The notes beneath the pieces are model-generated. The model saw only the letters and a program-made list of their open reading frames with translations. It did not search any database and had not been told where the DNA came from. Shown piece by piece: positions 1 through 64,000 of a stretch of DNA of 64,000 bases. The stretch covers positions 191,212 through 255,211 of the forward strand of contig JBBTSM010000003.1 in the NCBI GenBank assembly GCA_038064675.1, given 5' to 3'. Source of the stretch: Patescibacteria group bacterium (lineage in GTDB: Bacteria > Patescibacteriota > Patescibacteriia > UBA9934). The translations under genes were made by a program, and so were the position numbers. Positions within the stretch are counted from its first letter, which is position 1; each line of letters starts with the position of its first letter.

Positions 1-50
1 AACCAGCGAAGAATGAGTTTCATAAGGGAAGGTTAAAGCGGTTAAGATGG

Positions 51-281
51 TTAATCGGCTTCGCCTTGGTTAAGGCTGCCGTCAAGATCGGCGAATTTCT
101 TTTTGAGCGTCACGACCGTGTTTTCCACGTCGGCAAGCTTCTCCTTGAGCATCTTTGCCAGCTCAAGCCCACGCTCAAACTTCTTCACGCCCTCATCAAG
201 ATCCACGTTCTGCGTCTCGAACCACTCGGTAATGGATTCGAGCTCCTGAAACGCATCGGCGAACGATATTTTTTTCGACAT
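51..281 (-). CDS. xseB: Exodeoxyribonuclease VII small subunit
   Basis: 76-aa helical acidic protein (…FEEALxRLEEIVxxLE-like pattern: FQELESITEWFETQNVDLDEGVKKFERGLELAK); 4 bp downstream of xseA on the same strand. Confidence 0.8.
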   Translation of the reverse strand: MSKKISFADAFQELESITEWFETQNVDLDEGVKKFERGLELAKMLKEKLADVENTVVTLKKKFADLDGSLNQGEAD

Positions 282-284
282 AGG

Positions 285-1562
285 CTACAATAGTGATTCT
301 TGAACGGCACTCATCTCTACTTGCGCACGGATCTCTCCCTCCCCTAATTGTATGGTGAGACGGTCTCCGGGAGCAACATCGCGTGACGATTTGAGAATTT
401 TCCCCGCAGATCGTACCAATGCGTAGCCACGTTTTAATACTTCGCGCGGATCAATACTCTTCAACACACGCTCAAGCTCCGTAATCGATCGTGAACGCTC
501 GCCGATAACCACCTTCATTCGACTGTCGATCGTCTGAACGCGGCGATCGATGTGTTCCACGGTAGCAATAAGGCTTAATCGGAATCGCTCAAATGCGTAG
601 CCGAATCGGCGCGTCACGTCGTTCATGGATTGGAGTAATCGCGCAAGCGAGCGGTCGAAGATACTCAATGCGCGGTCGATGGCGTGTGATCGATCATCGA
701 TTTCGTACTGCAATCGGTCACCAATACGATCAGCGCTCATCGCGACACTCACCGCAATCTCTCGCCGGTCTGGAACCACACGCTCTGCAGCATTGCTCGG
801 CGTTGAGGCGCGAACATCGGCAACAAAGTCGCACAATGATTCATCGCGTTCGTGGCCAACGCCCACCACCACCGGAACCGCACTCTGAAACACTGCACGA
901 ACAACAGCTTCGCTATTAAATGCGTGTAAATCCTCAAGACTCCCTCCCCCGCGAGTCAGAACGATCACTTCAGGTCGGTTCTCGATCGGAAGTGCATTGA
1001 GTTGTGCGAACGCGCCAAGAATTTCTTGCACCGCGTCTTTGCCCTGCACGGTCACGGGAACGTGCATTACCGTTACGCCGCTCCAACGGTTCCGAAGGAT
1101 TCGAAGAAAATCACCGTATGCTGCGGCTTCGCCAGACGTGATGAGTCCGATGCGCTCAGGGAACCGGGGAATTGATCGCTTACGTGCCACTTCGAACATC
1201 CCCTCCAGTCGAAGCTTCTCTTTCAGCGCGAGGTACGCCTTTTGCAGTGCGCCCTCACCGACCAGTTCAATGGCCGTCACGTTCAGCGTAAACTTTCCAA
1301 ATCGTTCAAACACTTTCGATGTTCCCGTTACGTGTACGCGCATACCGCTTTGCAGCGGGACATTCAACGCGAATACCGTCATGAAACACGAAATCTTTGC
1401 TTCCGCTTTTTCGTCCTTTAAATCAAAATTCACCCACTTCCCCTGGCTTACCTTAAACTCGACAACTTCACCTTCAATCACCATGCCCTCATGAGGGATG
1501 GTGCGAAGGGCGTGATTCACGAGCCCAAGATAATCAGAAACTGAAATGACAGCGGGAGCCAT
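285..1562 (-). CDS. xseA: Exodeoxyribonuclease VII large subunit
   Basis: 425 aa; N-terminal OB-fold region (…GEVVEFKVSQGKWVNFDLKDE…) and conserved central catalytic region (…LTRGGGSLEDLHAFNSEAVVRAV…); xseA-xseB operon order. Confidence 0.85.
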   Translation of the reverse strand: MAPAVISVSDYLGLVNHALRTIPHEGMVIEGEVVEFKVSQGKWVNFDLKDEKAEAKISCFMTVFALNVPLQSGMRVHVTGTSKVFERFGKFTLNVTAIELVGEGALQKAYLALKEKLRLEGMFEVARKRSIPRFPERIGLITSGEAAAYGDFLRILRNRWSGVTVMHVPVTVQGKDAVQEILGAFAQLNALPIENRPEVIVLTRGGGSLEDLHAFNSEAVVRAVFQSAVPVVVGVGHERDESLCDFVADVRASTPSNAAERVVPDRREIAVSVAMSADRIGDRLQYEIDDRSHAIDRALSIFDRSLARLLQSMNDVTRRFGYAFERFRLSLIATVEHIDRRVQTIDSRMKVVIGERSRSITELERVLKSIDPREVLKRGYALVRSAGKILKSSRDVAPGDRLTIQLGEGEIRAQVEMSAVQESLL

Positions 1563-1565
1563 AGG

Positions 1566-1919
1566 TTATGGCGTTGGTTCAGTATTCAAAATTTCTAACG
1601 CTTTCTTCGCAACCTCACCGATATCCTCTCCCCCATTTATGGGGGAGTTGGAGGGGGCTTCGGCGGGAGCCTGAACCGGCTCCGGCTCGGTTACTTTTCT
1701 CGCCTCTGCCTGCATCACTACAGGATTCTGTCTCAGAAGGGCATTAAAGCGCTGTGCGGGAGTCATCTCTGTTGAAAACATGGAGCCGCCGGTTGCACGC
1801 TCAAAGATGTACAGTCCAACGCAAACCAACATTACAAGACCAAACAAATATCCGTACCATGGCTTCCATGGCTTCGGCGCTCCTTCCAACGGATTCTTGA
1901 GCAATCGATTCATGATCAT
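1566..1919 (-). CDS. hypothetical small membrane protein
   Basis: 117-aa ORF, single central TM helix (YLFGLVMLVCVGLYIF), Pro/Ala-rich C-terminus; no recognisable family. Confidence 0.4.
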   Translation of the reverse strand: MIMNRLLKNPLEGAPKPWKPWYGYLFGLVMLVCVGLYIFERATGGSMFSTEMTPAQRFNALLRQNPVVMQAEARKVTEPEPVQAPAEAPSNSPINGGEDIGEVAKKALEILNTEPTP

Positions 1920-1944
1920 AGGACTTTGAGAACTTTCTAATTTT

Positions 1945-2048
1945 AGGCTAGTTTCGATGAACGACGAGCAAAGTTTTCGAGATGTACTTCTCGGTACATC
2001 GAGAAAATTTGCGATGGCGTGAGTCGAAAATAGACAAAATTAGGAAGT
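1945..2048 (+). repeat. ~100-bp intergenic repeat element, copy 1 (TTTTAGGCTAGTTTCGATGAAC…GATGTACttctcgGTACATC…GTGAGTCGAAAATAGACAAAAT)
   Basis: Near-identical to copies at 21058-21160 and 30026-30130; contains 7-bp hairpin GATGTAC/GTACATC; lies upstream of minus-strand gene start at 1919. Confidence 0.7.
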
Positions 2049-3428
2049 TCTCTGCTTTGCCCACTGACGAACCACCCATGTCGCGCGTACGTCGTCTTCA
2101 TTGTAGCGCAACACGTCGTTGAGCATCTCGCGATTTCCGGTACGCAACCAGTCCTCGTACCACAATACCGAGTTCAATCCAGACGCGTCGTCGTGCCGCC
2201 AACGAAAGCCGAGGAACTGCGCGATGTCTTTCAATGAATAAAACGACAACGGGAAAATCACCGCCTCGCGCAAACGCTCGAGAACATCCACCGATCGCTC
2301 TGCAAGGTCGTCAACAAATCCTTCTGGCGCGCCGTGACGCTCCGCCATCAGCCGAAATACGTCTTGTTCGTACCATCCATAGTGATACACCGGAATACCC
2401 GGGCGCGACTCCATGAATGCCACGAATGCATCCCACGCCGCCTTTTCCTCGTCCTGCTTTTCTGCAAGGAACGTGTGGAATTCATCGCCTTGGCCGTGCA
2501 CATCGAGCACACCAAAAAGGTAGTGCAAATCACGAAGCGGATCAGCCTCGATATCAACGACGAGTGCGTCGTCAGTTTTTGGGAAGTCGACTTTTCCGAG
2601 GACGACCGGTTTGCCGTCGAGCAGTGCCTTCGCGCCGAGAATGAGGAATTGCAGACGTTCTTGTGTAACACCAGGAACACTGCGAGCAAGGAGATCCGCG
2701 TTCCGCGTTGAGAGCTGTGTAACCGTGGTGATTCCTGCATCGTTCAACGCCGTCACCTCGCTGCGCCAAATGCGGTTCATGCGCGACAAATGATCATTCG
2801 CAATTGTTTCCTTTTTGCATTCATCGAACCACGGGGATTGTTTGCAATCTGATGTGAGGAAATGTGGTTCGCGAATACCTTCGAGAATGCGTTCAATGCC
2901 ATCGAGGGTGAGGCGGAATTTCGTTTGATACTCCTCGAGGACGTAGGCCTCGACGGTTCCATCGGGCCGCATGATGTATCCCTGTTTTGGCTTCATGCCC
3001 TGAATGCCGCGAAGCACCTCGGCGTAAAACGCGCCCTGCACACAGTATTCATCTTTCAAATGACGAGAACGCTTAATGTCGCAGGCAACGTAGTAGTACT
3101 CTCCAAAAGTCGATTTCCCAGAAACGCGTTCGAAAAGATCGGGTTTTGCAACCCAGTGTCCGTGAATAAGCACGCCACCATAAATCGACTGCGCACCCTG
3201 CTTCATGAGCTCAAGCGTTTTCGCGCACGCCTCCTCTTCCGATTCCGCTGAAACTTCAATGGATTTTCGGGTCACCAAAATTGCGCGCTCTTGCTCCTGG
3301 ATCAAGGCGTCGTCTTGCACTCGCGCTCGCATTGCGTCTTCTCGGTGCGGCAATGTTGCGTCGTACCAAATCCACGACGGACACTTGAGATAACGATAAA
3401 AGCTTTGCTTGGTGATGCGTTTGGACAT
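2040..3428 (-). CDS. RecB-like PD-(D/E)xK nuclease with C-terminal RNase H-like (3'-5' exonuclease, DIE motif) domain (COG2251/TM0106-type)
   Basis: 462 aa; N-terminal Cys-containing Cas4/RecB-like region (YRYLKCPSWIWYD…), C-terminal LVVDIEADPL…YHYGWYE exonuclease-like motifs; immediately downstream of an XRE regulator. Confidence 0.55.
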   Translation of the reverse strand: MSKRITKQSFYRYLKCPSWIWYDATLPHREDAMRARVQDDALIQEQERAILVTRKSIEVSAESEEEACAKTLELMKQGAQSIYGGVLIHGHWVAKPDLFERVSGKSTFGEYYYVACDIKRSRHLKDEYCVQGAFYAEVLRGIQGMKPKQGYIMRPDGTVEAYVLEEYQTKFRLTLDGIERILEGIREPHFLTSDCKQSPWFDECKKETIANDHLSRMNRIWRSEVTALNDAGITTVTQLSTRNADLLARSVPGVTQERLQFLILGAKALLDGKPVVLGKVDFPKTDDALVVDIEADPLRDLHYLFGVLDVHGQGDEFHTFLAEKQDEEKAAWDAFVAFMESRPGIPVYHYGWYEQDVFRLMAERHGAPEGFVDDLAERSVDVLERLREAVIFPLSFYSLKDIAQFLGFRWRHDDASGLNSVLWYEDWLRTGNREMLNDVLRYNEDDVRATWVVRQWAKQRTS

Positions 3429-3445
3429 GAGGGCAGTGTACAGGA

Positions 3446-3673
3446 CTACGCCTTGAAGGTGAATAAATCTTCGATTTTCACCCGCAAATACGCCGCGAGC
3501 CGAAATGCGGTGAACAATGAGGGTTGCGCAGTGCCCTTTTCAATAGCGGCAAGCGCCTGACGACCAATGCCGATTTCTTTTGCAAGATCGGTCTGCGAGA
3601 TCGGAATGAGAATACGATACGAATACACGCGGGAAATGAATTTGATTTTCTTTTGAGAAGATGGGGCGTGCAT
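3446..3673 (-). CDS. XRE-family helix-turn-helix transcriptional regulator
   Basis: 75 aa; classic HTH_3 signature (SQTDLAKEIGIGRQALAAIEKGTAQPSLFTAFRLAAYLRVKIEDLF). Confidence 0.7.
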   Translation of the reverse strand: MHAPSSQKKIKFISRVYSYRILIPISQTDLAKEIGIGRQALAAIEKGTAQPSLFTAFRLAAYLRVKIEDLFTFKA

Positions 3674-3785
3674 AGAAGCGATCTGAACCTGATCCTTTAA
3701 AGGGTTGTGAGGGGCTTATGCTGACATGTGCATCATCGGCGATCCCCATATTCCGACCTGAGGTGCCTCGATTTTCGATTTCGCC

Positions 3786-3913
3786 GATGTCGTGTTGACA
3801 CAACATTTCATTCGCGAAAACGCCAATGATTTTCACAATCAGATGTCGTGTCGACACGACATCTACAATATCACAAAACACACACGCCAAGATCGCCGAT
3901 CGTGTCGTGTCAC
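3786..3913. promoter_or_regulatory. Operator-like palindromes in the promoter region of the XRE regulator (GATGTCGTGTCGACACGACATC perfect 22-bp palindrome at 3842-3863; imperfect copies at 3786-3806 and 3896-3913)
   Basis: Three related TGTCGTGT(T/C)GACAC(G/A)ACA dyads spaced ~56 bp apart directly upstream of the minus-strand HTH gene start (3673). Confidence 0.45.
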
Positions 3914-3956
3914 ACCCATCCTGCTCACACCCCATCCCTCCCAACCTATTCCAAGG

Positions 3957-4490
3957 TCAGTTCGAACGCGCCTTATCTCTCTCTTCCGCCCCCAGCGTCA
4001 TTGCACTATTCAATATCATCGCCACAGAGACCGATGATCCCGGTTTCCGTACAATCGTAGACCAGGATGGCTGTCCACCGTCAGCGCCGTTCACCATAAG
4101 CGATTCATTCCAGTCAAGAACATGTTCAACGCCCTTCGGAAAAAGCGCCTCCAAAAATTCTCGTGATCTTCCAATGCCGCGAATATCATGTTTATCCTCA
4201 GAGCGATGAAAGAGAGAGTACATTCCACCGGGTTTCAATTTGGTAAATGCAGCCGCAATAAATGCTCGTTTCGCGTCGTCGTCCAAGGATTCCAACGACC
4301 CGTGGTCTGCAATCGCCGCAAGCGATTCATTCGCAATGAGCTCAAAGTCCGTCGCGGAATATGCATCTAATATCTTTCCTTCTTCTTTTGCTGCCTGAAG
4401 AAGTGTCTCGAGCGTCGAATGCTGCTGCGGAGCTCGCTCCTTACTTGAGGTGTTCTCAAAACTCTCCGTTCCAAATACTGGATCATTCAT
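3957..4490 (-). CDS. hypothetical protein (weak resemblance to C-terminal part of a class I methyltransferase: …KLKPGGMYSLF…)
   Basis: 177-aa ORF with consistent coding strand; no SAM-binding GxGxG motif seen. Confidence 0.35.
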   Translation of the reverse strand: MNDPVFGTESFENTSSKERAPQQHSTLETLLQAAKEEGKILDAYSATDFELIANESLAAIADHGSLESLDDDAKRAFIAAAFTKLKPGGMYSLFHRSEDKHDIRGIGRSREFLEALFPKGVEHVLDWNESLMVNGADGGQPSWSTIVRKPGSSVSVAMILNSAMTLGAEERDKARSN

Positions 4491-4609
4491 ATGTCGCTAC
4501 TGTATCACAACAAAACACGAGGCGAACCTCGTGTTTTGGATATCTTTTATTGCGCGTCTTCAACCATCACTTTTGTTACGATTTGATTTTCCACTGGCCA
4601 ATCGTGCGA

Positions 4610-5089
4610 TTACAAAATTCCCGCAGCACGAACACAGTCAAAATCTTTTTGTACAACCGAGTGCAATGGCGATGGCAATGTATCAAGGGTAAACCAGCCA
4701 ATCTCATCAATCTTGTGCGGTTCACCATTTTTTACCTCGGAAGGATCGACGCGAACGGCGAATGTGAGTGCAACCCAGTGCGTTGGAGTTCCATCGTTGT
4801 CTCTCAAAACATTATGCGTCCCGCACAACGTCACGTCTTTCGCTATTGCGCAGTACTCTTCGAAGACTTCCCGACGAACAGTCTCCTCAAAATTCTCGCC
4901 AAATTCGAGCGCGCCTCCCCCGCAATCCCACCGTCCGTGTTCATCTCGCGCGTTCGTGCTTCGCTTTTGCAGAACAAACTTTCCATCACCATCATGACAT
5001 ACAAAACTACACGCAACGCCAATGCAATCCACGCCACGCTTTAGCCCTATTTTTGTTGCGTCGTCGGTCATATGCGACGATACTATCAC
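4610..5089 (-). CDS. NUDIX hydrolase
   Basis: Nudix box GGGALEFGENFEETVRREVFEEYC (GX5EX7REVXEEXGU pattern). Confidence 0.7.
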   Translation of the reverse strand: MIVSSHMTDDATKIGLKRGVDCIGVACSFVCHDGDGKFVLQKRSTNARDEHGRWDCGGGALEFGENFEETVRREVFEEYCAIAKDVTLCGTHNVLRDNDGTPTHWVALTFAVRVDPSEVKNGEPHKIDEIGWFTLDTLPSPLHSVVQKDFDCVRAAGIL

Positions 5090-5122
5090 AAAGGCGAGGC
5101 ACAGTGGCCTCGCCTTTGCTGT

Positions 5123-5758
5123 TTATTGAATGTCCTCAACCGTCACCTTCGTCATCACTTGGTTCTCTACTGGCCGATCGTGCGCACCGGTTTTGGTTGC
5201 AGCGATTGCGTCTACCACATCCATGCCCGATGTCACTTCCCCAAAAATGCTGTACGCATGTGGCAGCGGAACGTCTTTGTGCATAATAAAGAACTGGCTG
5301 CCATTCGTATTTGGCCCGGCATTTGCCATTGCCACTGTTCCGCGAGTGTAGGTATGGGTATCAGCGAGTTCGTCCGAGAATTTGTATCCCGGGCCACCAG
5401 AACCTGTTCCCGTTGGATCACCGCCTTGAATCATGAAATCGCTAATCACGCGATGAAAAATCAATCCGTCGTAATAACCGTTGCTCGCCAAATACACAAA
5501 GTTCGAAACGGTCTTTGGCGCAGTATCGTCGTACAATTTGAACACGATATCGCCCTGTGCTGTCGTGAGGCGAATCTGCTTATTGTGAATCTGCTCTGCA
5601 GGAAGCACGCCTGGGAATGACCATGTTTTCGTTTCCACAACGGGGGTAGGTGATGAAGAGTCTTGTACCACAGGAGTTGTACCCGATGGAGCCGACGTTG
5701 TGCAACCCGCGCCTAAGAGCCACAAAAACCCAGCGGTGATGATCAAAGAATGTTTCAC
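5123..5758 (-). CDS. Peptidyl-prolyl cis-trans isomerase, cyclophilin type, with lipoprotein-like signal peptide
   Basis: Cyclophilin signature FHRVISDFMIQGGDPTGTGSGGPGY…; N-terminus MKHSLIITAGFLWLLGAGC (lipobox-like). Confidence 0.85.
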   Translation of the reverse strand: MKHSLIITAGFLWLLGAGCTTSAPSGTTPVVQDSSSPTPVVETKTWSFPGVLPAEQIHNKQIRLTTAQGDIVFKLYDDTAPKTVSNFVYLASNGYYDGLIFHRVISDFMIQGGDPTGTGSGGPGYKFSDELADTHTYTRGTVAMANAGPNTNGSQFFIMHKDVPLPHAYSIFGEVTSGMDVVDAIAATKTGAHDRPVENQVMTKVTVEDIQ

Positions 5759-5762
5759 AGAA

Positions 5763-5882
5763 TTACTTTAATTGCGACGTGAGTGTTTGCACCTTCGCTT
5801 GCTGAATGCGAAGCGCGTACACCGACGTGAAGAGTACTGCAGAAAGCGAAAAGACCAAAACAAGCAAAAGCGCCATCAGTTC
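5763..5882 (-). CDS. possible small membrane protein (MELMALLLVLVFSLSAVLFTSVYALRIQQAK…)
   Basis: Short ORF with one TM helix; start uncertain (track ORF extends to 6032). Confidence 0.2.
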   Translation of the reverse strand, partial: ELMALLLVLVFSLSAVLFTSVYALRIQQAKVQTLTSQLK

Positions 5883-6065
5883 CATGCTTCCTGCTGGAAG
5901 TGCGTGGCAGCTTTGGCACAAATTATGATGACGAGCTGGCGCAACCACCGGAACAACGTGCGATGCCGACGAGAACGATCGCGCACGACGAGGTGCTGCA
6001 GCTGGTTTTTTTGATGAGGCGCGTGTTGCCATAAGAAAAAGTTGATGATGGATGCCAAAAGTATA

Positions 6066-6818
6066 TCACTCCCTCGCGCGAAGTTCTTCCCCAGTCGCGC
6101 ATCCCGTTCCGTCTGCCGACACCACCCATTCACCAACCAACGTAAACTCTACGAGAGTATCCACATCATCAACAGGGACAAATAGCGTTCTTACCGAGGA
6201 TGAAAATTCACTGTGATCCCCGGCACCAATGTTCCCACCGCATCCACCATACTCTCCAAAACCTTCCAATCGGACCGGAACACCATCAGGCAATGTATAT
6301 GCAAGCGAAATACCATATCCCCGCGTACTGTTCGGTGCCCTCACCCGAAGAAGAGTGCCAAACGTCGAGAGCATGATCGGTGCAGAAATCTTTGGCGTAA
6401 TACCTAAAGCAAAGTCACCAAGCGTCGACACACGCACAGCTAAAACATCGTCAGTATCCGCGACCACGTCGTACAATCGTTCCCACATGCCAAGCGACAC
6501 ATCAAACCAATACACCGCCGTTGCGTCCAGAGTTCCTGCAGTTGCCGAGCGCTCAAAGGAAAGAATAATCGGCGCATCATGCTGCACGTTGGTTGGCGCA
6601 ACGTGATACACATGGCTCACGAGCGGTATTGCAACCGTCGCCGTATTGTCGACCACCACCGAAAAATCATTCGCGGTTCGCGAAAGCCCAGTAATCGTTA
6701 CCACGCCGTCATCGCTCTTCACCTCTCGTGCTTCCGGCTCCTTTGCCACAATAAACCACACCGTCATTCCCAAAACGATCACTGCAAAAATTCCAAAAAT
6801 TCCTCGAATCGATTTCAT
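6066..6818 (-). CDS. hypothetical N-terminally membrane-anchored protein
   Basis: Likely start MKSIRGIFGIFAVIVLGMTVWFIV (TM/signal) just downstream of metK stop; remainder Thr/Val-rich extracytoplasmic-like. Confidence 0.4.
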   Translation of the reverse strand: MKSIRGIFGIFAVIVLGMTVWFIVAKEPEAREVKSDDGVVTITGLSRTANDFSVVVDNTATVAIPLVSHVYHVAPTNVQHDAPIILSFERSATAGTLDATAVYWFDVSLGMWERLYDVVADTDDVLAVRVSTLGDFALGITPKISAPIMLSTFGTLLRVRAPNSTRGYGISLAYTLPDGVPVRLEGFGEYGGCGGNIGAGDHSEFSSSVRTLFVPVDDVDTLVEFTLVGEWVVSADGTGCATGEELRARE

Positions 6819-6825
6819 GACGTCA

Positions 6826-7860
6826 TTATACAACGTCTTCCCACGGCAAACCGGTTCTGCCGAACATGCCATACGTGGAACACGATGCGTAGATTGGTTT
6901 TCGAAGCTGCAGGCGCTCGACGATGGCTTCTGGACGGAAATCAAAACGCTTCTTTACTTCATCGGTAAGATCGTCGCCGCTGCCCGATCGCGCCGAGAGT
7001 ACCAATGGCTCCGCGATGCCGAGCGCGTACATCGCCGTAATCAACACATTCGATGCGATACCCTCTGTCACCAACGTCTTTGCCGCAAAGCGCGCCATGT
7101 AGGTTCCGGAACGTCCTGGTTTCAACGGATCTTTTCCCGCAAGTCCCATGCCGCCATGTGGCAACAATCCGCCATAAGAATCGGCGAGAACCTTTCGCCC
7201 AGACACGCCAGCGTTCGCACCGAACCCACCTTTGGTAAACGATCCACCAGAGTTCACCAAAATCTTCACGTCATCCATCGACGGCAACGATGGCACGATA
7301 GCTTCTTCGACGATCTGCGACTGCACAATCGACAATTCCATCGTTGGGTCGTGCTCAACAATCACGGTGACGGCGCGAACGCGATCACCGTCGGTAGCGA
7401 GTTGTACTTTTCCGTCTGGTCGCAACCACGAAAACCGCGGATCGCTTTGGCGCAGCATATCAATGCGACGGGCAATCACATTGGCATACACCACACTTCG
7501 CGGCAACATCTCTCGCGTTTCTTTCGTTGCGTATCCATGAACAATCGCCGTGCCCTGCGCGCCACCACGCACCATCGTTCGCGCAGAATCTTCTGTTGGC
7601 TTATCGAGGTTCACGAAAAGCTCAATTGCATCGGTGTATCCCGCGGCCGCGTACACTGCTTTCCCAACCGCAGCAGCATCAAAATCTGCGCGCGAATCCA
7701 CCACACCGCCAAGCATCACCATGCCGTTGCTTCCCAACGCCTGTACATCCATCCGCGTTAACGGATCACGACGCAAATACTCATCGAGGACGGACTCGAC
7801 GATCTGATCGCACACTTTATCTGGATGTCCGGCAAGAGGTGCTTCGACGACTTTGAGCAT
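6826..7860 (-). CDS. metK: S-adenosylmethionine synthetase (short form)
   Basis: MLKVVEAPLAGHPDKVCDQI… (GHPDK motif), GGAQGTAIVHGY, GKDPLKPGRSGTY motifs; true start at ATG 7858-7860 inside longer track ORF. Confidence 0.85.
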   Translation of the reverse strand: MLKVVEAPLAGHPDKVCDQIVESVLDEYLRRDPLTRMDVQALGSNGMVMLGGVVDSRADFDAAAVGKAVYAAAGYTDAIELFVNLDKPTEDSARTMVRGGAQGTAIVHGYATKETREMLPRSVVYANVIARRIDMLRQSDPRFSWLRPDGKVQLATDGDRVRAVTVIVEHDPTMELSIVQSQIVEEAIVPSLPSMDDVKILVNSGGSFTKGGFGANAGVSGRKVLADSYGGLLPHGGMGLAGKDPLKPGRSGTYMARFAAKTLVTEGIASNVLITAMYALGIAEPLVLSARSGSGDDLTDEVKKRFDFRPEAIVERLQLRKPIYASCSTYGMFGRTGLPWEDVV

Positions 7861-7910
7861 AAAAAGAGATACCAAGAGACTACCACAAAACGTTATCCAC
7901 ACCGAGAGCC

Positions 7911-7945
7911 TTGTGTTCGTCTTCTGTTCGGCTATGATACGAACA
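7911..7945 (+). promoter_or_regulatory. lexA promoter (-35 TTGTGT 7911-7916, -10 TATGAT 7933-7938) with candidate LexA operator GTTC-N7-GTTC (7915-7929) and overlapping dyad TGTTCG-N9-CGAACA (7925-7945)
   Basis: Direct repeat GTTCgtcttctGTTC in the spacer; inverted TGTTCG/CGAACA; immediately upstream of lexA ATG 7954. Confidence 0.4.
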
Positions 7946-7953
7946 TAACACGA

Positions 7954-8589
7954 ATGCCTATGTCCATTCTTCCACCACTCACCAAGAAACAACGCGAAGT
8001 CCTCGACTGTATTGAAGGCTTTGTGAAGGACAACGGCTATACGCCATCCTATCGCGAAATCGCTGAACAGCTCGGCCTTTCGTCCCCAGCCACCATTCAC
8101 CAGCACATCAAAACGCTCTGCGAAAAAGGCATCATCAATACCGGCGACAGAGGAGAAGCGCGAAGTATCGAGCTCGTGGAGCCAGAACGCATGTCCCCTC
8201 TCGCCATTATGCTCCCATTGGCCGGGCTTATCACCGCCGGCGAACCCATCGAAGCTGTGGAGCAGAACGAGGCTATGGCCATTCCCGCAGACTTCGTGAT
8301 GGACCCAATGAACTCATACATTCTCAAAGTGAAAGGACGATCAATGATTGAAGATGGCATCTTCGACGGCGACTATGTGGTGGTTGAGCGAAATCCCTCA
8401 CCAAAGAATGGAGACATCGTGGTCGCGCTCCTTGATAACGCCTACGCTACACTCAAGCGCTTCTATCGCGAACGTGATCACATCCGTCTCCAACCCGCCA
8501 ACAGCACCATGCAACCAATCATCGTCAAAGGAGATTTAAACATTCAAGGAATTGTCCGAGCCGTGATGCGACGTTTTTCTACAATCTAA
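7954..8589 (+). CDS. lexA: LexA repressor
   Basis: N-terminal winged HTH (LTKKQREVLDCIEGFVKDNGYTPSYREIAEQLGLSSPATIHQHIKTLCEKG), C-terminal S24 peptidase with Ser (KVKGRSM) and Lys (LKRF) and cleavage-site region (LAGLITAGEPIEA). Confidence 0.85.
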   Translation: MPMSILPPLTKKQREVLDCIEGFVKDNGYTPSYREIAEQLGLSSPATIHQHIKTLCEKGIINTGDRGEARSIELVEPERMSPLAIMLPLAGLITAGEPIEAVEQNEAMAIPADFVMDPMNSYILKVKGRSMIEDGIFDGDYVVVERNPSPKNGDIVVALLDNAYATLKRFYRERDHIRLQPANSTMQPIIVKGDLNIQGIVRAVMRRFSTI

Positions 8590-8774
8590 ACCTTCATCGA
8601 GCAATCTATGAACTCTATCGCGATTCGTCACTACAATGTGACGGCTGCTTATTGCACCTCGCCTTTCAACACCAAGCGCCACGAAGTTGCAAAACAGATT
8701 CGTCAGTTCCTCAATCTTCGCCGATTCCGGAAGCATATTCGCTCATTCGCGCCATTACGTCTTGCGTAACACCT

Positions 8775-9026
8775 ATGCCTGTTCACGAACTCCTCAACGA
8801 ACCCGTCGATGTCCGTGTCGAGTTTGCGGGAAAGCGCGTTCGTCCAACGCACGTGCATTGGGGAAAGAAAACGTATGTCATGAAAAAGGTGAACCTCGTG
8901 CACGGCACAAACGAAGGCGAAAAACGCATCTATTACTTCTCTGTTTCCGACGACACATCGTTTATGAAACTTCGTTTAGACACTGGGGCTTTAGCGTGGA
9001 GCATTGTTGAATTTTATAGCGAATAA
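8775..9026 (+). CDS. hypothetical small protein downstream of lexA (MPVHELLNEPVDVRVEFAGKRVRPTHVHWGKKTYVMKK…)
   Basis: ~84-aa ORF between lexA and dinB on same strand; start uncertain; no family recognised. Confidence 0.3.
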   Translation: MPVHELLNEPVDVRVEFAGKRVRPTHVHWGKKTYVMKKVNLVHGTNEGEKRIYYFSVSDDTSFMKLRLDTGALAWSIVEFYSE

Positions 9027-9189
9027 ATATGAACACCCGTCGGAGGACCGGAAATCGTTTTACCTTTTCGCTCAGCGAAATTCTCTCGTCACACATCCAA
9101 AAAGCCCGCAAACACCGCGCCATCCTCAAACCGCGCACCCAAGCACGACGGTTTGAGAATAATCTTCGTCTACCGTTAGCGCTACTGAA

Positions 9190-9359
9190 TCGGGAGTGAC
9201 GCGAAGCGAACGATTCAACGGGTGGCGCCGAGGGAGGCCCCCGTACGGAGCGCAACGAGCGCCGCACAAACTCGATGCTTACGCAAAGGGTTCACGTGCG
9301 AGCTGAGCACCGTAACGGGGTCCGAGGCGACAGGACCCGTTGATGAGTGAGAGAAGCCT
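9190..9359 (+). promoter_or_regulatory. Candidate structured 5' leader of dinB containing conserved 19-nt motif TCAACGGGTGGCGCCGAGG (9215-9233)
   Basis: Motif identical to 54842-54860; 5' TCAACGGG (9215-9222) can pair with CCCGTTGA (9336-9343), competing with local hairpin GGGGTCC/GGACCC (9317-9338) just before the RBS/ATG. Confidence 0.3.
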
Positions 9360-10631
9360 ATGTCTCGATTGATTCTGCACATTGATTTCAATTCATTCTT
9401 TGCGTCCGTTGAGGCGCAGGCAAATCCTTTTCTTCGTGGAAAGGCGTTTGCGGTTGCCGGCAAAGGCAAAGGGAGAATCGATCGCGAGGCAGGGGCGATC
9501 CAAGGAAAACGAACGTCCATCAGCGAGCTCTCCCATTCACGGTCGGTCGTCACCACCGCGTCGCGCGAAGCCAAAAAACTTGGTGTCAAAACCGCGATGA
9601 CAACGCACGAGGCGCAGCGCATCATCCCAAATCTCCCCATCATTCCCGGCGATCCTCGAAAGTACGCTGAGGTTACACATCGATTCCTCAAAATTCTTCG
9701 AACACACTGCGACGCCGTTGAGCAGTTTAGTGTTGACGAAGCGTTTGCAGATATTACCACCGTTGCCGCAGACAAATTTGGCGCGATTCTTCTTGCGCAA
9801 ATTCTTCGGTCGAAGATCGTCGAAACCATTGGCGAAGCGTGCACAGCGTCCATTGGTATTGGCCCGAATAAAGTTATCGCAAAACTTGCGAGCGAGCTTG
9901 TAAAACCAAATGGATTTACTTACGTCGATCCTTCCGAGGTGGAGTCCTTTGTTGCCGCGCGCGATCTTCGCGACATCTGCGGTATCGGCCCCCGGCTTGG
10001 CAAACGCCTCACCAACCTTGGCATCACCACCATTCTGCATCTTCGTGCAGCGCCGATGGATCGCCTCATCGCCGAATTCGGTCCGCACACCGCGGAGTTT
10101 CTCTGGAACGTTTCGCGCGGGATTGGCGATGATGTGGTTGTCGATTCCGAAGACGATCCAAAGTCCGTCGGTCATTCCTACACATTCCCCCACGGACTTG
10201 AAACCGATCAGGAAGTTCACGACAACCTTCTTGCACTCGCCGACATGGTTGCGCAACGTTTACGAAATCAGAATCTCTTCGCAACCCACGTGAGTCTCTT
10301 TGCGCGATACGAAGACGGCGGCGGATCCGGAACAAGCGCCCAGCTTCCAGAAGCAACCAACGACGGCCTCACACTCTTCGAGCACGGATTCCGATCGCTT
10401 CTTCCTATCATCGATCTCGATCGCGGCATCCGCCTGCTCGGAATCAGCGCAACGCACTTCGCGGAAAAGATTCCCTCCCTCATTCCCGAACACAACGAAC
10501 GCTACGATCGCTGTATTTCCGCCCTCGACCTCATCGCTAAAAAGTTTGGCACCGGCGCCTGGCACAGAGCAAGCACCCTGAATACGGTTTTCCTAGAACG
10601 AGTTAGTGGGTGGCATTATGATCATGAGTAA
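9360..10631 (+). CDS. dinB: DNA polymerase IV (Y-family translesion polymerase)
   Basis: HIDFNSFFASVE… and SVDEAFADIT catalytic motifs; palm/fingers/little-finger layout; adjacent to lexA. Confidence 0.85.
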   Translation: MSRLILHIDFNSFFASVEAQANPFLRGKAFAVAGKGKGRIDREAGAIQGKRTSISELSHSRSVVTTASREAKKLGVKTAMTTHEAQRIIPNLPIIPGDPRKYAEVTHRFLKILRTHCDAVEQFSVDEAFADITTVAADKFGAILLAQILRSKIVETIGEACTASIGIGPNKVIAKLASELVKPNGFTYVDPSEVESFVAARDLRDICGIGPRLGKRLTNLGITTILHLRAAPMDRLIAEFGPHTAEFLWNVSRGIGDDVVVDSEDDPKSVGHSYTFPHGLETDQEVHDNLLALADMVAQRLRNQNLFATHVSLFARYEDGGGSGTSAQLPEATNDGLTLFEHGFRSLLPIIDLDRGIRLLGISATHFAEKIPSLIPEHNERYDRCISALDLIAKKFGTGAWHRASTLNTVFLERVSGWHYDHE

Positions 10632-10636
10632 TCTAA

Positions 10637-10712
10637 TTTAGTCATCCCCGCGTAGGCGGAGATCCATCTTTCAACAACGAACACTCTGGATCCCCGCCTA
10701 CGCGGGGATGAC
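10637..10712. repeat. REP/BIME-like element: two inverted 25-nt palindromic units GTCATCCCCGCGTAGGCGG(A)GATCC … GGATCCCCGCCTACGCGGGGATGAC
   Basis: Each unit is itself a hairpin (ATCCCCGC-CTAC-GCGGGGAT); second copy of the unit at 55017-55045; sits between convergent dinB and PEBP genes (bidirectional terminator-like). Confidence 0.6.
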
Positions 10713-10728
10713 GGCTTCATAAAACGAG

Positions 10729-11187
10729 TTACAGAGAAACGGTCGGCGCGAATCTCCCCATCAGCTCCGCTTTCTCAAGAACATGGTCCGCCATTGCATC
10801 GATGCACTCGACTTTCGTTGCGCCCTCAGAAAGATCGAGAAGTATATCGATCGCATACACCGTAAAGAAATAGCGATGCTCCTTGTCCGGCGGTCGAGGT
10901 CCACCGTATCCAAGCTCACCCCGAGTTCCTTTGCCCCTGATTCCCTCTACGCTCCAATGTTCTGGAATATCGCAAACGTTCGGCGAAAGATTAAACACCA
11001 CCCAATGGTCCCACACCGGAATCCCCACAGCTTCTGGAATATCCGGATCATCCATCGTGAGCACAAGCGACACAGCCTCCTCGGGAACATCCTCAATACG
11101 CAACGGCGGATTCACATTCTCGAAATCCCTGCCATACTTTTTAGGGATCATTTCCCCATTTTCGAAGGCTAAGCTCGTAATCTTCAT
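10729..11187 (-). CDS. PEBP (YbhB/YbcL, Raf kinase inhibitor-like) family protein
   Basis: LTMDDPDIPEAVGIPVWDHWVVFNL… (DPDxP…HW motif). Confidence 0.7.
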   Translation of the reverse strand: MKITSLAFENGEMIPKKYGRDFENVNPPLRIEDVPEEAVSLVLTMDDPDIPEAVGIPVWDHWVVFNLSPNVCDIPEHWSVEGIRGKGTRGELGYGGPRPPDKEHRYFFTVYAIDILLDLSEGATKVECIDAMADHVLEKAELMGRFAPTVSL

Positions 11188-11198
11188 ATGTACACGCC

Positions 11199-11798
11199 TT
11201 ATTTTTTCTCTTTCGAAATGTACTGACCAAGCAATGCATCGGAAATACCCTTCATTCCCGAAACAGAACGTTTCGCGAACGGCGTATTACCAAAGACTTT
11301 TTCAAGATCTTCTGGAGTTCGTGACCTTGCCGCCAGAAGAAACGCTTCGGCTGGATACATTGGAAAATGAACGCCGTAGGCAAACGAGAACAATAATGCC
11401 CTTGGAATGTGATAATTATTCGTAACAATAGCCGCACTCAATTTCGAATACTTCGAATGCTCGGCTATCGCACTCATATTCCCCTCTGTGCTCGGCGCGG
11501 ACACAAGATATTCAACCGCGTCGCTGGAGACTCCGTAGTCGCAAATAAGCATTTGCACAATAGCAAATGCCCTGTTCACGACATCATTTTCACCAATCGT
11601 TTCATCTCCACCAGCTATATACAATTTCTTTGTAAATCCGAGCTCAAGGAGGCACACAAATCCCGCAAGCCTCAATTCGAAGTAATAATTATCTTCGGGA
11701 CTTCCTGAATATTTCGGTTTAAAACCGCTTTTCGTCTCTGCGCGTTCAACATTAAAAGCAAGACCGTAGGCAATATCAAACGTATGTTTCGCGTCCAT
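11199..11798 (-). CDS. DUF218 (YdcF/SanA/ElyC-like) domain protein
   Basis: 199 aa; …KLYIAGGDETIGENDV… consistent with DUF218 core; weak. Confidence 0.45.
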   Translation of the reverse strand: MDAKHTFDIAYGLAFNVERAETKSGFKPKYSGSPEDNYYFELRLAGFVCLLELGFTKKLYIAGGDETIGENDVVNRAFAIVQMLICDYGVSSDAVEYLVSAPSTEGNMSAIAEHSKYSKLSAAIVTNNYHIPRALLFSFAYGVHFPMYPAEAFLLAARSRTPEDLEKVFGNTPFAKRSVSGMKGISDALLGQYISKEKK

Positions 11799-11908
11799 AT
11801 ATATTCACACTACCACCCAAGCCGCTCATCTCCAATCCCTGTATAAAACCAAATCGTTGATTGAATTCATGATCGCCGGGCCAACCTATTGCGACTCTCT
11901 AACATCAT

Positions 11909-12676
11909 TTATTTGATTTGCGCTCGAAAGTCCGCATCATTTTGATGAATAAAACTCCCAATGTCAGCGTTTTCAAGAATGTGATATCCACGCTGAATAT
12001 ACTGATCTTTTACTTTCACCTGACCTCCCGGCGATGCGGCGTTCAGTTCTTGAACGTGCAGAAGACTGTCAGTAGCAAAGGTATACATATACCAATCAGT
12101 CAAACCACCGTCTCTTTCATTTCCACAATATAGCCACAGTTCGGCATCGCTTAAATAGCGCTCAGCGCTCATATGATCAATTGCGCAATACACTCCGGTG
12201 TCAGTAGTTGACGACGCGAATAAACCAAACTGATGTACGGAGAGTCTATTGAAGCTTCTGATGATCTTTTGATCTTCGTATCTCGCCATACCAAAAATGA
12301 GCTCGTCACAATCTCCATCACATCCAAGATATTCCGATGAAATTTGTTCGAGCTTCGGTCTGGCCATGATATAAGCGATAGTGCCGTCCTCAATATCGCG
12401 GCAAAGATATCGAAGTTCAAAGCCAACGTTTATAAAATCCGTATTTCCGAAAAGCGCATCGTAAATAGACTGCATTTCTTCACCACTAGCCTCAACAGAT
12501 GAGGCGCATGGCCCGATCGCGCTCAAAGCGTCTTGAAAGTTCAGAGTGCTTTCACTCGATTCTCGGTAGCGCATCGCTGAGTAGACGCAAACGCCAACGA
12601 GAGCAGTTCCAACAATAATATTCGACTTCCACCGAGCAAAACGAGGCGACGATTTCTTCATAAAATACCACCTCAA
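11909..12676 (-). CDS. hypothetical secreted protein (AT-rich gene)
   Basis: N-terminal signal-like segment (…NIIVGTALVGVCVYSAM), Cys-rich mature part; lower GC than neighbours. Confidence 0.4.
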   Translation of the reverse strand: MRWYFMKKSSPRFARWKSNIIVGTALVGVCVYSAMRYRESSESTLNFQDALSAIGPCASSVEASGEEMQSIYDALFGNTDFINVGFELRYLCRDIEDGTIAYIMARPKLEQISSEYLGCDGDCDELIFGMARYEDQKIIRSFNRLSVHQFGLFASSTTDTGVYCAIDHMSAERYLSDAELWLYCGNERDGGLTDWYMYTFATDSLLHVQELNAASPGGQVKVKDQYIQRGYHILENADIGSFIHQNDADFRAQIK

Positions 12677-13932
12677 ATCTCTTCTTCAATCTCCAACAAC
12701 CGATTGTACTTACACAATCGCTCGGATCGTGATGGGGCGCCGGATTTGATGAATTCGGCGTTGACGGCGACAGCGATGTCGGCAATGGAAGTGTCCGTGG
12801 TTTCGCCGGAGCGATGGGAAATGATCACCTTATAGCCATTTTCTCGAGCAAGTCCGATCGTTTCCATGGTTTCCGAAAGGGTTCCAATTTGATTTGGTTT
12901 GATAAGGATCGCGTTCGCAACGCCGGAGTCGATTCCGCGGTGCAGACGACGCGCATCGGTAACGAAAAGATCGTCACCGATGAGCAACATCTTTTTGCCA
13001 AGACGCTTCGTCATCTCTTCCCAATCTTCCCACGCGTCTTCCGCCAAACCATCCTCAATGCTTATCATTGGGTACTTCTTGCTCCACGCATCGTACAAGT
13101 CGATCATCTGCTTTGCGGTGCACTTTCGTTTGTCCGTGGAAAGCTCGTACTTCTTTGTTTTTTCGTTAAAAAACTCGCTTGCCGCAACATCAATACCGAA
13201 CCCGATTTCCTTTCCAAGTTTATATTTTGCCTTCTTCACCGCCTGCACAAGGTACTCAAGCGCAGACTCTGTTCGGCCAACGTCTGGTGCGTAACCGCCT
13301 TCGTTGCCAACATCTGTATCAAGCCCGTCGGCATGAAGCACATCGCCGAGCATATGGAAGATTTCACTTCCTGCTTGGAGTTTGCGTGAGAATGTGGAGA
13401 ATCCATGAGGAATGATAATGAACTCCTGCATGTCGAGATTCGTGTCTGCGTGCTGTCCGCCGTTGAAGACGTTCAAGAGCGGGGTCGGAAGTTTGAATTT
13501 CGATAGTCCGATATCGTAGGTTTCACGGAGGTACGCATACAACGGCATACGCGCGCGACGCGCGCCGGCGTGTGCAACTGCGAGCGATACGCCGAGAATG
13601 GCATTGGCACCAAGACGCTTTTTATTGTCCGTTCCGTCGATGATACACATCGATTCATCAATTCCTCGCTGGTCTGCAACATCGCGACGGCGAAGTGACG
13701 GACCAATGATGTCGTTCACATTACGCACTGCTCTCCGCACACCAAGCCCGCGGTAGCGCTTTTTGTCGCCATCGCGAAGCTCTACTGCTTCGTGAACGCC
13801 TGTTGATGCACCGCTCGGCACCGCCGCATGTCCACGCGTTCCATCGCGAAGCATTACCGACACATGCACCGTCGGGTTGCCGCGCGAATCTAAAATTTCA
13901 TGCGCGTGAATTGCATCAATGCGTTCAAGCAT
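12673..13932 (-). CDS. eno: Enolase
   Basis: MLERIDAIHAHEILDSRGNPTVHVSV…, SHRSGETTDTSIADIAVA motifs. Confidence 0.95.
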   Translation of the reverse strand: MLERIDAIHAHEILDSRGNPTVHVSVMLRDGTRGHAAVPSGASTGVHEAVELRDGDKKRYRGLGVRRAVRNVNDIIGPSLRRRDVADQRGIDESMCIIDGTDNKKRLGANAILGVSLAVAHAGARRARMPLYAYLRETYDIGLSKFKLPTPLLNVFNGGQHADTNLDMQEFIIIPHGFSTFSRKLQAGSEIFHMLGDVLHADGLDTDVGNEGGYAPDVGRTESALEYLVQAVKKAKYKLGKEIGFGIDVAASEFFNEKTKKYELSTDKRKCTAKQMIDLYDAWSKKYPMISIEDGLAEDAWEDWEEMTKRLGKKMLLIGDDLFVTDARRLHRGIDSGVANAILIKPNQIGTLSETMETIGLARENGYKVIISHRSGETTDTSIADIAVAVNAEFIKSGAPSRSERLCKYNRLLEIEEEI

Positions 13933-13934
13933 AG

Positions 13935-14765
13935 TTAGTTCAGTGCGTACGTAATCGAAACCGTCATTTCAATGTCTTGTGATCCAACTTCCACCGAAGG
14001 TGCAACTGATGCCGACTTTGCGCTATCTGCTGCGAGCATTCCGTAATACGGCATTGGCGATCCTCCCTGGCTTTCGTTGTAGCTCACTACACGACCGAGT
14101 CTGCCACCCATCGATTTCGCGATACTTGCTGCCTGAACCTTCGCCTTTGCGATTGCTTCATCGCGAGCCTCAGCGATGGTTGCGGTTTCGTCATCAACTT
14201 CATATCGAATACTCGAAACTGATGTTGCGCCGTTCTTTGGGCCAACATCGAGCACGCTAGACGTAAGATCGGTATTCCGAATCTTCACCGTGAGCGATTG
14301 TGTCGATTGATAACCAGTGACTACCGCCGGGCTTACGTCGTAGTCGTACACTGCAGACGTATCAAACGACGATGTCTGGATATCTGCATCTGGAATGCCA
14401 ACGGCCTTAATCGCCTCTAGCACCGTGGTCATCGTTGTTGATGCGGCGTTCTGCGCCTCCGTCGCCGTAGCTCCCGTTTTCGTCACCGTCACATCTGTCG
14501 TTGCGATATCTGGAACAACGCTTGCTTTACCAGACGCGCTCACGGAAATCGTTGGCGCAGAAAGATCGCTAAACCCAACGCGCGAATATTCGCGCATAGT
14601 TTTCTTAATTTCCGCACCAGTCCACACAATGCCGTACACAATAAGAATCGCAAGGAGCACCGTGAACAACTTATTCTCATGCCATGATGGCCAGAAACTC
14701 GACCCGTCTTTTTCCCAAGAAGCCATAAAATGGTGGTTAGTTATAAAAAGTATAGCACTTCTCAC
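13935..14765 (-). CDS. SIMPL-domain (DUF541, BP26/OMP28-like) protein
   Basis: N-terminal TM, then ISVSASGKASVVPDIATTDVTVTKTGATATEAQ… typical SIMPL repeat architecture. Confidence 0.55.
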   Translation of the reverse strand: MRSAILFITNHHFMASWEKDGSSFWPSWHENKLFTVLLAILIVYGIVWTGAEIKKTMREYSRVGFSDLSAPTISVSASGKASVVPDIATTDVTVTKTGATATEAQNAASTTMTTVLEAIKAVGIPDADIQTSSFDTSAVYDYDVSPAVVTGYQSTQSLTVKIRNTDLTSSVLDVGPKNGATSVSSIRYEVDDETATIAEARDEAIAKAKVQAASIAKSMGGRLGRVVSYNESQGGSPMPYYGMLAADSAKSASVAPSVEVGSQDIEMTVSITYALN

Positions 14766-15913
14766 TTCGCAAGCACCTCGAGCCCTGGCATCGCTTCCCC
14801 GCCCAAAAATGCGAGCATCGCTCCGCCGCCAGTAGAAACGTGCGTAAAGGAATCGGTGAGATCGAACTCCTCAAGGCATTCAACCGTCTCACCGCCGCCA
14901 ACAACACTCGTTGCCTTCGTATTTCTCGCGATAGCCTTCGCAATAGCGAGCGTTCCCACAAAACCATCTTCGCGTTTTGGAATACCCATCGGCCCGTTCC
15001 ACACAATATGTTTCGCCTTCGCAATCGCCGCGCAGAATGCCTCAACGGTTGAAGGGCCAACATCGGGAACAAGGTTTTTGGTTACCACAAGATCGCACGG
15101 CAAATGGATCTTCTTTCCAAACTTCTTCGCAATAGCCTTCGCGCTCGCAACATCTTTCGCACTCGTGAATTCTGGAACATCTACCGGAAGCGATCCAACA
15201 TCAGCCTTCAGCATCGTGAGCGCCGTTGCGCCGCCAATAAGCATTGCGTCGGCATGCGAACCAAGATGCTTCATCAGTGGAATCTTTGTGGCAATCTTCG
15301 CGCCGCCAAGAATAAGCACAAACGGATGTTTTGGCGTCATCGACAATGCCCGTACTTCGCGGACGACGAGCTCGCCAGCAAAACTTGGAAGATACGACGT
15401 GATCGCCGCGATAGACGCGTGCTTCCGATGACAGACGCTGAAGGCGTCGTTCACATACACGTCACCGAGCGCAGCAAGACGTCTTGCAAAATCGGCGCTA
15501 TTCTTTTCTTCACCTTTATCAAATCGAAGATTTTCCAACATGACGATCGATCCCGGAGCCATGCGGTCGATAACACGCGCAGCCTCGTCGCCAACCGCGT
15601 GCGGAATGAACCGAACCGGATGATCAATGGCGCGAGCCAATGCTCGAGCAACCGGGGCAAGCGACAGTGATTTTACCAACTTTCCTTTTGGATCACCAAG
15701 ATGCGCGATGAGAACAATTCGCGCGCCACGAGACTGAAGCCGAGTGATTTCTGGAAGAATGGACTTCAAACGGTGCCGGCCGTGAATCGAAACACGGCCA
15801 TCGTTCATAGGAACGTTCGCATCAATGCGTAACAGCACTCGGCTGTCGCGAGGAATATCGCGAGCGGTCCACGAAGCAATGTTCTTTACCTTAAGGAGTT
15901 TCGTTTTTGCCAT
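14762..15913 (-). CDS. pgk: Phosphoglycerate kinase
   Basis: RIDANVPM…, IAHLGDPKGK, GGGAMLAFLGGE motifs; start MAKTKLLKV. Confidence 0.9.
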   Translation of the reverse strand: MAKTKLLKVKNIASWTARDIPRDSRVLLRIDANVPMNDGRVSIHGRHRLKSILPEITRLQSRGARIVLIAHLGDPKGKLVKSLSLAPVARALARAIDHPVRFIPHAVGDEAARVIDRMAPGSIVMLENLRFDKGEEKNSADFARRLAALGDVYVNDAFSVCHRKHASIAAITSYLPSFAGELVVREVRALSMTPKHPFVLILGGAKIATKIPLMKHLGSHADAMLIGGATALTMLKADVGSLPVDVPEFTSAKDVASAKAIAKKFGKKIHLPCDLVVTKNLVPDVGPSTVEAFCAAIAKAKHIVWNGPMGIPKREDGFVGTLAIAKAIARNTKATSVVGGGETVECLEEFDLTDSFTHVSTGGGAMLAFLGGEAMPGLEVLAK

Positions 15914-17144
15914 ACACTGCAACGCCCTTTACCACGCGAACGAATGCGTTTCGCCACGGAAGGACAGAAAAGAAATATCGAGCATCGACAAATCGTCGAA
16001 GGATATACGCAGTATACCCCCAAATTGGAACGCCAAGCGCCCTGCCAACGGCGAACTTCCCTCCAAGTGCAATAAGAATGTCCCACGTCTTGTGCTGACG
16101 ATACATCGAGACCGGACGTTTCGTGATCATCGCGACAATATTTTTTGCAACAGTCATCGATTGCTCAACAGCGACTTGTGCAGTTTGTGGATCAGGAAAT
16201 TTCCCCTCTTTCACAAATGCAGCGTCACCGAGAACAAAGATGTCGCGGTATTCCAACGTTCGTAGTGCGTCGTCTACGAATATTCTGCCTTTCGGGTGCT
16301 TCTCGAATGGGAGCGATGCGACAATTTCTGGCATCTGTACTCCCAGCGCCGTAATACAATAGTCGCACGATACGGTCTCAATCTTCTCCGAAGGAATTCC
16401 TTTGACGATATGCTTCAGACCGACAGAATGTTCGGCAACATTCACAAGCGCGGTGTTCATTCGCAGAACAACACCAAGATCGCGAAGACGTGCCTGTGTT
16501 TTCTTTCGAAGAAACGGTGAGAGCATCTTCAATGGCTCGTCTCCGGAATCGATAAGCATCACTTCCACCGATCGAGGATTTAGCGCTCCCCGCTTCTCCA
16601 GTGCTCGAACCGTTGCCGCGCATTCTGCAGCAAATTCTGTTCCGTTCGCCCCTGCGCCAGCAATCACGATGCGTTGCTGTTTCACCGAAGCGCTTTGCAT
16701 GATATTCGAAAGCTCGGTTCGGATCATGAGTGCGTCACTCGTCCGCTTCAAATCCGTAGCGAATTGTTTTGCGCCAGAAATGCCAAAGTCATTCGATACG
16801 CTCCCTACCGCAATAACACAGATATCATACGGAATCGCCGATCCATCAGTGCACACGACGTTTCGTACAATGGGATCAACGGATTGTAGCGCGCTTTTCC
16901 GAAACCGAATTCCCGAAAACTGATCAATCATGATATCTGTTGCGCGAACAAGATCGCCCCGAAGCGAATCCTCGAGCAGCCCCCCAGACGCAACTTCATA
17001 CAGCCACGGTGTGTATACCGACGCAGATGATGGATCGAGAATAGTAATCGCGACACGATGTGAAACCGACGACCGCAGCAACCGGCGCGCCACGCTGAAG
17101 CCACCAAAACCACCACCAACAATGACCACGCGTGTTTGAGTCAT
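15891..17144 (-). CDS. ndh: Type II NADH dehydrogenase (FAD-dependent pyridine nucleotide-disulfide oxidoreductase)
   Basis: N-terminal Rossmann VVIVGGGFGG, second GAGANGTEFAAE dinucleotide motif, LGDAA motif. Confidence 0.75.
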   Translation of the reverse strand: MTQTRVVIVGGGFGGFSVARRLLRSSVSHRVAITILDPSSASVYTPWLYEVASGGLLEDSLRGDLVRATDIMIDQFSGIRFRKSALQSVDPIVRNVVCTDGSAIPYDICVIAVGSVSNDFGISGAKQFATDLKRTSDALMIRTELSNIMQSASVKQQRIVIAGAGANGTEFAAECAATVRALEKRGALNPRSVEVMLIDSGDEPLKMLSPFLRKKTQARLRDLGVVLRMNTALVNVAEHSVGLKHIVKGIPSEKIETVSCDYCITALGVQMPEIVASLPFEKHPKGRIFVDDALRTLEYRDIFVLGDAAFVKEGKFPDPQTAQVAVEQSMTVAKNIVAMITKRPVSMYRQHKTWDILIALGGKFAVGRALGVPIWGYTAYILRRFVDARYFFSVLPWRNAFVRVVKGVAVYGKNETP

Positions 17145-17148
17145 ACGA

Positions 17149-17649
17149 TTATCCGAACAAAAACTTCACCACAGCATTCGGCTTTCGAATGTTTCCAAGC
17201 ACAATTGCATTCAATCCAAACGCATGACCCGCGCCACCAGCAGCAAACAACGCAAGAACCGCACTATAAATGATGTGTTCGTCGATGTAACCCATTGCCG
17301 TATTGCTCACAAAATGCGCAACGTAATACAGCGCCATGAGCACGATGCCAAGAATTGCCGCCGGGCGCACAAGCAATCCAACAATCAGCGCAATTCCAAG
17401 GCAAAGCAATCCCCACTCATTCACAAAATCGATGGCACTATTCCCTGCCAATGAGCGAAACCACTCCGAGAATGGACCCTCTGCTGTTGCAAGATACGTT
17501 GCAGCGCTCCATCCACCTACGGAAATCTTTGACCATCCGGCCGTAAGATACACACCCCCAAGGAGCACTCGAAGTGCAACGTACGCGACGCCAAAGCTCT
17601 TCTCATGCGTGGTCTCTGCAATTTTCCCAAGCTGCGATTGTGTACGCAT
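17149..17649 (-). CDS. DoxX family membrane protein
   Basis: 4-TM protein with LRVLLGGVYLTAGWSKI motif typical of DoxX. Confidence 0.55.
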   Translation of the reverse strand: MRTQSQLGKIAETTHEKSFGVAYVALRVLLGGVYLTAGWSKISVGGWSAATYLATAEGPFSEWFRSLAGNSAIDFVNEWGLLCLGIALIVGLLVRPAAILGIVLMALYYVAHFVSNTAMGYIDEHIIYSAVLALFAAGGAGHAFGLNAIVLGNIRKPNAVVKFLFG

Positions 17650-17650
17650 A

Positions 17651-18652
17651 TTACTTCACCGAGGATAAGCAAAGCTCAACAAGGCTATGCGAGTAGCCCC
17701 ATTCGTTGTCGTACCACGCAACAACCTTCACGAGGTTTCCATCAACGACATTCGTGAGCGAAAGGTCGACGGTTGCGGAATGCGGATCGCCAATAAAATC
17801 CGAGGACACGAGGGGCTCATCCGTTGTTCCAACAATCGGTGCGAAGCGCGGCGTTTTTACCGCCGCAAGAATCGCTGCATTCACCTCTTCAATCGTGACG
17901 CTCTTTTTTAAAAGGAATGTCATGTCTGAAAGCGACACCGTCGGTACCGGAACGCGAATAGACATTCCGTCGAACCGTCCTTTCAACGAAGGGATTGTTA
18001 ATGCAACGGCGATCGCGGCGCCGGTAGATGTTGGCACAATATTTTCTGCTGCCGCACGGCCCTCGCGCATGTCTTTCTTTGGCGAATCCACCAAAGCCTG
18101 CGACGCCGTGTATCCATGCACCGTTGTCATCATCGCCTTTTCGATGCCAAATGCTTCTTCGATAATCGCGGAAACTGGCGCAACGCAATTCGTGGTGCAC
18201 GATGCATTACTGAGAATGCCCGCCTTCTCCCCCTTCAGTTTTTGATCGTTCACGCTCATCACAAACGTTGGAACATTTCCGCCCTTTGCTGGCGCAGAAA
18301 TAATCACACGTTTCGCACCGGCCGCCAGATGCACGCTCGCCTTTTCCTCAGTAACGAACAGTCCAGTCGATTCAATAACAATATCGATACCCAAATCCTT
18401 CCACGGCAACTGCGCGGGATCTTTCTGCGCGAGAAGCTTGATGGTTCTTCCACCAATAATCAGCGAGTCGTCCGTGTGGCTTACATCCACATTCCACGTG
18501 CCGTAATTCGTGTCGTGCTTCAAAAGATACGCAAGCGTTGCTGCGTCGGTAAGGTCGTTGATCGCCACCACATCAAACTCCTTTTTCTCCCAACCCACCT
18601 TAAATACCGTTCGCCCAATCCGCCCAAACCCGTTGATAGCAATGCGAGGCAT
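17651..18652 (-). CDS. gap: Glyceraldehyde-3-phosphate dehydrogenase
   Basis: MPRIAINGFGRIGR… NAD-binding start; catalytic ASCTTNC; start ATG at 18650-18652 inside longer track ORF. Confidence 0.9.
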   Translation of the reverse strand: MPRIAINGFGRIGRTVFKVGWEKKEFDVVAINDLTDAATLAYLLKHDTNYGTWNVDVSHTDDSLIIGGRTIKLLAQKDPAQLPWKDLGIDIVIESTGLFVTEEKASVHLAAGAKRVIISAPAKGGNVPTFVMSVNDQKLKGEKAGILSNASCTTNCVAPVSAIIEEAFGIEKAMMTTVHGYTASQALVDSPKKDMREGRAAAENIVPTSTGAAIAVALTIPSLKGRFDGMSIRVPVPTVSLSDMTFLLKKSVTIEEVNAAILAAVKTPRFAPIVGTTDEPLVSSDFIGDPHSATVDLSLTNVVDGNLVKVVAWYDNEWGYSHSLVELCLSSVK

Positions 18653-18718
18653 AGATGGCGATATTTTAGCACGAAACACAAAACCGAGCCCTGAGGCTCG
18701 GTGATGTGATCGTATAAG

Positions 18719-19223
18719 CTATCTCTCTTCTGGAAGTGATTGATTGTACTCATCGATTGCAGCCTTCGAATTTTCGTCCCCGAATCCATCAATATTTTCA
18801 ATAAATATTGAATCCCCCCTAAAGTGCACTTTCGCGAGAAACTCTCCGAATTGTCCCCGTACTGGAGCCGACCTCTGTGCGGCAGAGAACCACTGTAGAT
18901 CCAAGTGCGCCCAAAGCCTCGAAAGCAGACACAGGGAAGACGCCGCCTCAAGACTCTTACACGCCTTTGGGCGCAAATCATAATGCGCACAGCGCCCAGA
19001 CACTGGATTGAAAAAAACACAGTGACCATGATCTTTTTTTTAAGGCCCCGTCCTCAACAACCTCCGCAGGCATTTTCGCCAACTCAGTCTTTAGCAACGG
19101 CGGCCCCTCGTCTAGGCAGCACACTCCGCAACCGTCGCAGGACACAGGCTTCATCGGCATCGGCATTCTTTCGATCATATATCCGCAATATTGTTGGTTC
19201 ATCGAGAAGTATACTAAAAGCAC
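18719..19223 (-). pseudogene. YkgJ-family (UPF0153, CxxCGxCC … C-x-Y-x-x-RP-x-x-C) cysteine-cluster protein, frameshifted at A8 homopolymer
   Basis: N-terminal half (CDGCGVCC) in ORF 18978-19223 and C-terminal half (HCVFFNPVSGRCAHYDLRPKAC) in ORF 18719-19003, joined only by a ±1 shift at the T8/A8 run 19034-19041. Confidence 0.5.
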
Positions 19224-19261
19224 AAACGAGCCGCGAACGGCTCGTTTGTGTTTTTTTTTCC

Positions 19262-19852
19262 TTATGCCCCGAGCTGCATGCGAACCATGCGACCGATGCG
19301 GAGGTTTTCGCCGATTGAGGTGATGTTCTCTGTGAGAAGTGCCTGAACGGTCTTTTCGTCATCCTTGATGAACTGCTGTTCGAGCAAACAGATGTCTGCA
19401 AAGAACTTGTTCAGTTTGCCGTCGAGAATCTTTTCGATCATTTCCGCTGGCTTGCCTTCCTGCGAGAGCTGCTCGCGATAGACTGCCTTTTCACGGTCGA
19501 TCACGTCTGTTGGAACCTGGTCGCGCGACACGTACTGTGGAGCGCTCGCCGCAATGTGCATCGCGAGATCCTGGCCGAAGGCAATGAACTTCTCATTGCG
19601 AGCCACGAAGTCTGTTTCGCACATCACTTCCACCAACACTGCAAGCTTATCGCCGTGAGCATATGCGAAGACCTTGCCTTCAGCCGTTACGCGATCAGAC
19701 TTCTTTGCTGCCTTTGCTGCACCACTCACGCGCAATGCATCGATCGCCTTTTCCATGTCGCCACCCGCTTCTTCAAGCGCGCGCTTGGCGTCCATCATTC
19801 CCGCACCACTCATCTCGCGAAGCTTCGCGACGTCACCGGCAGAAATTGCCAT
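19262..19852 (-). CDS. tsf: Elongation factor Ts
   Basis: MAISAGDVAKLREMSGAGMMDAKRALEEAGGDMEKAIDALR (UBA-like N-term); downstream of rpsB. Confidence 0.9.
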   Translation of the reverse strand: MAISAGDVAKLREMSGAGMMDAKRALEEAGGDMEKAIDALRVSGAAKAAKKSDRVTAEGKVFAYAHGDKLAVLVEVMCETDFVARNEKFIAFGQDLAMHIAASAPQYVSRDQVPTDVIDREKAVYREQLSQEGKPAEMIEKILDGKLNKFFADICLLEQQFIKDDEKTVQALLTENITSIGENLRIGRMVRMQLGA

Positions 19853-19864
19853 AGTGATATTCAA

Positions 19865-20749
19865 TTATTTCTTGTTTTCTGGTTTACGTACTTCTGGCTT
19901 TGCTTCTGCCTTTGCAACGCCAGCCTTTACTGCGAGCTCTTCCTTTGTTGCATCGTCCAAATCATCCACTGCGGCGCGAGAACTGTCGGTCAATTTTACC
20001 TCATCCTCTGCATTCACGCGAACGATTGCCGCTGCTGCTGCCTTTTCGCTGGCGATTGCGGTTGCACGTGCCTTGCCTTCTTTCACTGCGTCGGCAATAA
20101 GCTTCGTTACCATTTCCAAACTTCCAACCGCGTCGTCGTTTCCTGGAATAACATAACGGATACCACGTGGGTTCACGTTGCTATCTACAAGAGCAACCAT
20201 CGTCACACCCATCGTTGTTGCCTCACGAACTGCAGTCTTCTCATGACGAGCGTCCAAGATAAACAATGCATCTGGAAGCTTGGTGAGCGTGGAAAGTCCA
20301 CCGATCTTTTCCTCGAGCTCCTCGATTTCACGGGAGAATTGGAGCTGTTCAAGCTTAGTGTACTTCTTGAGCTCGCCCTTTGCAGACTTGTCCTTCAGAT
20401 CCAAGTAGTGACGGATCAGGCGCTGGATCTGTGCGAAGTTTGTGAGTGTTCCGCCCAACCAACGGGTGTTGATGTATGGAACGCCAGCGTCCTTTGCGCA
20501 TGCCTCAACAATTGGTTGCGCCTGGCGCTTAGTGCCAACGAAGACAATGACGCCACCACGAGCAGCAGTCTCTGTTGCGAACGTCATTGCGCGCTCCAAT
20601 TGGGTCTGCGTCTTTTCAATATCGATGATGTGCACACCACCGCGCTCGCCAAAGATGAATTGCTTCATCTTTGGGTGCCAGCGGCTGGACTGATGACCGA
20701 AGTGAACACCTGCCTTAAGCATTTCAAGTAACGTAGGCATCTTTGCCAT
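19865..20749 (-). CDS. rpsB: 30S ribosomal protein S2 with Ala/Lys-rich C-terminal extension
   Basis: MAKMPTLLEMLKAGVHFGHQSSRWHPKMKQFIFGERGGVHIIDIEKT; start ATG 20747-20749. Confidence 0.9.
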   Translation of the reverse strand: MAKMPTLLEMLKAGVHFGHQSSRWHPKMKQFIFGERGGVHIIDIEKTQTQLERAMTFATETAARGGVIVFVGTKRQAQPIVEACAKDAGVPYINTRWLGGTLTNFAQIQRLIRHYLDLKDKSAKGELKKYTKLEQLQFSREIEELEEKIGGLSTLTKLPDALFILDARHEKTAVREATTMGVTMVALVDSNVNPRGIRYVIPGNDDAVGSLEMVTKLIADAVKEGKARATAIASEKAAAAAIVRVNAEDEVKLTDSSRAAVDDLDDATKEELAVKAGVAKAEAKPEVRKPENKK

Positions 20750-20821
20750 ATGAATATAGGCGCTTTTCCCATTTGGCCTCTTTTCAGCTTGTCGCATCGG
20801 AAACTCGCTCAACGTACACAT

Positions 20822-20875
20822 GAAGTACGTCTCGCGAGATTTCCTCGCTCCGCACCGAAAATAGTCTCAAATGTG
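20822..20875 (+). repeat. Partial/divergent copy of the ~100-bp intergenic repeat (…GAAGTACGTCTCG…GCACCGAAAATAGTCTCAAATG)
   Basis: Matches the hairpin and tail modules of copies at 43040-43123 and 1945-2048. Confidence 0.45.
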
Positions 20876-20904
20876 CAAAGTGCGTCCTTTTTACCTCAGC
20901 GTTC

Positions 20905-20940
20905 ATATCGTGGGCCCCGTCTACGCAGGGAGGATCCATT
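20905..20940. repeat. Degenerate REP-like unit (GGGCCCCGTCTACGCAGGGAGGATCCATTCG)
   Basis: Shares CCCCG(C/T)CTACGC(G/A)GGG hairpin core and GGA(G)GATCCAT(C/T) flank with 10637-10712. Confidence 0.4.
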
Positions 20941-21057
20941 CGATGATGTATTGAACGCCTGTGAGATGTGATGAATAAGTGCCCGTAGAAGACGGCAGAA
21001 TAGTACTAAACTTTGCTAAAATTCGCAAATGAATCCTACAAAAATTCTGATATTTGT

Positions 21058-21160
21058 GGCGAGTTTCGATGAAGAGCGAGAAAATGTCCCGAAAACGTAC
21101 TTCTCGGTACGTTGAGGGAATTTTCGATGGTCTGAGTCGAAAATCGACCAAATAGCAGGA
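21058..21160 (+). repeat. ~100-bp intergenic repeat element, copy 2
   Basis: GCGAGTTTCGATGAAGAGCGAGAAAATGTCCCGAAAACGTACTTCTCGGTACGTTGAGGGAATTTTCGATGGTCTGAGTCGAAAATCGACCAAAT; upstream of rpsB (minus) start region. Confidence 0.65.
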
Positions 21161-21163
21161 TTT

Positions 21164-22174
21164 TTAGCGAATAAACATGGCGTCTCCAAAGGAAAAGAAT
21201 CGGTATCTGTGATCGATAGCTTCTTTATAGGCAGCGAGGATGTGCTCGCGATCGGCGAAGGCGGAAACGAGCATGAGCAAGGTGGATTTTGGAAGGTGGA
21301 AGTTGGTTATAAGGCCATCGACGATCTGAAATTGGAATCCCGGCGTAATAAACATATTCACTTCCCCGCTGTACGCCGCAAGCTCACCAATCGTTGCAAC
21401 AACGCCCTCAAGAACTCGCACCGTCGTTGTTCCCACCGCAATAACCCGACAACCTTCTGACTTCGCCGATCGAATTCTCTGTGCGGTCAATTCATCGATT
21501 TCCACAAACTCGGCATGCATCACATGATCCTCGATGTGATCAGTTTGCACCGGGCGGAACGTGCCGATCCCCACATGAAGCGTCACTTCCTCGATCTGTA
21601 CGCCTTTCGCCCGTGCTCGATCGATGAGTTCGGGGGTGAAGTGGAGTCCTGCGGTTGGTGCGGCGACTGAACCGGTCGATCTTGCATAGACGGTTTGATA
21701 GCGATCGGGATCCGCGAGCTCGGTCGTGACGTATGGTGGCGTTGGTACTGATCCTGCAGATTCACAAAACGCAAACATCTCCCCCGCTGTCATCGATGAT
21801 TTCAGGGTCACGATTCCGTCTGTTGTTTTATTAGAGACGACCCAGCGGGTCGTCTCTACGGTGATCGCAGATCCGATACCTAATTTTCTGCTCCCGCGAA
21901 TCAATACATCGATTTCACCATCGCGAACCTTGAGGACGAAAACTTCGAAGCCGTCGATCTGAAGACGAGCCTTAAAAACCTTTGAAACATTAAAGACGAG
22001 AACGTCGCCGGCATTCAACTCGTCGAGAATTTCAGCAAATCGATCGCGATGACGGATCTCCCCCGAATTCCGGTCGAGCACCAACAGCCTCGATGCATCC
22101 CGTGGCTCAATAGGAACCTGAGCGATCAGCTCCTCCGGCAAATCGTACGAAAAATCAGCAACAGGCGTTGGCAT
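21164..22174 (-). CDS. queA: S-adenosylmethionine:tRNA ribosyltransferase-isomerase
   Basis: MPTPVADFSYDLPEELIAQVPIEPRDASRLLVL…, GTTTVRVLE motifs. Confidence 0.9.
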   Translation of the reverse strand: MPTPVADFSYDLPEELIAQVPIEPRDASRLLVLDRNSGEIRHRDRFAEILDELNAGDVLVFNVSKVFKARLQIDGFEVFVLKVRDGEIDVLIRGSRKLGIGSAITVETTRWVVSNKTTDGIVTLKSSMTAGEMFAFCESAGSVPTPPYVTTELADPDRYQTVYARSTGSVAAPTAGLHFTPELIDRARAKGVQIEEVTLHVGIGTFRPVQTDHIEDHVMHAEFVEIDELTAQRIRSAKSEGCRVIAVGTTTVRVLEGVVATIGELAAYSGEVNMFITPGFQFQIVDGLITNFHLPKSTLLMLVSAFADREHILAAYKEAIDHRYRFFSFGDAMFIR

Positions 22175-22247
22175 AATGCCGGATATTTTAGGCTAATGCT
22201 TGCGGAAAAGCAATTTTTATGATATAGAATTCTTACCCGAGGTTCAC

Positions 22248-22601
22248 ATGAATACGTTGATGGTTCACGCCATGATCCAGGTGGGTGGTTTCCTGACTCT
22301 CGCTCTGGTGGCGGCATTTTTCATTCAGGCGTTCGAAGTCCTGAAGAGGGTCGTAACGCCCAATCGATTCCTCGCGCTCGCAATCATCACCTCCGTGTTC
22401 CAGGTCCTGACCATCTGGATCCTGAACAATGGAGGATACGACGTTCTGCGCGCCAATCCCAAGGGGGAGGTCCTCATCACGGATATGAAAGTATCAACGG
22501 TGCTGTCCTTGATCTGTGCGTTTTTGGCCGCACTTCACGTGGCGGGGTACGACATGATTCTTTCGTTTCCGGAAATCATTCGGCGGATCAAAAAGCTCTA
22601 G
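22248..22601 (+). CDS. small GC-rich membrane protein (cassette 1)
   Basis: 117 aa, 3 predicted TM helices; own promoter (TTGCGG…TAGAAT at 22196-22242) and GC-hairpin terminator + GTCGTTTTATACACAATTCAC (22625-22669). Confidence 0.45.
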   Translation: MNTLMVHAMIQVGGFLTLALVAAFFIQAFEVLKRVVTPNRFLALAIITSVFQVLTIWILNNGGYDVLRANPKGEVLITDMKVSTVLSLICAFLAALHVAGYDMILSFPEIIRRIKKL

Positions 22602-22742
22602 TGAGACAACTCTCAAAAACGCGCTCGCGCCCAGGACGACCCCTGGGCGCGAAGTCGTTTTATACACAATTCACATCCATTTATAGGCTAATATTTGCAG
22701 AAAAACAATTTTTTCGATAGAATGAGTTTACCTGAGAGATTC

Positions 22743-23087
22743 ATGGATCACATTCCGGTTATCGATACCTTCTTCAGTGTCGTCGCTTATCTGGCCATCT
22801 GCACCCTTCCGTTCGGTGCCGGGTGGATTCTGTGGAGGGAAAGGGCGAAGATGCACGCGCAGGGATGCGTGTACGGAATCACCCAAAACGAGAAGGCGAG
22901 CATCGTCATCGCCTTCCTGGGGGCAGTCCTCGGCTGCATGGGATTCATCATCAGCCAGAACTCTGCCGAGTTGGCGAAGTACTGCGGATTCTCATTCATC
23001 GGCAGCACCGTCATGCTCATCATCGGAGGATTCGTGAGCGCGCTCTACTATCGGGGGAGAGACGAGGAGCTCCGGTCCCGGTACTGA
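22743..23087 (+). CDS. small GC-rich membrane protein (cassette 2)
   Basis: 114 aa, 3 TM helices; promoter TTGCAG-17-TAGAAT (22699-22736); terminator + identical 21-mer GTCGTTTTATACACAATTCAC (23110-23153). Confidence 0.45.
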   Translation: MDHIPVIDTFFSVVAYLAICTLPFGAGWILWRERAKMHAQGCVYGITQNEKASIVIAFLGAVLGCMGFIISQNSAELAKYCGFSFIGSTVMLIIGGFVSALYYRGRDEELRSRY

Positions 23088-23154
23088 AACCACGCCGACG
23101 CCGCCCTACGCAGGGTGGCGTCGCGGTCGTTTTATACACAATTCACCGCCAATC

Positions 23155-23183
23155 TTTGACAAAAAACCCTTATTCCGATACTA
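23155..23183 (+). promoter_or_regulatory. sigma70-type promoter of rpmE (TTGACA-17-TACTAT) with ~170-nt leader
   Basis: Consensus -35 TTGACA at 23155-23160, -10 TACTAT 23178-23183. Confidence 0.45.
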
Positions 23184-23358
23184 TTTCCGCACTTATTCGG
23201 CTGTATACAAAGCAGCCTAACAAGAACCTTCCCATTTGGCCGATTTTCGACTCACGCCATCGGAAACTTTCTCACCGTACCGTTAAGTACGCCTCGAAAA
23301 TTTTCCTCGTCGTTCATCGAAACTCGTCACAAATGAAAAGGTTCTTACCAAAACCCTT

Positions 23359-23670
23359 ATGAAGGCGACAATCCATCCAAACTATTTCGATGCAACGATT
23401 ACCTGTGCGTGTGGTGCCACGTATAAGGTTGGTTCGAGCTTGGAAAAGATCGACATCGAATTGTGCAGTGCTTGCCACCCATTCTTCACCGGTAAGCAGA
23501 AAATCTTGGACACCGCTCGTCGCGTGGAAAAGTTCACCGCGAAGGACGGCAAAAAGGCAGCAACCGTCAAGACTGCAAAGGACAAGGCCGCAGAACGTGC
23601 CGCTCGTGCATCTGCAAAGGCTGCAAAGAAAGCAAACAGCGATACCTCGATCAAATCCGTTTCACGTTAG
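23359..23670 (+). CDS. rpmE: 50S ribosomal protein L31 with Lys/Ala-rich C-terminal extension
   Basis: MKATIHPNY…[13 protein letters not shown] (L31 CxxC…HPF(Y/F)TG). Confidence 0.85.
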
Positions 23671-23727
23671 GTTTTCACCGAAAGCACTCCGTCGTACGAT
23701 GGGGTGTTTTCGTTTATACTGGAATCT

Positions 23728-24822
23728 ATGGCACTCGAATTTGAAAAGGTCATCGCGGACAAACGCGCGGAAAAAGAAACCATCGAAGCTGAGCTCATGA
23801 GCGCAGCCACACTTGGCAATCCCAAAAAGCTTCGCGAAGTGAATGCGCAGTATCAACAGATCACCCGAATCCTCGATATCGCAATGATCTACGAGATTGC
23901 CGCACGCAACCTTGCCGAAGCACAGGCAACAGCAAATGATGCCGATCCAGAGATTCGTCAGATGGCCGAACAAGAAATCGCCGCAATCTTGCCGATGATG
24001 CCAAAACTCGAGCTCGACCTTGAGCTTGCGTTGATTCCTGCCGATCCAATCGATGGCCATGATGCCATCATGGAAATCCGCGCCGGTACTGGTGGTGACG
24101 AAGCTGCGCTTTTTGCCGCCGATTTGTACCGCATGTATACCCGCTTTGCTGAACGCAACAGCTGGAAGGCCATTATCATCTCGCAAAGTCAGAACGATCT
24201 TGGCGGCTTCCGCGAAGTGATCGTGGAAATTCATGGCGACGGCGCATACGGAACCATGAGACTCGAAAGTGGCGTGCACCGTGTTCAGCGCGTGCCGTCC
24301 ACCGAAAAGGCTGGCCGCATTCATACATCTACCGCCACGGTTGCCGTGCTTCCAAAGATTGAACAGGAAGAATTCGACATAAACCCAAAAGATCTCACTA
24401 TCGAAGCAACCACATCGCAGGGCGCCGGTGGTCAGTCCGTGAACACTACATACAGCGCCGTGCGCATGGTGCACATTCCAACAGGAATCACCGTGTACTG
24501 TCAGGACGAACGATCGTTCAGTCAAAACAAAGAACGTGCCATGGGCGTGATGCGTTCCCGCGTCTTTACCTTTGAAGCAGAAAAGAAACGCGCCGCACTC
24601 GACGCTGAGCGTCGCAGTCAAATTGGTGGCGCAGAGCGTTCGGAAAAAATCCGCACATACAACTTCCCACAAGATCGGATCACCGATCACCGCGTCAAAC
24701 AATCGTGGCACGGTATTCCTGCAATTCTCGACGGCAACATCACCGACATCCTGACCACGCTCAAAATGGCAGCGCGCGACGCAAAGTTCGGCGAGCTTAC
24801 TGCCGACGAGGACGACGAATAA
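23728..24822 (+). CDS. prfA: Peptide chain release factor 1
   Basis: GGQ motif (…[25 protein letters not shown]…), PxT-type tripeptide (PST), RF-1 domain; followed by prmC. Confidence 0.9.
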
Positions 24823-24825
24823 CGT

Positions 24826-25722
24826 ATGAACGGCGCCATGACGATTTTTGAAATCCTTGCATGGGCCGGCGATGCGCTGAAAGCTGCCGACGCTACACGC
24901 GTAGTGAAGCAAAATCCCCGCCTTGATGCGCAAGTCCTTTTGTCGTACGTCCTTGGTGTAAACAGCGCGTATCTTTTTACGCATGGCGACGAAGCAATGA
25001 AATCCGACGCCGCGGAAACATTTCAACGCCTTGTTGCTCGACGTGCACGACACGAACCCGTCGCATACCTCACCCAAACCAAAGCATTCTTCGGGCGCGA
25101 TTTCTTCGTGAATCAACACGTATTGATTCCGCGACCAGACACGGAGGTATTGGTCGAGGCCGCGCTCAGCGTGATCGATTTCCAATCAACGATCGTGGAC
25201 ATCGGCACTGGTAGCGGCGCGATCGCCATTTCTCTGGAACTCGAAACCCATCGCCCAACATTCGCCACTGAAATAGATCGCGACACAAAATCCGTCGCCG
25301 AACACAACGCACGGAATCTTGGATCGAATGTTGTCTTCCTCGAGGGTTCGCTCTTCGAACCATTCGCTGTGCTCGAGCCTACAGCCGATCATCTCGTTAT
25401 TACTGCGAATCTTCCGTATCTCACTCCGTGGCAATGGAACGATCTCGACGCCGACGTGAAAGACTACGAGCCACGGCTTGCACTCGTTGGCGGCGCTGAC
25501 GGCCTAGCGCTCTACGACGAACTCTGCAATCAAATCCGCACCTACCTCCACGAAGCGTCGCGCAAAGGCAATCGCATCGCAGTGAATCTCTTCATCGAAA
25601 TCGATCCATCACAACGCCAAACCGCACCAGCACTTCTCGCGACACATTTCCCCGAAGCAAAGATTGAGATCATCAAAGACATGAGCAGCCGAGAGCGTGT
25701 TGTTCACGCTATTCTGCACTAA
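24826..25722 (+). CDS. prmC: Release factor glutamine N5-methyltransferase (HemK/PrmC)
   Basis: SAM MTase motif DIGTGSGAIAISL and (N/D)PPY-like ITANLPYL; gene order prfA-prmC. Confidence 0.8.
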   Translation: MNGAMTIFEILAWAGDALKAADATRVVKQNPRLDAQVLLSYVLGVNSAYLFTHGDEAMKSDAAETFQRLVARRARHEPVAYLTQTKAFFGRDFFVNQHVLIPRPDTEVLVEAALSVIDFQSTIVDIGTGSGAIAISLELETHRPTFATEIDRDTKSVAEHNARNLGSNVVFLEGSLFEPFAVLEPTADHLVITANLPYLTPWQWNDLDADVKDYEPRLALVGGADGLALYDELCNQIRTYLHEASRKGNRIAVNLFIEIDPSQRQTAPALLATHFPEAKIEIIKDMSSRERVVHAILH

Positions 25723-26836
25723 CCGTCGCAAACGGCATCGAAACCTGACCGAGATCTTCGACAACTTCAATCCACGTCTTCCCAGCGTTCATGGTGACTT
25801 CTTTTCCAGTATCGTCATAGAACCGCATGCGCGATGATGCTGAAGTTTTTTTCCATGTCCACGGAACGTTGTTTTGCGTTCCATTTTGCAAAAGCATCAT
25901 CGGCCCTTCGCCGATTGTTCGCACGGTTCGTCTACCCTTATCATCGCCAGGAATCGTTCCAATATTTGTTGCGATGACGACGACGTTATTCGCGACATAC
26001 GTATTTCCGCCTTGCGATCGGCGATACACATTCGTGGCCGGATCATAAGTCCAATCAATATCGTATCCGCTTCCCCATTCAATATGCGTCGTGTCCGCGG
26101 CCGATGATTCCGATGCGCCATCGGTAAATATCCATGCATCGTACGACGGTGAATCGGCGGCATATTTCTCATCGATCTCAGAAATTGCACTCTTCAAAAG
26201 GCTTGTGTTGGTATATACGTTGTGTGGAGCATATCGCGTCAACTCATCGCGATAGTAATATTCACTCTGAAAGAATTGATTCAAATCAAGCGTGCCGCTC
26301 ATTGCAATATCGTCGAGTGCCTCTGGCGATCCGCCAACGTGTCCGTAAATCCCCTGGAACTCTGCGTTCCAATCAAGATAATACGGGCGAGCAGAGCGTA
26401 CCGGCCCGATCTTCGCTACAGACTGATCGTCGGAAAAGAACGCGATGAATCGTGGAATATTCCCTTCAACCGGAGCTTCGATCACAAGGAATGCCTGATC
26501 GAGGCCCGACAACGGCCATGCATCTGCAGAGTTCTCGATCATAATCCCAAAGACTTGTGGCAATGCCGTGAGCGGAGCAGAGAGCAACGCACCCGTTAAC
26601 GGATGACGCGGCGCAGCAGTGATCGCCGATGGAACAATACGCTCCTGCAGTCCGCGATCGTAAAACAACGATCCCGGAATCGTCATGAGCGCAGAAATGA
26701 TCCCGGAAAGAAGGAATAATCCGCCAGCAAGAATGAAGAGATTTTTCGGCGTGCCTTCTCGTTTCCACAGTCGCAACGCACGATCGCGAATCCGGCGAAA
26801 CACGCTCGATGTTTTCTTAGCCATAAGAGTTTTCAT
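25709..26836 (-). CDS. DUF3048 (YerB-like) domain protein, membrane-anchored
   Basis: …MIENSADAWPLSGLDQAFLVIEAPVEGNIPRFIAFFSD…IGPVRSARPYY… characteristic DUF3048 core; N-terminal TM. Confidence 0.6.
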   Translation of the reverse strand: MKTLMAKKTSSVFRRIRDRALRLWKREGTPKNLFILAGGLFLLSGIISALMTIPGSLFYDRGLQERIVPSAITAAPRHPLTGALLSAPLTALPQVFGIMIENSADAWPLSGLDQAFLVIEAPVEGNIPRFIAFFSDDQSVAKIGPVRSARPYYLDWNAEFQGIYGHVGGSPEALDDIAMSGTLDLNQFFQSEYYYRDELTRYAPHNVYTNTSLLKSAISEIDEKYAADSPSYDAWIFTDGASESSAADTTHIEWGSGYDIDWTYDPATNVYRRSQGGNTYVANNVVVIATNIGTIPGDDKGRRTVRTIGEGPMMLLQNGTQNNVPWTWKKTSASSRMRFYDDTGKEVTMNAGKTWIEVVEDLGQVSMPFATVSAE

Positions 26837-26880
26837 GATACCAAAAACGCCCCGTCATTGCGACGGGGCGTTTCATGAAA

Positions 26881-27546
26881 TTATTTCTTTTCTGTCTTCT
26901 TTGCTGCTTCTGCCTCCTCTTCTGGAGTAAGCTTCTTTTCCTTAAGGACTTCCACCTTTGAAACGTCGGTATCAACAACTTCGTTCAACGATGCAAGCTC
27001 TTCCTCGGAACGTGGCGGTTGAACAGATGCGATAGCAACTTCGCCGTCGGTGGTGATTCCCACACCTTCTGGAGCGACGATGTCGGACACGCGGATCACG
27101 TCCTCAAACGTTGCAAGCTTTGAAACGTCGATGCTGATTTCGTGCACAAGCGCGTTTGGAAGGGAGACCACTTCCACTTCTTCAAGGGACTGCAAGAGGG
27201 TTCCGCCAAGCTCTTTCACTGCTGGAGCCAAGCCCACAAGCACCAAAGGAATCTTTGCTTCAATCTTGCGGTTTGGATCCACGGCGCGGAAGTCGATGTG
27301 CGTCACGAAATCATTCAACGCATTGCGCTGGATTTCGCCAATAAGCACCTGGAACATTTTTCCGTCCACAGCGAGGTCGACAACTGTGCTGGAACCAGCG
27401 GCAGCGTAGACTTTTAAAAATGCGTTGCGGTCAACCTGGACGTTTGTTGGTTCGGTGCCAAAGCCGTAAACGACTGCTGGGACGGTTCCTTCAGCACGAA
27501 GTGCTTCAGTTGCGCGGCCTCGAAGTTCGCGAAGGGTGGCATTCAT
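26881..27546 (-). CDS. rplY: 50S ribosomal protein L25 / general stress protein Ctc
   Basis: MNATLRELRGRATEALRAEGTVPAVVYGFGTEPTNVQVD…; acidic C-terminal tail. Confidence 0.8.
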   Translation of the reverse strand: MNATLRELRGRATEALRAEGTVPAVVYGFGTEPTNVQVDRNAFLKVYAAAGSSTVVDLAVDGKMFQVLIGEIQRNALNDFVTHIDFRAVDPNRKIEAKIPLVLVGLAPAVKELGGTLLQSLEEVEVVSLPNALVHEISIDVSKLATFEDVIRVSDIVAPEGVGITTDGEVAIASVQPPRSEEELASLNEVVDTDVSKVEVLKEKKLTPEEEAEAAKKTEKK

Positions 27547-27633
27547 TGTTGCGTGTTTCTGCATAGATGGCGGGTATTTCATCGAATCTTAGCCTTTTTG
27601 TCAAACTGGTTATACAGAACGTGCGGTTTTCCC

Positions 27634-27939
27634 CTATTTCGTCATTTTTTCCAGGGCAAGGTGCACGGAAAGCACATCGTCGAGGGAAATCCGCTTTCGG
27701 TCCATAAACCGCAAAGCATCTTGAGCATCGCAGTCCGTAAAGATACCAACACATGAGATATTCTGTTCAGAACGCTCTATGGTGTAAAACATCGCCCGCA
27801 AACACTGAAGACATGTGGCGTGAAGCGTTTCGCGCCGCCCGTCCTTCTTGAGGGTACGCAAACGCTCACCATCGTACGCAACAGCGCAGAACGGGCATCG
27901 AGTCACCGGGTCAAACAAGGCTCGATCGTTCGCGTTCAT
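27634..27939 (-). CDS. hypothetical small protein with two Cys pairs (CPFC…CLQC; zinc-ribbon-like)
   Basis: 101-aa ORF overlapping stop/start with neighbours on same strand. Confidence 0.35.
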   Translation of the reverse strand: MNANDRALFDPVTRCPFCAVAYDGERLRTLKKDGRRETLHATCLQCLRAMFYTIERSEQNISCVGIFTDCDAQDALRFMDRKRISLDDVLSVHLALEKMTK

Positions 27940-29060
27940 AGGAGAATATCGTTAAAACGGTCACCCGGACGCAGCCGAATTGCCACTGACTGCACTAAGC
28001 CAAGGAAAACCAAGGAGAGCAAAAGCGCGCTTCCTCCGTAGCTTACCAGGGGAAGAGCAACTCCCGTGGCTGGCATCAGCGACAAATTCGCACCAACATG
28101 CACCGTTACCTCGATAATCATAACAGAAAAGGTTCCGATGCACAGGTAGGCTCCAAAGGTGTCGCGCGCCATCCTACTAATCGTCAGCATTCGCCACAAC
28201 AGCACCACAAAGGCCAGAAAAAGCAGGAGTACCCCGACAAACCCAAGTTCCTCGGCGATCACCGCAAACACAAAGTCGGTCTGACTTTCTGGCAAAAATC
28301 GGAGCTGGCTCTGACTTCCATCGCCCAAGCCCCTCCCCCAAAATCCACCGGAACCGATAGCGATCTTTGCCTGAATAACGTTATACCCTCGGAATAACGG
28401 ATCTCTTGAAGGATCAAGGAACGTCATAATCCGATCTTTTTGATACGCCTGAAACACAAACATCCAACCAATCGCCACAATAAGCGCAACGCTTCCGAGC
28501 AACACAAACACCTGCGACGGCCGGATGCCTGCAAATAACACCATCACCGCCCATGTTCCCACAAGAAGCGCGGCACCTCCCAAGTCTGGTTGAAGCATGA
28601 GAAGCCCAACGGGAATTGCAATGAATCCCCCGCTCATAAACAAATCCCTCCATCCAAAACGACGTTTTGCGCGTTCACTGAAATAGAGTGCAAGCATCAT
28701 CATGAGCGCCACTTTCATCAACTCAACCGGCTGGAACGCAAATCCGCCCAACACAAACCATCCCGTAGATCCGTTCAGTGTTCGCCCAAGAAACAGCACC
28801 AACACCAGCATCACCACACCCGCAACATAAAAACCGCGAGCGTAGTGACGAATCGCGTGATAGTTCGTAGCCGCAAGGATGGCACACGCCACCAAACCAA
28901 TACCCAACGCAATCGCTTGCTTCTGCAAAAAAACGTTTGCCGAACCACGAGAAAGCTCAACGGAAAAAATTGCCGCAAAGCCAAAGGCAATCAACACTGC
29001 CGCAGCAATCATGAGCAGCACGTCTCCCTTTCGAAATGCCGTGAGCGGAGCAAAGGCCAT
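27936..29060 (-). CDS. SEDS-family peptidoglycan glycosyltransferase (RodA/FtsW)
   Basis: 10-TM layout; conserved …QPDLGGALL…, RFLPESQTDFVFAVIAEELGFVG, LPLVSYGGSALL motifs. Confidence 0.85.
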   Translation of the reverse strand: MAFAPLTAFRKGDVLLMIAAAVLIAFGFAAIFSVELSRGSANVFLQKQAIALGIGLVACAILAATNYHAIRHYARGFYVAGVVMLVLVLFLGRTLNGSTGWFVLGGFAFQPVELMKVALMMMLALYFSERAKRRFGWRDLFMSGGFIAIPVGLLMLQPDLGGAALLVGTWAVMVLFAGIRPSQVFVLLGSVALIVAIGWMFVFQAYQKDRIMTFLDPSRDPLFRGYNVIQAKIAIGSGGFWGRGLGDGSQSQLRFLPESQTDFVFAVIAEELGFVGVLLLFLAFVVLLWRMLTISRMARDTFGAYLCIGTFSVMIIEVTVHVGANLSLMPATGVALPLVSYGGSALLLSLVFLGLVQSVAIRLRPGDRFNDILL

Positions 29061-29069
29061 GACACCACA

Positions 29070-29987
29070 CTACTTCAACAAATCCCTCGGATCAATTCCC
29101 TGATTGCCTTGTGGCGACATGTAGCTTGATTCATCAAAGAAATTCACGTTCGGCGCAACAGTCGCTGTGGCGGTGAGTGGAATTTCGCCGTACCATCGCA
29201 CTTCAGAATTTCGGACTTCTCCCGCGGTAAATTGCGACAACGTTGCTTGTGATACCCCAACCACCGCACCGGCACGTTCGAGAATCACGTTGAATTGCGG
29301 TTCCCAATAACTGTACGGCGACGCGTTAGTGACGGTAAATGTTGTACGGCCAATCTTGTCGTTCGCTAATGCGATGTCAGCAGCGTACGTTGGGGCGGTA
29401 ATCAAAAAGTTCCCGTGTTCTGTAAGCCACTCCGGAACATCCGGAGCATCGTGATGATTCACCCGATGCCACACAATATTCTCAAGAGTAATTGATGGGG
29501 ACGATGGGCGACTGTCGGCTTTTGCTCCAAGAGAAAGCAGGTATTTATCTTCCCCTGGCATAACAAAACCGTCTTCGGTTCGTGAGACTGTCCCCCCAGC
29601 CGAAAAACTATAGGTAAACGTTGCGTACCAATCCGCATTCGGATTCTTGACGGTCGCATAAAAATCGTAGCTCGTCGCGGTTCCCTGAACGACCTTTGCT
29701 GATCCAAGAGTGAGTTGCTGCGCGTCGCTTCCCTTTGCAATGGCGTGCATTGCTGCGACGTTATCGTCAAAGCCCGCAGCCGACCGAAGCTCCGTAAAAG
29801 AATCAGAAACAACGTAACCAATAATGACAAACGCAAAAAATGCAAGCATTGCAACGTCGGCAATAATCGCGAGCGCAAAACCGACGCGCATCAATTTTGG
29901 ACGCGCCTCAACAATACGAATATCGCGTCTATTCTGCGCCTCGATTGCTTGAAGTTCCGGAGAAAGAATCGGATTAGCCACAGACAA
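29070..29987 (-). CDS. hypothetical N-terminally membrane-anchored protein
   Basis: 305 aa; TM at ~30-55, rest beta-rich extracytoplasmic-like; immediately downstream of SEDS gene. Confidence 0.4.
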   Translation of the reverse strand: MSVANPILSPELQAIEAQNRRDIRIVEARPKLMRVGFALAIIADVAMLAFFAFVIIGYVVSDSFTELRSAAGFDDNVAAMHAIAKGSDAQQLTLGSAKVVQGTATSYDFYATVKNPNADWYATFTYSFSAGGTVSRTEDGFVMPGEDKYLLSLGAKADSRPSSPSITLENIVWHRVNHHDAPDVPEWLTEHGNFLITAPTYAADIALANDKIGRTTFTVTNASPYSYWEPQFNVILERAGAVVGVSQATLSQFTAGEVRNSEVRWYGEIPLTATATVAPNVNFFDESSYMSPQGNQGIDPRDLLK

Positions 29988-30025
29988 AAGAATATCTTCT
30001 GACTTGATGAGGAATTTCTTATTTT

Positions 30026-30130
30026 AGACTAGTTTCGATGAACAGCGAGCAAAGTTTCCGAGGTGTACCTCTCGGTACATCGAGGAAATTTGCGATGATG
30101 TGAGTCGAAAATAGACAAAATAAGGAATTC
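30026..30130 (+). repeat. ~100-bp intergenic repeat element, copy 3
   Basis: TTTTAGACTAGTTTCGATGAACAGCGAGCAAAGTTTCCGAGGTGTACCTCTCGGTACATCGAGGAAATTTGCGATGATGTGAGTCGAAAATAGACAAAATAAGGAATTC; in divergent region between 29987 gene and gyrB. Confidence 0.7.
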
Positions 30131-30153
30131 CTCTTCTGTCAACAGGATTATAA

Positions 30154-32217
<2,064 letters not shown>

Positions 32218-32363
32218 CGCGAAAAGTACTCTCACTAAAAAAGCACCGAAATTCGGTGCTTTTTGATTTTAAATACACAGAAACCCTTGCAAAAGGGTAA
32301 TTTCTGTGTTATGATTTCTTGTCCGGATGCACCGGCGAATCACAAAGATAAGGAGAAACGCAC

Positions 32364-32918
32364 ATGTTGCGCACGACAGGAAACACCGAGCCTCTCGAAA
32401 CCCCCAACGACGAGAAGCCGTTCGTCACGGTCGCTCTCGTGGTGACCATCGGCCACAACGCCCCGCCGTGCGTCCTCCGGGCGCTCGGCAAGGCGAGCCG
32501 CACGATCCTCTCGGCCGCGACGGTGGTGCCCCCGGACCAGGAGTGGGACTGGACGCCGGAGACGATGGACGAGATCGTCCTCGTTGCCAACGCCATCGTG
32601 AATGACCTCCTCACCACCCACTTCATCCTGCCCGAGCTCTCGCTGCCCCAGGACGACGAGGAGGGCGGCCCGAACATCTGGAACACGGACGTGCGCCGCG
32701 AGTTCGCGGTCGAGGTGAACCCGGAAGACCACGACGAGTTCTTCGTCCGGACGGCGATCCGGCTCGAGACCGCGGGCGGAAACCGAACGAGGCACCCCGA
32801 GCGCGCGACGTACGCGGCGGTCGTGCCCCCGGATCCGGACAGCGATCTCCCCGCGTGCATCACGTTCCACGGCAAGATCACCCGCGCGACGCACATCCCG
32901 GCCATCCGGCTGGAGTAA
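32364..32918 (+). CDS. GC-rich acidic hypothetical protein (orphan cassette)
   Basis: 184 aa, GC3 very high vs neighbours; own promoter TTGCAA-17-TATGAT (32290-32320) and RBS AAGGAGA; terminator GGCGGCCCCACCAGGCCGCCGC at 32937-32958. Confidence 0.45.
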   Translation: MLRTTGNTEPLETPNDEKPFVTVALVVTIGHNAPPCVLRALGKASRTILSAATVVPPDQEWDWTPETMDEIVLVANAIVNDLLTTHFILPELSLPQDDEEGGPNIWNTDVRREFAVEVNPEDHDEFFVRTAIRLETAGGNRTRHPERATYAAVVPPDPDSDLPACITFHGKITRATHIPAIRLE

Positions 32919-33054
32919 TCGCGCACCAACGACGCCAGCGGCGGCCCCACCAGGCCGCCGCGTTCGTTTTCCACCGACCCCCTTGCTCCCCCATCCAATT
33001 CGGTGTATATTCTCCCCATCAGCCGAAAGGCTTTTTTTGATACAATATTTCCGT

Positions 33055-33258
33055 ATGCAACGCATTCTCAACAATCCAGCGGTAAAGTACTTCCGTGAAG
33101 CACGGATGGAACTGGAAAAGGTTTCTTGGCCAACACGAAAGGAAACCATCATGTACTCCACCATTGTTCTCGTCCTTAGTCTCGCTACCGCCGCATTCAT
33201 TGGCGTGCTCGACCTTGGCTTGAGCAAGGGCCTCGAGTTCCTTATTTCCAAAGTCTAA
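33055..33258 (+). CDS. secE: Preprotein translocase subunit SecE
   Basis: 67 aa; …FREARMELEKVSWPTRKETIMYSTIVLVLSLATAAFIGVLD… single TM; immediately upstream of nusG. Confidence 0.75.
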   Translation: MQRILNNPAVKYFREARMELEKVSWPTRKETIMYSTIVLVLSLATAAFIGVLDLGLSKGLEFLISKV

Positions 33259-33260
33259 GT

Positions 33261-33806
33261 ATGGCAAAACAAACCGCCAATTACGGCCGACGTTGGTACG
33301 TTATTCACACGTACTCTGGATACGAAGAAAGCGTGGTAGAAGCGCTCACTCAGCGTATGAGCACCATGGACATGGAGGAGAAGATTTTCAACATTCTCGT
33401 TCCAAAGGAAAAGAAGATTAAGATCAAGAACGGTGCACGTAAGGTTATCGAAGAAAAGATTTTCCCAGGCTATGTGCTCGTGGAAATGATCGTAACTGAC
33501 GACTCTTGGTACGTGGTGCGCAACACACCAAACGTTACGGGCTTCATCGGAACGGGAAATACTCCAACTCCGATCCCACAAGAACAGGTGGACGATCTCA
33601 TGAAGCGCGTGGGTGTCGCAGAACCAGAATTCAAGATCGACGTGGAAAAAGGCTCACTCGTTGCCATCACCGACGGTCCGTTCAAGGGCCAGCAAGGAAA
33701 GGTGGACGACGTGGACATGTCCCGCGGAAAGGTCAAAGTCATGGTCTCCATGTTCGGCCGCGAAACCCCGCTCGAACTCGACTTCCTCCAGGTCAAAAAA
33801 GTGTAA
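33261..33806 (+). CDS. nusG: Transcription termination/antitermination factor NusG
   Basis: RWYVIHTYSGYEESV… NGN domain and C-terminal KOW (…GSLVAITDGPFKGQQGKVDDVD…). Confidence 0.9.
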   Translation: MAKQTANYGRRWYVIHTYSGYEESVVEALTQRMSTMDMEEKIFNILVPKEKKIKIKNGARKVIEEKIFPGYVLVEMIVTDDSWYVVRNTPNVTGFIGTGNTPTPIPQEQVDDLMKRVGVAEPEFKIDVEKGSLVAITDGPFKGQQGKVDDVDMSRGKVKVMVSMFGRETPLELDFLQVKKV

Positions 33807-33811
33807 ACCAA

Positions 33812-33845
33812 AAATCACTCCGAGCAATCGGAGTGATTTTTGTTT
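33812..33845 (+). terminator. nusG terminator, prototype of a repeated hairpin family AAAAATCACTCCGAGCAATCGGAGTGATTTTT
   Basis: Perfect 12-bp stem + U tract; near-identical copies at 35279-35312 and 36776-36812. Confidence 0.6.
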
Positions 33846-33897
33846 CATTTAACTGTACACATATAAATGGAAATACTGATAAAACGACCAAAGATCG

Positions 33898-34335
33898 TTA
33901 ATTAAACAAGGCTGAGCGAAGCCGAACCGCACGCTCCAAGATTCGCTTGCCAACGTTGCCCCAGTCAACATATTTATCCCAGTCATTTAGGTCTATACGT
34001 TTGATTTTTGTAACACTACCGCTCGGATCACTCTCAAAGTCGGCAACAGGCTCAACGGTACAGAGCGAACGTAGCTGGAACACAAAGCTCCCGTCTGAAC
34101 GAATAACTTTTTGGTATCCAATCGGACGATGCCCGAGAACTCGCATGTTCGATTCTTCTTTTACCTCACGTATCAACGCGTCATCAACGGTTTCGCCGGG
34201 CTCAATCTTTCCACCCAATAAACTCCAACGCCCCTGCTTTTCGTGCCATCCAACAACAATTTTATCCCCGTAAAAAACAAACACCATAGTGCTGATTGAT
34301 TTGTTCGACCGGTAGATCCGCGAAAGAATCAGCAT
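33898..34335 (-). CDS. NUDIX hydrolase
   Basis: Nudix box GGKIEPGETVDDALIREVKEESN. Confidence 0.7.
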   Translation of the reverse strand: MLILSRIYRSNKSISTMVFVFYGDKIVVGWHEKQGRWSLLGGKIEPGETVDDALIREVKEESNMRVLGHRPIGYQKVIRSDGSFVFQLRSLCTVEPVADFESDPSGSVTKIKRIDLNDWDKYVDWGNVGKRILERAVRLRSALFN

Positions 34336-34496
34336 CCCGATAGATAACCTCGAAATCAGTATTTCCGTCAGTGAATCGTTCTCTGAGCTCCATATGAAAG
34401 GAATTATAGACCTCGTGATGGTGGAATGGCTACGATCTGCATTTTTGCGGTCAAGATGTCGTCAGCAACGGTTTCCACGATGTTTTTTGTTTTGAG

Positions 34497-35267
34497 ATGA
34501 TACAATCGGCAAATATGATAAAGAGCGAAAAACTGGAAGCACAAGAATCGATTCTCGATACGCTCAAAAAAGAAGGAATGCTCTCTTTTGACGTCAAGCT
34601 GACACCCGAAGAAAAAGTCTGCATTCATGATGTCCGCATTGAACACAATGTCTCTGATCTCAATCACTACGGGAATATCGATGAAGTTCTTGTAAAGAAT
34701 CTACGAACATACCTAAACCAGCTAGGAGCTAACGCGGAAGAAGTCACAAAAACTATAGCCGAGCTTATTACAAGACTCGCAGAGGTCATGCGAAAAACTT
34801 TCAATAAAAGTTCTGTCTGGCTTGCCGTCCGCACATCGTTGCCGAATACCGATTGGGACGTTCCACGTTGGCACAGAGATGGCGGATTTTTGAATGATGA
34901 CAACGGAAATCTTGTCACCGAAGAATTCAAACTCGTCTTTACGCTCAAGGGAGCACCGACGCGTTTTGCAGAAGTCATCGACATACAAAAATTCGAAGAA
35001 TATGAACGGGAAGAAATACTCAATAACGAACACGATGGGTTAGAAGGTTACGAGGAACGAGCCCTGGCCATACGACGAAAACTTGAAGAAACCGTTCGAG
35101 AAATTCCTGTCGGGAAAAAAGGATTCGCCACAATCTATCGCGTAGACGGAACACACGGAAAAATTCATTCCGAGCCCGAAATCACCGAGCCCCGAATTTT
35201 CATATCAATCATCACCGGGTCTCAATCCCAAATCGAAGAGCTTCAGCGTCGTTTTTCATCCTATTAA
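34497..35267 (+). CDS. hypothetical protein, possible cupin/Fe(II)-2OG oxygenase-like (HxD…H: RWHRDGG … GTHGKIHSEPE); AT-rich
   Basis: 256 aa; putative facial-triad spacing only; composition differs from core genes. Confidence 0.35.
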   Translation: MIQSANMIKSEKLEAQESILDTLKKEGMLSFDVKLTPEEKVCIHDVRIEHNVSDLNHYGNIDEVLVKNLRTYLNQLGANAEEVTKTIAELITRLAEVMRKTFNKSSVWLAVRTSLPNTDWDVPRWHRDGGFLNDDNGNLVTEEFKLVFTLKGAPTRFAEVIDIQKFEEYEREEILNNEHDGLEGYEERALAIRRKLEETVREIPVGKKGFATIYRVDGTHGKIHSEPEITEPRIFISIITGSQSQIEELQRRFSSY

Positions 35268-35278
35268 TAATGACATTA

Positions 35279-35312
35279 CAAAAATCACCCCGAACAATCG
35301 GGGTGATTTTTT
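35279..35312 (+). terminator. copy of nusG-type terminator hairpin (AAAAATCACCCCGAACAATCGGGGTGATTTTTT)
   Basis: Sequence family match to 33812-33845. Confidence 0.55.
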
Positions 35313-35416
35313 ATTGACTTTTTCTGATTTTTATGCCATATTTCCCTGTTGATTCTTTCACAAGGAGCCCCTGTCGATATCTCAAGTCGATAGAGGTCCC
35401 TTGTGTAGGAGTCTCC

Positions 35417-35671
35417 ATGTCATCAGTGCGCACCGCGGCTCTCCTCGTCGCAATCAGCGCCCTCACATTCGCCCTCTCCGGCGCTCTGACCCTGTGCGTC
35501 AAGAGCACCATCACGATCTGGTGGCCGATCGGATGGACCATCTTCTATGTGGTGCTGACCGTGGCAGCTCGGCGCCGGAAGGACCTTTGGCAGAACTTCT
35601 CGATGAAGGCGGGCTGTGCAGCCCTGATCTCCATGAGCCTGGGAATGCTTGCCGCCCTGCTGTGGCCCTAG
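35417..35671 (+). CDS. small GC-rich 2-TM membrane protein (module 1, partner of M41-like peptidase)
   Basis: 85 aa; RBS AGGAG 5 nt upstream; followed by GC hairpin CGGCGTCGGCTCTTCCCGGGGCCGACGCCG. Confidence 0.45.
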   Translation: MSSVRTAALLVAISALTFALSGALTLCVKSTITIWWPIGWTIFYVVLTVAARRRKDLWQNFSMKAGCAALISMSLGMLAALLWP

Positions 35672-35803
35672 ACTAGACGAAGCGGACGTTCAACTCCGCA
35701 ACGACGCTCGGCGTCGGCTCTTCCCGGGGCCGACGCCGTTCACGTTTTCATTGCTTTTTTGGTTCTTTTTGGCTAATGTCCTTCTGCTCCAAACGGAGGA
35801 AGC

Positions 35804-36295
35804 GTGATCGACGACATCAATGAAATCTCACGAACCATCGTGCATGAAGCTGGCCACGCCACTGTAGGCGTCTTGCTATTCCCCGACGAAATCGTCTGGG
35901 TCAGCGCCATCCCCAATCCATCGTCACTGGGACGGGCACTTACTACGGTTACACTAGAAATGGTCGTTCGTTACCCGACTGAACGGTTCATCGACTATCT
36001 CGCGTTCCTTTTTGCGGGACGAGCGGCCGAAGAAAATCGGTTCAGCAACTACAAGGACTGGATGTCCCGGCATGATGAACAGAGTGCTCACGAAGCGCTC
36101 CACCAATATCGGGCCATGCATCCAAAACTCCTCCACAATGACCAGGATCTCACCACTCAGGCACGCCAGCGTGCTCACGAGATTCTCGTCAGAGAACAAT
36201 CTCTCTTCCACACGCTCACGTCGGGCCTCGTCCGCTACGACCAGTTCGGTCAGGAATGGCTCCTCTACAACTATTACCTCTTCGCCACGACGTAG
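35804..36295 (+). CDS. standalone FtsH-type M41 zinc-metallopeptidase domain protein (no AAA ATPase, no TM)
   Basis: HEAGHA zinc motif (IVHEAGHATVGVLL), IP…LG…, and GRAAEE motif (LFAGRAAEENRF) aligned as in FtsH protease domain; GTG start with GGAGGA RBS. Confidence 0.6.
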   Translation: MIDDINEISRTIVHEAGHATVGVLLFPDEIVWVSAIPNPSSLGRALTTVTLEMVVRYPTERFIDYLAFLFAGRAAEENRFSNYKDWMSRHDEQSAHEALHQYRAMHPKLLHNDQDLTTQARQRAHEILVREQSLFHTLTSGLVRYDQFGQEWLLYNYYLFATT

Positions 36296-36332
36296 CGCCG
36301 ACCCTCCCCAGGGTCGGCTCTTCCGTTTTATT
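36283..36332 (+). repeat. 50-bp duplicated 3' flank ACGACGTAGCGCCGACCCTCCCCAGGGTCGGCTCTTCCGTTTTATTG (copy 1)
   Basis: Near-identical to 37379-37430; includes terminator hairpin GCCGACCCTCCCCAGGGTCGGC. Confidence 0.6.
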
Positions 36333-36378
36333 GTCTTTAACGATCTTTCCGGTTATTGTCATTTCTATATCGCCTCTT

Positions 36379-36774
36379 ATGACGCTCTCCTCAAAAATCG
36401 AAACAGGTATTGTGCTCGTCTCCGGAGCGCTGCTCCTCCTTCTCCTTGCCGGCATAGCCAATAATATCCTCCTTGCACGGGAAGGGCTTTTCGACGCCGG
36501 GTACCATCATCAAACAATAGCGCACAACGGTCCAAGAAATGGAGATATCGATTTATGGAGTGAAGAGAAACCATACCTCTGCTCATATTTCAAAATGCAC
36601 AGCGACGGCGCGATCGGCTTTCACTGCACAACCGGCGAGTACCTAAAGCAGGAAATCCTGAACCTTCCAAACATCCTCGTCTTTTTCCTCTTCGGCTTAC
36701 CACTCCTTGTGATCTTCACCGGCACTAGTCTTGTGCTCATTTCCGAAATCAAGGCGGAAAAGACCCTGGTGTAA
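36379..36774 (+). CDS. small 2-TM membrane protein (module 2)
   Basis: 131 aa; N- and C-terminal TM helices; promoter TTGTCT-17-TATTGT at 36330-36358. Confidence 0.45.
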   Translation: MTLSSKIETGIVLVSGALLLLLLAGIANNILLAREGLFDAGYHHQTIAHNGPRNGDIDLWSEEKPYLCSYFKMHSDGAIGFHCTTGEYLKQEILNLPNILVFFLFGLPLLVIFTGTSLVLISEIKAEKTLV

Positions 36775-36775
36775 A

Positions 36776-36812
36776 CAAAAAATCACTCCGAGCGCAACCG
36801 GAGTGATTTTTT
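36776..36812 (+). terminator. copy of nusG-type terminator hairpin (AAAAAATCACTCCGAGCGCAACCGGAGTGATTTTTTG)
   Basis: Sequence family match to 33812-33845. Confidence 0.55.
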
Positions 36813-36866
36813 GTTGCATTTTTTATAATCAATCGATAACCTTTCTTTGCTTTGGGAGTGAATACA

Positions 36867-37367
36867 ATGCCGAACGCAACTTGGCGTACGTTAACCCAAG
36901 GGATTCCCCGAAATCAGACAACCGCTCACGCAGCCGTTCATGAGGCCGGCCACGCCACTCTGGCAACGATTCTCTTTCCGGCGACGATTGAATACGCGAC
37001 GATCATCGAAGCAGGAGGAGTAATGGGCAGCGTCAAGTACTCCTGTACCAACGCATCCATCTGCTCGCGACAAGAAAGCATGAACGTCCTCGCCGTTGCG
37101 ATGGCGGGACGGGCGGCGGAAGAAATCGAGTTCGGGTACTCTATCGACCTCGGAAGCTTCTTTGATTACGGCGTTGTCCGAAACCATCTGTGTAGTCGCA
37201 ACGCAAATGGTCGCAGACTTCACGAATCAAAAGACTTCCTCATCGATGTAGCGCTCAAGCGCGCGCACGAAATTTTGGTCAAAGAACGAGAGCTCTTTCA
37301 CCAGATCATCGCCGGCTTGATTCGGGAAAATCGCCTCGATCGCGCAGCGCTTCTTGCGCTTCAGTGA
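36867..37367 (+). CDS. standalone FtsH-type M41 zinc-metallopeptidase domain protein, paralog 2
   Basis: AVHEAGHATLATIL … MAGRAAEEIEFG; GGGAG RBS 7 nt upstream of ATG. Confidence 0.6.
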   Translation: MPNATWRTLTQGIPRNQTTAHAAVHEAGHATLATILFPATIEYATIIEAGGVMGSVKYSCTNASICSRQESMNVLAVAMAGRAAEEIEFGYSIDLGSFFDYGVVRNHLCSRNANGRRLHESKDFLIDVALKRAHEILVKERELFHQIIAGLIRENRLDRAALLALQ

Positions 37368-37378
37368 GCAATACAAAA

Positions 37379-37430
37379 CGACGACGTAGCGCCGATCCTC
37401 CCCAGGGTCGGCTCTTCCGTTTTATTGACT
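37379..37430 (+). repeat. 50-bp duplicated 3' flank (copy 2)
   Basis: ACGACGACGTAGCGCCGATCCTCCCCAGGGTCGGCTCTTCCGTTTTATTG. Confidence 0.6.
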
Positions 37431-37554
37431 ATTTCCGCCAATCCTGGCACAATCTTGTCACTAAATAACGATGTAGTTGCTCGAAGATTTACCGAGAGGA
37501 AATCGAGGGAATCTACTATAAATTCATCGAATTCAATATTCGAGGTCGTACACT

Positions 37555-37980
37555 ATGGCAAAGAAGATCAAGGCAGTTATCAAAGTGCAATCAATCGGAG
37601 GTCGGGCAACACCAGCACCTCCACTCGGACCAGCGCTCGGTGCGCAGGGTGTGAACATTCAGCAGTTCGTGCAGGAATTTAACGCAGCAACACAGGACAG
37701 AATGGGAGAGACAGTTCCAGCAATCATCACCATTTATGAAGACCGCACATTCAGCTTCATCCTGAAGACTGCTCCAGCGAGCGATCTTGTGAAAAAAATC
37801 ACGGGAATCGAAAAGGGATCCGGAAAGCCACTCACTGAAAAGGTGGGAAAGATCACCCAGGCTCAGTTGCGCGAAGTTGCGATGAAGAAAATGCCAGACT
37901 TGAATACGACCAATGTAGAGGCTGCGATGAAAATCATCGCTGGCACCTGTCGTCAAATGGGAGTCGATGTCATTGCTTAA
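37555..37980 (+). CDS. rplK: 50S ribosomal protein L11
   Basis: [43 protein letters not shown]…. Confidence 0.95.
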
Positions 37981-38034
37981 ATTAATATCGTGGGAGATCG
38001 GATTCCGATCGTTACTACCACTAACCAAAACACT

Positions 38035-38721
38035 ATGATCGGCAAGCGAATGGCTACAGCAAAGCAGATGATTGATAAGAAGAAACAGTACGCCGTAAAG
38101 GACGCTGTTGCACTTTTGAAAGAAACCGCAAAGGCAAAGTTCGACGAAACGGTTGAGTTGCACTTCGCGCTTGGAGTAGATCCAAAGCAGGGCGACCAGC
38201 AGATCCGCGGAACCGTTACCTTGCCACATGGCACCGGCAAGACGAAGCGCGTTATTGCCTTCGTGGACGCAAACAACGAAGCGGCTGCAAAGGCAGCAGG
38301 CGCAGACATCATCGGAACCGAAGAAGTACTCGAAACGATTATCCGCACTGGAAAAATTGACTTCGACGTTGCCGTCGCTGTTCCAAGCATGATGCCAAAG
38401 CTTGCCAAGGCCGCAAAGATTCTTGGACCTCGCGGTTTGATGCCTAACCCAAAGACCGACACCGTTGGTCCAAACATTGGGAAGATCATCGAAGAGCAGA
38501 AGGGTGGAAAGGTCGCATTTAAGAACGATAATACCGCCAACGTGCACATGATTGTTGGAAAGGTGTCGTTCAGCGCAGAAAACTTGGTTAACAACCTCGC
38601 GGTCGCCATCGAAGCAATTCGCAAGGTGAAGCCAGCGTCGTCAAAGGGCATCTATATGAAGTCTGTCACCATGACTTCAACCATGGGCCCAGCGATCAAG
38701 CTCGACCAAGCATCGGTCTAA
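38035..38721 (+). CDS. rplA: 50S ribosomal protein L1
   Basis: …KFDETVELHFALGVDPKQGDQQIRGTVTLPHGTGK…; start uncertain (38035 or 38050). Confidence 0.9.
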   Translation: MIGKRMATAKQMIDKKKQYAVKDAVALLKETAKAKFDETVELHFALGVDPKQGDQQIRGTVTLPHGTGKTKRVIAFVDANNEAAAKAAGADIIGTEEVLETIIRTGKIDFDVAVAVPSMMPKLAKAAKILGPRGLMPNPKTDTVGPNIGKIIEEQKGGKVAFKNDNTANVHMIVGKVSFSAENLVNNLAVAIEAIRKVKPASSKGIYMKSVTMTSTMGPAIKLDQASV

Positions 38722-38832
38722 CCTCACTCTCCCAATCCCAAAAATCCCCTCGATTCGAAAGAATCCGAGGGGATTTTGTTTGTACACAGCTGTGGATTCA
38801 TCAAACGCCAATCACTGCTAAACTCGTGACAT

Positions 38833-39423
38833 ATGTCGTCCCAATCCTATGATCCATTCGGGCCAGGATCAAACGTAGAAAAGCGGTGTGTCCAGGATCA
38901 GGAGAAGCTTCGTGTCCTTGTTCAGAGCCTCAAGGCACTCGGAATGAAGATCGTTCTTACTCAGGGCGTTTACGACCTCATTCATGAGGGTCATGCCGCG
39001 TACCTCGAAAAGGCAAAATCCCTCGGAGATATTCTTATCGTTGGCGTGGACTCCGATGAGCTGACGAAGATCCGCAAAGGGCCAAGGCGGCCGATCGTGC
39101 CGCAGGCCGAGCGCATCAACATGCTCCTTCATTTGCGTCACGTTGATCTTGTAACAATCAAAGAAGCACATCACGGCATTGGCGATATTATTTCGATCGT
39201 GAAGCCAGATGTGATGGTATTCTCGTCGTCCACAAAAGAAGTTGGTCCAGAAGATCTTGAAATATACAAACAGCACTGCGGAGAAATCGTCGTCCTTCCG
39301 CCACAAGCCACCACAACTACCACAGCTCGCGTACGCAATCTCACCATCGAGGGCGTTGAAGATCTGGCGAAGGAAGTGAATACACTCATGACCAATTTCG
39401 TGACCAAAATTCGCGAAGGCTAA
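38833..39423 (+). CDS. HIGH-motif cytidylyltransferase-like nucleotidyltransferase (RfaE-II/TagD-like fold)
   Basis: IVLTQGVYDLIHEGHAAYLEKAKSLGDILIVGVDSD (HxGH motif). Confidence 0.6.
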   Translation: MSSQSYDPFGPGSNVEKRCVQDQEKLRVLVQSLKALGMKIVLTQGVYDLIHEGHAAYLEKAKSLGDILIVGVDSDELTKIRKGPRRPIVPQAERINMLLHLRHVDLVTIKEAHHGIGDIISIVKPDVMVFSSSTKEVGPEDLEIYKQHCGEIVVLPPQATTTTTARVRNLTIEGVEDLAKEVNTLMTNFVTKIREG

Positions 39424-39424
39424 T

Positions 39425-40246
39425 ATGCTCATCGCGTTCGTTCCGGTTCTCCACAAAGGCTACATCAACCTTTTTAAAAAATACCCCGACACGCTGGGCA
39501 TTCTTGGCGCTGACGTTATCGCCGACTTCACCGCGCTCACTCGCGACTGCCGCATGGTCGAGCCTGAAGCGATGAAACTCGCGATCGAGAGCCTCAAAAT
39601 CTTTTCGTCTGTTCGTGTACTCTCGAAATCGGATCTCGCAGAAATCGCTCAATCAATGTTGCCGATCGTCATGCCAGATGAAGACGTTTCGCGCGAAATC
39701 GCAAAACAGCATTTCGCCGATCGCACAGTATTCGAATCGATATTTCTCCGATGGGACGGCATGAGAACGTTACGCGAGAATATTGCTGCCCCGGATCGAA
39801 AGATCTCTTCAGATGACTTCGCGAGGTCGATGATCCGTCTGGCAACCGCCGAAGCAACAAAGAGCAGTGACTGGTGGCGACAGGTTGGAACAGCAATCGT
39901 TAAAGACGGCGTTGTTATCGCGCTCAGTCACAACAGGCACCTCCCCACCGATTATCATCTCGACGTCGAAGGCGATCCGCGAACGAATTTCGATGCCGGC
40001 GTTCGAATCGATCTCTCAACCGCGATCCATTCAGAAGCGCTCGCGGTCGCGCAAAGCGCAAAAGCAGGCACACCACTCAATGGCGCCGACGCTTTCGTCA
40101 CTACATTCCCCTGCCCCAACTGCGCACGCTTGCTTGCCGAAGCAGGAATCAAGACCGTGTACTACAACAAAGGATATTCACTGCTTGATGCGGAGGAGAT
40201 TCTGAAGGCGTACGGGATTGAAATCGTGCTCGTCGAAATGAACTGA
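39425..40246 (+). CDS. dCMP (deoxycytidylate) deaminase with ~130-aa N-terminal extension
   Basis: C-terminal CDA fold: HSEALAV (HxE) … TTFPCPNCARLLAEAGIKTVYY (PCxxC); start overlaps stop of upstream gene (TAATATG). Confidence 0.7.
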   Translation: MLIAFVPVLHKGYINLFKKYPDTLGILGADVIADFTALTRDCRMVEPEAMKLAIESLKIFSSVRVLSKSDLAEIAQSMLPIVMPDEDVSREIAKQHFADRTVFESIFLRWDGMRTLRENIAAPDRKISSDDFARSMIRLATAEATKSSDWWRQVGTAIVKDGVVIALSHNRHLPTDYHLDVEGDPRTNFDAGVRIDLSTAIHSEALAVAQSAKAGTPLNGADAFVTTFPCPNCARLLAEAGIKTVYYNKGYSLLDAEEILKAYGIEIVLVEMN

Positions 40247-40247
40247 A

Positions 40248-40274
40248 GGGGTCAGGTCTTGAATCTATGCATTT
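40248..40274. repeat. 27-bp perfect inverted repeat, left arm GGGGTCAGGTCTTGAATCTATGCATTT
   Basis: Exact reverse complement present ~515 bp away (40789-40816); flanks HIT gene. Confidence 0.75.
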
Positions 40275-40316
40275 CTTCTTTTATGAAAAATATGGCTCTT
40301 GCATATTTCAATCCAG

Positions 40317-40760
40317 CTAACCCAAGCGCGTGAATACTCCAATTTTTGGATCATAACTCGGATCATCTGGATCGGATTGCAAAAGCTGACAGTGCAAATG
40401 AGAAACCGTCGACCCGGTAAATCGCATGTCACCAAACCGCATAAACATCGACCCAGCAGACATTTTGAAAATCGCCGTCTGTTCTTTAAGAATTTCTCCG
40501 AGCTCGATCCAAGCTTCTGAAGAAATTTGCGATATATGCTCAATATGCGTTCGGTGAATAAGGAGTTTGTGATGTTTTGTCGGTTTGTAAGGAAACTGAT
40601 TATCCGTGATAATCCAAAACATTCGCTGTTCCATCGGCTTCGTATGAATCCTGTTAAGATGCTGAGGACAAAAAGGGCAAATCTTCTGCTCAGTAATTTC
40701 AGCAATCACTTTATCGTATCCTCCTGGACGAGCATTTTGTTGATTAACGAAGTCATTCAT
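40317..40760 (-). CDS. HIT-superfamily protein, GalT/Ap4A-phosphorylase-like branch (H-x-H-x-Q)
   Basis: CPFCP zinc motif, …FPYKPTKHHKLLIHRTH…, STVSHLHCQLL triad variant. Confidence 0.55.
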   Translation of the reverse strand: MNDFVNQQNARPGGYDKVIAEITEQKICPFCPQHLNRIHTKPMEQRMFWIITDNQFPYKPTKHHKLLIHRTHIEHISQISSEAWIELGEILKEQTAIFKMSAGSMFMRFGDMRFTGSTVSHLHCQLLQSDPDDPSYDPKIGVFTRLG

Positions 40761-40788
40761 ACTTCAAAACGACCTAAAACTTTCTTCA

Positions 40789-40816
40789 AAATGCATAGAT
40801 TCAAGACCTGACCCCA
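40789..40816. repeat. 27-bp perfect inverted repeat, right arm AAATGCATAGATTCAAGACCTGACCCC
   Basis: Reverse complement of 40248-40274. Confidence 0.75.
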
Positions 40817-40821
40817 TCAGT

Positions 40822-42222
40822 TTACACCGGCGTCGGAATAATCATCGCCTCGTGCGGTTCGTAGTCGGCGACCGTGAAATGTTCTGGACGAAAGTCGAGA
40901 AGATCGGTGACGGTGGAGTCCATGTACATCGTTGGGAACGTACGAGGCTCGCGGTCGAGGAGTTGTTTGACGTGTTCAAACTGGCTTTCGTAAATGTGTG
41001 CGTCGGAAATAGTGTACACGAGCTCCTTTGGGGTGTAGCCCGTTGCTTGAGCGATCATCATCGTGAATGCGGCGTATTGGATGATGTTAAAAACGACGCC
41101 AACCGGAACGTCGCCACTGCGTTGGAAGTGATGAACCGAAAGCTGTTTTGTTTCTGGGAACACGAGGATGTGCAAATAGCCGTGGCATGGTGCGACGACG
41201 ACTTTGCGCGGAGAGATTCCTGAATGTTGCAGTGTGTACTGCGGAATCCACGGCGAAATAATGTGCGTGCGCAAATTTGGTCGCTCCTTGATTTGCTTCA
41301 CGACGTGCTCAATTTGATTGAACGGCTCGCCTTCACTTGTTGGAAACGCGGTCCATGCCGGGCCATAGCTTCCTGGACCAAGATCGCCTTCCGGCAAGCC
41401 GAAAATATCACAACGCTCTTTCGTCACCCATTTTTTCCACCACGCACAACCAAACGCCTTCAATTCTTCCTGCGTTCGCGCGCCGTGAAGGAACGCGAAG
41501 TGCTCACCGAGCGCACCAACCATGAAGCGTCCGCCGAGGTCGCGCTCCGTAATCATTGGGAATCCGTTCGCCAAATCGAAATGCATCTGCGCGCCAAGGA
41601 TCATGCGGGATCCTTCGCCTTGAATTGGCTTTACATCAACACCTTCTTCGAGAATTTTCTTGAGCAAATGATGATACTGCCAATCGATAGTACGTTCGAT
41701 AACCGGCTTCATGAACGATCGCTGCACGCGGTAGTGCAGAAGAACACTTCGTGCGTTCAGCTTTCGCGTATCGACGAGTTCGAGATTCACACGAGCAAAT
41801 TTTTCACCAAGTGGAACACCGTTACCGAACAAGAATGGCTCGAGAGTTAAAAAGACTTCATCGACGAGGCCGGCATCCAAAAACTGTCCGTACACCGAAG
41901 CTCCCCCACCAAGCGCTATTGTTTCAATGCCTTCGCCGATCAACCGCTTCACCAAAACCGCCGGAGAATCATTCGTGAATTCAACACCCTCGATCGGAGC
42001 CGCCGCTTCCGGATTCTTCGTTAATACAATCACCCGCCGGTCCTTCAAACCCTTCCCAATCGTGGCAAACGTCGTGCGGCCCATCACGACCACGCCAGCT
42101 TCCTTCGTCTTTTCCACAAAAAACTGCGTATCCTCCGCACTCGTCCAATCCAACGAGGATTGATCCACTTTTTCCGCAATTTTCCCATCCGCGCTCATGG
42201 CGGCAATCAGCCAGATTTTCAT
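40822..42222 (-). CDS. thyA: Bifunctional dihydrofolate reductase-like (RibD_C/DHFR family) – thymidylate synthase fusion
   Basis: N-terminal IAAMSADGKIA… DHFR-like reductase domain; C-terminal ThyA with DLGPGSYGPAW, VVAPCHGY (catalytic Cys), QRSGDVPVGVVFNIIQYA, DAHIY motifs. Confidence 0.85.
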   Translation of the reverse strand: MKIWLIAAMSADGKIAEKVDQSSLDWTSAEDTQFFVEKTKEAGVVVMGRTTFATIGKGLKDRRVIVLTKNPEAAAPIEGVEFTNDSPAVLVKRLIGEGIETIALGGGASVYGQFLDAGLVDEVFLTLEPFLFGNGVPLGEKFARVNLELVDTRKLNARSVLLHYRVQRSFMKPVIERTIDWQYHHLLKKILEEGVDVKPIQGEGSRMILGAQMHFDLANGFPMITERDLGGRFMVGALGEHFAFLHGARTQEELKAFGCAWWKKWVTKERCDIFGLPEGDLGPGSYGPAWTAFPTSEGEPFNQIEHVVKQIKERPNLRTHIISPWIPQYTLQHSGISPRKVVVAPCHGYLHILVFPETKQLSVHHFQRSGDVPVGVVFNIIQYAAFTMMIAQATGYTPKELVYTISDAHIYESQFEHVKQLLDREPRTFPTMYMDSTVTDLLDFRPEHFTVADYEPHEAMIIPTPV

Positions 42223-42382
42223 AGTTGTTCCGATGGTATCAGCCTAGCCCGCGTGGGTCGACGAACCATGTGGATACCCATCGCAATTCCAATAATTCTT
42301 CAAAATATCCAGAAATCGAAAAGGTGGAGCCGCGTTGGCCCCACCCCTCGTAGCGTCACCGTCCCGAACCAGCCCTCCGCAG

Positions 42383-42835
42383 CTACACCTTCGGCGCGTC
42401 GCGGTCCCCGATCGGGAAGTTGAACGTGGACGCGTGAAGCGAACCGTCCGAGAGCGTGACGATCTGGGGAACGATCATGTGGATGTGCGGATGCTGCATG
42501 ATCTGTCCGCTGTAGAGTCGATCACCCTCGCGGATGCAGATCCCGTACCCCTTGAGCCCGAAGCGTTCGATCAGTTCGTCACGCAAGTGCACGAACGCAG
42601 CGAAACCCGCCGCGGTGATCCTCTCCGTGCTGTGGTCAATAGGCGTGAAAAGGATCTGATACAGGGGCTGAATGAACAGCGCGTCCGTACGCGGGCGCTC
42701 ATTGGGGACCGCGATCCACCCTCCGTACGATGCGAGCGCATTGTCGCGCCAGCTCTGCTGACAGAAGCGGCAGCCGTCCCGCCGCACCTGTTCTTCATAG
42801 ACCCGTTCGGGCTTAACAACCTCAGTCATGTACAA
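42383..42835 (-). CDS. HIT-family protein (canonical H-x-H-x-H), GC-rich orphan gene
   Basis: CRFC zinc motif, QHPHIHMIVPQ histidine triad; high GC; terminator GGTGGGGCC…GGCTCCACC + TTTTCGATTTCTGG downstream (minus). Confidence 0.7.
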   Translation of the reverse strand: MYMTEVVKPERVYEEQVRRDGCRFCQQSWRDNALASYGGWIAVPNERPRTDALFIQPLYQILFTPIDHSTERITAAGFAAFVHLRDELIERFGLKGYGICIREGDRLYSGQIMQHPHIHMIVPQIVTLSDGSLHASTFNFPIGDRDAPKV

Positions 42836-43039
42836 CTCCGTGTGCCATGAAACACTACATTGCTACCCAATGTTTGGTCAAAAAGAAACATCACGCGGCC
42901 AAGCATGGCAACCGCGTGATATCTTTTTGCGACGACGTTTTCTCGTCATCACGCTTCGCACTGTACACGGAAAAAATGGAGGGTCAACGAAATTATGTGG
43001 ATAACGAAAAGAATTTATCATTTCGCCCATTTTCGGCTT

Positions 43040-43123
43040 GCTTCCTCAACGTGATCGACGACGTACCGAGAAGTACGTCTTGACGCTCACGTCTTCGTTG
43101 CGCACCGAAACTGGTCTGAAATG
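43040..43123 (+). repeat. divergent copy of the ~100-bp intergenic repeat (…CGTACCGAGAAGTACGTCTTGACGCTCACGTCTTCGTTGCGCACCGAAACTGGTCTGAAATG)
   Basis: Hairpin module inverted relative to copy 1, tail module GCACCGAAA…TCTGAAATG conserved. Confidence 0.5.
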
Positions 43124-43195
43124 AAAAAATTCTTGCTAAGATCGGTGGATAAACACTCGATAATCAATCCGCGATCAAGTACGATCGATGCGCTT

Positions 43196-43621
43196 ATGGA
43201 AATTTCTATCCGTCGACTGAACTCTGATGTTCCCTTTCCAGAATATAAAACTCCTGGCGCATGTGCGTTTGATATTGCGGTTATCGAAGGGAAAATACTC
43301 GCACCAAATGAACGCGCAATTTTTCCAACCGGACTTGTCGTGAAAGTTCCGGAAGGTCATGTTCTTATTCTTGCTTCACGATCGAGCAATGCAAAAAAAG
43401 GCATTACGCTCAGCAATGGCATCGGTATCATCGATGGCGACTATTGTGGACCGAACGATGAACTTCACATCGCGCTCCACAATATCGGAAATGACGCATA
43501 CACCGTCGAAGCTGGCGAACGCATTGCGCAAGGAATGTTCATTCCCATTACTCGCGCACAATTCGTCGAACCGGCTGATTGGTCCGCTATCGATCGCGGT
43601 GGGTTCGGAACAACGGGATAA
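43196..43621 (+). CDS. dut: dUTP pyrophosphatase
   Basis: …LILASRSSNAKKGITLSNGIGIIDGDYCGPNDEL… (RSS…KG and GxIDxDY(R/C)G motifs); start MEISIRRL inside longer track ORF. Confidence 0.85.
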   Translation: MEISIRRLNSDVPFPEYKTPGACAFDIAVIEGKILAPNERAIFPTGLVVKVPEGHVLILASRSSNAKKGITLSNGIGIIDGDYCGPNDELHIALHNIGNDAYTVEAGERIAQGMFIPITRAQFVEPADWSAIDRGGFGTTG

Positions 43622-43673
43622 TCCTGATATACTGATCGTATCAATATCTCTTTAAGAGGAAGCCCGCCCTCCT

Positions 43674-44561
43674 ATGGCAAAGCTCATCACCATCGGCTCA
43701 CTCATCGATCGCACCGTTGAACACTTCCGCCTCCATTTCAAAGAACTCATCGGTATTAGCTTGTGGATTGTGGTCGCGGCGATGCCATTCCTGTTCTCTG
43801 GATACCTCGCACCGTTTGGCGTGGACGAACTCACACCGAAAGGCGAAGTCGTCACGTACATGATCGTCAACGTCCTTGGTGTCGTTACCACCACACTCGC
43901 AAGCTTGTGGATTGGCATTTGTCTTATTTTCACCATCGATGCACGAGCACAAGGAAAAAATCCAGATCATGTCGTGCTCGGGAAGCGCTCGTGGAAATTC
44001 ATGCTGTCGTTCTTTGTACTTTCTGCAGTAATCGCTATTGGTCTCAGCGTCGCATCTGCGCTCTTCATCGTTCCTGGCATTCTCGTCACGATGTTCAACC
44101 AGCTTCCGGGCACTGCCGGAACTGTCCTTGGTGCCGTGGGAATTCTTTTGCTCTTTGCTGGCATTATCATGGCGATGTACACACTCATCCGCTACAGTGT
44201 TGAGCTGGCATTTGCGCAATACCATCTTCTCCTCGACAACGAAGCAACGGCTTTTTCCTTCAAGACGTTACGACGAGCAGTCAACGCATCACGCGCGTCG
44301 GTGAAAGGTGCATGGTGGCCAATCGCGCTTCGTCTCTTTGTCCCAAATGCGATCATTTCTCTTATCGTTGTTGGATTCACCATGACAACGAACCTTGCCA
44401 CAACCGTCATGATTTCCTTTGCGGCTGCAGCACTGTCGCCGCTCGCCATTACGCTTATTTCCGTCGCCCTCACCTTGAGCGTATTCATTATCAATGCCCT
44501 GGTGATGCCGCTCTACAGCCTGACGACCTACTACCTCTATGACAGCGTCAGCAAGCGATAA
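43674..44561 (+). CDS. polytopic membrane protein, hypothetical
   Basis: 295 aa, ~6-7 TM helices; same architecture as next gene (probable paralog). Confidence 0.5.
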   Translation: MAKLITIGSLIDRTVEHFRLHFKELIGISLWIVVAAMPFLFSGYLAPFGVDELTPKGEVVTYMIVNVLGVVTTTLASLWIGICLIFTIDARAQGKNPDHVVLGKRSWKFMLSFFVLSAVIAIGLSVASALFIVPGILVTMFNQLPGTAGTVLGAVGILLLFAGIIMAMYTLIRYSVELAFAQYHLLLDNEATAFSFKTLRRAVNASRASVKGAWWPIALRLFVPNAIISLIVVGFTMTTNLATTVMISFAAAALSPLAITLISVALTLSVFIINALVMPLYSLTTYYLYDSVSKR

Positions 44562-45318
44562 TACTCCAGAAGAAAAGGATGAAAAGCCGAACGTCGCAGA
44601 GCTTCCAAGCGTTTTCGACATCCTGCTTTACAGCCTCACGCTTGCCAAACGATATGCCGGTGACGTGTACGGCTTTACTGCATACCTTCTTTTCCCGCTG
44701 ATTCTTTCGTTTGGTGTTCGTGGAATTTCTGGAAACCTTGGAATCGTTGCAGAAAGCATGGTGAATGTTCTCTCGCTTGCACTGTCGTGTTGGGCCGCGG
44801 CTGCAATCAGCACATTAATCAGTCTTAAAACCGCGCATCCAAAAAAGGATCACGACCCCAGGAGTATCGGACAGCACGCCGCGAGCGTCCTGGGTACGCT
44901 TCTTCTCGCGTCGCTTCTTTCCGGAATCATTCAAGCGGCGGGATACTTTCTCCTTATTGTTCCAGGAGTTATCGCCTCCATACTTTTTGCATTCACCCTT
45001 GAGGAAGTTGTGCTTCGCGGCCATGGGCCAATTTCCGCACTTGCGGCGTCCAAAGCTCGTGTACAGCATCAACTCGCTGCTATTGGCTGGAGGCTCCTTG
45101 CAATCGTGTTCGCGTTCTTTCTGGTGTATTTCATCCTCGGCGCAGCGGTTATCCTCGTTGGGTCCTTCGCGACCGGAATCAGCCCAACAGCGCTCGCTCT
45201 CAACGGTGTTCCGTTGTGGGTTGACGCTATTCTCGTTGTGCTCCAAATTGCTCTTTTGCCACCGGTCATCATCGCCCATACGGTGCTTTACCTCTCCACC
45301 TCTCCGACTGTAGACTAG
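44539..45318 (+). CDS. polytopic membrane protein, hypothetical (paralog of upstream gene)
   Basis: 259 aa, ~6 TM helices; overlaps upstream gene by 23 nt. Confidence 0.5.
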   Translation: MTASASDNTPEEKDEKPNVAELPSVFDILLYSLTLAKRYAGDVYGFTAYLLFPLILSFGVRGISGNLGIVAESMVNVLSLALSCWAAAAISTLISLKTAHPKKDHDPRSIGQHAASVLGTLLLASLLSGIIQAAGYFLLIVPGVIASILFAFTLEEVVLRGHGPISALAASKARVQHQLAAIGWRLLAIVFAFFLVYFILGAAVILVGSFATGISPTALALNGVPLWVDAILVVLQIALLPPVIIAHTVLYLSTSPTVD

Positions 45319-45324
45319 GGCGGT

Positions 45325-46800
45325 ATGCGTCTCCAACCCGTTATCGGCCTAGAAACCCACGTTGAGCTCAGCACCAGAACCAAGATGTTTTGCGGCTGCA
45401 ATGCTCACGACGAAGGCGCGCTCCCCAACACGCACGTTTGCCCCGTCTGCACCGGCCATCCGGGCACGCTTCCGGTTCCAAATGCTGCAGCACTGCGCTA
45501 CGCCGTTCTTCTTGGGCTTGCGCTCAACGGCACCATCACTGAACATTCCAAATTCGATCGGAAACACTATTTCTACCCCGACCTTCCAAAGGCGTACCAA
45601 ATTTCACAGTTCGATCTCCCCGTCATGCAGAACGGCGAACTCGTCATCGACGTTCCCGGCGAAGGCGCGGTACGCATCGGCATTGAGCGCATGCATCTGG
45701 AGGAAGACTCGGCGAAAAATATCCACGGCGACGACGGAAAAACATACGTGGACTTTAATCGCTCCAGTGTGCCGTTGTGCGAGATCGTCACGAAGCCAGA
45801 CTTCCGCAATTCCACACAAGCGAAGGCGTATGTTCAGGAAATGCGCCTACTTGTCCGAGTACTCGGCATTTCTGAAGGCGATCTTGAACGCGGACATCTG
45901 CGTTGTGACGTGAACGTTTCGTTGCGTGAAGTCGACGAAAACGGTTTACCGATCGGCCCAATGAATCCAAAGACGGAAATTAAAAACATCAATTCCTTCC
46001 GCGCTATTGAACGTGCGATTGATTACGAAATTGCGCGCCAGACCGCACTGTGGGACGCCGGAACGCCGCCGATGATTACGACGACGCGCGGCTGGAATGA
46101 CACTACACAAACCACCGATGCGCAGCGCACCAAAGAAGACTCCGCGGATTATCGCTATTTCCCCGAACCAGACATTCCGCCACTCGATCTGCGCGAATTC
46201 GTTGTGGACATCCAACGAAATCTTCCAGAACTCCCCCGAGCCAAACGCGCTCGATTCGTCGATGAATACGGATTCAAACCCGATATCGCAAAACAGATTG
46301 TTGACGACACTGCACTCGCGAATTTTACTGAAGCAACCATGAGCGAGCTTCGATCCGAACTCGGACCGTCAAACACCACCGATCTCGCAAAACTCGTCAG
46401 CGGATGGATTCTTACAAAGTTTGGAAGTGTTCTTGCAAACGAAGGCCGAGCAATCACCGACGCAAAAACAACGCCGGAACGATTCGCAGAATTCCTCGCG
46501 CTCATCGCGAACGGAAAACTCACCGCGCAAAAAGGCCTTGAGGTGCTTGCGCAAATGGAATTCCGCAGCCTTGAAGTCTCCGAAGCAATGGAAGTCGTCG
46601 GTGCATTATCCATCGACGATTCGTCCGTGATCGATTCCATCATCGCAGAGGTCCTTGAGAAGAAGGCAGCCGAGGTTGCACGCTACAAACATGGCGAAGA
46701 AAAACTCTTCCCGTTCCTTCTCGGCCAGGTTATGAAGGCAGCAAAGGGGAATGTAGATCCTGCAACAGCAACAGAGGCATTGAAGAAAGCGCTTTCGTAG
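45325..46800 (+). CDS. gatB: Asp-tRNA(Asn)/Glu-tRNA(Gln) amidotransferase subunit B
   Basis: MRLQPVIGLETHVELSTRTKMFCGCNAH… and GatB/YqeY C-terminal domain. Confidence 0.95.
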   Translation: MRLQPVIGLETHVELSTRTKMFCGCNAHDEGALPNTHVCPVCTGHPGTLPVPNAAALRYAVLLGLALNGTITEHSKFDRKHYFYPDLPKAYQISQFDLPVMQNGELVIDVPGEGAVRIGIERMHLEEDSAKNIHGDDGKTYVDFNRSSVPLCEIVTKPDFRNSTQAKAYVQEMRLLVRVLGISEGDLERGHLRCDVNVSLREVDENGLPIGPMNPKTEIKNINSFRAIERAIDYEIARQTALWDAGTPPMITTTRGWNDTTQTTDAQRTKEDSADYRYFPEPDIPPLDLREFVVDIQRNLPELPRAKRARFVDEYGFKPDIAKQIVDDTALANFTEATMSELRSELGPSNTTDLAKLVSGWILTKFGSVLANEGRAITDAKTTPERFAEFLALIANGKLTAQKGLEVLAQMEFRSLEVSEAMEVVGALSIDDSSVIDSIIAEVLEKKAAEVARYKHGEEKLFPFLLGQVMKAAKGNVDPATATEALKKALS

Positions 46801-46845
46801 GCAAAAAGAACGGTCAATTATGACCGTTCTTTTGTTTGGAATGAT

Positions 46846-47499
46846 TTACTTTGCTGCAATTGCTTCGTTACGATCTGCGTCTGCAGCTTCTTGATTACGC
46901 CGAGCATTAGTGAGTTTTGCGGTTTCGCGATCAATTTCCCGCATATTTGCCTGAATCTCTCTCTTCCTTAGAAAGGCAAAGAATCCCAGCCCATCGAGCT
47001 CTTTCTGAAGAGCGCTTCTCTGATTTCTCAGGACGTCTTTCGGGGATTCTGTTTCGGGTTCACCGATGACGTCTTGATGCGTATTTTCACTGCCCATTGC
47101 CTCACTGCTCAGCATCCCAAGATCGTCGCGATATCGCTCAACTCGAGCAATATTTTCCTCAACCTGCCGCAAACGTTCAGCTCTATCTTCAAGAGGAACG
47201 CCAGGTTCGCTCCGTTGAATTGCCATCCGATCATCGCGAAGCTTTCCCAACGAATCGTTCAATGACCGCAACTCCACAAGAAGATCTTGACGCGTTGGAT
47301 TGCCGCCGAGCTTGAGCAGAATCGCCGTTCGGCGCGCTTTGGCTTGCGCAATGTCCTCCGTGCCCGCAACGATCTTCTTTGGCACTGGTTCGATCTGTGC
47401 CTCTTGTACCACCTTGGGAACACCCTTTTGGATTTCTGGAACCTCCGGAGCTACTCCTTCTCGCAATATTCGATAACCGTCCACCATACACTCAAGCAT
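46846..47499 (-). CDS. hypothetical coiled-coil protein
   Basis: 217 aa, highly charged heptad-like C-terminal two-thirds; followed by bidirectional terminator 46803-46838. Confidence 0.4.
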   Translation of the reverse strand: MLECMVDGYRILREGVAPEVPEIQKGVPKVVQEAQIEPVPKKIVAGTEDIAQAKARRTAILLKLGGNPTRQDLLVELRSLNDSLGKLRDDRMAIQRSEPGVPLEDRAERLRQVEENIARVERYRDDLGMLSSEAMGSENTHQDVIGEPETESPKDVLRNQRSALQKELDGLGFFAFLRKREIQANMREIDRETAKLTNARRNQEAADADRNEAIAAK

Positions 47500-48497
47500 T
47501 AGCGCTTGAAAAAATTATCCGATATTTTCACCGCTTCGTACACAGAAGTTACCCACAGAATTCGCGAATCTCTTTGAAACCAGGTCTCCTGGCGTTTTGC
47601 GTAATGATGACTGTCGTATTTAATGCGAAGAACCGCGTCGCGGAGCTGCTCCTTCTTTTGGAAGAAATCCACAATCTGCCGGTACCCAATTCCCGTCATT
47701 CCCGGGCAATCGTCGCCATACAGATCACGAAGTTTACGAACCTCATCCACGAGGCCTTTACCGATCATTTCGTCCACACGGAGGTCGATGTCGGCATAAA
47801 GTTGCTCACGAGGCTTTGTGACACCGATCTGAAGCGCGTCGTAGATCGGATCTGCGAATTCCTGACGATCCGCGAGCGTCTTTCCGGTTGTTCTGAGAAT
47901 CTCGAGCGCGCGAACTAAGCGACGACGGTTGCGATCGTCAATTGTGGACGCGGCGTCAGGATCACGCGACGCAATTTCCTCGAGCAACTCGTTGTCCGTC
48001 ATCGATTCCAGTTCCGACCGAAGCGCAGCGTCCGGCTCGGTGTTGGCGTAATTCGGCCGGTCGATGATGGCACGAATGTACATTCCTGTTCCGCCAACGA
48101 GAATTGGCACGTGGCCACGTTCAAGGATCTCGGTGATTTTCTTGTCGGCGTATTCCTGGAACTGTGAAACCGTAAACACTTCATCGGGATTCACCAGATC
48201 GATTCCCCAATGCGGAACCCCTTCGACGAGACGAGGTCGGGCAGCGAAAAGGGAGTCGATTCCGAGCGCCGAATCGCCCTCATCGACAGCCCCCCTCCGA
48301 CTCCCCCCATAAATGGGGGGAGAGACGTCATCCGCCTCCGGCTTCGCCGTGCCGATATCCATCCCTTTGTAGACCGTGCGGCTGTCTGCACAGATCACTT
48401 CCCCATCAAAACGCTTTGCCAAGGCAATGCCAGTCCCGGTTTTTCCGGAACACGTCGGACCAACAACGGCAAGGATTTTCGGCAGTTTTCGCTCCAT
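47499..48497 (-). CDS. miaA: tRNA dimethylallyltransferase (with ~35-aa insertion after P-loop)
   Basis: P-loop GPTCSGKTG, …DSRTVYKGMDIGTAKP…, VPHWGIDL…; insertion EADDVSPPIYGGSRRGAVDEGDSALGIDSLFAARPRL. Confidence 0.85.
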   Translation of the reverse strand: MERKLPKILAVVGPTCSGKTGTGIALAKRFDGEVICADSRTVYKGMDIGTAKPEADDVSPPIYGGSRRGAVDEGDSALGIDSLFAARPRLVEGVPHWGIDLVNPDEVFTVSQFQEYADKKITEILERGHVPILVGGTGMYIRAIIDRPNYANTEPDAALRSELESMTDNELLEEIASRDPDAASTIDDRNRRRLVRALEILRTTGKTLADRQEFADPIYDALQIGVTKPREQLYADIDLRVDEMIGKGLVDEVRKLRDLYGDDCPGMTGIGYRQIVDFFQKKEQLRDAVLRIKYDSHHYAKRQETWFQRDSRILWVTSVYEAVKISDNFFKR

Positions 48498-48614
48498 ATT
48501 GCCCAATCCTATCATCTTTCTTCCGGACGATCTACGCACGGCTACACCCTACTCTCTACTCCCTACACCCTTGTACTGTATACTTTTTTGTGCTAACCTC
48601 AGCTGTTTCTCGCC

Positions 48615-49250
48615 GTGCCAATGGACGACGAGATTTCCCCGACCCGATCACCTAGGAGAACTCCCGTGCCCACCCCTCGTTTGGCTTTCGATTCCCCTTT
48701 CAACGACCCGACCCAACGCAACAGCGGCTCGCACTCCCTGTTCACCGTCATGGATGGTGGCCGCAGCCGTGCCGAAGGCCCACCGGCGATCGTCGTCGCA
48801 GAGACCCCGGCGCCCGAACCGGCGACAAGCGTCAAACTCGATCCGCCGGTGGCCACAGTCACCAACTGGTCTCCGCGCTGGTGGCGGATGCTCGTCATCC
48901 TCACCCTGCAGTACGGTCGGTGGTCGATCATCGGCTGGCCGCTCTACACAATCTTCTGCGCCTGGCGTTCCTACGACGTCAAGTGCGCGCTCGACGCCCT
49001 CACGCTCCGCTACGGGCGCGGCGACGTGGGCTTCGACATCGGGCTGAAGATCTCCGAGATCCTCAAGCACGGTACGAGCATCGAGGACCTGTGTGTCATC
49101 GAGAACGCGACGCGTAGCAGCCGGTTCCGCCCGTTTGGCCTCGAAGCGACATTCGCCGACGAGACCATGAACGGGGCATCCCTGCTCCACCACTTGAACT
49201 GGGCGTGCGGGCTCGTCCGCTCGCCCATCTCGCCCACCATCAACCCGTGA
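48615..49250 (+). CDS. GC-rich hypothetical protein (orphan cassette) with central hydrophobic segment
   Basis: 211 aa; Pro-rich N-term; terminator GATGCCTCGCCGC…GGCGAGGCATCG + GTGTTTTTATACACAG (49262-49312). Confidence 0.4.
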   Translation: MPMDDEISPTRSPRRTPVPTPRLAFDSPFNDPTQRNSGSHSLFTVMDGGRSRAEGPPAIVVAETPAPEPATSVKLDPPVATVTNWSPRWWRMLVILTLQYGRWSIIGWPLYTIFCAWRSYDVKCALDALTLRYGRGDVGFDIGLKISEILKHGTSIEDLCVIENATRSSRFRPFGLEATFADETMNGASLLHHLNWACGLVRSPISPTINP

Positions 49251-49379
49251 CGCCAACGTGACCACGACGCGATGCCTCGCCGCTCTCTGAGCTGGCGAGG
49301 CATCGGTGTTTTTATACACAGCCGCAACAATTTCATATCAAAACAAGGTACAATAGTCGTATATTCTTCTTCTTTGACT

Positions 49380-51302
49380 ATGAATAAAATGCTTGAAGGT
49401 TCGTCATCTTTCGACATTCCAGAACCAAAACACGTGAAGCCTCACGCGCTTCACGAAGAAGACGTTGCTGAGCGCAAAGCGGCGAAGGTCCGGAAATCAA
49501 AAGAAATGCTTGGGGAAGAGGCATTGAAGCTTGATACAACGATTAATGGAATCGACATCCAAGTTCGCTTCAGCCCAGCACAAAAAGAGTATGTTCTCTC
49601 ATTCCCTGGCGCAAAAGGAAATGCTCTTGAAATTGGGAACTCTGCAGCGAACGCTCGCGAAATCTTCGGCAGAGCCGTTGGTCTTGCAGCCGGACAAAAA
49701 GGCGTCGCAGGCGTTCCGAACATTATAGAAAGACTTCAAACCCTCGCACTTGAGCTTCAAGCCGAACCCGAAGAAGGTGTACTTGTCGAAGAAGCGCCAG
49801 CGGTGCCTGCAGCGGCTGTAGAGGCCGAGATAGAAGCACCGGCGCGAGCGCCAGAAAACGAACCAACTCCTGGCATGAAGGAGATTCTCGCCGAAGAACG
49901 TACACGTAAGATGCAGGAAGGCGACGAGTTACTCAATCGCGAGAACGCCACAGAACGCGGTGCAAGAATTCTTCAGGAACGCTTCTTCGCAATCGATGAA
50001 TCACTTATTACCCAAGACGTTGCACTTGCGGCTCGCGAGCGTGCAGTGCAGTCAAGACTTGGAAAGTTTTTTGCAGGTGCTGTTGGCCTTGCCGCGAATG
50101 CATGGGACTCCACAAAAGCGCTCACAAAAGGCCTCGTTGTTGAAGGCGGTGGAGCAGTGGTTGACGTGTTCAAGCCAACAGAAACTGGTGCAATGCGTCG
50201 GTTTATGAACTTTGTCTTTGATGACGCAATGATCGGAACCGCCATTAGTTTCTTCACCAACAAAGAAGGCGCCTACAATCAGGCTAAACTAGAAGGCCTC
50301 GAGGAGCGTCTTCGCGAAAAGACCGCACACGAAGAGGAAGTCGCTCGTGTCACAAAGGAAAAAGCTGAAGCGATCGCGGCATTGAATACAGAAAAGTACG
50401 GCACTGCAACGCCTGGAATTGCGCAACGTTTCTCTGTGTGGCGTGAAGAGCGGGATCAGAAGAAGGAACTCGCACGCTTAAGCAAAGCAGAAACCAAGGC
50501 TGCACAAGAAGCCGCACAAAAGGAGGCAGCCATCGAACTCGCACAGGCGTTCGCAGCGCGCGGAGGCGATGTATTCAGCCAAGAAGAAGCTGAAACCATC
50601 GGCATGAAGCTACTCGAAAATGAGGAGATCGCGAACGGTGTCAAAGGAATGGCAAAGGGCATATTCGGAGGACCACTGGAAATCGTCCGCGGTAATCTTC
50701 TGATGCTTCGTCTTATTTCAAAGATCTTCACTACCGAGCGATTCGTTGCAACGAACCTCGTTGGCTCCCGAATCGATAAGGCGCTCCGATCAAGTGAGGA
50801 ACAGACAGAATTTGAAGCATCCCAAATCGCTCTTAAAGAGACCGATGACGAACGTGTTGTTGGATGGTTCACTCGAAACATCGTACAAGGAACCGTTGCT
50901 GGAGTACGAGCTCTCGGATCCGCGTTTTCTACCATTGGATCACTTCAGAACGGCGGAAAAGAAATTGATCACGACGCAGAACCAAAGGAGACTTCGCTCG
51001 CAGAACGACTGCTCTCAAATGTGTTCCGGTTGAAAGACCGACACGCGCTCAAAAATGCAGAAATTCAAGTACAAACTGTAGAAAGCAGCATCAAAGCAAA
51101 ATGGCGCATGCGAAAGGCGTACGAAGGTCTAATGTTCGCCGTGAATGCTGCACGTGCAGGCAGAATTAACGACGAGATGCTCAGAAACAATCCAGAGCTC
51201 GTAGCAAACTTGCGTAAGGCGCTACAAAATCTTGAGGAATCAGAACTTGAAGAGATCACCGAAGGAATTGAACTGCTCGACGATGTCGAACAGTCCGCTT
51301 AA
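49380..51302 (+). CDS. large hypothetical protein (~640 aa), Ala/Glu-rich coiled-coil segments
   Basis: Start MNKMLEGSSSFDIPEPK (ATG 49380); no recognisable enzymatic motif. Confidence 0.45.
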   Translation: MNKMLEGSSSFDIPEPKHVKPHALHEEDVAERKAAKVRKSKEMLGEEALKLDTTINGIDIQVRFSPAQKEYVLSFPGAKGNALEIGNSAANAREIFGRAVGLAAGQKGVAGVPNIIERLQTLALELQAEPEEGVLVEEAPAVPAAAVEAEIEAPARAPENEPTPGMKEILAEERTRKMQEGDELLNRENATERGARILQERFFAIDESLITQDVALAARERAVQSRLGKFFAGAVGLAANAWDSTKALTKGLVVEGGGAVVDVFKPTETGAMRRFMNFVFDDAMIGTAISFFTNKEGAYNQAKLEGLEERLREKTAHEEEVARVTKEKAEAIAALNTEKYGTATPGIAQRFSVWREERDQKKELARLSKAETKAAQEAAQKEAAIELAQAFAARGGDVFSQEEAETIGMKLLENEEIANGVKGMAKGIFGGPLEIVRGNLLMLRLISKIFTTERFVATNLVGSRIDKALRSSEEQTEFEASQIALKETDDERVVGWFTRNIVQGTVAGVRALGSAFSTIGSLQNGGKEIDHDAEPKETSLAERLLSNVFRLKDRHALKNAEIQVQTVESSIKAKWRMRKAYEGLMFAVNAARAGRINDEMLRNNPELVANLRKALQNLEESELEEITEGIELLDDVEQSA

Positions 51303-51312
51303 TATCTTTCCT

Positions 51313-51666
51313 ATGTCTCTCCAAACCATCATCAGCAGCTCACCACTCAGCGACGCAGATAAGAAGGCTCTTCTCAACCGATTGCAGGCAGAGGGCGCAA
51401 CGCCCGACGTCGTTGGATCAATCAAGGAGGCTTTGCAGGAATACATCGACGCAGGGTTCAAGACTCTCGGGGTAGAGGCCGACCCAAACAATCCAAGCGT
51501 CATTAGCGCGCAACAGCATTTCGACGAAGAAGTCGCTTCTGCTGAAGCGGAGTACAACGAAGACGTCGAAAATGCCACCATCGACGCCGCAGTTGCCCAG
51601 GCACAAACAAATAAGGCTATCGAGGCACTAGAAGCAGACACCATCAAAGCAAAGATCGCAGCGTAG
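51313..51666 (+). CDS. hypothetical acidic protein (117 aa)
   Basis: MSLQTIISSSPLSDADKKALLNRLQAEGATPDVVGSIKEALQEYIDAGF…; follows large hypothetical gene. Confidence 0.4.
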   Translation: MSLQTIISSSPLSDADKKALLNRLQAEGATPDVVGSIKEALQEYIDAGFKTLGVEADPNNPSVISAQQHFDEEVASAEAEYNEDVENATIDAAVAQAQTNKAIEALEADTIKAKIAA

Positions 51667-51678
51667 GATACAAAAAAA

Positions 51679-51717
51679 CACACGGCGCCGAATCGGCGCC
51701 GTGTGTTTTTTTATTTC
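51679..51717. terminator. bidirectional rho-independent terminator (CACACGGCGCCGAATCGGCGCCGTGTG + T-run)
   Basis: Perfect GC stem flanked by A- and T-runs between convergent genes. Confidence 0.6.
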
Positions 51718-53460
51718 TTATACTGGCAATTTCCCTGCTTCGACCGCACGATTCACGATCTCGCTCTGCGAAATCACAAGGGCCTCGTCGCTTCCAAACA
51801 CCTTCACCTGAATATCTCCCCCATCGCGCTCCTTTGCGCCGACCACGATAGTCCACGGTACTTTGTTCATCGCGGCATCGCGAATCTTCTTCCCTACCTT
51901 CTCCGGTGCGTCGTCGAGCATGACACGCACACCAGCAGCTTCGAGAATCATCTTCATCGCTTTTGCGGTGTCGATGAATTCATCAGCGACGGTTGCAATA
52001 CGAACCTGCTCTGGCGCAAGCCACATTGGAAAGGCGCCGGCGAAGTGCTCAATCATCACACCAATGAATCGCTCCAACGATCCGAGAATCGCACGGTGAA
52101 TCATCACCGGGCGCTGTTTTATGTTTTCAGAATCCGTGTATTCAAGCTCGAATCGCTCTGGAAGATTAAAGTCGAGCTGAATTGTCGCAAGCTGCCATTC
52201 GCGACCAATCGCGTCCGTCGCAATGAAGTCGATCTTTGGCCCGTAGAATGCCGCCTCACCAACGCCAAAGAAGTATTCCTGGTTCATGTCGGCGAGCAAC
52301 TCCTTCAGCGTTCCTACAGCCTTCTCCCAAACCTCAGCGCCACCAAGATACGCTTCTGGCTTCGCAGGATCATTAACGGACAAACGAGCCTTGAGCGGCA
52401 TCTGAAACGCCTCGTAGAACTTCGTAATGATGTTTGCGATTGCGCGAGCCTCGTCCTTTACCTGATCGAGTCGGCAGAACACGTGAGCATCGTCTTGCGT
52501 GATCGATCGAACACGAGACAGACCCTGAAGCTGACCGGTGTTCTCGTCACGATATACCGTGGTCACTTCACTATAGCGAAGTGGGAGATCGCGATAGCTT
52601 CGACCGCGTGATGCGAAGATCTGCGTGTGGTGCGGGCAGTTCATTGGCTTCAACACGAATGCATCGTCCGTCTTTTTGCTCGACACATGAAAAATGTCGT
52701 CCGCAAACTTATCCCAATGTCCGCTCGTCTTGTACAGATCGCTCTTTGCCATGTGCGGAATGGTCACTTTGGTGTATCCGTACGGCTTCATGAGCGCCCA
52801 GACGAATGCCACGAGCTGCTCACGAAGCACGGTGCCGCGAGGAGTGAACAATGGAAGGCCTGGTCCAACCAGTGGAGAAAACGCAAAGAGATCGAGCTCA
52901 ACACCGAGCTTCCGGTGATCGCGCTTCTTCGCCTCTTCCAACATCGCCAAATGCGCATCACGCTCCGCCTTTGTCGCGAAAGCAATTCCGTAAATACGAG
53001 TGAGCATGTCGTTGTGCTCGTCGCCGCGCCAATACGCGCCAGCAAGCTTCGTGAGTGAGAAACACTGCGGATCGAGCGCAGCGATGCCGTCGGCATGTCC
53101 ACCGCGACAAAGATCGGAGTAGTTTCCTGATGTGTAGAGCGTCAGCGTCTGCCCGTCACCAGCAAACTCGTCGATGAGTTCAACCTTATACTTATTGTCT
53201 GCAAACATTGATCGCGCCTCAACAGCCGTCATCTCCTTACGATCGAATCGACTCCAATCTGGCATCAGCTCACGCATCTTTGCTTCAATCTTTGGAAGAT
53301 CTTCTTCCGAGATTGGTGTAGAGAATGCAAAGTCGTAATAAAAACCGTCATCGATCGCTGGTCCGATGGTACGTTTTGCGTCGGGATAAAGCTCGAGCAC
53401 CGCTGCGGCAAGCAAATGCGCCAACGAATGACGAAGATGCTGCAAATCTTCTGGGTTCAT
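51718..53460 (-). CDS. thrS: Threonyl-tRNA synthetase (lacking N-terminal TGS domain)
   Basis: …LRHSLAHLLAAAV… second additional domain, class II motifs (HRAILGSLERFIGVMIEHFAGAFPMWLAP), anticodon-binding domain. Confidence 0.95.
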   Translation of the reverse strand: MNPEDLQHLRHSLAHLLAAAVLELYPDAKRTIGPAIDDGFYYDFAFSTPISEEDLPKIEAKMRELMPDWSRFDRKEMTAVEARSMFADNKYKVELIDEFAGDGQTLTLYTSGNYSDLCRGGHADGIAALDPQCFSLTKLAGAYWRGDEHNDMLTRIYGIAFATKAERDAHLAMLEEAKKRDHRKLGVELDLFAFSPLVGPGLPLFTPRGTVLREQLVAFVWALMKPYGYTKVTIPHMAKSDLYKTSGHWDKFADDIFHVSSKKTDDAFVLKPMNCPHHTQIFASRGRSYRDLPLRYSEVTTVYRDENTGQLQGLSRVRSITQDDAHVFCRLDQVKDEARAIANIITKFYEAFQMPLKARLSVNDPAKPEAYLGGAEVWEKAVGTLKELLADMNQEYFFGVGEAAFYGPKIDFIATDAIGREWQLATIQLDFNLPERFELEYTDSENIKQRPVMIHRAILGSLERFIGVMIEHFAGAFPMWLAPEQVRIATVADEFIDTAKAMKMILEAAGVRVMLDDAPEKVGKKIRDAAMNKVPWTIVVGAKERDGGDIQVKVFGSDEALVISQSEIVNRAVEAGKLPV

Positions 53461-53660
53461 AACAGAAAGTTACGTGAATAAAAAATACCCGACCAAGACA
53501 CAACGTCTACAGTCGGGGTCGATGATCCATCGACGGTTCCACCCGAATTCCCTTCTTCGCGAAGGGCGCTCACTCAATTTGTATTCGACTCGCGGGTTGG
53601 TAGTCCGGTCGTTGCCGATAAAAACACTATAGAACGAACCGAAACCAGACGCAAGTGGAC
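53461..53660 (-). promoter_or_regulatory. T-box riboswitch-like leader of thrS
   Basis: On minus strand: GAAUUCGGGUGGAACCGUCG (T-box consensus AAUUAGGGUGGNACCGCG) at 53534-53550, followed by terminator CCCGAC…GUCGGG + U7 (53481-53522) ending 20 nt before thrS ATG. Confidence 0.5.
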
Positions 53661-54811
53661 TACTCCGTAATGACAATCTTGATGTGATCCTTCAGCGTTG
53701 GCACGCGTTCAAGCCAGAACGGGGTAAAGTTTACGGATGCGTCTTTGACGGCGTCGGAGGCTCGGAGAAGCGTGAGGACTTCGTTTGGCGCACGGCCAAC
53801 AAAACGGTCTTTGTTCAACACGGCAGAATCTTCCGAAATGATCGCCTTCCCTTCAAGATACACACCGAGTGTTGCTGTGCCCTTCTTTGCATCGGCGCTC
53901 TTCACCGACATCTGCACCGAATCCGTGGACACATTCTCTGCGGCATATCCTTCCGGAACGCGATCATACAGCTGCGAAAGCGCGTATTTCTTTACCGCAT
54001 CCTGATCGTAATACACCGCCGTTACGTCCATCGCGAGGGTAACAGTAAAACTCCCAACATCAGCACCAACTGCGGCGCTCGCACCCTGGGACGTAACGTT
54101 TGATGAATATGATTCCCCACTAAACACATTCCGATCCACACCTGCCGACATGGTGGCTTTCGCCTTCTCCAACAGCGATGTTGAAACAGACGACACCGCG
54201 TCGTCGATATCTTTCTGCGTCAGCACACGCTTATACGACACGCCGCCCTTCATGGATTCCACGCTCACGGCATAAATCGTTTTCTGCATGGATTCTGGCA
54301 GACCAGGAATCGTAAACTGCGTTGGACCAATCTCGCCAGAGAGACCGGTCTTATCCGCGTGAGCGATCACATCCACCTGACCTTTTGATGGAACGTTCAC
54401 GGCGGAATCGATTCTAAAGAGTACACCGTCCTTCGAAAGCAGCCGCGTTGTTGCGACGAGTGCTTGCGATGCCGCAGATTCGTTGATAATCGTTACCGTT
54501 CCACCAGCCTTTTCTTCTACGGCCGTTCCTCCATCCGTTGGCAACGTAATAACTTCCTGCGTATCAAACGATTGCTTGGAAACAACCCCGCTCAACTCAC
54601 CATCGTTCGCTGGATTCGCAACCGCCTGCACTTCCGTGTCCACCGAAATCACTCGTGGATTTGCGATAATCGTAATCGTCGCTCGTGAAATTGATAAGTA
54701 CAACACCGCCAACAACAGGAAGAATGTCATGAACACAAATGCCACCGCGATTCGCTGATACACCTTCAGCGAACGCGACAGTGGCTGTGCCCCGCGAGTT
54801 TCACGTGCCAT
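53660..54811 (-). CDS. hypothetical N-terminally membrane-anchored protein (383 aa)
   Basis: TM helix IAVAFVFMTFFLLLAVLYLSI; Ser/Thr/Val-rich extracytoplasmic-like body. Confidence 0.45.
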   Translation of the reverse strand: MARETRGAQPLSRSLKVYQRIAVAFVFMTFFLLLAVLYLSISRATITIIANPRVISVDTEVQAVANPANDGELSGVVSKQSFDTQEVITLPTDGGTAVEEKAGGTVTIINESAASQALVATTRLLSKDGVLFRIDSAVNVPSKGQVDVIAHADKTGLSGEIGPTQFTIPGLPESMQKTIYAVSVESMKGGVSYKRVLTQKDIDDAVSSVSTSLLEKAKATMSAGVDRNVFSGESYSSNVTSQGASAAVGADVGSFTVTLAMDVTAVYYDQDAVKKYALSQLYDRVPEGYAAENVSTDSVQMSVKSADAKKGTATLGVYLEGKAIISEDSAVLNKDRFVGRAPNEVLTLLRASDAVKDASVNFTPFWLERVPTLKDHIKIVITE

Positions 54812-54841
54812 ATGCGGAAATTATAACACGAAGTGACGGAG

Positions 54842-54860
54842 TCAACGGGTGGCGCCGAGG
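54842..54860 (+). other. second copy of 19-nt motif TCAACGGGTGGCGCCGAGG (preceded by AGTGACGGAG as at 9197-9214)
   Basis: Exact 19/19 identity with 9215-9233; located between dnaE 3' end and upstream gene start. Confidence 0.4.
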
Positions 54861-55016
54861 ATATCGCAAGTGCCAGTGGCGAGGGCGCATGTTTCGCAAC
54901 GAGCAGCATGTCGTCCAGCCACGGTCGAACGAAGTGAGACGTCGTGGCGTAGCGATCGTTGCGCACAGTGAAGAAACATGTACCCGAGCCACCAGCTTGC
55001 GATGAAGATACAGGTC

Positions 55017-55045
55017 TGGATCCCCGCCTACGCGGGGATGACTCA
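55017..55045. repeat. REP-like palindromic unit CTGGATCCCCGCCTACGCGGGGATGACTC
   Basis: Identical to the right unit at 10684-10712; 3' of dnaE; spuriously translated as …WIPAYAGMT… / …DPRLRGDD… in track ORFs. Confidence 0.6.
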
Positions 55046-55073
55046 GAGTTCAAAGACAACGGCGATTCGACAG

Positions 55074-58000
55074 TTACACCTTCACATTCTCCTCCCCCAC
55101 CACTTCCCTCACCTTTTTTACGACCTCAAGCGAGAGCTCCACGGAATACTCCGTGGTGACTTTTCGCATTTCACCGCCGGATTCCACCAGAAGGAACACG
55201 CGAGCACGGCCAGGATGGGCACGGAAAATTTCACGAAGCCGCGCAATCATGTCGTGCGTTGGATTTTGCGGAACGGTGATCGACAATCCTTCGGAAAGCG
55301 ATCCCGCTGGCGCGGCGACCGGAGGCGGAGCATCCATCATCATCGGAATATCTGACGCATTCGAATCCGTCCATCCGCCACGCGCGAGCATCGATGTCAG
55401 CGACGGGATCTCCGATTCAGTAAAAGCAATTACACCGTCCACCAACACCGAATATTCCACCGTTTCCGATTCCTCCCGCTTACGATGCGATACCTTCCCC
55501 ATAATGAGCAGCATCGCCTCCGGATTCAGCGACATGCGAGCAGAGACGTAGATCTTTGGGAAAACGACCGATTCGATACTACCGGACGGATCTTCGATTC
55601 GGACGAATGCCATCGGTTCGTTTTTCTTCTTCGTAAAAATCTGCTTAATGTTACTTGCGACGCCGGCAATCTTCACCATCGCGCCGTCCTCATACGTCGG
55701 AATCGCGCTCGCTTTCACGATGTACGGCGAGAATTGATCGTAAAACAACCCCGCTGGATGTGATGAGACATACAGCCCAAGAAGCTCTTTCTCCCATGTG
55801 AGCAACAAGCTCGTTGGAATCGTCGGAACACTTCTGAACTCGATCTTCTGCTCCACAATCGACGTACTCAACCCAAACAACGACGTTTGGTTGCGTGCCA
55901 GTTCGTGCTGAACGTGCTTGTTGTACAGAACGAGGGTATCGAGGTTGCCCACGAGCTGTGAACGGTCGCCGAAGCGGTCGAGCGCACCGGCTTTCGTGAG
56001 CGCCTCGAGTGTTTTGCGGTTAAACGCGCTCGTCTTTACGCGGCCTAAAACATCAGCGAGATCCGCATACGGACCGCCTCGCTTTCGTTCGCGAACAATT
56101 TCTTCGGCGACTTCTTGTCCAACGTTCTTAATCGCAGATAATCCCCAACGCACATTCTTCGTATCCTTCACCACCGCAAAGCCAGCGAATGATTCGTTGA
56201 TGTCTGGCGCAAGCACCGTCAGCCCCATGCGTCGGCACTCCTCAACTTCGATAGTGATGCGGTCAATAATTCCTGAATCGGAATTCATCAACGCAGCCAT
56301 AAACTCCCCCGGATAATGCGCCTTCAAATACGCCGTGCGATACGCAATCATCGCATAGCATGCCGCATGAGATTTGTTGAAACCGTACGCAGCGAAATCT
56401 TCCAGTTTCTGGAACACCTTCATCGCAACATCGGGCTTTACGCCATTTTTCACGGAGCCGTCCACGAACTTTACCTTCATCTTCTCCATCAGCTCCGCAA
56501 TTTTCTTTCCCATGGCCTTACGGAGCGTGTCAGCTTCGCCTCCGGTAAAGCCCGCCATATCCTTTGCGACTTGCATCACCTGCTCCTGATACACCGGAAT
56601 ACCGTACGTTTCCCGGAACGAGTTCTCCATGAGTGGATGCTCATACACCACTTTTTCCGTTCCGTGCTTTCGGCGAATAAAACTTTCAATGAACTGCATC
56701 GGCCCCGGGCGATACAACGACACCATGGCGATAATATCCTCGAACGCGCTTGGCTTGAGCTCTTTAATATATCGCTTCATGCCGTCGGATTCCAACTGGA
56801 ACACGCCGGTAGTGTCGCCACGGCCAAGAAGCTCGAACGTCATCACATCGTCCAACGGCGCATTATCAAGGTCAACCACCACACCATGTACCGCGCGAAT
56901 AATATCGAGCGCGTCTTCGATGACTGTTAAGTTGGAAAGGCCAAGGAAGTCCATTTTCACGAGACCAACGGCCTCTGCGGAGTTCAGCGAATACTGTGTG
57001 ATGAGCGCCATGTCCTCCTTCTGGCCTTGCTGCAACGGAACACGCTGCACCAATGGCTTATCGCCAATCACAATACCGCACGCGTGCTGCGAAGCATGAC
57101 GAGGATTACCCTCAATCTTCATGGCAAGATCGATCACGCGGCGCACCATGGGGTTACCGTTGTACATCTGCTGCAAATCTGGCGTTTCCACAATCGCAAC
57201 CTTGAGCGGCGTGTGCTTTCCTTGAATCGGCGGTGGAACAACCTTCGCAATAACGTCGGCCTCTTGGAACGACAATCCAAGCACACGAGCCGCATCGCGA
57301 ACCGCAGCACGAGGCATGAGTGTTCCAAACGTCACAATACCTGCCACGTGATCCGCGCCGTATCGTTTCGTCACGTATTCCAACACTTTTCCGCGACCAC
57401 GATCGGCAAAGTCCGTATCAATATCCGGCATCGATACGCGATCCGGATTGAGAAAACGCTCAAAGAGCAAGTTGTATCGCAATGGCTCGATGTCCGTAAT
57501 ACGAAGTGCGTATGCAACGATGCTTCCGGCAGCCGATCCACGACCAGGCCCCACGAGCACCCCGTTATCTTTTGCCCACGTAATGTAGTCTTGAACGATT
57601 AAAAAGTACGACGAGAATCCCATCTTCACGATGGTGGCATATTCAAACTCAAATCGTTCCATGACGTTCGCGGGAATTGGATCGGCGTACCGGTCTTTCA
57701 ATCCTTGAATACACAACTCGTGCATCACATCGTTGTCCGTCTTCCCTTCTGGCAACGGATAAATCGGCAAAAAGTTCTTTCCCAATTCCATTGTGTAACT
57801 GACGCGATCCGCGATGCGCCGCGTGTTCTCGAGCGCTTCCGGGACATCGGCAAACGCCGCCATAATCTCATCCGGGGTTCCGAAGGAAAGATCAACGTCA
57901 TCCGTGGATGTACGACGAAAATCCTCAAGCGTACGACTGCGCTGAATACACAACTGCGCTTCGTATCCCTCGCGGTCGTCCGAGTTGAGATAGAACACGT

Positions 58001-58625
58001 TCTTGGTGGCGATCAGTGGAACATCAAGCTTTGCCGAAAGCGCTCGGAACGCATCGTTGATATCCACCTGCCGCGGCATGTCCGGATGATGAATGAGCTC
58101 GAGAAAGAAATTCCCCGCCCCAAAAATATCTTGATACTCACGAATAAGCGTTTCTGCCTTTTCGTGCTCGCCACCAAGATACGCGTGCGCGATTTCACCA
58201 CTGACACTTCCGGAAAGCGCGATGAGACCCTTCGAGTGAGCCCGAAGAAACGCCTTATCGACACGTGGTTTGTAGTAAAAACCTTCGAGGAATGCAGCAG
58301 AAACAATCGCAAGCAAATTTCGATATCCCTCTTCGTTTTCCACGATAAGGACGAGACGATACGGGCGGTCGTCGAGACGAGGCCTACGGTCCGTCATGCC
58401 GTGCTGTGCCACGAAGATATCCGCACCAATAATCGGCTTAATTTCCGCGTCCTTGCACGCCTTATAAAACTCCACCGCGCCGTACAGGTTTCCGTTGTCC
58501 GTTAACGCCAGTGCCGTCATTCCCATGCTTTTTGCACGCGCAACAAGCGCCTTGGGCTTTGGCAGCGCCTCAAGGAGCGAATAATGCGAATGGACGTGCA
58601 AATAGACGAAATCTTTCGGGTCCAT
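55074..58625 (-). CDS. dnaE: DNA polymerase III alpha subunit
   Basis: PHP domain start MDPKDFVYLHVHSHYSLLEA…; polymerase core, OB fold; true start at ATG 58623-58625 (track ORF extends 240 codons further with no homology). Confidence 0.95.
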   Translation of the reverse strand: MDPKDFVYLHVHSHYSLLEALPKPKALVARAKSMGMTALALTDNGNLYGAVEFYKACKDAEIKPIIGADIFVAQHGMTDRRPRLDDRPYRLVLIVENEEGYRNLLAIVSAAFLEGFYYKPRVDKAFLRAHSKGLIALSGSVSGEIAHAYLGGEHEKAETLIREYQDIFGAGNFFLELIHHPDMPRQVDINDAFRALSAKLDVPLIATKNVFYLNSDDREGYEAQLCIQRSRTLEDFRRTSTDDVDLSFGTPDEIMAAFADVPEALENTRRIADRVSYTMELGKNFLPIYPLPEGKTDNDVMHELCIQGLKDRYADPIPANVMERFEFEYATIVKMGFSSYFLIVQDYITWAKDNGVLVGPGRGSAAGSIVAYALRITDIEPLRYNLLFERFLNPDRVSMPDIDTDFADRGRGKVLEYVTKRYGADHVAGIVTFGTLMPRAAVRDAARVLGLSFQEADVIAKVVPPPIQGKHTPLKVAIVETPDLQQMYNGNPMVRRVIDLAMKIEGNPRHASQHACGIVIGDKPLVQRVPLQQGQKEDMALITQYSLNSAEAVGLVKMDFLGLSNLTVIEDALDIIRAVHGVVVDLDNAPLDDVMTFELLGRGDTTGVFQLESDGMKRYIKELKPSAFEDIIAMVSLYRPGPMQFIESFIRRKHGTEKVVYEHPLMENSFRETYGIPVYQEQVMQVAKDMAGFTGGEADTLRKAMGKKIAELMEKMKVKFVDGSVKNGVKPDVAMKVFQKLEDFAAYGFNKSHAACYAMIAYRTAYLKAHYPGEFMAALMNSDSGIIDRITIEVEECRRMGLTVLAPDINESFAGFAVVKDTKNVRWGLSAIKNVGQEVAEEIVRERKRGGPYADLADVLGRVKTSAFNRKTLEALTKAGALDRFGDRSQLVGNLDTLVLYNKHVQHELARNQTSLFGLSTSIVEQKIEFRSVPTIPTSLLLTWEKELLGLYVSSHPAGLFYDQFSPYIVKASAIPTYEDGAMVKIAGVASNIKQIFTKKKNEPMAFVRIEDPSGSIESVVFPKIYVSARMSLNPEAMLLIMGKVSHRKREESETVEYSVLVDGVIAFTESEIPSLTSMLARGGWTDSNASDIPMMMDAPPPVAAPAGSLSEGLSITVPQNPTHDMIARLREIFRAHPGRARVFLLVESGGEMRKVTTEYSVELSLEVVKKVREVVGEENVKV

Positions 58626-58823
58626 GGGCGTAGAGTAACAGACCACGCGTGTTTGAGCGTTGTGGACAGGTTTCGGCCTAGACGAAATCTCGTTTTTCTG
58701 CGAATATAAGCCACGCAACCTAGGTACTTCATGCACGTTCCCCGTCCCCTTCCCATCACTCGTTCTCTCTTCCACTTCCTGGCCCGGAAGCCCCGCATCA
58801 ACGATATCCTTCGCCACCGCGAG

Positions 58824-59237
58824 ATGACGATGAAGCTCGCCGAGAGCATCGCCCTCCACGGCGCGATGGCTGCGGTGTTCGTGTGGCTCGTCACAAACGT
58901 ATTCCTCGGCTTCGGGCCAGCGCTCCCCTTCGTCACCTTCCTGGCGTTCGCTTCGTGGGCAGCCCTCTACCTGAAGGCCCAGAACCCGGTGATGAGCACG
59001 CTTCTCTGGGGCGGCAAGATCTACATCTTCAACGGCTTCGGCGGCTACAACTTCACCACCGAAATCGGGGTCGTCGAAAACAAGGAGATTTTGGTAGCCG
59101 TGGAAGTCTGCGTTCCTGGGGTGTTCTTCTTTCTCCCCGATCGCCGCTCCGAGCTCCGGCCGTTCAAGCCGCACTCGCAATATGTTGAGATCGCGTGGAC
59201 CGCCGAAGCCGTCGCCGACGCGATGCGGGCAGAGTGA
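58824..59237 (+). CDS. GC-rich small membrane protein (orphan cassette) in dnaE upstream region
   Basis: 137 aa, 2-3 TM helices; terminator GGCCCCGTGAGAGCCGCCGAAAGGTGGTGACTCCGGGGC + TTTGCCGTTTCGTGTTACC. Confidence 0.4.
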   Translation: MTMKLAESIALHGAMAAVFVWLVTNVFLGFGPALPFVTFLAFASWAALYLKAQNPVMSTLLWGGKIYIFNGFGGYNFTTEIGVVENKEILVAVEVCVPGVFFFLPDRRSELRPFKPHSQYVEIAWTAEAVADAMRAE

Positions 59238-59328
59238 GCCAACTGTTCCACACAACACGAGGCCCCGTGAGAGCCGCCGAAAGGTGGTGACTCCGGGGCT
59301 TTGCCGTTTCGTGTTACCATTTCTGCAT

Positions 59329-59589
59329 ATGGATTCTAAAGACATTCTCTACATGGTGCTTGCGTTTTGCGCGCTGTGGTTTACGGCGTTCCTCTGTTTT
59401 GCGCTCTACCAGGTGGCACGATTCATGAAACGAATGCAGGAACTCTCCGCACACCTTCGAGAAAAGGCAGATGAGGTACTCAACAGCATCAACACCATCC
59501 GCATGAAAATTGAAGGCCACGTGAACGCCATCACCAGCATCGGCGACGGGATTCGGAAAATCATGGACGCGTTAAGGAATCGAGAGTAG
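59329..59589 (+). CDS. small membrane-anchored coiled-coil protein
   Basis: 87 aa; N-terminal TM (LYMVLAFCALWFTAFLCFALY) then helical region; strong terminator 59592-59630. Confidence 0.4.
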   Translation: MDSKDILYMVLAFCALWFTAFLCFALYQVARFMKRMQELSAHLREKADEVLNSINTIRMKIEGHVNAITSIGDGIRKIMDALRNRE

Positions 59590-59630
59590 TAAAAAACCGC
59601 CCGCTGGATTTCGCAGTGGGCGTTTTTTAT

Positions 59631-59900
59631 TTACGCGATGAGCATGGTGTGGCGCTCCAGGCGACCGATTCGCATGTTGTGCTCGTCGATTTGCGGGAGA
59701 ATCGAGGAACCGATGAAGTCGGTGACTTCGCCGATAATACGCTCTTCTGCGACAGCGATACGGCCGACCACATCAGCGATGATACGCTTTTCAGACGCAA
59801 CAATGAGATCGAGCATTTCTTCTCGCATTTCAAGTTTAAATGTCGCGTTATTCTCACGGAACATGTCACGAAGAACCTGAATATCATTTTTGCTAAGCAT
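59631..59900 (-). CDS. hypothetical small protein (89 aa)
   Basis: Convergent with 59329 gene; no family recognised. Confidence 0.3.
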   Translation of the reverse strand: MLSKNDIQVLRDMFRENNATFKLEMREEMLDLIVASEKRIIADVVGRIAVAEERIIGEVTDFIGSSILPQIDEHNMRIGRLERHTMLIA

Positions 59901-59960
59901 AGATGATGTTAAGAATTATTCGTGGGGATTTTTAGTGGGGATATTTCGATACTATCACAT

Positions 59961-61463
59961 CTATGCAAGCCGCTCCAACGCACGGGTCAGGGCAGAAATG
60001 ATTTTCTCGACTTCAATCACCGTCTCGGTTCCGGCACTCACACGAAGGAACGGTTCTGTGGTTCCAGTGGCACGTAATGCCGTGAGATACACGCGAGTTT
60101 TTGATAATCCAAAACTGCTTCCGGCAATAAGCTCGACCCCACGATTTCGAGCCTCTTCAACCGCGTATTCAAGAAATCTCATGTACGTTGCAGCCTTGCG
60201 ATATCGCTCTTTTAAAACGATAACGAAGAAGGCTCCGTGGAAGTCTCGATCTTTCATCCAAGAATATGCCGGATGGCTCGGAAGTCCGGGGTACACCACG
60301 CGCTCGAGCGCGGTTCGGCGATCCGATCCTGTGTGAACATCGAACGCTGTCGCAATCATCGTCGTGTTTCGATGATGCCGACGCAATCGCCTCTCGAGCA
60401 CTGATCGGTTCGGCCACGGGAGTGAAAGCACCGACGCATCCACAAGATTCGTTCCGATATGCATGCGTCGTCCAAACAACGGGAATGGCGACATCGCGGT
60501 TCGCCACATGATTCCCCCACTCACCCGATCCATTCCGTATTGATGGAATTTCAAAAGGCTTTCAAACACGATGATGTGGAGCTTGATATTCAGCAACGGA
60601 ACATCCTTCAGAATCTGATGCGTTACAGACGTTCCGGTCGCGTCGATGACGAGCGTTAATGGAGCATCTAAAACCTGAACGATCCGCGGAATAAGCGCGC
60701 TCAAATCCGGTACCGCCATGGTTACTGCGTTACACATCGTGTCCAAGAAAAGAACCGACGGCTTATGAACACGAATCGCCTCGAGAATCGCTTCGGCATT
60801 CATCTCATCAACGAAAATGACTCGGCCGGGAAAATACAGCTGTGCGATCTGAATATTTTCAAAGTAGCTCGACGCGCCGATCAATACCGGACCCTTGCAC
60901 GTTGGGTCGTCGAGCAACGTCGCGACGATCGTGGTAAATGCCGCCATTCCGCTTGCTGTTACAAATGCGAATGGCGTCAGTCGCAACGGCGAATCGACGT
61001 ACTCTTTCACGAATGCCTGCTCGTATCGTAGTTCATCCCAATGCTGATCGCGCTTATAGTCGTTAATCGTACCGGTGATCGTCCCCGTCTCTAAACCCGC
61101 CTGCGAGTGCTTCGCCGCTAAAAATGATGGCGACTGCCAGCCGGACGCCGCAAGCAATGCGCCGCTGATGCCCTGCAGACTTCTTACCGTATCAGCGACA
61201 CGATCGCGAACACGCAAACACTCCAATAATCGATCCTCGTCGTGAACATTCAACAGTCCACGGAGATCATTTGCGCATTCCGTGTACACCAATAGCAAAG
61301 ATTTTTCCTGATCAAGAAGCGTCGCCGATGTCTCCGGAAGAATGTGCTTCCGGCGCTTGGACCGAAGCGCCGCAATACGTTCTGATCGGTCCTCAATGAT
61401 CCACAAAAGCTCGGCGCAGTCGTCGTGAAGGTCTGCAAACGATTGAGCGACAGAATCAGCCAT
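59961..61463 (-). CDS. PLP-dependent enzyme of the Cys/Met metabolism family (cystathionine gamma-synthase/beta-lyase-like) with N-terminal extension
   Basis: …VFESLLKFHQYGMDRVSGGIM… (PLP-lysine region), …DTMCNAVTMAVPDL…; ~130 extra N-terminal residues. Confidence 0.6.
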   Translation of the reverse strand: MADSVAQSFADLHDDCAELLWIIEDRSERIAALRSKRRKHILPETSATLLDQEKSLLLVYTECANDLRGLLNVHDEDRLLECLRVRDRVADTVRSLQGISGALLAASGWQSPSFLAAKHSQAGLETGTITGTINDYKRDQHWDELRYEQAFVKEYVDSPLRLTPFAFVTASGMAAFTTIVATLLDDPTCKGPVLIGASSYFENIQIAQLYFPGRVIFVDEMNAEAILEAIRVHKPSVLFLDTMCNAVTMAVPDLSALIPRIVQVLDAPLTLVIDATGTSVTHQILKDVPLLNIKLHIIVFESLLKFHQYGMDRVSGGIMWRTAMSPFPLFGRRMHIGTNLVDASVLSLPWPNRSVLERRLRRHHRNTTMIATAFDVHTGSDRRTALERVVYPGLPSHPAYSWMKDRDFHGAFFVIVLKERYRKAATYMRFLEYAVEEARNRGVELIAGSSFGLSKTRVYLTALRATGTTEPFLRVSAGTETVIEVEKIISALTRALERLA

Positions 61464-61503
61464 ACAATGCAGGCATGCTACCAGAACATGTTAAACTCTT
61501 TCT

Positions 61504-62397
61504 ATGTTTTTATCCCTTTTCTCTAAAAAGTCCCCAAAACTCGATGCAATCGAGCTTCTTGGGAATGCACCAGGAAAAACCCTCCTCATTACCGCGGGCA
61601 TGGATGGGGACGAATACGTCGGCATTGCCGCGGCACACGAGATAGCTCGCCGATTCTCGGCGCGACCATTTTCCGGGAAGTTGATCCTCATTCCCATCGT
61701 GAACATGCCAGGGTTCATGAACGAGTCGAGTCATAATCCCATCGATGGAAAGTTTCCTAAAATGCTCTTCCCCGGAAATGCGAACGGATCATCCACCGAA
61801 CAGATCGTCGCGTCGCTCGCGCCACACGCATTCGCGACGGATTGCTGGCTTGATCTGCACAGTGGAGCGATGACCGAGGGACTCAACCCATTCCTTTGGT
61901 TTCATCGAACAGGAAAAGCCGACGTAGACGTGCAAATCGAGCGATTTGTTTCTGCAAACATCGCCGATCGCGTTCTCATCGAATCGTGTCCGATGGGAAC
62001 CAAGGCTGCACAGCTCGCGAAACGCGGCTGCATGTATGTTGTTGCGGAATCCGGAGCCCGCGGAAATCGCGACGGAATCGATCTCGAACGACATATTCGA
62101 TGGGCTGAGGCGATGATGTCGCTCCTCGGCATGATCGATACGCCGATCGCGCAGATCGCAACGCCGATCGTCGTCATGAATCAGATTCGATACGTCGTCG
62201 CACCGCATGATGGCATTTGGGATCCGTCAGTATTCGCAACCGAAACGATCAAGAAGAACGATGTTATCGGCATCGCGCGATCAATAAAGGGCGGCAAACC
62301 AAAAACGATAGCTGCGCCGGTGGCGGGCTATCGTTTATGGTGGAAGGAAACCATGCGGATGAAAAAAGGCGACGTGCTGTGTGCGATTGGTTTTTAG
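61504..62397 (+). CDS. Succinylglutamate desuccinylase/aspartoacylase (AstE/AspA) family zinc deacylase
   Basis: …LLITAGMDGDEYVGIAAAHEI… and …DLHSGAMTEG… motifs typical of AstE_AspA. Confidence 0.55.
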   Translation: MFLSLFSKKSPKLDAIELLGNAPGKTLLITAGMDGDEYVGIAAAHEIARRFSARPFSGKLILIPIVNMPGFMNESSHNPIDGKFPKMLFPGNANGSSTEQIVASLAPHAFATDCWLDLHSGAMTEGLNPFLWFHRTGKADVDVQIERFVSANIADRVLIESCPMGTKAAQLAKRGCMYVVAESGARGNRDGIDLERHIRWAEAMMSLLGMIDTPIAQIATPIVVMNQIRYVVAPHDGIWDPSVFATETIKKNDVIGIARSIKGGKPKTIAAPVAGYRLWWKETMRMKKGDVLCAIGF

Positions 62398-64000
62398 CCA
62401 CGAATCACACCATCTACGCGCAATGCCAGTTCGCGAACCACCGTCGTCATGACATCGTCCACTTCCTGACTGGTTAACGTTCGGTCTGGCGCCATCAATG
62501 TTACGCCAACGGTAACACTCTTTTTTCCGGAAGGAATACCTTCGCCACGATAGAGTTCTACCACACGGCAGTCGGTAATAAGATCTTTTGCGCCCCGAAC
62601 GACAGAAGAAATCTTTTCAAATTCCGTTTTTTCGTCTACGAGCACCGCGATGTCGCGAGTAACGACTGGGAACGCTGGAAGCGCCTGGTAATGATGCGCG
62701 TGCTTCATTGCTGGGAATAACGCCTCAAGATCCATTTCCACAAGGAATACCGGACGATGAATACCAAAGGAGTTCTGAAAATCGTCCGCAATCTGGCCGA
62801 GCGTACCAACAGAAACTCCATCGAACGTAATCGTCACCGTACGGCCGTCGTGCCAATGGTCGTTCTTCGATGCACGGTCGAACGTAAGCGTGATACCCGA
62901 TTTCGCCGCAAAATATTCCACCACACCACGAAGCCGCATGAATGTCTTTTCCGCGTCGGTCACTCCATATTCACCAAAGACCACCGTCATGCGCTCTTCG
63001 GGAACGCCGCCCTCTCGCGGAATATACACGCGTGCAAGCTCAAAGACATTCGCCGTGTTGGTGAAGGCCTGGTTTCGTTCGATTGCGCGCAACATCGACG
63101 GCACAAGCGTTGGTCGCATGTGCGTGATATCTGTTGAAAGCGGGTTGTACAGTGCAAGTGCATCCTTTGGACTTACGCCGTACATCTCAAGATCAGCGAC
63201 GCTCACCATGGAATTACTGAAGAATTCCGAGAACCCTGCTCCAGCCAAAAACTTCTTGGCCCACATCGCCCAGTCGAGCGATGCGTCGTCGAATCCTGCT
63301 GGCGGACGAGATGCTGGCAACACCGCTGGCATGTTGTGGTACCCATACATACGCGCAACTTCTTCCGTGAAATCGACCTCACCTTCAATGTCGTCCTCGC
63401 GCCAATATGGAACGGTAGCGCGGTATTGCTTCCCAGATTTTTCGAGCGCGGATCCGAGGCTCTCCAAAATCTTCGCGACAGTTTTATCCGGAATCTCGAT
63501 ACCAATACGCTGACGGATCCTTTCAAAATCGATCACGAATGCCTTCGGTTCGTACGGTGAAACGCGCTCATCAATCACCTCGCTCGCAATCTCTCCACCA
63601 CAAATCTCTTGGGTTAATGCGATCGCACGAGCAAGGGCGATTTCCGGCATCTGCACCGAAAGACCCTTCTCAAACAGTGTCTGTGCGTCGGAAGAAATAT
63701 TCAGCGCACGAGCAGTACGACGCAGTGCAACGGCTTCAAAGCTCGACGCGACAAACACCAATGTGTTCGTTTCTTTCGTTATACCCGTATGCTCACCACC
63801 CATGATTCCAGCAATGTCGAGAGGCTTCTTTGCATCTGCAATCACCAAGTGCCCATCAAGGTCGTACGTGGCTCCATTGAGGGCGAGAATATTCTCCCCC
63901 TTCTTTCCAAGACGAACATGCAATTCGGCGCCTTCAATCGCCCGATAATCAAATGCGTGCAGTGGCTGCGCGTATTCCAACATGACGTAATTCGTAATAT
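62394..64000 (-). CDS. pheT: Phenylalanyl-tRNA synthetase beta subunit (3' portion; gene continues beyond window end)
   Basis: …NYVMLEYAQPLHAFDYRAIEG…, B3/B4, B5 and C-terminal anticodon-binding-like domains; reading frame open to position 64000. Confidence 0.9.
   Translation of the reverse strand, partial: ITNYVMLEYAQPLHAFDYRAIEGAELHVRLGKKGENILALNGATYDLDGHLVIADAKKPLDIAGIMGGEHTGITKETNTLVFVASSFEAVALRRTARALNISSDAQTLFEKGLSVQMPEIALARAIALTQEICGGEIASEVIDERVSPYEPKAFVIDFERIRQRIGIEIPDKTVAKILESLGSALEKSGKQYRATVPYWREDDIEGEVDFTEEVARMYGYHNMPAVLPASRPPAGFDDASLDWAMWAKKFLAGAGFSEFFSNSMVSVADLEMYGVSPKDALALYNPLSTDITHMRPTLVPSMLRAIERNQAFTNTANVFELARVYIPREGGVPEERMTVVFGEYGVTDAEKTFMRLRGVVEYFAAKSGITLTFDRASKNDHWHDGRTVTITFDGVSVGTLGQIADDFQNSFGIHRPVFLVEMDLEALFPAMKHAHHYQALPAFPVVTRDIAVLVDEKTEFEKISSVVRGAKDLITDCRVVELYRGEGIPSGKKSVTVGVTLMAPDRTLTSQEVDDVMTTVVRELALRVDGVIRG

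Follow-up and report, generated by a model that had tools for sequence, protein, structure and literature searches.

A groundwater Uhrbacteria genome (Patescibacteria) was found to carry, between nusG and rplK, two divergent copies of a gene that encodes only the zinc-peptidase domain of the FtsH family (Peptidase_M41), which we denote as mini-M41. The encoded proteins, M41a and M41b, are probably soluble zinc peptidases without an AAA+ module, specified by strain-variable accessory genes at a permissive site, and the small membrane ORFs next to them are probably mere cargo.

Gene content between nusG and rplK

In the window, the whole 64,000-nucleotide stretch of DNA that was analysed, nusG and rplK are separated by 3,748 bp (33807-37554). 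The ORF list and Pfam searches placed six genes inside this gap, as follows.

33261-33806, plus strand: nusG (Pfam NusG, 103.7 bits, and KOW), left conserved flank of the variable site
33898-34335, minus strand: NUDIX hydrolase gene (Pfam NUDIX, 43.6 bits; cut-off 21.1), convergent with nusG
34497-35267, plus strand: p256, 256 aa, 2OG/Fe(II)-oxygenase-like fold (motif and AlphaFold model)
35417-35671, plus strand: mem1, 84 aa, hydrophobic orphan with ~3 transmembrane (TM) segments (hydropathy scan)
35804-36295, plus strand: M41a, 163 aa, standalone M41 domain (Pfam) with H14-E15-x-x-H18 and D91
36379-36774, plus strand: mem2, 131 aa, orphan with 2 TM segments and a loop of ~55 aa (hydropathy scan)
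36867-37367, plus strand: M41b, 166 aa, standalone M41 domain (Pfam) with H25-E26-x-x-H29 and D100
37555-37980, plus strand: rplK (Pfam Ribosomal_L11_N and Ribosomal_L11), right conserved flank

The same gene set was called independently on four metagenome contigs from the same population, and the ORF positions given in the original prediction match both these calls and the ORF list. The insertion that it proposed is real, with a measured gap of 3.75 kb rather than ~3.6 kb.

M41a and M41b are FtsH-type peptidase domains

Peptidase_M41 (Pfam) matched M41a with 33.0 bits and M41b with 42.9 bits (gathering cut-off 29.9). Neither protein matched an AAA domain in Pfam or NCBIfam or showed a TM segment in the hydropathy scan, and both scored only 32-36 bits against TIGR01241, whose cut-off is 600 bits. 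The proteins are thus FtsH protease domains alone, as originally predicted, and their family is that of a protease with the HEAGH motif and the third-ligand Asp intact. M41a is identical to P0003 and M41b to P0001, which were deposited as 'hypothetical protein AAB473_03405' and 'hypothetical protein AAB473_03415', respectively. The two share 36% identity (E 2e-22) and are therefore paralogues. M41a starts with GTG (GGAGG 5 nt upstream) and M41b with ATG (GGGAG 8 nt upstream); both ORFs lie between stop codons, and that of M41a cannot be extended further upstream.

In the PDB, every chain matched by a profile built from M41a and M41b belonged to the FtsH family; YME1, AFG3L2, and an FtsHi (8xku) were among them. 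Structure prediction agreed: the AlphaFold model of M41b (pLDDT 87.9) matched only FtsH-family protease domains in the PDB (query TM-score ~0.6-0.78), a fold match that is not independent of sequence homology because the model was built on an alignment containing FtsH fragments.

In an alignment of eight family members, H25, E26, H29, and D100 (M41b numbering) were invariant. In the alignment, D100 corresponds to the Asp in 'GAxND' of FtsH, and the spacing from HExxH to Asp is 71-73 residues. Since every member has H-E-x-x-H and the Asp, mini-M41 proteins are putatively active, ATP-independent peptidases. Alignment with FtsH fragments revealed a deletion of ~35 residues (GMS..LGP...FLG in FtsH) between the third-zinc-ligand helix and the C-terminal helices. 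Where FtsH has the strand motif 'IIPRG', mini-M41 proteins carry IIEAG, IPNPS, or VPQDE instead.

The membrane ORFs do not look like dedicated partners

The original prediction described two tandem modules, each a 2-TM membrane protein followed by a peptidase. Such pairs could form a split, membrane-tethered protease or pseudo-protease without an ATPase, in which the M41 protein is recruited by the product of the small membrane gene preceding its own. A hydrophobic ORF indeed lies 93-133 bp upstream of each M41 gene in the window, on the same strand, and mem2 with its two TM segments and long loop resembles the FtsH N-terminus in topology. However, the 2-TM description fits mem2 and not mem1, and the two membrane proteins share no sequence similarity, so that only the M41 genes are duplicated. 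Neither had a family match in Pfam and context searches, FtsH_ext included, and a profile of the FtsH N-terminal region gave negative bit scores for both. Each pair is also interrupted by a stable, predicted terminator-like hairpin (B0 between mem1 and M41a, A3 between mem2 and M41b). M41a and M41b would each be expressed monocistronically. By position, mem1 corresponds to a small membrane ORF of the related genome L006, located after the p256 homologue at a locus with no M41 gene. The ATG of mem1 (GC3 0.82) is preceded by AGGAG 6 nt upstream, and mem2 has no obvious Shine-Dalgarno sequence.

The pairing did not recur elsewhere in the family. No upstream membrane gene was found at the family members in L012/L085, L088, L090, and L178, and the nusG-M41 interval in L012/L085 and L086, where the gene order is nusG-M41-rplK, is too short for one (86 nt from the nusG stop to the M41 start in L086). 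Most of these contexts are contigs of 1-3 kb, so more distant partners would be missed. A two-gene module is not supported by these observations, and a split protease is unlikely. Instead, mem1 and mem2 look like unrelated orphan cargo, and their two-for-two placement may exceed coincidence.

A permissive site between nusG and rplK

The nusG-rplK junction is a permissive, variable gene-swapping site, as follows from gaps of 9 to 5,881 bp and varied cargo across 78 related genomes. The gap was at least 500 bp in 25 of the 78, and its cargo there, which included a T2SSE ATPase with pilins, Ddl, a class II aminoacyl-tRNA synthetase, EamA, hemerythrin, and a methyltransferase, consisted mostly of ordinary metabolism and housekeeping genes. 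The initial premise that nusG and rplK are normally contiguous is hence too strong in this lineage. In the closest relatives (NusG 96-100% identical), the gap measured 313-1,279 bp and an M41 gene was absent, which confirms the extra content in the window. In L005 and L006, whose NusG is 100% identical to that of the window, a p256 homologue is the sole cargo of a 1.27 kb gap. The NUDIX gene was not found in the gap of the related genomes compared.

The p256 protein had no Pfam match. Its H126-x-D128...H224 motif and R233 are invariant across nine homologues, and the best 50 PDB fold matches of its AlphaFold model (pLDDT 87.7) were all 2OG oxygenases (PHD2, P4H, DAO; TM-score ~0.35-0.55), so the earlier 'cupin/oxygenase-like' label is fair. 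At the same site, L005/L006/L008 and L095/L096 carry homologues with 38-41% identity.

Copies of two boundary elements were found in the island; these hairpins are consensus or energy predictions, and as transcription signals they are putative in Patescibacteria.

33809-33842: hairpin A1, nusG terminator (-24.2 kcal/mol, z -7.6; terminator scan)
35279-35311: hairpin A2, second nusG-terminator copy (-21.2 kcal/mol, z -7.4)
35709-35738: hairpin B0, degenerate copy of the rplK-upstream element, between mem1 and M41a (-31.3 kcal/mol, z -4.0)
36287-36336: hairpin B1 (36297-36318, -22.8 kcal/mol) with promoter-like TTGTCT, duplicate of the rplK-upstream element
36774-36815: hairpin A3, third nusG-terminator copy, between mem2 and M41b (-27.1 kcal/mol, z -6.6)
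37381-37453, plus strand: native rplK upstream element with hairpin B2 (37391-37412) and promoter-like TTGACT-17-CACAAT

With three copies of the nusG-terminator type and three of the rplK-upstream type, every island gene or gene pair ends in such a hairpin. A1 looks bidirectional (A-run, 14-15 bp stem, T-run) and is also present 3' of nusG in L006, with a compensatory variant in L012. In the terminator scan, A3 showed a 17-bp stem followed by a T-run; a 43-nt stretch made up of the last bases of mem2 and A3 matches the nusG 3' end plus A1 at 91% identity. B0 was assigned by comparison with the rplK upstream region of L006. The B1 block is identical at 48 of 50 positions to 37381-37430, and the rplK upstream block is kept in L005, L006, and L012, with or without an M41 gene. 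The island was probably built by recombination or duplication at these two boundary elements, at a site that separates the secE-nusG transcription unit from that of rplKA.

It is doubtful that the genes form a conflict or regulatory module, in which the M41 protein would be a toxin, an effector, or an ImmA/IrrE-like repressor-cleaving protease and the small neighbours its immunity proteins or targets. The hypervariable locus, which differs between strains with identical NusG, and the divergence of the window paralogues are in line with this idea, as are the HTH_3 gene adjoining the family member P0006 and the overlap of the P0152/P0072 subfamily with the start of a conserved 131-aa ORF. However, the HTH_3 neighbour is convergent and was seen once, and the cargo of relatives is mostly metabolic and housekeeping. 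No PADLOC model matched M41a, M41b, mem1, or mem2 at E <= 0.01, the sole PHROG match of the M41 proteins was to a 666-position family of unknown function (positions ~421-495 only), and the ORF list and Pfam showed no integrase, transposase, or phage gene within the island.

A rare and fast-evolving family

When 1.84 billion protein representatives were searched exhaustively, five clusters were returned at E < 1e-10, the core family (relatives of 162-165 aa), plus three or four looser ones (169-188 aa). At least four of the lineages carrying family clusters are Uhrbacteria-like. Most copies adjoin secE-nusG-rplK; the member in L088 is divergent from secE-nusG, and that in L178 lies downstream of cysS. 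Among 80 related genomes, L012 was the sole carrier of an M41 copy. The literature search found no paper describing the standalone mini-M41 architecture, in keeping with the original view of it as unusual and uncharacterised.

Between the window and L012, mini-M41 proteins are 34-37% identical, compared with 88-91% for RplK and NusG. Such fast evolution fits an interaction or conflict role, and the C-terminal helices, which align with those of FtsH, are retained and are the best conserved part after the active site. A mini-M41 protein might thus modulate full-length FtsH as a decoy, joining or capping its protease ring via these helices and so tuning or poisoning it, with its own catalysis being secondary. 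We regard this as improbable: a decoy does not need strict conservation of HExxH and Asp, the ~35-residue deletion may take away ring contacts, and no FtsH gene was found nearby in the window or on any family contig.

It is very hard to believe that M41a and M41b are decaying ftsH fragments (pseudogenes or assembly artefacts). Many 'M41-only' database proteins are contig-end or frameshift pieces of FtsH (e.g., P0153, on a low-coverage contig beside FtsH_ext and AAA pieces), and the metagenome scan gave, among the matches listed, only full-length FtsH and short matches that were all edge-truncated. However, the ORFs of M41a and M41b are both intact, have Shine-Dalgarno sequences, and are not flanked by AAA or FtsH_ext remnants, and their architecture was seen on at least five independent contigs (one of 284 kb). 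Moreover, the family spans at least five separate lineages, and its members are all 162-188 aa long, begin ~10-24 residues ahead of HEAGH, and have the catalytic residues.

Comparison with known M41 proteins

FtsH (MEROPS M41; PF01434; TIGR01241; including YME1 and AFG3L2) has a homologous zinc-peptidase domain, sharing with mini-M41 the HEAGH and 'GRAAEE' helices, the third-ligand Asp at FtsH spacing, and the C-terminal helices. Unlike FtsH (~600-650 aa), mini-M41 proteins (~165 aa) lack the TM anchor, the periplasmic domain, and the AAA+ ATPase, in addition to the changes within the protease domain. With AAA+ absent and scores far below the TIGR01241 cut-off, mini-M41 alone cannot be an ATP-dependent processive protease. 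Plastid FtsHi pseudo-proteases also depart from the scheme in which one FtsH chain does all; in their case the HExxH zinc site has been lost and the AAA+ module remains. Mini-M41 is the reverse, with the catalytic site kept and the AAA+ module lost.

M41 domains can fold without AAA+, as in isolated FtsH protease domains from Aquifex aeolicus (PDB 2DI4; TM-score ~0.63-0.66 with the M41b model) and E. coli (pFtsH 399-644), the latter being well folded and mainly monomeric (bioRxiv 10.64898/2026.05.06.723347). However, these constructs are laboratory truncations of ~240 aa, whereas mini-M41 proteins are products of natural genes, shorter, and form a distinct fast-evolving family. A 214-aa protein of an uncultured Caudovirales phage (UniProt A0A6J5RJ76), annotated with a Peptidase M41 domain, resembles the M41b model (TM-score 0.75/0.59) and falls outside the mini-M41 family from the exhaustive search. 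Judging by this annotation, AAA-less M41 proteins may occur sporadically elsewhere.

In FtsH, the AAA+ ring feeds the hexameric chamber in which the protease sites operate, and for this reason an isolated, further shortened M41 domain may have little activity. In the reading that we favour, of soluble AAA-less zinc peptidases, M41a and M41b would be old paralogues from a family that is rare and lineage-restricted and in which the FtsH-type zinc-metallopeptidase domain alone remains, the membrane anchor, the AAA+ unfoldase, and the ~35-residue segment having been lost. Without an unfoldase, their cleavage would be limited to peptides or to exposed, unstructured segments.

Gene content between nusG and rplK

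The source metagenome-assembled genome (MAG) belongs to the Candidatus Uhrbacteria group of the Patescibacteria, and its nearest NusG proteins came from Uhrbacteria MAGs. Two genes encoding standalone FtsH-type peptidase domains, which we denoted M41a and M41b, lie between nusG and rplK, each downstream of a small membrane ORF (mem1 and mem2, respectively), together with a NUDIX gene and a gene for a 256-aa oxygenase-like protein (p256). The ORF listing and the Pfam and NCBIfam scans gave a concordant gene order, as did genes called independently on four contigs from this population. The M41 pair was deposited as 'MAG: hypothetical protein AAB473_03405 / _03415 [Patescibacteria group bacterium]' and is present on Hainich (H41) groundwater contigs.

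Genes of the gyrB-rplA region (window positions; the minus strand is marked)
30184-32217, gyrB
about 33088-33258, secE
33261-33806, nusG
33898-34335 (-), NUDIX
34497-35267, p256, 256 aa
35417-35671, mem1, 84 aa, about 3 TM segments
35804-36295, M41a, 163 aa
36379-36774, mem2, 131 aa, 2 TM segments with a loop of about 55 aa
36867-37367, M41b, 166 aa
37555-37980, rplK
37990-38721, rplA

The NUDIX gene named in the original prediction was confirmed by Pfam. The description of p256 as cupin/oxygenase-like is reasonable, given that HxD...H and an Arg are invariant among its homologues and that the best 50 PDB matches of a confident structural model were all 2OG/Fe(II) oxygenases, with modest TM-scores of 0.35-0.55; p256 had no Pfam match. 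Proteins of the p256 type (207-257 aa) form an uncharacterised family that recurs directly after nusG in related loci (L005 8587-9219, L006 1693-2325, L008 8583-9218, and L095 925-1548). Since the structural neighbours of p256 include prolyl hydroxylases, one of them Pseudomonas P4H, modification of translation proteins is a lead, and we speculate that the p256 family might act in this way.

A 184-aa ORF in the gyrB-secE interval (32364-32918, +) lies inside a segment of 60-69% GC (32250-33000), against about 51% GC for the genome, and has a strong coding signature (GC of 0.62, 0.49, and 0.88 at codon positions 1, 2, and 3). It had no Pfam match and was missing from every related locus. The GC contrast, lack of a Pfam match, and absence in relatives together make it look like a recent foreign acquisition.

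M41a and M41b are Peptidase_M41 domains without the rest of FtsH

Both M41a (33.0 bits) and M41b (42.9 bits) scored above the curated gathering threshold of Peptidase_M41 (PF01434, 29.9 bits), in a sequence match that spans profile positions 8-87 of 191; alignment of the C-terminal helices was weak. HEAGH occupies residues 14-18 of M41a and 25-29 of M41b, and HExxH is invariant across eight members of the family, which we denoted mini-M41. The predicted third zinc ligand, an Asp (D91 in M41a, D100 in M41b), is also invariant in the eight-member alignment and shares a column with the Asp of the FtsH 'GAxND' motif; this column is at least 90% conserved in a 40-sequence alignment that includes FtsH fragments. 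HExxH and the Asp are 71-73 residues apart in mini-M41, which we take to be the same spacing as in the T. maritima FtsH structure (His423/His427/Asp500).

A profile of M41a and M41b matched only FtsH-family chains in the PDB. The AlphaFold model of M41b (pLDDT 87.9, pTM 0.84) was compared with the PDB by Foldseek, and the best 50 matches listed were all FtsH, YME1, AFG3L2, or FtsHi, with query TM-scores of 0.59-0.78. It should be noted that the input alignment of this model included FtsH fragments, so the fold match agrees with the sequence result and is not independent of it. By threshold, motif, third ligand, and fold, M41a and M41b are members of the Peptidase_M41 domain family.

Neither protein matched an AAA+ module in Pfam or NCBIfam, and a hydropathy scan found no hydrophobic segment in either. 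Their scores against the FtsH equivalog TIGR01241 were 31.6 and 36.0 bits, far from the 600-bit cut-off. Since they have neither the AAA+ module nor the two N-terminal TM helices with periplasmic domain and fall short of the equivalog score, the two proteins are not FtsH; the HMM search and the structure prediction of M41b bear out the earlier description of peptidase-only, FtsH-type proteins. The ORFs open 13-24 residues ahead of HEAGH, have good Shine-Dalgarno sequences, and are barred from upstream extension by stop codons. M41a and M41b share 36% identity (E 2e-22). Compared with FtsH, mini-M41 proteins are without about 35 residues between the third-ligand helix and the C-terminal helices (GMS..LGP...FLGR...SE), and the FtsH strand motif 'IIPRG' is not kept.

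ImmA/IrrE-type peptidases (COG2856) paired with an Xre-type HTH gene were also considered. The island proteins had no match to Peptidase_M78 in Pfam at E <= 1, no HTH gene occurs in the island, and the sole HTH_3 neighbour in the family, at the homologue P0006, is convergent.

Duplicated peptidase genes beside dissimilar membrane genes

The original prediction was of tandem modules, each a 2-TM membrane protein with a peptidase-only M41. The M41 genes are indeed paralogous, but mem1 and mem2 show no sequence similarity to each other, implying that the peptidase gene was duplicated and the 'membrane + peptidase module' was not. M41 profiles were found in both peptidase-type proteins and FtsH_ext in neither membrane ORF; profile comparison and Pfam detected no similarity of mem1 or mem2 to FtsH N-termini. 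Despite its similar topology, mem2 as a detached FtsH N-terminus was ruled out at the sequence level. The expected pairing of membrane and M41 genes did not recur, with no upstream membrane gene at the other family members that have readable upstream sequence. Tethering of mini-M41 to mem1 or mem2, which the gene order in the window would allow, is unlikely in view of these comparisons.

Mini-M41 is a small family

When 1.84 billion cluster representatives were searched exhaustively with HMMER, 946 matched at E <= 0.001, only five of them below 1e-10, namely M41a, M41b, and the database proteins P0004, P0005, and P0006. These core five are about 162-165 aa long, and more loosely related short proteins, all complete (P0057, P0072/P0152, and P0085), span 169-188 aa. 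Pairwise identity within the family is 25-45%, except for P0072/P0152 (78%). An earlier word-index search with M41b alone, which was insensitive and is superseded by the profile search, returned M41b itself and one FtsH-like fragment.

Longer 'M41-only' database entries (200-330 aa) were mostly fragments and were left out of the family count. One of them, P0153 (239 aa, L089 3907-5720), is an artefact: it belongs to a frameshifted ftsH whose contig has 0.37x coverage, and it advises caution before a short M41 entry in a database is counted as standalone. Among the matches listed in a family-alignment scan of JGI metagenome contigs, all were either contig-edge pieces or FtsH of full length, the latter with a median of 640 aa, and no new members appeared. 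In viral contigs and BFVD, most matches were full-length FtsH from giant viruses; one was a 214-aa phage protein, a putative M41. We found no description of standalone or AAA-less M41 proteins in the literature searched. Mini-M41 is a rare and uncharacterised but real family of small scope.

Genomic contexts of mini-M41 genes beyond the window
P0004, L085 and L012 (one species, DNA 99.9% identical): between nusG and rplK, 90 bp past the nusG terminator
P0005, L086: same nusG-rplK position as P0004, in a more distant relative (RplK 70%)
P0057, L088: divergent from secE-nusG
P0085, L178: after cysS
P0006, L087: adjoins a convergent HTH_3 gene
P0152/P0072, L090, L091, and L179: overlaps the start of a soluble 131-aa ORF

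These contexts place mini-M41 genes mostly around secE-nusG-rplK of Uhrbacteria-like genomes, without a conserved partner. In the P0152/P0072 branch, the stop codon of the peptidase gene overlaps the start of the 131-aa ORF, which is conserved and soluble (MPALFISGL...; L090 1371-1766, L091 679-1074, L179 877-993). This ORF had no Pfam match; it may be a partner of the peptidase, though solely in this branch.

The defence models of PADLOC-DB 2.0 gave no match for M41a or M41b and only chance-level matches for mem1 and mem2 (E 0.04-0.14), and PHROGs were uninformative for both the M41 pair and the membrane pair. The NUDIX protein of the island matched the candidate NUDIX model PDC-S07 of PADLOC-DB 2.0. 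We consider it unlikely that mini-M41 proteins have a conflict or regulatory role.

The nusG-rplK junction is a variable cargo site

We measured the distance between gene matches at 78 related loci with both nusG and rplK. It ranged from 9 to 5,881 bp, being below 200 bp in 41 loci and at least 500 bp in 25. Cargo in the gap included a T2SSE ATPase with N-methyl pilins, D-Ala-D-Ala ligase, a class II aminoacyl-tRNA synthetase, an EamA transporter, hemerythrin, a methyltransferase, and several unknown proteins.

The comparison upheld the claim of an insertion, as the nearest relatives have shorter gaps and no M41 gene. L005 and L006, whose NusG, RplK, and GyrB are 100%, 98%, and 96% identical to those of the window, have a 1.27-kb gap with just a p256 homologue (40-41% identical) followed by a small membrane ORF, and L007 (NusG 96%) has a gap of 313 bp. 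Among 80 genomes, L012 alone had an M41 gene; its product is 34-37% identical to the window copies, whereas NusG and RplK are 91% and 88% identical. Such low M41 identity beside conserved flanks indicates that, at this change-tolerant site, the gene either evolves very fast or has had its alleles replaced.

In E. coli, secE-nusG is transcribed separately from rplKAJL, so an insertion at this junction would not necessarily disrupt an operon. The junction between the two operons, normally a tight one, is here a cargo site, with duplicated terminator and leader hairpins where cargo genes adjoin; this matters for its use as a synteny marker.

Three relatives carried a pilus-like cluster of 5.6-5.9 kb in the gap (L038 8732-14050, L040 970-6247, and L047 8722-13994), in which a T2SSE ATPase and a PilC-like protein are accompanied by several proteins whose N-termini are of the N-methyl pilin type; Pfam covered the ATPase and one pilin, and the remainder was assigned by eye from N-terminal sequences. 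The rplK-rplA junction is also variable, with matches separated by as little as about 10 bp and, in L082, by about 2.3 kb (e.g., L010, L011, L014-L019, L022, L027-L029, L056, L057, L063, and L065). A 140-aa ORF between rplK and rplA in L086 (1272-1694) had a sub-threshold DUF5671 match.

Boundary hairpins and assembly of the island

Two hairpin families, A and B, were confined within the 64-kb window to the nusG-rplK gap. Hairpin A consists of AAAAATCACYCCGA, a loop, and TCGGRGTGATTTTT, and its three copies are near-identical. The B1 and B2 elements comprise hairpin B and the following -35-like TTGACT (ACGACGTAGCGCCGAYCCTCCCCAGGGTCGGCTCTTCCGTTTTATTGNCT), and are identical at 48 of 50 positions, whereas the flanking M41 proteins are only 36% identical.

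Hairpin copies in the nusG-rplK gap
33809-33842, A1, after nusG
35279-35311, A2, after p256
36774-36815, A3, after mem2
35709-35738, B0, degenerate third copy of B, after mem1
36287-36336, B1 element, after M41a
37381-37430, B2 element (block to 37453), after M41b

The six hairpins had predicted folding energies of -20 to -31 kcal/mol and z-scores of -4 to -7.6. Hairpin A also forms the predicted nusG terminator of L006, and a compensatory variant of it occurs in L012. Over 43 nt, the final bases of mem2 together with A3 share 91% identity with the 3' end of nusG and A1, and the mem2 stop-codon context (GGTGTAAAC) is a copy of that of nusG. The hairpin A repeats and this shared stop context suggest that cargo was gained by recombination or duplication at the terminator. 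We considered A copies as integron attC-like sites; their perfect 14-17-bp stems, flanking A/T runs, and lack, by eye, of R''/R' core sites make them look like intrinsic terminators.

Several Uhrbacteria share an rplK upstream block consisting of ACGACGT, a hairpin with a CCCC loop, TTGACT, and a leader (CTGGCACA..GCACTAAATAACG..GTGGTTGC), located at about 9660-9817 in L005, 2775-2935 in L006, and 1390-1535 in L012. Hairpin B as an M41-gene-specific element was refuted by L005 and L006, both without M41. The presence of the block in all three loci irrespective of M41 identifies it as a native rplK upstream element, which could be the promoter and regulatory leader of the L11 operon. It matched no Rfam family, and tRNA and Rfam searches found none across the window.

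The island reads nusG, A1, NUDIX (-), p256, A2, mem1, B0, M41a, B1, mem2, A3, M41b, B2, rplK. Its A3-M41b-B2-rplK segment is the arrangement of L012, and the segment from p256 to mem1-B0 resembles L006. The island probably grew by duplication or recombination at boundary elements, a history read from one genome. Most of its genes would be separate transcription units, to judge from the interspersed elements.

Possible function and significance

FtsH is the textbook fusion of anchor, unfoldase, and protease in one chain. To our knowledge, the M41 domain has been thought to function solely within the hexameric chamber supplied by its own AAA+ ring. The mini-M41 domain is trimmed and keeps all catalytic residues throughout a family that evolves fast; unfoldase, anchor, and conserved partner are absent. 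Plastid FtsHi proteins keep the ATPase and have lost the zinc site; mini-M41 is the reverse.

Mini-M41 is probably a soluble zinc peptidase that would not need ATP and whose substrates would be limited to peptides or exposed, unstructured segments. The isolated E. coli FtsH protease domain folds alone and is largely monomeric (bioRxiv 10.64898/2026.05.06.723347). Alignment with FtsH showed that the C-terminal helices of mini-M41 are retained despite the deletion of about 35 residues. It seems doubtful that mini-M41 proteins modulate the FtsH ring of the cell itself. Decaying ftsH genes are the weakest of the rival explanations and very improbable, as the ORFs are intact, conserved in length, and found in several lineages.

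As a tentative possibility, we propose that mini-M41 proteins form a class of their own, either FtsH-derived peptidases that are self-sufficient without an AAA+ module or modulators of the FtsH ring, rapidly diversifying and swapped among strains of episymbiotic Patescibacteria at a recombination hotspot between the nusG terminator and the rplK leader hairpin. Their role would be linked to conflict or to interaction with a host, not to housekeeping proteolysis, and they might be coupled here to the adjacent orphan membrane proteins. Being very small and from one candidate phylum, the family is of limited general importance unless a function emerges. A natural family with a trimmed domain and intact catalytic residues offers a direct test of the M41 active site alone, and illustrates the dismantling of AAA+ proteases during genome reduction in the Patescibacteria.

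Follow-up and report, generated by a model that had tools for sequence, protein, structure and literature searches.

Alternative whole-gene cassettes that lie between conserved genes, carry no mobility genes, and have their exchange attributed to homologous recombination in the flanks are known in Neisseria as “minimal mobile elements” (MMEs; Saunders & Snyder 2002, as cited in PMC1797815, on whose account this description relies), and the concept has also been applied in PMC3787668. The interval between nusG and rplK described here resembles the MMEs in that it holds different cassettes in different lineages between two conserved genes, and in that these cassettes have no transposase, integrase or terminal inverted repeats. 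It differs in that one genome holds a stack of cassettes, which are not alternatives to one another, and in that duplicates of the native junction terminators lie between them; the host, moreover, is an uncultured CPR bacterium, for which natural transformation, or any other route of transfer, is an assumption. A further comparison is offered by putative mobile promoters, which are intergenic segments of 50-100 nt propagated 5' of unrelated genes (PMC3488235). Here too, conserved 50-nt non-coding segments are reused beside non-homologous genes of one genome, but the conserved part is a terminator with only the −35 hexamer of a promoter, and the spread is confined to one locus.

Integron arrays, and the attC clusters without an integrase that are called CALINs, share with this locus mostly single-gene, largely co-oriented units and a hairpin repeat whose conservation exceeds that of the genes. 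The locus has, however, neither IntI nor R'/R'' boxes, and nothing of the imperfect attC architecture; its cassettes carry promoter-like sequences, and its hairpins are canonical terminators native to the empty site. In the tandem accretion of ICEs, IMEs and CIMEs (ICESt-type), att-flanked elements are arrayed at the 3' end of a conserved gene. The direct repeats that separate successive inserts here likewise hold the 3' end of the target gene (GTGTAA of nusG), but two repeat families are interleaved, the units are single genes of 0.4-1.5 kb, and no integrase is on record in the insert or in most of the window (the whole stretch of 64 kb that was analyzed). Homology-facilitated illegitimate recombination, in which a one-sided homologous anchor is combined with a joint at microhomology, has been studied experimentally in Acinetobacter and Streptococcus.

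The window comes from the genome of a groundwater member of the Uhrbacteria (CPR; lineage Candidatus Uhrbacteria). Its insert of 3.75 kb lies between nusG, the left core anchor (33261..33806, plus strand; 181 aa; Pfam NusG, 7.6e-30, plus KOW), and rplK, which encodes L11 and is identified by locus comparison as the right core anchor (37555..37980, plus strand). Six small accessory genes make up the insert, and each has at its end a terminator copy from one of two junction families present in the clade, “TA”, which adjoins nusG, and “TB”, which adjoins the rplK promoter; the 5' to 3' order of the copies is TA, TA, TB, TB, TA, TB. The first cargo gene encodes a NUDIX hydrolase (33898..34335, minus strand; Pfam NUDIX, 3.8e-11) and is missing from the related loci L010, L011 and L013, where a 207-aa gene directly follows the nusG terminator. 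It is followed by an ORF of 250/256 aa (34515..35267, plus strand) whose function is unknown and for which family searches gave no match, with homologues of 45-49% amino acid identity that occupy this slot in L010, L011 and L013. The third gene, an ORF also called as a gene in independent assemblies, encodes a predicted membrane protein of 84 aa (35417..35671, plus strand); frame translations place an 88-aa membrane ORF at the equivalent position in L010 and L011, and tblastn detected no homology between the two. The remaining genes are M41a (35804..36295, plus strand; 163 aa; Pfam Peptidase_M41, 7.2e-8), which encodes an FtsH-protease-domain-only protein with an HEAGH motif, an ORF for a predicted membrane protein of 131 aa (36379..36774, plus strand) with no homologue among 169 loci, and M41b (36867..37367, plus strand; 166 aa; Pfam, 5.8e-11), which encodes a second FtsH-protease-domain-only protein. 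Compared with its homologues, the M41b protein is short by about 9 aa, and a 1-nt frameshift is suggested because the +1 frame reads ...KTTT and then stops at a TAG within the adjoining terminator copy. Among 1.84 billion cluster representatives, five belong to this tiny orphan family, and four of the five lie at the nusG–rplK site. A search for mobility genes gave no hits among the cargo (the NUDIX gene, the gene of unknown function, and the two small membrane protein and two M41-like genes), and no integrase, transposase or recombinase domain is on record for the called genes of most of the window (roughly positions 2,500-62,500).

All six elements have the form of predicted intrinsic (Rho-independent) terminators, with a GC-rich stem-loop and a T-tract located 0-37 nt past a stop codon; their stems are 9-17 bp long, and they fold strongly (-20 to -29 kcal/mol, z-scores -4 to -9). 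TA copy 1 (hp1; 33801..33853, plus strand; fold -22.7 kcal/mol, z -9.4) comprises the last codon and stop of nusG (GTGTAA), a hairpin at 33809-33842 with a perfect 15-bp stem and the loop GCAA, and a T-tract. The minus-strand NUDIX gene converges on hp1, a point that the sequence-only reading had passed over, and the symmetry of the A-tract and T-tract of hp1 has the form of a predicted bidirectional terminator. That reading had claimed that the nusG terminator recurs twice inside the insert and that both M41-like genes end with the same 50-nt segment; both observations hold, with coordinates that were all right to within a few bases. TA copy 2 (hp2; 35279..35320, plus strand; located by alignment) consists of a hairpin at 35280-35311 and TTTTTTATTGACT (a T-tract and a −35-like hexamer), and is identical to hp1 at 30/33 positions, two of the three differences forming one compensatory pair (T->C with A->G). 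TA copy 3 (hp3; 36769..36821, plus strand; identified by sequence comparison and folding) begins with GTGTAAAC, continues with a hairpin at 36774-36815 whose loop is 2 nt longer than that of hp1, and ends with TTTTTTGTTGCATTT; it matches hp1 at 39/43 positions. The likeness between hp1 and hp3 is wider than had been seen, since it spans 53 nt from GTGTAAAC, the last codon and stop of nusG, to CATTT (alignment score 73, against a maximum of 28 in 31 control stretches). The end of nusG has thus been copied in hp3, where its GTG TAA now serves as the last codon and stop of the 131-aa gene.

The TB family includes the 50-nt segment, termed “D2”. D2-1 (36287..36336, plus strand; from repeat search, folding and alignment) consists of ACGACGTAG, a hairpin at 36297-36318 and TCTTCCGTTTTATTGTCT, while D2-2 (37381..37430, plus strand; from repeat search and comparison with relatives) occupies the native position immediately 5' of the rplK promoter, and its last bases, TTGACT, are the −35 box of that promoter. 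The two copies are identical at 48/50 nt, whereas the coding DNA upstream of them is 46.7% identical and the following 50 nt match at only 17/50 positions. D2 carries the M41 stop codon (the final two codons and TAG of M41a fall within D2-1), and its T-tract is interrupted (TCTTCCGTTTTATT). A sixth hairpin, which had been missed, ends the 84-aa gene (35700..35752, plus strand; GC-rich hairpin at 35709-35737 followed by CGTTTTCATTG; fold -28.8 kcal/mol). Though diverged, this hairpin belongs to the D2 family and has GTCGGCTCTTCC in common with D2, and it is homologous to the hairpin just 5' of the rplK promoter in L010 and L011 (scores 40-42, reached by 0/2000 shuffles).

If all of these elements were no more than generic intrinsic terminators, which share a GC-rich stem and a T-tract, then their likeness could be due to chance; alternatively, the repeats could be an artefact of assembly, and several short contigs do end at D2. 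This explanation is refuted by the shuffles, the controls and the independent assemblies, and its probability is negligible. The identity takes in stems, loops and flanks over 33-53 nt, and shuffles and controls score far lower. The copies are homologous to one another; a further eight strong terminator hairpins of the window differ from them in having stems unrelated to TA or D2. Among 147 other nusG terminators, hp1 is matched only by that of L011 and in part by that of L090. No further TA or D2 copies occur in the 64-kb window outside the insert (0/100 shuffles reach the observed counts), and the hairpin stem motif (AAATCACYCCGR, with one mismatch allowed) has no other occurrence as a hairpin in the 64 kb. 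The same order of genes and repeats is found in independent assemblies from several samples (L003, L004, L005, L175-L177), of which L003 and L004 span all of the repeats, so the arrangement is not a chimera. An element of the MITE or IS type was also considered and rejected, since the hp and D2 copies are direct repeats restricted within the window to one locus, rather than dispersed copies with terminal inverted repeats. A genuine MITE-like repeat, unrelated in sequence to hp and D2, is present elsewhere in the window.

The comparison with relatives indicates where the repeats come from. In the empty form of the locus, the stop codon of nusG is followed by a terminator hairpin, a T-tract fused to the −35 box of rplK, a leader, and rplK itself. 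In the window, the rplK promoter (TTGACT-N17-CACAAT) and its conserved leader occupy 37425..37554 on the plus strand. A promoter HMM built from 35 relatives matches only there (E 3e-7) and gives no statistical support for duplication of the promoter past the −35 hexamer; no Rfam family matched the leader. In the empty relatives L014, L018 and L091, nothing but the TB/D2 hairpin separates nusG from the rplK promoter, and D2-2 is 88-92% identical to this sole nusG terminator. In L017, which has a single M41 gene flanked by TA and D2, the D2 match to D2-2 is 32/32 although the core DNA of that locus shares only 76-78% identity with the window. The nusG terminator of L011 is 93% identical to hp1 over 46 nt and 94.7% identical to hp2 over 38 nt, and the L011 nusG-end allele matches hp3 at 26/26 positions; hp2 is also the positional orthologue of a weaker hairpin in L010 and L011. 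These matches show that the TA and TB/D2 repeats are native terminators of the nusG|rplK junction. L011-type details that are missing in hp1 are found in hp2 and hp3 (six T's in both, and ACAAAAAATC in hp3), as would be expected if the copies stem from different alleles.

The interval is also highly variable. Across the 147 related nusG–rplK loci used for comparison, the gap between the two genes ranges from 3 nt to 5.9 kb, being less than 160 nt in 87/147 and at least 500 nt in 36/147. Inserts are commoner among closer relatives, with gaps of at least 500 nt in 23/47 loci at a NusG identity of at least 80% as against 13/100 below 80%. Most cargo ORFs have no homologue in other loci, and L010 and L011 have different cargo, with NusG proteins that are 100% identical to each other and to that of the window. 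These distributions mark the nusG–rplK interval as a hot spot of gene insertion, with a very conserved gene on either side. The stepwise build-up of cassettes that had been proposed is supported by this variable slot and by simpler relatives that match sub-blocks of the insert: L013 with one gene, L010 and L011 with two (34515-35752 is collinear with their insert), and L017 with one M41 gene (36769-37555, which comprises GTGTAA, TA, M41, TB and promoter, is collinear with its entire interval). The proposal does not stand insofar as it took the repeats for cassette-borne ends, because they are copies of native terminators that include the nusG stop, the M41 stop and the −35 box. Nor was presence/absence polymorphism of the cassettes found, as all contigs with these exact cargo proteins have the same order.

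An alternative is that the terminator hairpin is itself a site of site-specific recombination, in the manner of an integron or of an att site with a recombinase acting in trans, and is regenerated on either side of each incoming cassette. Single-gene cassettes with a hairpin at each boundary, duplicated segments of 32-55 nt that resemble the direct repeats attL and attR, and the T-tract plus TTG common to all boundaries are consistent with this. So is L024, where the nusG terminator, which has a different sequence in that lineage, is present on both sides of a lipoprotein gene (32 nt duplicated, score 47 against a control maximum of 23), and for which L026 is the matching empty site. Several observations nevertheless render such integration quite improbable. 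Besides the absence of recombinase or transposase domains on record noted above, no recombinase was found in any nusG–rplK insert examined; no GTTRRRY box occurs within 40 nt of any element, with only two stray RYYYAAC matches; and the extrahelical bases found in attC are missing from the stems, which are perfectly palindromic. The empty site has the hairpin natively, with a sequence that differs between lineages by compensatory changes; its stem motif is not found elsewhere in the 64 kb as a hairpin, and the D2 hairpin has no exact match in IMG/VR. A duplicated nusG terminator is present in only 2 of about 60 insert-bearing loci (this window and L024), which identifies the duplication as an occasional by-product and not the signature of an insertion mechanism; an att-flanked integrative element was rejected on the same count and on the lack of a recombinase in the examined inserts. 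Recombination at terminators, as the sequence-only reading suggested, is plausible, but the searches turned up neither a recombinase nor attC-type boxes, and no variants, circular or deleted, that would demonstrate it. A broader version, in which junction terminators would be the recombination sites of an integrase-independent or trans-acting system of CPR cassette capture that regenerates the whole hairpin on both sides, is very doubtful; integron attC/attI recombination and the repeat duplication of CRISPR spacer integration would be its functional analogues, acting here on ordinary terminators.

The two M41 genes raise a different possibility, namely that an ancestral unit (membrane gene, terminator, M41 gene, TB) was duplicated once in situ with a period of about 1095 nt, after which the coding parts diverged to saturation while the terminators were held identical by selection and gene conversion. 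The D2 copies are 1094 nt apart and the 25-mers coding for HEAGHAT are 1096 nt apart, small membrane protein, hairpin, M41 and D2 follow one another in both units, and interleaved repeats are a typical result of tandem duplication. Yet M41a and M41b (35% amino acid identity, 46.7% DNA identity) show no greater similarity to each other than to the homologues of other lineages (L017, L171 and L172; 32-38%), the two membrane proteins have no detectable similarity, and the hairpins between the genes belong to different families (TB versus TA). A duplication internal to the insert would, moreover, not copy the nusG stop codon that is present in hp3. Tandem duplication is on balance unlikely. Since M41a and M41b are as diverged from each other as from other lineages, the 96% identity of the D2 copies is decoupled from the history of the genes.

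The reading we favour, to which we assign a probability of roughly 0.55, is that the islet was built stepwise by recombination among versions of the nusG–rplK locus, which stacked cargo and duplicated junction segments that were later kept alike. Candidate processes are homology-anchored illegitimate recombination and unequal crossing-over, the latter of which would use the conserved nusG or rplK flanks together with short terminator homologies. Cargo would be gained at each event while that already in place is retained, and 30-55 nt of the junction, adjacent stop codons included, would be duplicated. Illegitimate recombination facilitated by homology adds foreign DNA beside its anchor and can duplicate the joint, which matches both the nusG end in hp3 and L024, where the duplication has arisen independently; by analogy, it would be the most economical route, and only that. 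Several events are required to explain how the repeats came to be interleaved, and these can be put in no unique order; neither a donor, an intermediate nor a polymorphic structure was found. The copies would then remain nearly identical while the genes diverge, through selection, given that every cassette needs an efficient terminator to insulate the essential rplKA operon, or through gene conversion, in short tracts or by recombination entering from the conserved flank. The identity pattern leads us to infer gene conversion between repeats of 30-50 nt; strong purifying selection on D2 as a functional element would explain the conservation of D2 equally well.

The genomes of the CPR/Patescibacteria are tiny and have few recognisable mobile elements, and how they gain accessory genes is poorly understood. 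The islet is best regarded as a record of stepwise recombination at a hot spot rather than as a new kind of mobile element: a known phenomenon, the core-flanked hot spot, is well documented here, with the addition of unusual structural detail. The scars of acquisition, which consist of duplicated native terminators and a copied nusG stop codon, can be read between two of the most conserved bacterial genes, and with a terminator to insulate every newcomer, the promoter of the essential rplKA operon is retained. If the recombination route is confirmed, it would provide a simple, enzyme-free model of how islets grow in reduced genomes.

The 3.75-kb insert, which lies between nusG (33261-33806) and the rplK promoter and leader (37425-37554) in the order secE, nusG, insert, promoter and leader, rplK (37555-37980), rplA, carries two kinds of repeated terminator hairpin. 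The first, termed TA, has the pattern AAATCACYCCG...CGGRGTGATTT and occurs as hp1 (33809-33842), a perfect 15-bp hairpin with an A-tract on one flank and a T-tract on the other, as hp2 (35280-35311), which has three differences from hp1, two of them forming one compensatory pair, and as hp3 (36774-36815), whose loop is longer by two bases. The second, termed TB, is represented by the 50-nt repeat D2 (GCGCCGAYCCTCCCCAGGGTCGGC), the two copies of which (36287-36336 and 37381-37430) are identical at 48/50 positions. All copies have strong predicted folding. No further TA or D2 copies were found in the 64-kb window, the observed counts were never attained by shuffles, and the stems of eight further strong terminator hairpins in the window are unrelated to the repeats. 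The features described by a sequence-only reading are all recovered on pairwise alignment, and the copies are more alike than generic terminators. That reading did not extend to three further features. The likeness of hp1 and hp3 spans 53 nt and starts with GTGTAA, the last codon and stop of nusG, which in hp3 serves as the final codon and stop of the 131-aa gene, whose product is a predicted membrane protein. A sixth hairpin (35700-35752), a diverged relative of D2 with the common sequence GTCGGCTCTTCC, closes the 84-aa gene, likewise for a predicted membrane protein; the nearest counterparts of this hairpin are those that immediately precede the rplK promoter in L010 and L011 (L-numbers denote related loci or contigs compared with the window). 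Finally, at the end of D2 and likewise in the tail of hp2 (TTTTATTGACT), a T-tract runs straight into the −35 hexamer that belongs to the rplK promoter. The order along the window is TA, TA, TB, TB, TA, TB.

The organism is a member of Candidatus Uhrbacteria (Patescibacteria/CPR) from Hainich groundwater, and proteins identical to those of the window occur on contigs of ENA ERZ1292630 and related samples and in NCBI GCA_964357295.1. Independent assemblies of different samples that span the repeats (L003, L004, L005 and L175-L177) have the same order of genes and repeats, which means that the arrangement is no product of chimeric assembly. Structural variants were sought by exact-protein look-ups with NusG, RplK, M41b and the 131-aa and 250-aa cargo proteins; the cargo queries gave one order throughout, and the sole addition from NusG was an L010-type locus. 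Some short metagenome contigs begin or end exactly at a D2 copy (L008 1-38; the ends of L005, L176 and L177), as a 47-nt repeat is expected to cause when short reads are assembled through graphs, and structural variants of the locus could be hidden at such breaks. Upstream, between gyrB and secE, there is a 184-aa ORF (32364-32918, plus strand) of 68% G+C, compared with 51.6% for the window, which is followed by a GC-rich terminator of its own (32938-32961) and had no match in family searches. L010 carries other genes between gyrB and secE, so that the interval resembles a second variable slot adjoining the nusG–rplK slot.

The origin of the repeats can be traced by comparison with the nusG loci of 80 species representatives and of as many metagenome contigs, in 147 of which both nusG and rplK are present and the gap between them was measured. 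The gap is below 160 nt in 87 loci (minimum 3 nt), 160-499 nt in 24 and at least 500 nt in 36 (maximum 5.9 kb). Inserts concentrate among closer relatives: gaps of at least 500 nt are found in 23 of the 47 loci with NusG identity of at least 80%, as against 13 of the 100 below 80%. The majority of cargo ORFs, of which the lipoprotein-like gene of L024 is an example, have no homologue in the other loci compared. In close relatives the empty site runs from the nusG stop through a single terminator hairpin and TTTTATTGACT-N17-CACAAT to a conserved leader and rplK. TA is the nusG terminator of L011, where it is 93-100% identical to the window copies, GGTGTAAAC included, and the nusG terminators of L010, L015, L016, L017 and L090 are TA too, with compensatory stem changes. 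In L014, L018 and L091 nothing but TB separates nusG from the rplK promoter (88-92% identity); the L018/L091 lineage, which has TB alone, comes from the same well as the window. In L017 TB lies 3' of a single M41-like gene, identical to the window at 32/32 positions, ACGACGTAG included. Since both types occupy nusG–rplK junctions in relatives, the TA and D2 repeats are copies of native junction terminators and not cassette-borne ends.

Duplication of a whole terminator-plus-promoter module at each boundary was considered and rejected, since an HMM of the rplK promoter built from 35 relatives matched the true promoter (E 3e-7) and nothing else, with E values of 22 for the sequence that follows hp2 and 110 for the one that follows the GC-rich hairpin; all that the boundaries demonstrably share is a T-tract and the motif ATTG(A/T)CT. 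Promoters are predicted at 35314-35342 and 37425-37453. The rplK promoter itself (TTGACW-N16-TGGCACWMT) is strongly conserved together with the rplK leader, which comprises CACTAAATAACGAYGTRGTYGCT, a variable hairpin and GGAATCYACTRTAAA; promoter and leader together take up window 37425-37554 and the equivalent region of about 49 relatives. The leader looks like an autoregulatory ribosomal-protein leader, for which Rfam has no matching family; an Rfam scan of the window gave nothing at the gathering threshold, and near the repeats only sub-threshold chance matches.

Simpler islets in relatives match sub-blocks of the window. The insert of L013 contains only a 207-aa homologue of the window's 256-aa gene. 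Two close relatives that share the window's exact NusG protein, L010 and L011, have an insert collinear with window 34515-35752, made up of a homologue of the 256-aa gene, a membrane-like ORF of about 88 aa (from frame translations; no similarity to the window's 84-aa gene by tblastn) and a TB hairpin. The weak hairpin after the 207-aa gene in L010 and L011 is the positional orthologue of hp2; its reading as an inverted copy of the nusG terminator was rejected, the score of 27 not being significant against a control maximum of 39. L017 has TA, M41, TB and promoter, collinear with window 36769-37555, the sequence just 3' of TA included. Over and above these islets, the window has the NUDIX gene, M41a and the gene for the 131-aa protein. 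The matches support a stepwise build-up. The sequence-only reading, correct in what it observed, is upheld in part in its interpretation: the stepwise build-up is supported, and the recombination at terminator sequences that it invoked is plausible. No donor, intermediate or polymorphism was found among the compared loci.

The M41 genes (M41a, 35804-36295; M41b, 36867-37367), which encode FtsH protease domains alone, have histories different from those of the repeats that follow them. The two proteins share 35% identity, and each is 32-38% identical to the homologues in L017, L171 and L172, so that they are mutually no closer than to these homologues. Their coding DNA is 46.7% identical, as compared with 48/50 positions in D2 and 17/50 in the following 50 nt; L017 matches the window at 76-78% in core DNA, yet without a single difference over 32 nt of D2. 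With the repeats near-identical while the genes have diverged, the repeat identity is due to recent copying or short-tract homogenisation, or else to strong constraint, and not to recent gene duplication. M41b is about 9 residues shorter than its homologues. Its +1 frame (37340-37389) reads ...SEQYKTTT* up to the TAG inside D2, and because the L017 homologue also ends TTT*, M41b probably carries a 1-nt frameshift that removes about 9 C-terminal residues, D2 having probably formed its 3' end before the frameshift. Such short proteins (162-166 aa) form a tiny family with 5 cluster representatives among 1.84 billion and pairwise identities of 32-45%; in Uhrbacteria-like genomes, four of these are located in the nusG–rplK interval (the five members are the two window genes, L017 898-1392, L171 127-615 and L172 192-689). 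A word-indexed homologue search with M41b returned, apart from the query, only a single high-GC protein that is unrelated and whose contig (L170) offers no comparable context. Less probably, a unit of membrane gene and M41 gene was duplicated in tandem long ago and its terminators evolved in concert. The 1094-1096-nt periodicity favours such a duplication; the star-like pattern of M41 relationships, the fact that the membrane proteins are unrelated and the presence of the nusG stop codon in hp3 speak against it.

The most economical account, we infer, is recombination between different versions of the nusG–rplK locus. The very conserved nusG or rplK flanks would serve as the anchor, and the second joint would be illegitimate, or would form in short homology at or near a terminator. 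Each event would add donor cargo, retain resident cargo and duplicate the junction segment, and the terminator copies would later be kept alike by gene conversion and by selection for efficient termination, which would insulate the rplKA operon. Such recombination would explain the nusG end inside hp3, the L011-type details that are present in hp2 and hp3 and absent from hp1, and the intact L017-like block at the right end.

A scan of each insert-bearing locus for repeats of its particular nusG terminator, in direct or inverted orientation and with the flanking DNA serving as control, singled out the window and L024 alone. In L024 the lipoprotein gene lies between two copies, each of 32 nt, of the terminator proper to its lineage, which differs from that of the window (L026 is the matching empty site). 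Terminator duplication around cargo has therefore arisen at least twice separately, and its exceptional character argues against an obligatory footprint of an insertion enzyme. A site-specific, hairpin-directed system is possible though improbable, no positive evidence for it having emerged, and the probability of a terminator-based cassette-capture mechanism at this junction is put at about one in ten. Integrase and transposase domains are absent from the record for called genes over most of the window (roughly positions 2,500-62,500), and comparison of the cargo with PADLOC, PHROGs and NCBIfam gave only NUDIX and FtsH-domain matches and no mobility genes, the sole defence-library match being that of the NUDIX protein to candidate family PDC-S07. 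The D2 hairpin has no exact match in IMG/VR viral contigs. A DNA-uptake-sequence reading was rejected, since in the window the stem motif AAATCACYCCGR (one mismatch allowed) is confined to the three hairpin copies and an isolated one-mismatch occurrence at 17458, and is therefore not a dispersed signal.

At the nusG–rplK site, other lineages bear traces of events of other kinds. In L134 (1859-1876 / 2373-2390) and L141 (7567-7583 / 8028-8044), MITE-like inserts of about 500 bp right after nusG are bounded by 17-18-nt terminal inverted repeats, and in L107 (1670-1913) the hairpin GCGGGTACTTAGAACCCGC occurs three times inside 250 nt. A palindromic interspersed repeat of 110-135 nt (core TAGTTTCGATGAACAGCGAGCAAAGTTTCCGAGG...CGAGGAAATTTGCGATGATGTGAGTCGAAAATAG; no Rfam family), which looks MITE- or REP-like, has four copies in the window (29991-30140, 1922-2056, 21051-21154 and, on the minus strand, 23234-23334). 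In relatives (three copies each in L012 and L091, two in L018, and L014, L061 and L009 433-550) it is found inside the nusG–rplK spacer, downstream of the rplK leader, and, in a strain whose RplK is identical, also between rplK and the gene that follows.

Among known systems, an integron/CALIN array resembles the window in outline only, and the defining attC and IntI features are lacking; attC sites were rejected, the hairpins being perfect palindromes without attC boxes. The “putative mobile promoters” likewise reuse a conserved 50-nt non-coding segment beside unrelated genes, but in the window the conserved part is a terminator. In its behaviour the nusG–rplK locus is similar to the minimal mobile elements known from Neisseria and, more generally, to integration hot spots flanked by core genes; it departs from them by stacking several cassettes in a single genome, with duplicated native terminators between them.

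Follow-up and report, generated by a model that had tools for sequence, protein, structure and literature searches.

The piece of DNA at 40241-40822 (582 bp) of the window, the whole stretch of 64,000 nt that was analysed (contig JBBTSM010000003.1 of assembly GCA_038064675.1, positions 191,212 to 255,211 of the forward strand, from a Patescibacteria group bacterium), is probably a non-autonomous TIRtron-type unit, in which two ~34-bp terminal inverted repeats (TIRs) of the GGGGWSAS class enclose a foreign HIT gene that replaced the resident one. The repeats, hereafter the arms, are members of a dispersed, transposase-associated repeat family, and the enclosed HIT allele is foreign in both composition and phylogeny, with the foreign DNA ending at the arms.

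The core of the arms is a perfect inverted repeat of 27 nt, GGGGTCAGGTCTTGAATCTATGCATTT, found at 40248-40274 on the plus strand and at 40789-40815 on the minus strand. These are its only two copies in the 64-kb window, and no chance copies are expected (100 shuffles, three mismatches permitted). An earlier note on this DNA, made from the letters alone, was thus right to report perfect 27-bp repeats around one HIT gene, and its left arm was correctly placed; its right arm ran one base too far, to 40816. Extended outward, the repeat reaches 34 nt at the cost of one mismatch (97% complementarity), giving a left arm at 40241-40274 (plus strand) and a right arm at 40789-40822 (minus strand). Each arm starts, at its outer end, with GGGGTCAG, a fit to the GGGGWSAS motif, and an outer CTGA[A/T] is common to most members of the family. 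The outer part of the left arm, AACTGAA, includes the TGA (40244-40246) with which the dCMP deaminase gene (39425-40246, plus strand) ends, and that of the right arm, AACTGAT, adjoins the TAA stop codon (40822-40824) of the convergent DHFR-ThyA gene (40822-42222, minus strand). Another six contigs, from independent samples and assemblers, show both arms arranged alike, which excludes an assembly artefact. Samples that contain this genome are ERR3858137, ERR3858138, SRR34292209, SRR34292212 and Hainich H41 (ERZ12926xx).

The gap of 514 nt between the arms holds a single intact HIT-fold gene of 147 aa at 40317-40760 on the minus strand, lying, as had been described, between the convergent deaminase and DHFR-ThyA genes. 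Its 5' untranslated spacer (40761-40788, minus strand) runs from the right arm to the start codon and ends in AGGTCGTTTTGAAGTATG, which, read from the sequence, is similar to the inner arm part AGGTCTTGAATCTATG; the minus strand showed no sigma-70-like promoter. The 3' untranslated spacer (40275-40316, minus strand) contains an A+T-rich hairpin at 40288-40308 followed on the minus strand by a short T run, which may act as a weak terminator for the cargo gene; it went unflagged in a scan for consensus terminators. Searches of the region found no known RNA family, promoter or terminator and no Rfam match, and the 582-bp element gave no blastn match to plasmid or phage sequences, leaving a plasmid or phage origin unsupported.

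The earlier note had proposed a search for the arm sequence at other loci, and it does recur in related Uhrbacteria genomes. An exact 22-mer of the arm was found in two other Uhrbacteria MAGs and in four metagenome contigs, where the copies almost always form inverted pairs whose GGGG ends point outward. Each pair holds one item: nothing (100-165 nt), a NUDIX hydrolase, a glyoxalase, an AAA_33 (P-loop) kinase or a Y1/HUH transposase. Two arm types were distinguished, type A being GGGGTCAGGTCTTGAATCTATGCATTT and type B GGGGTCAGGTCTTGCATTGTGCAT. The window's own MAG carries both the HIT pair and a NUDIX pair (L024), as judged from adjacent GenBank protein accessions, and Uhrbacteria bin-0684 has arm copies at no fewer than three loci; in the sequence covered, a handful of copies was seen per MAG, with two in the 64-kb window. 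At an orthologous NUDIX locus in two genomes the arms were 27/27 identical, with flanks ~22% different.

The link to a transposase comes from locus L022, where positions 5961-6856 consist of an arm, a gene for a 282-aa Y1 transposase and a second arm. The protein matches Pfam Y1_Tnp (3.6e-12) and, with a score of 81.7 bits, passes the cutoff of 80 set for the NCBIfam model of REP-associated tyrosine transposases, REP_Tyr_transpos. Its sequence shows the motifs HYH and ARYIVLNP, and an HTH_23 domain lies near its C-terminus at residues 245-277. These predicted features, namely the HUH motif, the catalytic Tyr and an HTH at the C-terminus, fit Y1 subclass 2.1. A tblastn search found no transposase inside the 64-kb window; a homologous one, P0027, is present in the window's MAG on the same 284-kb contig, where it is flanked by variant arms of 33 nt (L027, from the window's own assembly). 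Both of these arms carry the outer GGGGTCAGGTCTTG and their inner parts co-vary; relative to the HIT arms, the inner 10-13 nt differ. Across genomes the transposase keeps its synteny and occurs as one copy, with P0024 found in one genomic context in 18 contigs; L022, L023 and L027 have it at an orthologous locus. It is a transposase of the domesticated, RAYT/TIRYT type of Y1 (HUH) enzymes, with one copy per genome at a fixed locus.

The foreign character of the HIT allele emerged from comparison with two sister genomes, L017 and L033. The HIT copies of the two sisters are 84% identical to each other, and that of the window is only 60-61% identical to either. Relative to L017, the flanking proteins of the window are 97% (L1), 97% (ThyA) and 93% (cytidylyltransferase) identical, and the HIT protein is 60% identical. 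The HIT gene has a GC content of 0.42 and a GC3 of 0.41, with GC3 of 0.55-0.61 in the neighbouring genes, and in 500/500 bootstraps it was nearer to the type of another clade. This grouping rejects accelerated, A+T-biased evolution as the cause of the divergent allele, because acceleration cannot yield a grouping with another clade's allele. The other arm-bounded segments are all low in GC as well (0.36-0.51, against 0.51-0.53 for the host), in keeping with a foreign origin; low GC alone is no proof of recent transfer, since it also marks the vertically inherited transposase. NUDIX cargo has evolved at 1.7-2.5 times the rate of its flanks, with an excess of GC-to-AT changes in L021, and A+T-biased acceleration may contribute to the low GC of arm-bounded DNA. 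For the HIT donor, no homologue more than 71% identical was found.

In bins of 100 nt, DNA identity to L017 drops from ~0.85 to ~0.6 only at 40200-40799, with the element inside these bins. Window-specific substitutions stay at the background level right up to the ThyA stop codon (three in the last 60 nt) and rise slightly at the end of the deaminase gene (8/48). With no donor tract in either ThyA or the deaminase, the foreign DNA stops at the arms, and import by homologous recombination through the flanking genes is unsupported, as substitutions are at or near background in both flanks.

Support for the assignment of the 147-aa cargo protein to the HIT superfamily is weak by sequence profile (DcpS_C with E=0.006 and HIT with E=0.016 in Pfam, neither reaching the cutoff) and comes mainly from its modelled fold. 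An AlphaFold model (pLDDT 72) matched Hint, Fhit and the Ap4A phosphorylase Rv2613c in Foldseek (E about 1e-5, probability 1.00, TM 0.45-0.51). The protein keeps every family-invariant residue, including the motif HLHCQLLQS, whose H121-L-H123 is conserved in 20/20 homologues, and an N-terminal CPFCP..H; judged from its HxHxQ and CPFC..H motifs, it may be placed in the GalT/Ap4A-phosphorylase branch. The gene lies between DHFR-ThyA and dCMP deaminase in 7/7 armless relatives examined, in a thymidylate-synthesis cluster of dUTPase, DHFR-ThyA, HIT and dCMP deaminase, and this HIT-like gene is now defined as a fixed member of that cluster in the lineage. Since it occupies the ancestral locus in armless relatives, the element did not deliver it to a new site; the foreign allele took the place of the resident HIT gene in situ. 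A second HIT-like ORF, at 42383-42835, is an insertion relative to both L017 and L033; it has no arms and was rejected as a further arm-bounded cassette.

A mechanism can be outlined in which the RAYT/TIRYT-type Y1 transposase presumably recognises the arms that flank it and would cut and join single-stranded DNA at their ends, with the outer CTGA[A/T] possibly taking the part that GTAG has in REPs, that of the tetranucleotide which is cleaved or targeted. Arms, alone or paired with the DNA enclosed by them, could then be moved or exchanged by the enzyme. Replacement of the HIT gene might have followed either of two routes: insertion of the arm-HIT-arm unit and later loss of the resident gene, or a swap of content by recombination through pre-existing identical arms. 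In the present arrangement, the left arm's outer end furnishes the stop codon of the deaminase gene, and the HIT gene is probably expressed by read-through from DHFR-ThyA. Neither excised or circular forms of the HIT element nor a second location for it came to light, and the empty sites that the earlier note had suggested looking for were not seen either, so transposase-mediated mobility of the unit is something that we infer. Also weighing against the explanation are the divergent inner 10-13 nt of the P0027 arms, the position of the HIT gene at its ancestral locus, the want of a donor above 71% identity, the non-palindromic single arms and a copy number that, with two in the 64-kb window, is low beside classical REPINs.

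The most serious competing explanation is that two solo arms inserted at CTGA[A/T] sites in opposite orientations to either side of a resident gene, that the HIT gene was exchanged separately by homologous recombination and that the pair as such carries nothing. Behaviour of this kind is visible at the NUDIX locus, where L036 and L037 have a degenerate upstream (5') arm alone and no downstream arm, and where a clean insertion of ~30 nt forms the 3' arm in L021 and L024, directly past the helicase stop codon, after TGAT, at a site that reads GGCTGAT in L036. Single arms can therefore come and go, and two arms could come to surround a gene in situ. The HIT gene also keeps one locus throughout the relatives, and TIRs occurring as singles, dimers and groups were reported by Di Nocera et al. 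(PMC3733652). Solo insertion is nonetheless quite unlikely here: the foreign DNA stops no more than a few bases from each arm, with ThyA and the deaminase both free of donor tract, a coincidence not expected of an exchange unrelated to the arms; nearly all known copies form pairs that face outward and enclose either a short spacer or exactly one ORF; and in the compact cassettes the ORFs start and stop within the inner arm ends, just as the transposase gene does.

A long-range RNA pairing element, also raised in the earlier note, would have the 34-bp arm duplex loop the HIT gene out of a DHFR-ThyA-HIT transcript for RNase III processing, insulation or stabilisation. Such pairing is physically plausible, as both the predicted MFE and the predicted centroid fold of a 606-nt minus-strand RNA pair the arms (-200 kcal/mol, z = -6.9), and co-transcription is likely, given the translational coupling of ThyA and HIT in relatives. 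However, any perfect inverted repeat folds in this way, so the fold adds no independent information; relatives with the same operon are armless, the same arms also border non-coding spacers and a transposase, and no Rfam family matches. As the pairing is not conserved in relatives, it is a by-product at best, and an RNA function as the explanation of the arms is highly improbable.

That a site-specific recombinase flips the 514-bp segment and so turns HIT on or off, the invertible segment of the earlier note, is hardly credible: long perfect inverted repeats do surround a gene without a recognisable promoter of its own, and several assemblies do break at the right arm, but the segment has one orientation in all seven assembled two-arm sequences (the window and six contigs), with which the armless relatives agree, only the right arm breaks where a mixture of inversions would break both, the arm lacks the dyad-symmetric architecture of a recombinase site, and the linked enzyme is a HUH transposase and no invertase. 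The breaks, seen in Logan contigs, three beginning and another three ending within the right arm, are accounted for by five 31-mers (40787-40821) that recur in arm copies at other loci (L022, L024 and L026) from the same samples; the left arm has no 31-mers in common with loci from those samples. The missing 31-mers are exactly those shared with other arm loci, and an inversion polymorphism was rejected on the assembled sequences, among which a rare minority orientation could go unseen. In Hin/Gin-type or tyrosine-invertase switches, both orientations occur in a population and a recombinase works on the inverted repeats.

Among known systems, the closest are the TIRtrons and TIRYT-associated TIRs (Di Nocera, De Gregorio & Rocco 2013, PMC3733652), which correspond to the Y1 transposases of subclass 2.1, enzymes that have an HTH at the C-terminus (Quentin et al. 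2018, PMC6006769), and whose published repeats have GGGGWSAS in common (PMC3733652, PMC6006769). In both, a single-copy, RAYT-like Y1/HUH transposase with HUH motif, Tyr and C-terminal HTH lies between long TIRs that start with GGGGWSAS (here GGGGTCAG), and further TIR copies are scattered in the genome as singles and dimers. Unlike in TIRtrons, several pairs here enclose complete non-transposase genes (HIT, NUDIX, glyoxalase and kinase), one pair bounds a xenologous replacement, and the host belongs to the CPR/Patescibacteria lineage. No description of gene-bearing TIR pairs was found in the literature searched.

REPIN-RAYT systems (Bertels & Rainey 2011; Nunvar et al. 2010; Ton-Hoang et al. 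2012) resemble the present one in having a single-copy, vertically inherited Y1 transposase beside its own inverted repeats, inverted doublets as the apparent unit, a short conserved tag at the outer end and a repeat that is much better conserved than neutral flanks. The differences lie in the repeats, as the arms are not self-complementary, lack GTAG and have a low apparent copy number in the sequence covered, and the doublets are 0.4-0.9 kb long and contain ORFs. A REP unit is a 20-40-nt imperfect palindrome tagged by GTAG, and REPINs are short non-coding hairpins present as tens to hundreds of doublets per genome. REP-like self-complementarity was looked for in the arm and rejected; a single arm folds at -2.1 kcal/mol (z about -1) and is not a REP-like palindrome.

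With IS200/IS605 elements and their non-autonomous derivatives (PATEs, MITE-like) the locus shares the Y1 HUH family, the lack of a target-site duplication and apparent insertion beside a short specific sequence, TTGAT for ISDra2 and CTGA[A/T] here. Those elements have no TIRs, bear asymmetric subterminal hairpins and are usually multi-copy, in contrast to the symmetric 27-34-bp TIRs and the single-copy, syntenic transposase described here. No direct repeat outside the arms was seen in the window, L022 or L027, so the target-site duplication that the earlier note had thought worth checking for is not visible; in HUH/Y1 transposition none is expected. The MITE-like cassette proposed there stands insofar as the repeats are dispersed, linked to a transposase and found with and without cargo, and the segment is foreign; it departs from a classical DDE MITE in lacking a target-site duplication, in being linked to a Y1/HUH and not a DDE transposase, and in having its HIT gene replaced at the ancestral locus. 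The resemblance to pdif modules (XerC/D) and integron cassettes is a functional analogy alone, with ordinary genes between short conserved sites and, as in pdif modules, inverted sites of ~28 bp bordering different genes. A pdif site has 28 bp, with two partially palindromic arms of 11 bp and a 6-bp spacer. The arm has neither this 11-6-11 dif architecture nor an attC fold, and the linked enzyme is a HUH transposase, with no part played by a tyrosine recombinase or integrase; a dif-like or invertase-site dyad is not present in the arm sequence and was rejected.

RAYT/TIRYT transposases and their repeats have been viewed as non-coding passengers that are inherited vertically and whose function is uncertain, and CPR bacteria have reduced genomes with few classical mobile elements. 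The locus shows TIRYT-type repeat pairs around complete metabolic genes, one of which is a foreign allele whose borders match the repeats, and this suggests that such repeat pairs can transport or exchange single ordinary genes. A bolder reading, drawing on the identical 27-34-bp arms that many Uhrbacteria lineages have next to small genes of housekeeping type, takes the arms as portable docking sites for single-gene cassettes run by a domesticated Y1/HUH transposase; it is tentative and, on balance, rather unlikely. If true, DNA between arms could be excised, captured or swapped across lineages by the transposase or by arm recombination, and streamlined CPR genomes would gain an integron- or pdif-like form of in-place gene replacement. 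If the repeats do mediate exchange, this would be a previously undescribed in-place swapping of single genes in Candidate Phyla Radiation bacteria, and would give a poorly understood class of transposases a concrete, testable role.

In the 64-kb window, the 27-mer GGGGTCAGGTCTTGAATCTATGCATTT has exactly two copies, at 40248-40274 on the plus strand and at 40789-40815 on the minus strand, while no match is expected in shuffled sequence even when three mismatches are allowed, confirming the perfect inverted repeats reported in the earlier note around a single HIT-like gene. Extended outward, the repeats form arms of 34 nt with one mismatch (40241-40274, plus strand; 40789-40822, minus strand), which lie 514 nt apart and enclose an intact HIT gene of 147 aa (40317-40760, minus strand) as their sole ORF. 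The convergent flanks are as first described: the left arm includes the TGA stop codon of dCMP deaminase (39425-40246, plus strand) and the right arm adjoins the TAA stop codon of a DHFR-ThyA fusion (40822-42222, minus strand). The GC content of the segment is about 0.40-0.44, versus about 0.52 in the flanks. The same arrangement was recovered on six other contigs, which derive from independent samples and different assemblers, so an assembly artefact is excluded; the structure is real and non-trivial.

Sequence profiles assign the enclosed gene product to the HIT superfamily weakly (Pfam DcpS_C, 0.006, and HIT, 0.016; PDB profile HP_0404, 0.0055), and an NCBIfam profile search gave no match. 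Foldseek with an AlphaFold model (19 homologues as input; pLDDT 72) retrieved Hint, Fhit and the Ap4A phosphorylase Rv2613c at E values of about 1e-5 and probability 1.00, and the family retains H121-L-H123, a CPFC..H cluster and some 40 invariant positions. Based on these fold matches and conserved motifs, the protein is a divergent HIT-superfamily enzyme, plausibly of a GalT/Ap4A-phosphorylase flavour (HxHxQ). Of 23 homologues detected, the top one is 71% identical. Its position and orientation are identical in all seven armless relatives with readable context (L007, L010, L016, L017, L032, L033, plus L009 and others with the same proteins), where it follows DHFR-ThyA immediately and is convergent with the deaminase, as part of a conserved gene block that comprises dUTPase, DHFR-ThyA, HIT, dCMP deaminase, cytidylyltransferase, L1 and L11. 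None of the seven has arms at the HIT locus, and several have no space for them, their HIT gene overlapping that of ThyA or of the deaminase. As a gene, HIT is a resident of the locus, not brought to a new site. In the sister genomes L017 and L033, an ~80-nt hairpin repeat (GTCATTGCGAGG...CCTCGCAATGAC), unrelated to the arms, fills the ThyA-HIT spacer; L017 has copies at 4906-4991 and 5453-5532, the second of its copies being 3' of HIT in direct orientation. Spacers around the HIT gene are repeatedly colonised by small repeats.

By flanking proteins, the window, L017 and L033 form a tight clade (window versus L017, 97% identity for L1 and ThyA and 93% for cytidylyltransferase); L033 is slightly more distant by ThyA (92-93%), and cytidylyltransferase (93-95%) does not settle the order. 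The HIT proteins of L017 and L033 are 84% identical to each other and of an "HLHANLV" type. That of the window is only 60-61% identical to either; it shares more, 67-71%, with the "HLHCQLL" proteins of L007, L010, L016 and L032, which are more distant relatives, and it was nearer a CQLL-type sequence than L017 or L033 in 500/500 bootstrap resamplings. Both flanks align to L017 at about 0.8-0.9 DNA identity, and values of 0.56-0.71 are confined to the bins that hold the element (40200-40799, in steps of 100 nt). Window-specific substitutions do not rise above background as the stop codon of ThyA is approached (its final 60 nt hold 3, versus a gene average of 3.2), and the last 48 aligned deaminase sites show only a slight increase. 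GC3 is 0.41 in HIT versus 0.55-0.61 in L1, ThyA, deaminase and cytidylyltransferase. Together, the HIT affinity, the drop in identity, the flat flanking substitutions and GC3 show that the arm-bounded 582 bp (40241-40822) is a xenologous replacement, with breakpoints at the arms, where the foreign DNA ends. The 80-nt hairpin repeat between ThyA and HIT was lost along with the replaced stretch. Recombination through the flanking genes is unsupported, as window-specific substitutions are near background in the ThyA and deaminase ends.

The search for the arm sequence elsewhere that the earlier note had suggested was productive: an exact arm 22-mer is present in two other Candidatus Uhrbacteria MAGs and four metagenome contigs. 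Nearly every arm copy is a member of an inverted pair with its GGGG ends outward. Such pairs enclose a glyoxalase/VOC gene (L019, 424 bp), an AAA_33 P-loop kinase (L020, 721 bp), a NUDIX hydrolase (L021 and L024, ~510 bp, the latter in the same MAG as the window), non-coding spacers of 100-165 bp (L021:2813-2977 and L026:1455-1560) and a 282-aa Y1 transposase (L022:5961-6856, ~900 bp). The L022 transposase matches Pfam Y1_Tnp (3.6e-12), has an HTH at its C-terminus and passes the NCBIfam profile "REP-associated tyrosine transposase" (81.7 bits; cutoff 80). The transposase is single-copy and syntenic, with P0024 in one genomic context across 18 contigs, and its locus (MreB, glycosyltransferase, TrmB-like, transposase, holB) is orthologous in L022, L023 and L027. 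L027 belongs to the same assembly as the window's genome, and its transposase P0027 is 58% identical to P0024. While a search of the 64-kb window found no transposase, P0027 is judged to lie on the HIT gene's own 284-kb contig because the contig statistics are identical and the GenBank accessions of the two proteins are close neighbours. Its arms have the outer GGGGTCAGGTCTTG in common with the HIT arms and differ from them in the inner 10-13 nt, with the identical change on both P0027 arms.

RAYT-like genes with long terminal inverted repeats (TIRs) in place of REPs have been described, the elements being named TIRtrons and the enzymes TIRYTs; GGGGWSAS is common to many of these TIRs, and some make up dispersed families whose copies occur singly, as dimers and in groups (Di Nocera et al., 2013; PMC3733652). 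Most TIRYTs fall in Y1 subclass 2.1, with a C-terminal HTH (Quentin et al., 2018; PMC6006769). The arm studied here begins GGGGTCAG, an exact fit to GGGGWSAS. Unlike REPs, single arms are not REP-like palindromes: a single-arm fold reaches -2.1 kcal/mol, no better than shuffles, and a good terminal hairpin with outer flank is formed only in the transposase-flanking copy of L027. Membership of the arms in the TIRtron/TIRYT repeats, like the foreign origin of the cargo, is very probable. An outer CTGA[A/T] is found at most arms and often provides the TGA stop codon of the adjacent host gene. In the compact cassettes (L019, L021, L023 and L024), the arm's inner end ...ATGCATTTTA continues directly into the cargo start codon, resulting in an in-frame upstream ATG (MHFM...) at the junction, and the reverse complement at the opposite end provides a TAA stop codon; arms seem to give start and stop context to any ORF between them.

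Among the readings first offered, a MITE-like mobile cassette is partly borne out, in that the repeats form a dispersed family of pairs with and without genes. The family differs from a classical MITE, the enzyme being Y1 and not DDE, and no target-site duplication was found outside the arms in the window, L022 or L027, an absence consistent with HUH/Y1 chemistry and at odds with DDE MITEs. The proposal of a long-range RNA pairing element agrees with a predicted fold in which the two arms pair in the transcript; however, this is expected of any perfect inverted repeat, the same operon lacks arms in relatives, and scans of the region found no Rfam families, promoters or terminators. An invertible segment is very unlikely, since all seven sequences with both arms have a single orientation, that of every relative. 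The contig breaks at the right arm are explained by exactly five 31-mers that recur in arm copies of L022, L024 and L026; left-arm 31-mers are common only to loci from other environments. A plasmid or phage origin of the segment found no match.

The NUDIX locus illustrates how arms and cargo behave. Flanking DNA differs by about 22% between L021 and L024, yet all four arms match the 27-mer perfectly, implying constraint, homogenisation or recent renewal. L036 and L037 also have NUDIX here, but the arm upstream of it is degenerate and there is none downstream. In L021 and L024 the downstream arm directly follows the helicase stop codon (...TGAT), where L036 reads GGCTGAT. Arms can thus be gained or lost singly beside CTGA[A/T], so a pair around a gene could in principle arise in situ. 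Between arms, NUDIX evolves at 1.7-2.5 times the rate of its flanks, and in the window's MAG (L024:8562-9070) it is split into 53-aa and 119-aa pieces, a frameshift or decaying cargo, although neither arm departs from the master sequence. GC is low in every arm-bounded segment, the vertically inherited transposase included, so a transfer cannot be dated from low GC by itself.

Several other features of the window were observed. DHFR-ThyA and dUTPase are separated by a second small HIT-like ORF (42383-42835, minus strand, within 42300-42870; 150 aa, motif HPHIHMIVP), with a GC content of about 0.60-0.62 versus 0.52 in its flanks, no Pfam match and no bounding arms; the whole ~570 bp is missing from the close relatives L017 and L033 and is therefore a separate insertion. 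The dUTPase (43121-43621) has low GC3 (0.40 versus 0.56 in L017) and is only 78% identical to that of L017, versus 89-97% for flanking genes; it is possibly another replaced gene of the cluster. A ~110-nt repeat family, distinct from the arms and without an Rfam match, has five copies in the window (1925-2055 and 21045-21170, minus strand; 20750-20890, 23215-23345 and 43010-43130, plus strand) and others at L024:3480-3605, L024:4810-4930 and L027:5245-5365. These copies contain a conserved CGTACCGAGAAGTACG hairpin and often end at or near the ATG of a downstream gene (dUTPase, L31), and two form an inverted pair around ~2 kb with queA and two small membrane ORFs. DnaA-box-like motifs (TTATCCACA / TATCCACAT) occur at 42262-42275 and 42992-43005, with no origin of replication nearby by GC skew; TATCCACATnnTTCGTyGACCC, conserved 5' of DHFR-ThyA in L017 and L033, may be a regulatory site for nucleotide-metabolism genes. 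Of two near-perfect hairpins (10641-10712 and 51659-51725), one has 26-nt arms (GTCATCCCCGCGTAGGCGGAGATCCA / TGGATCCCCGCCTACGCGGGGATGAC) and the other has 33-nt arms around a T/A run and looks like a terminator.

Overall, a non-autonomous TIRtron-type pair with foreign HIT cargo is the probable explanation. Family membership, the foreign cargo and the breakpoint positions are shown by the comparisons above; how the enzyme acts and how the replacement came about are inferred. The arms would be the recognition ends of a resident-type TIRYT/RAYT Y1 transposase acting on single-stranded DNA at CTGA[A/T]-tagged ends, and two arms with their content would constitute a non-autonomous element. The arm-HIT-arm unit would have arrived once the lineage had diverged from L017 and would have taken the place of the resident HIT allele. 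Either the unit inserted and the redundant HIT copy was lost later, or the content was exchanged through identical arms already in place. Exchange is conceivable because a perfect match of 27-34 bp is about the shortest that RecA-type recombination requires. That the transposase moved the whole unit is a tentative proposal, put at slightly under an even chance. The structure is of a known, little-studied kind, the TIRtron/TIRYT repeats; what is new in this variant is that ordinary genes are carried between the paired repeats, which here mark where a gene was replaced.
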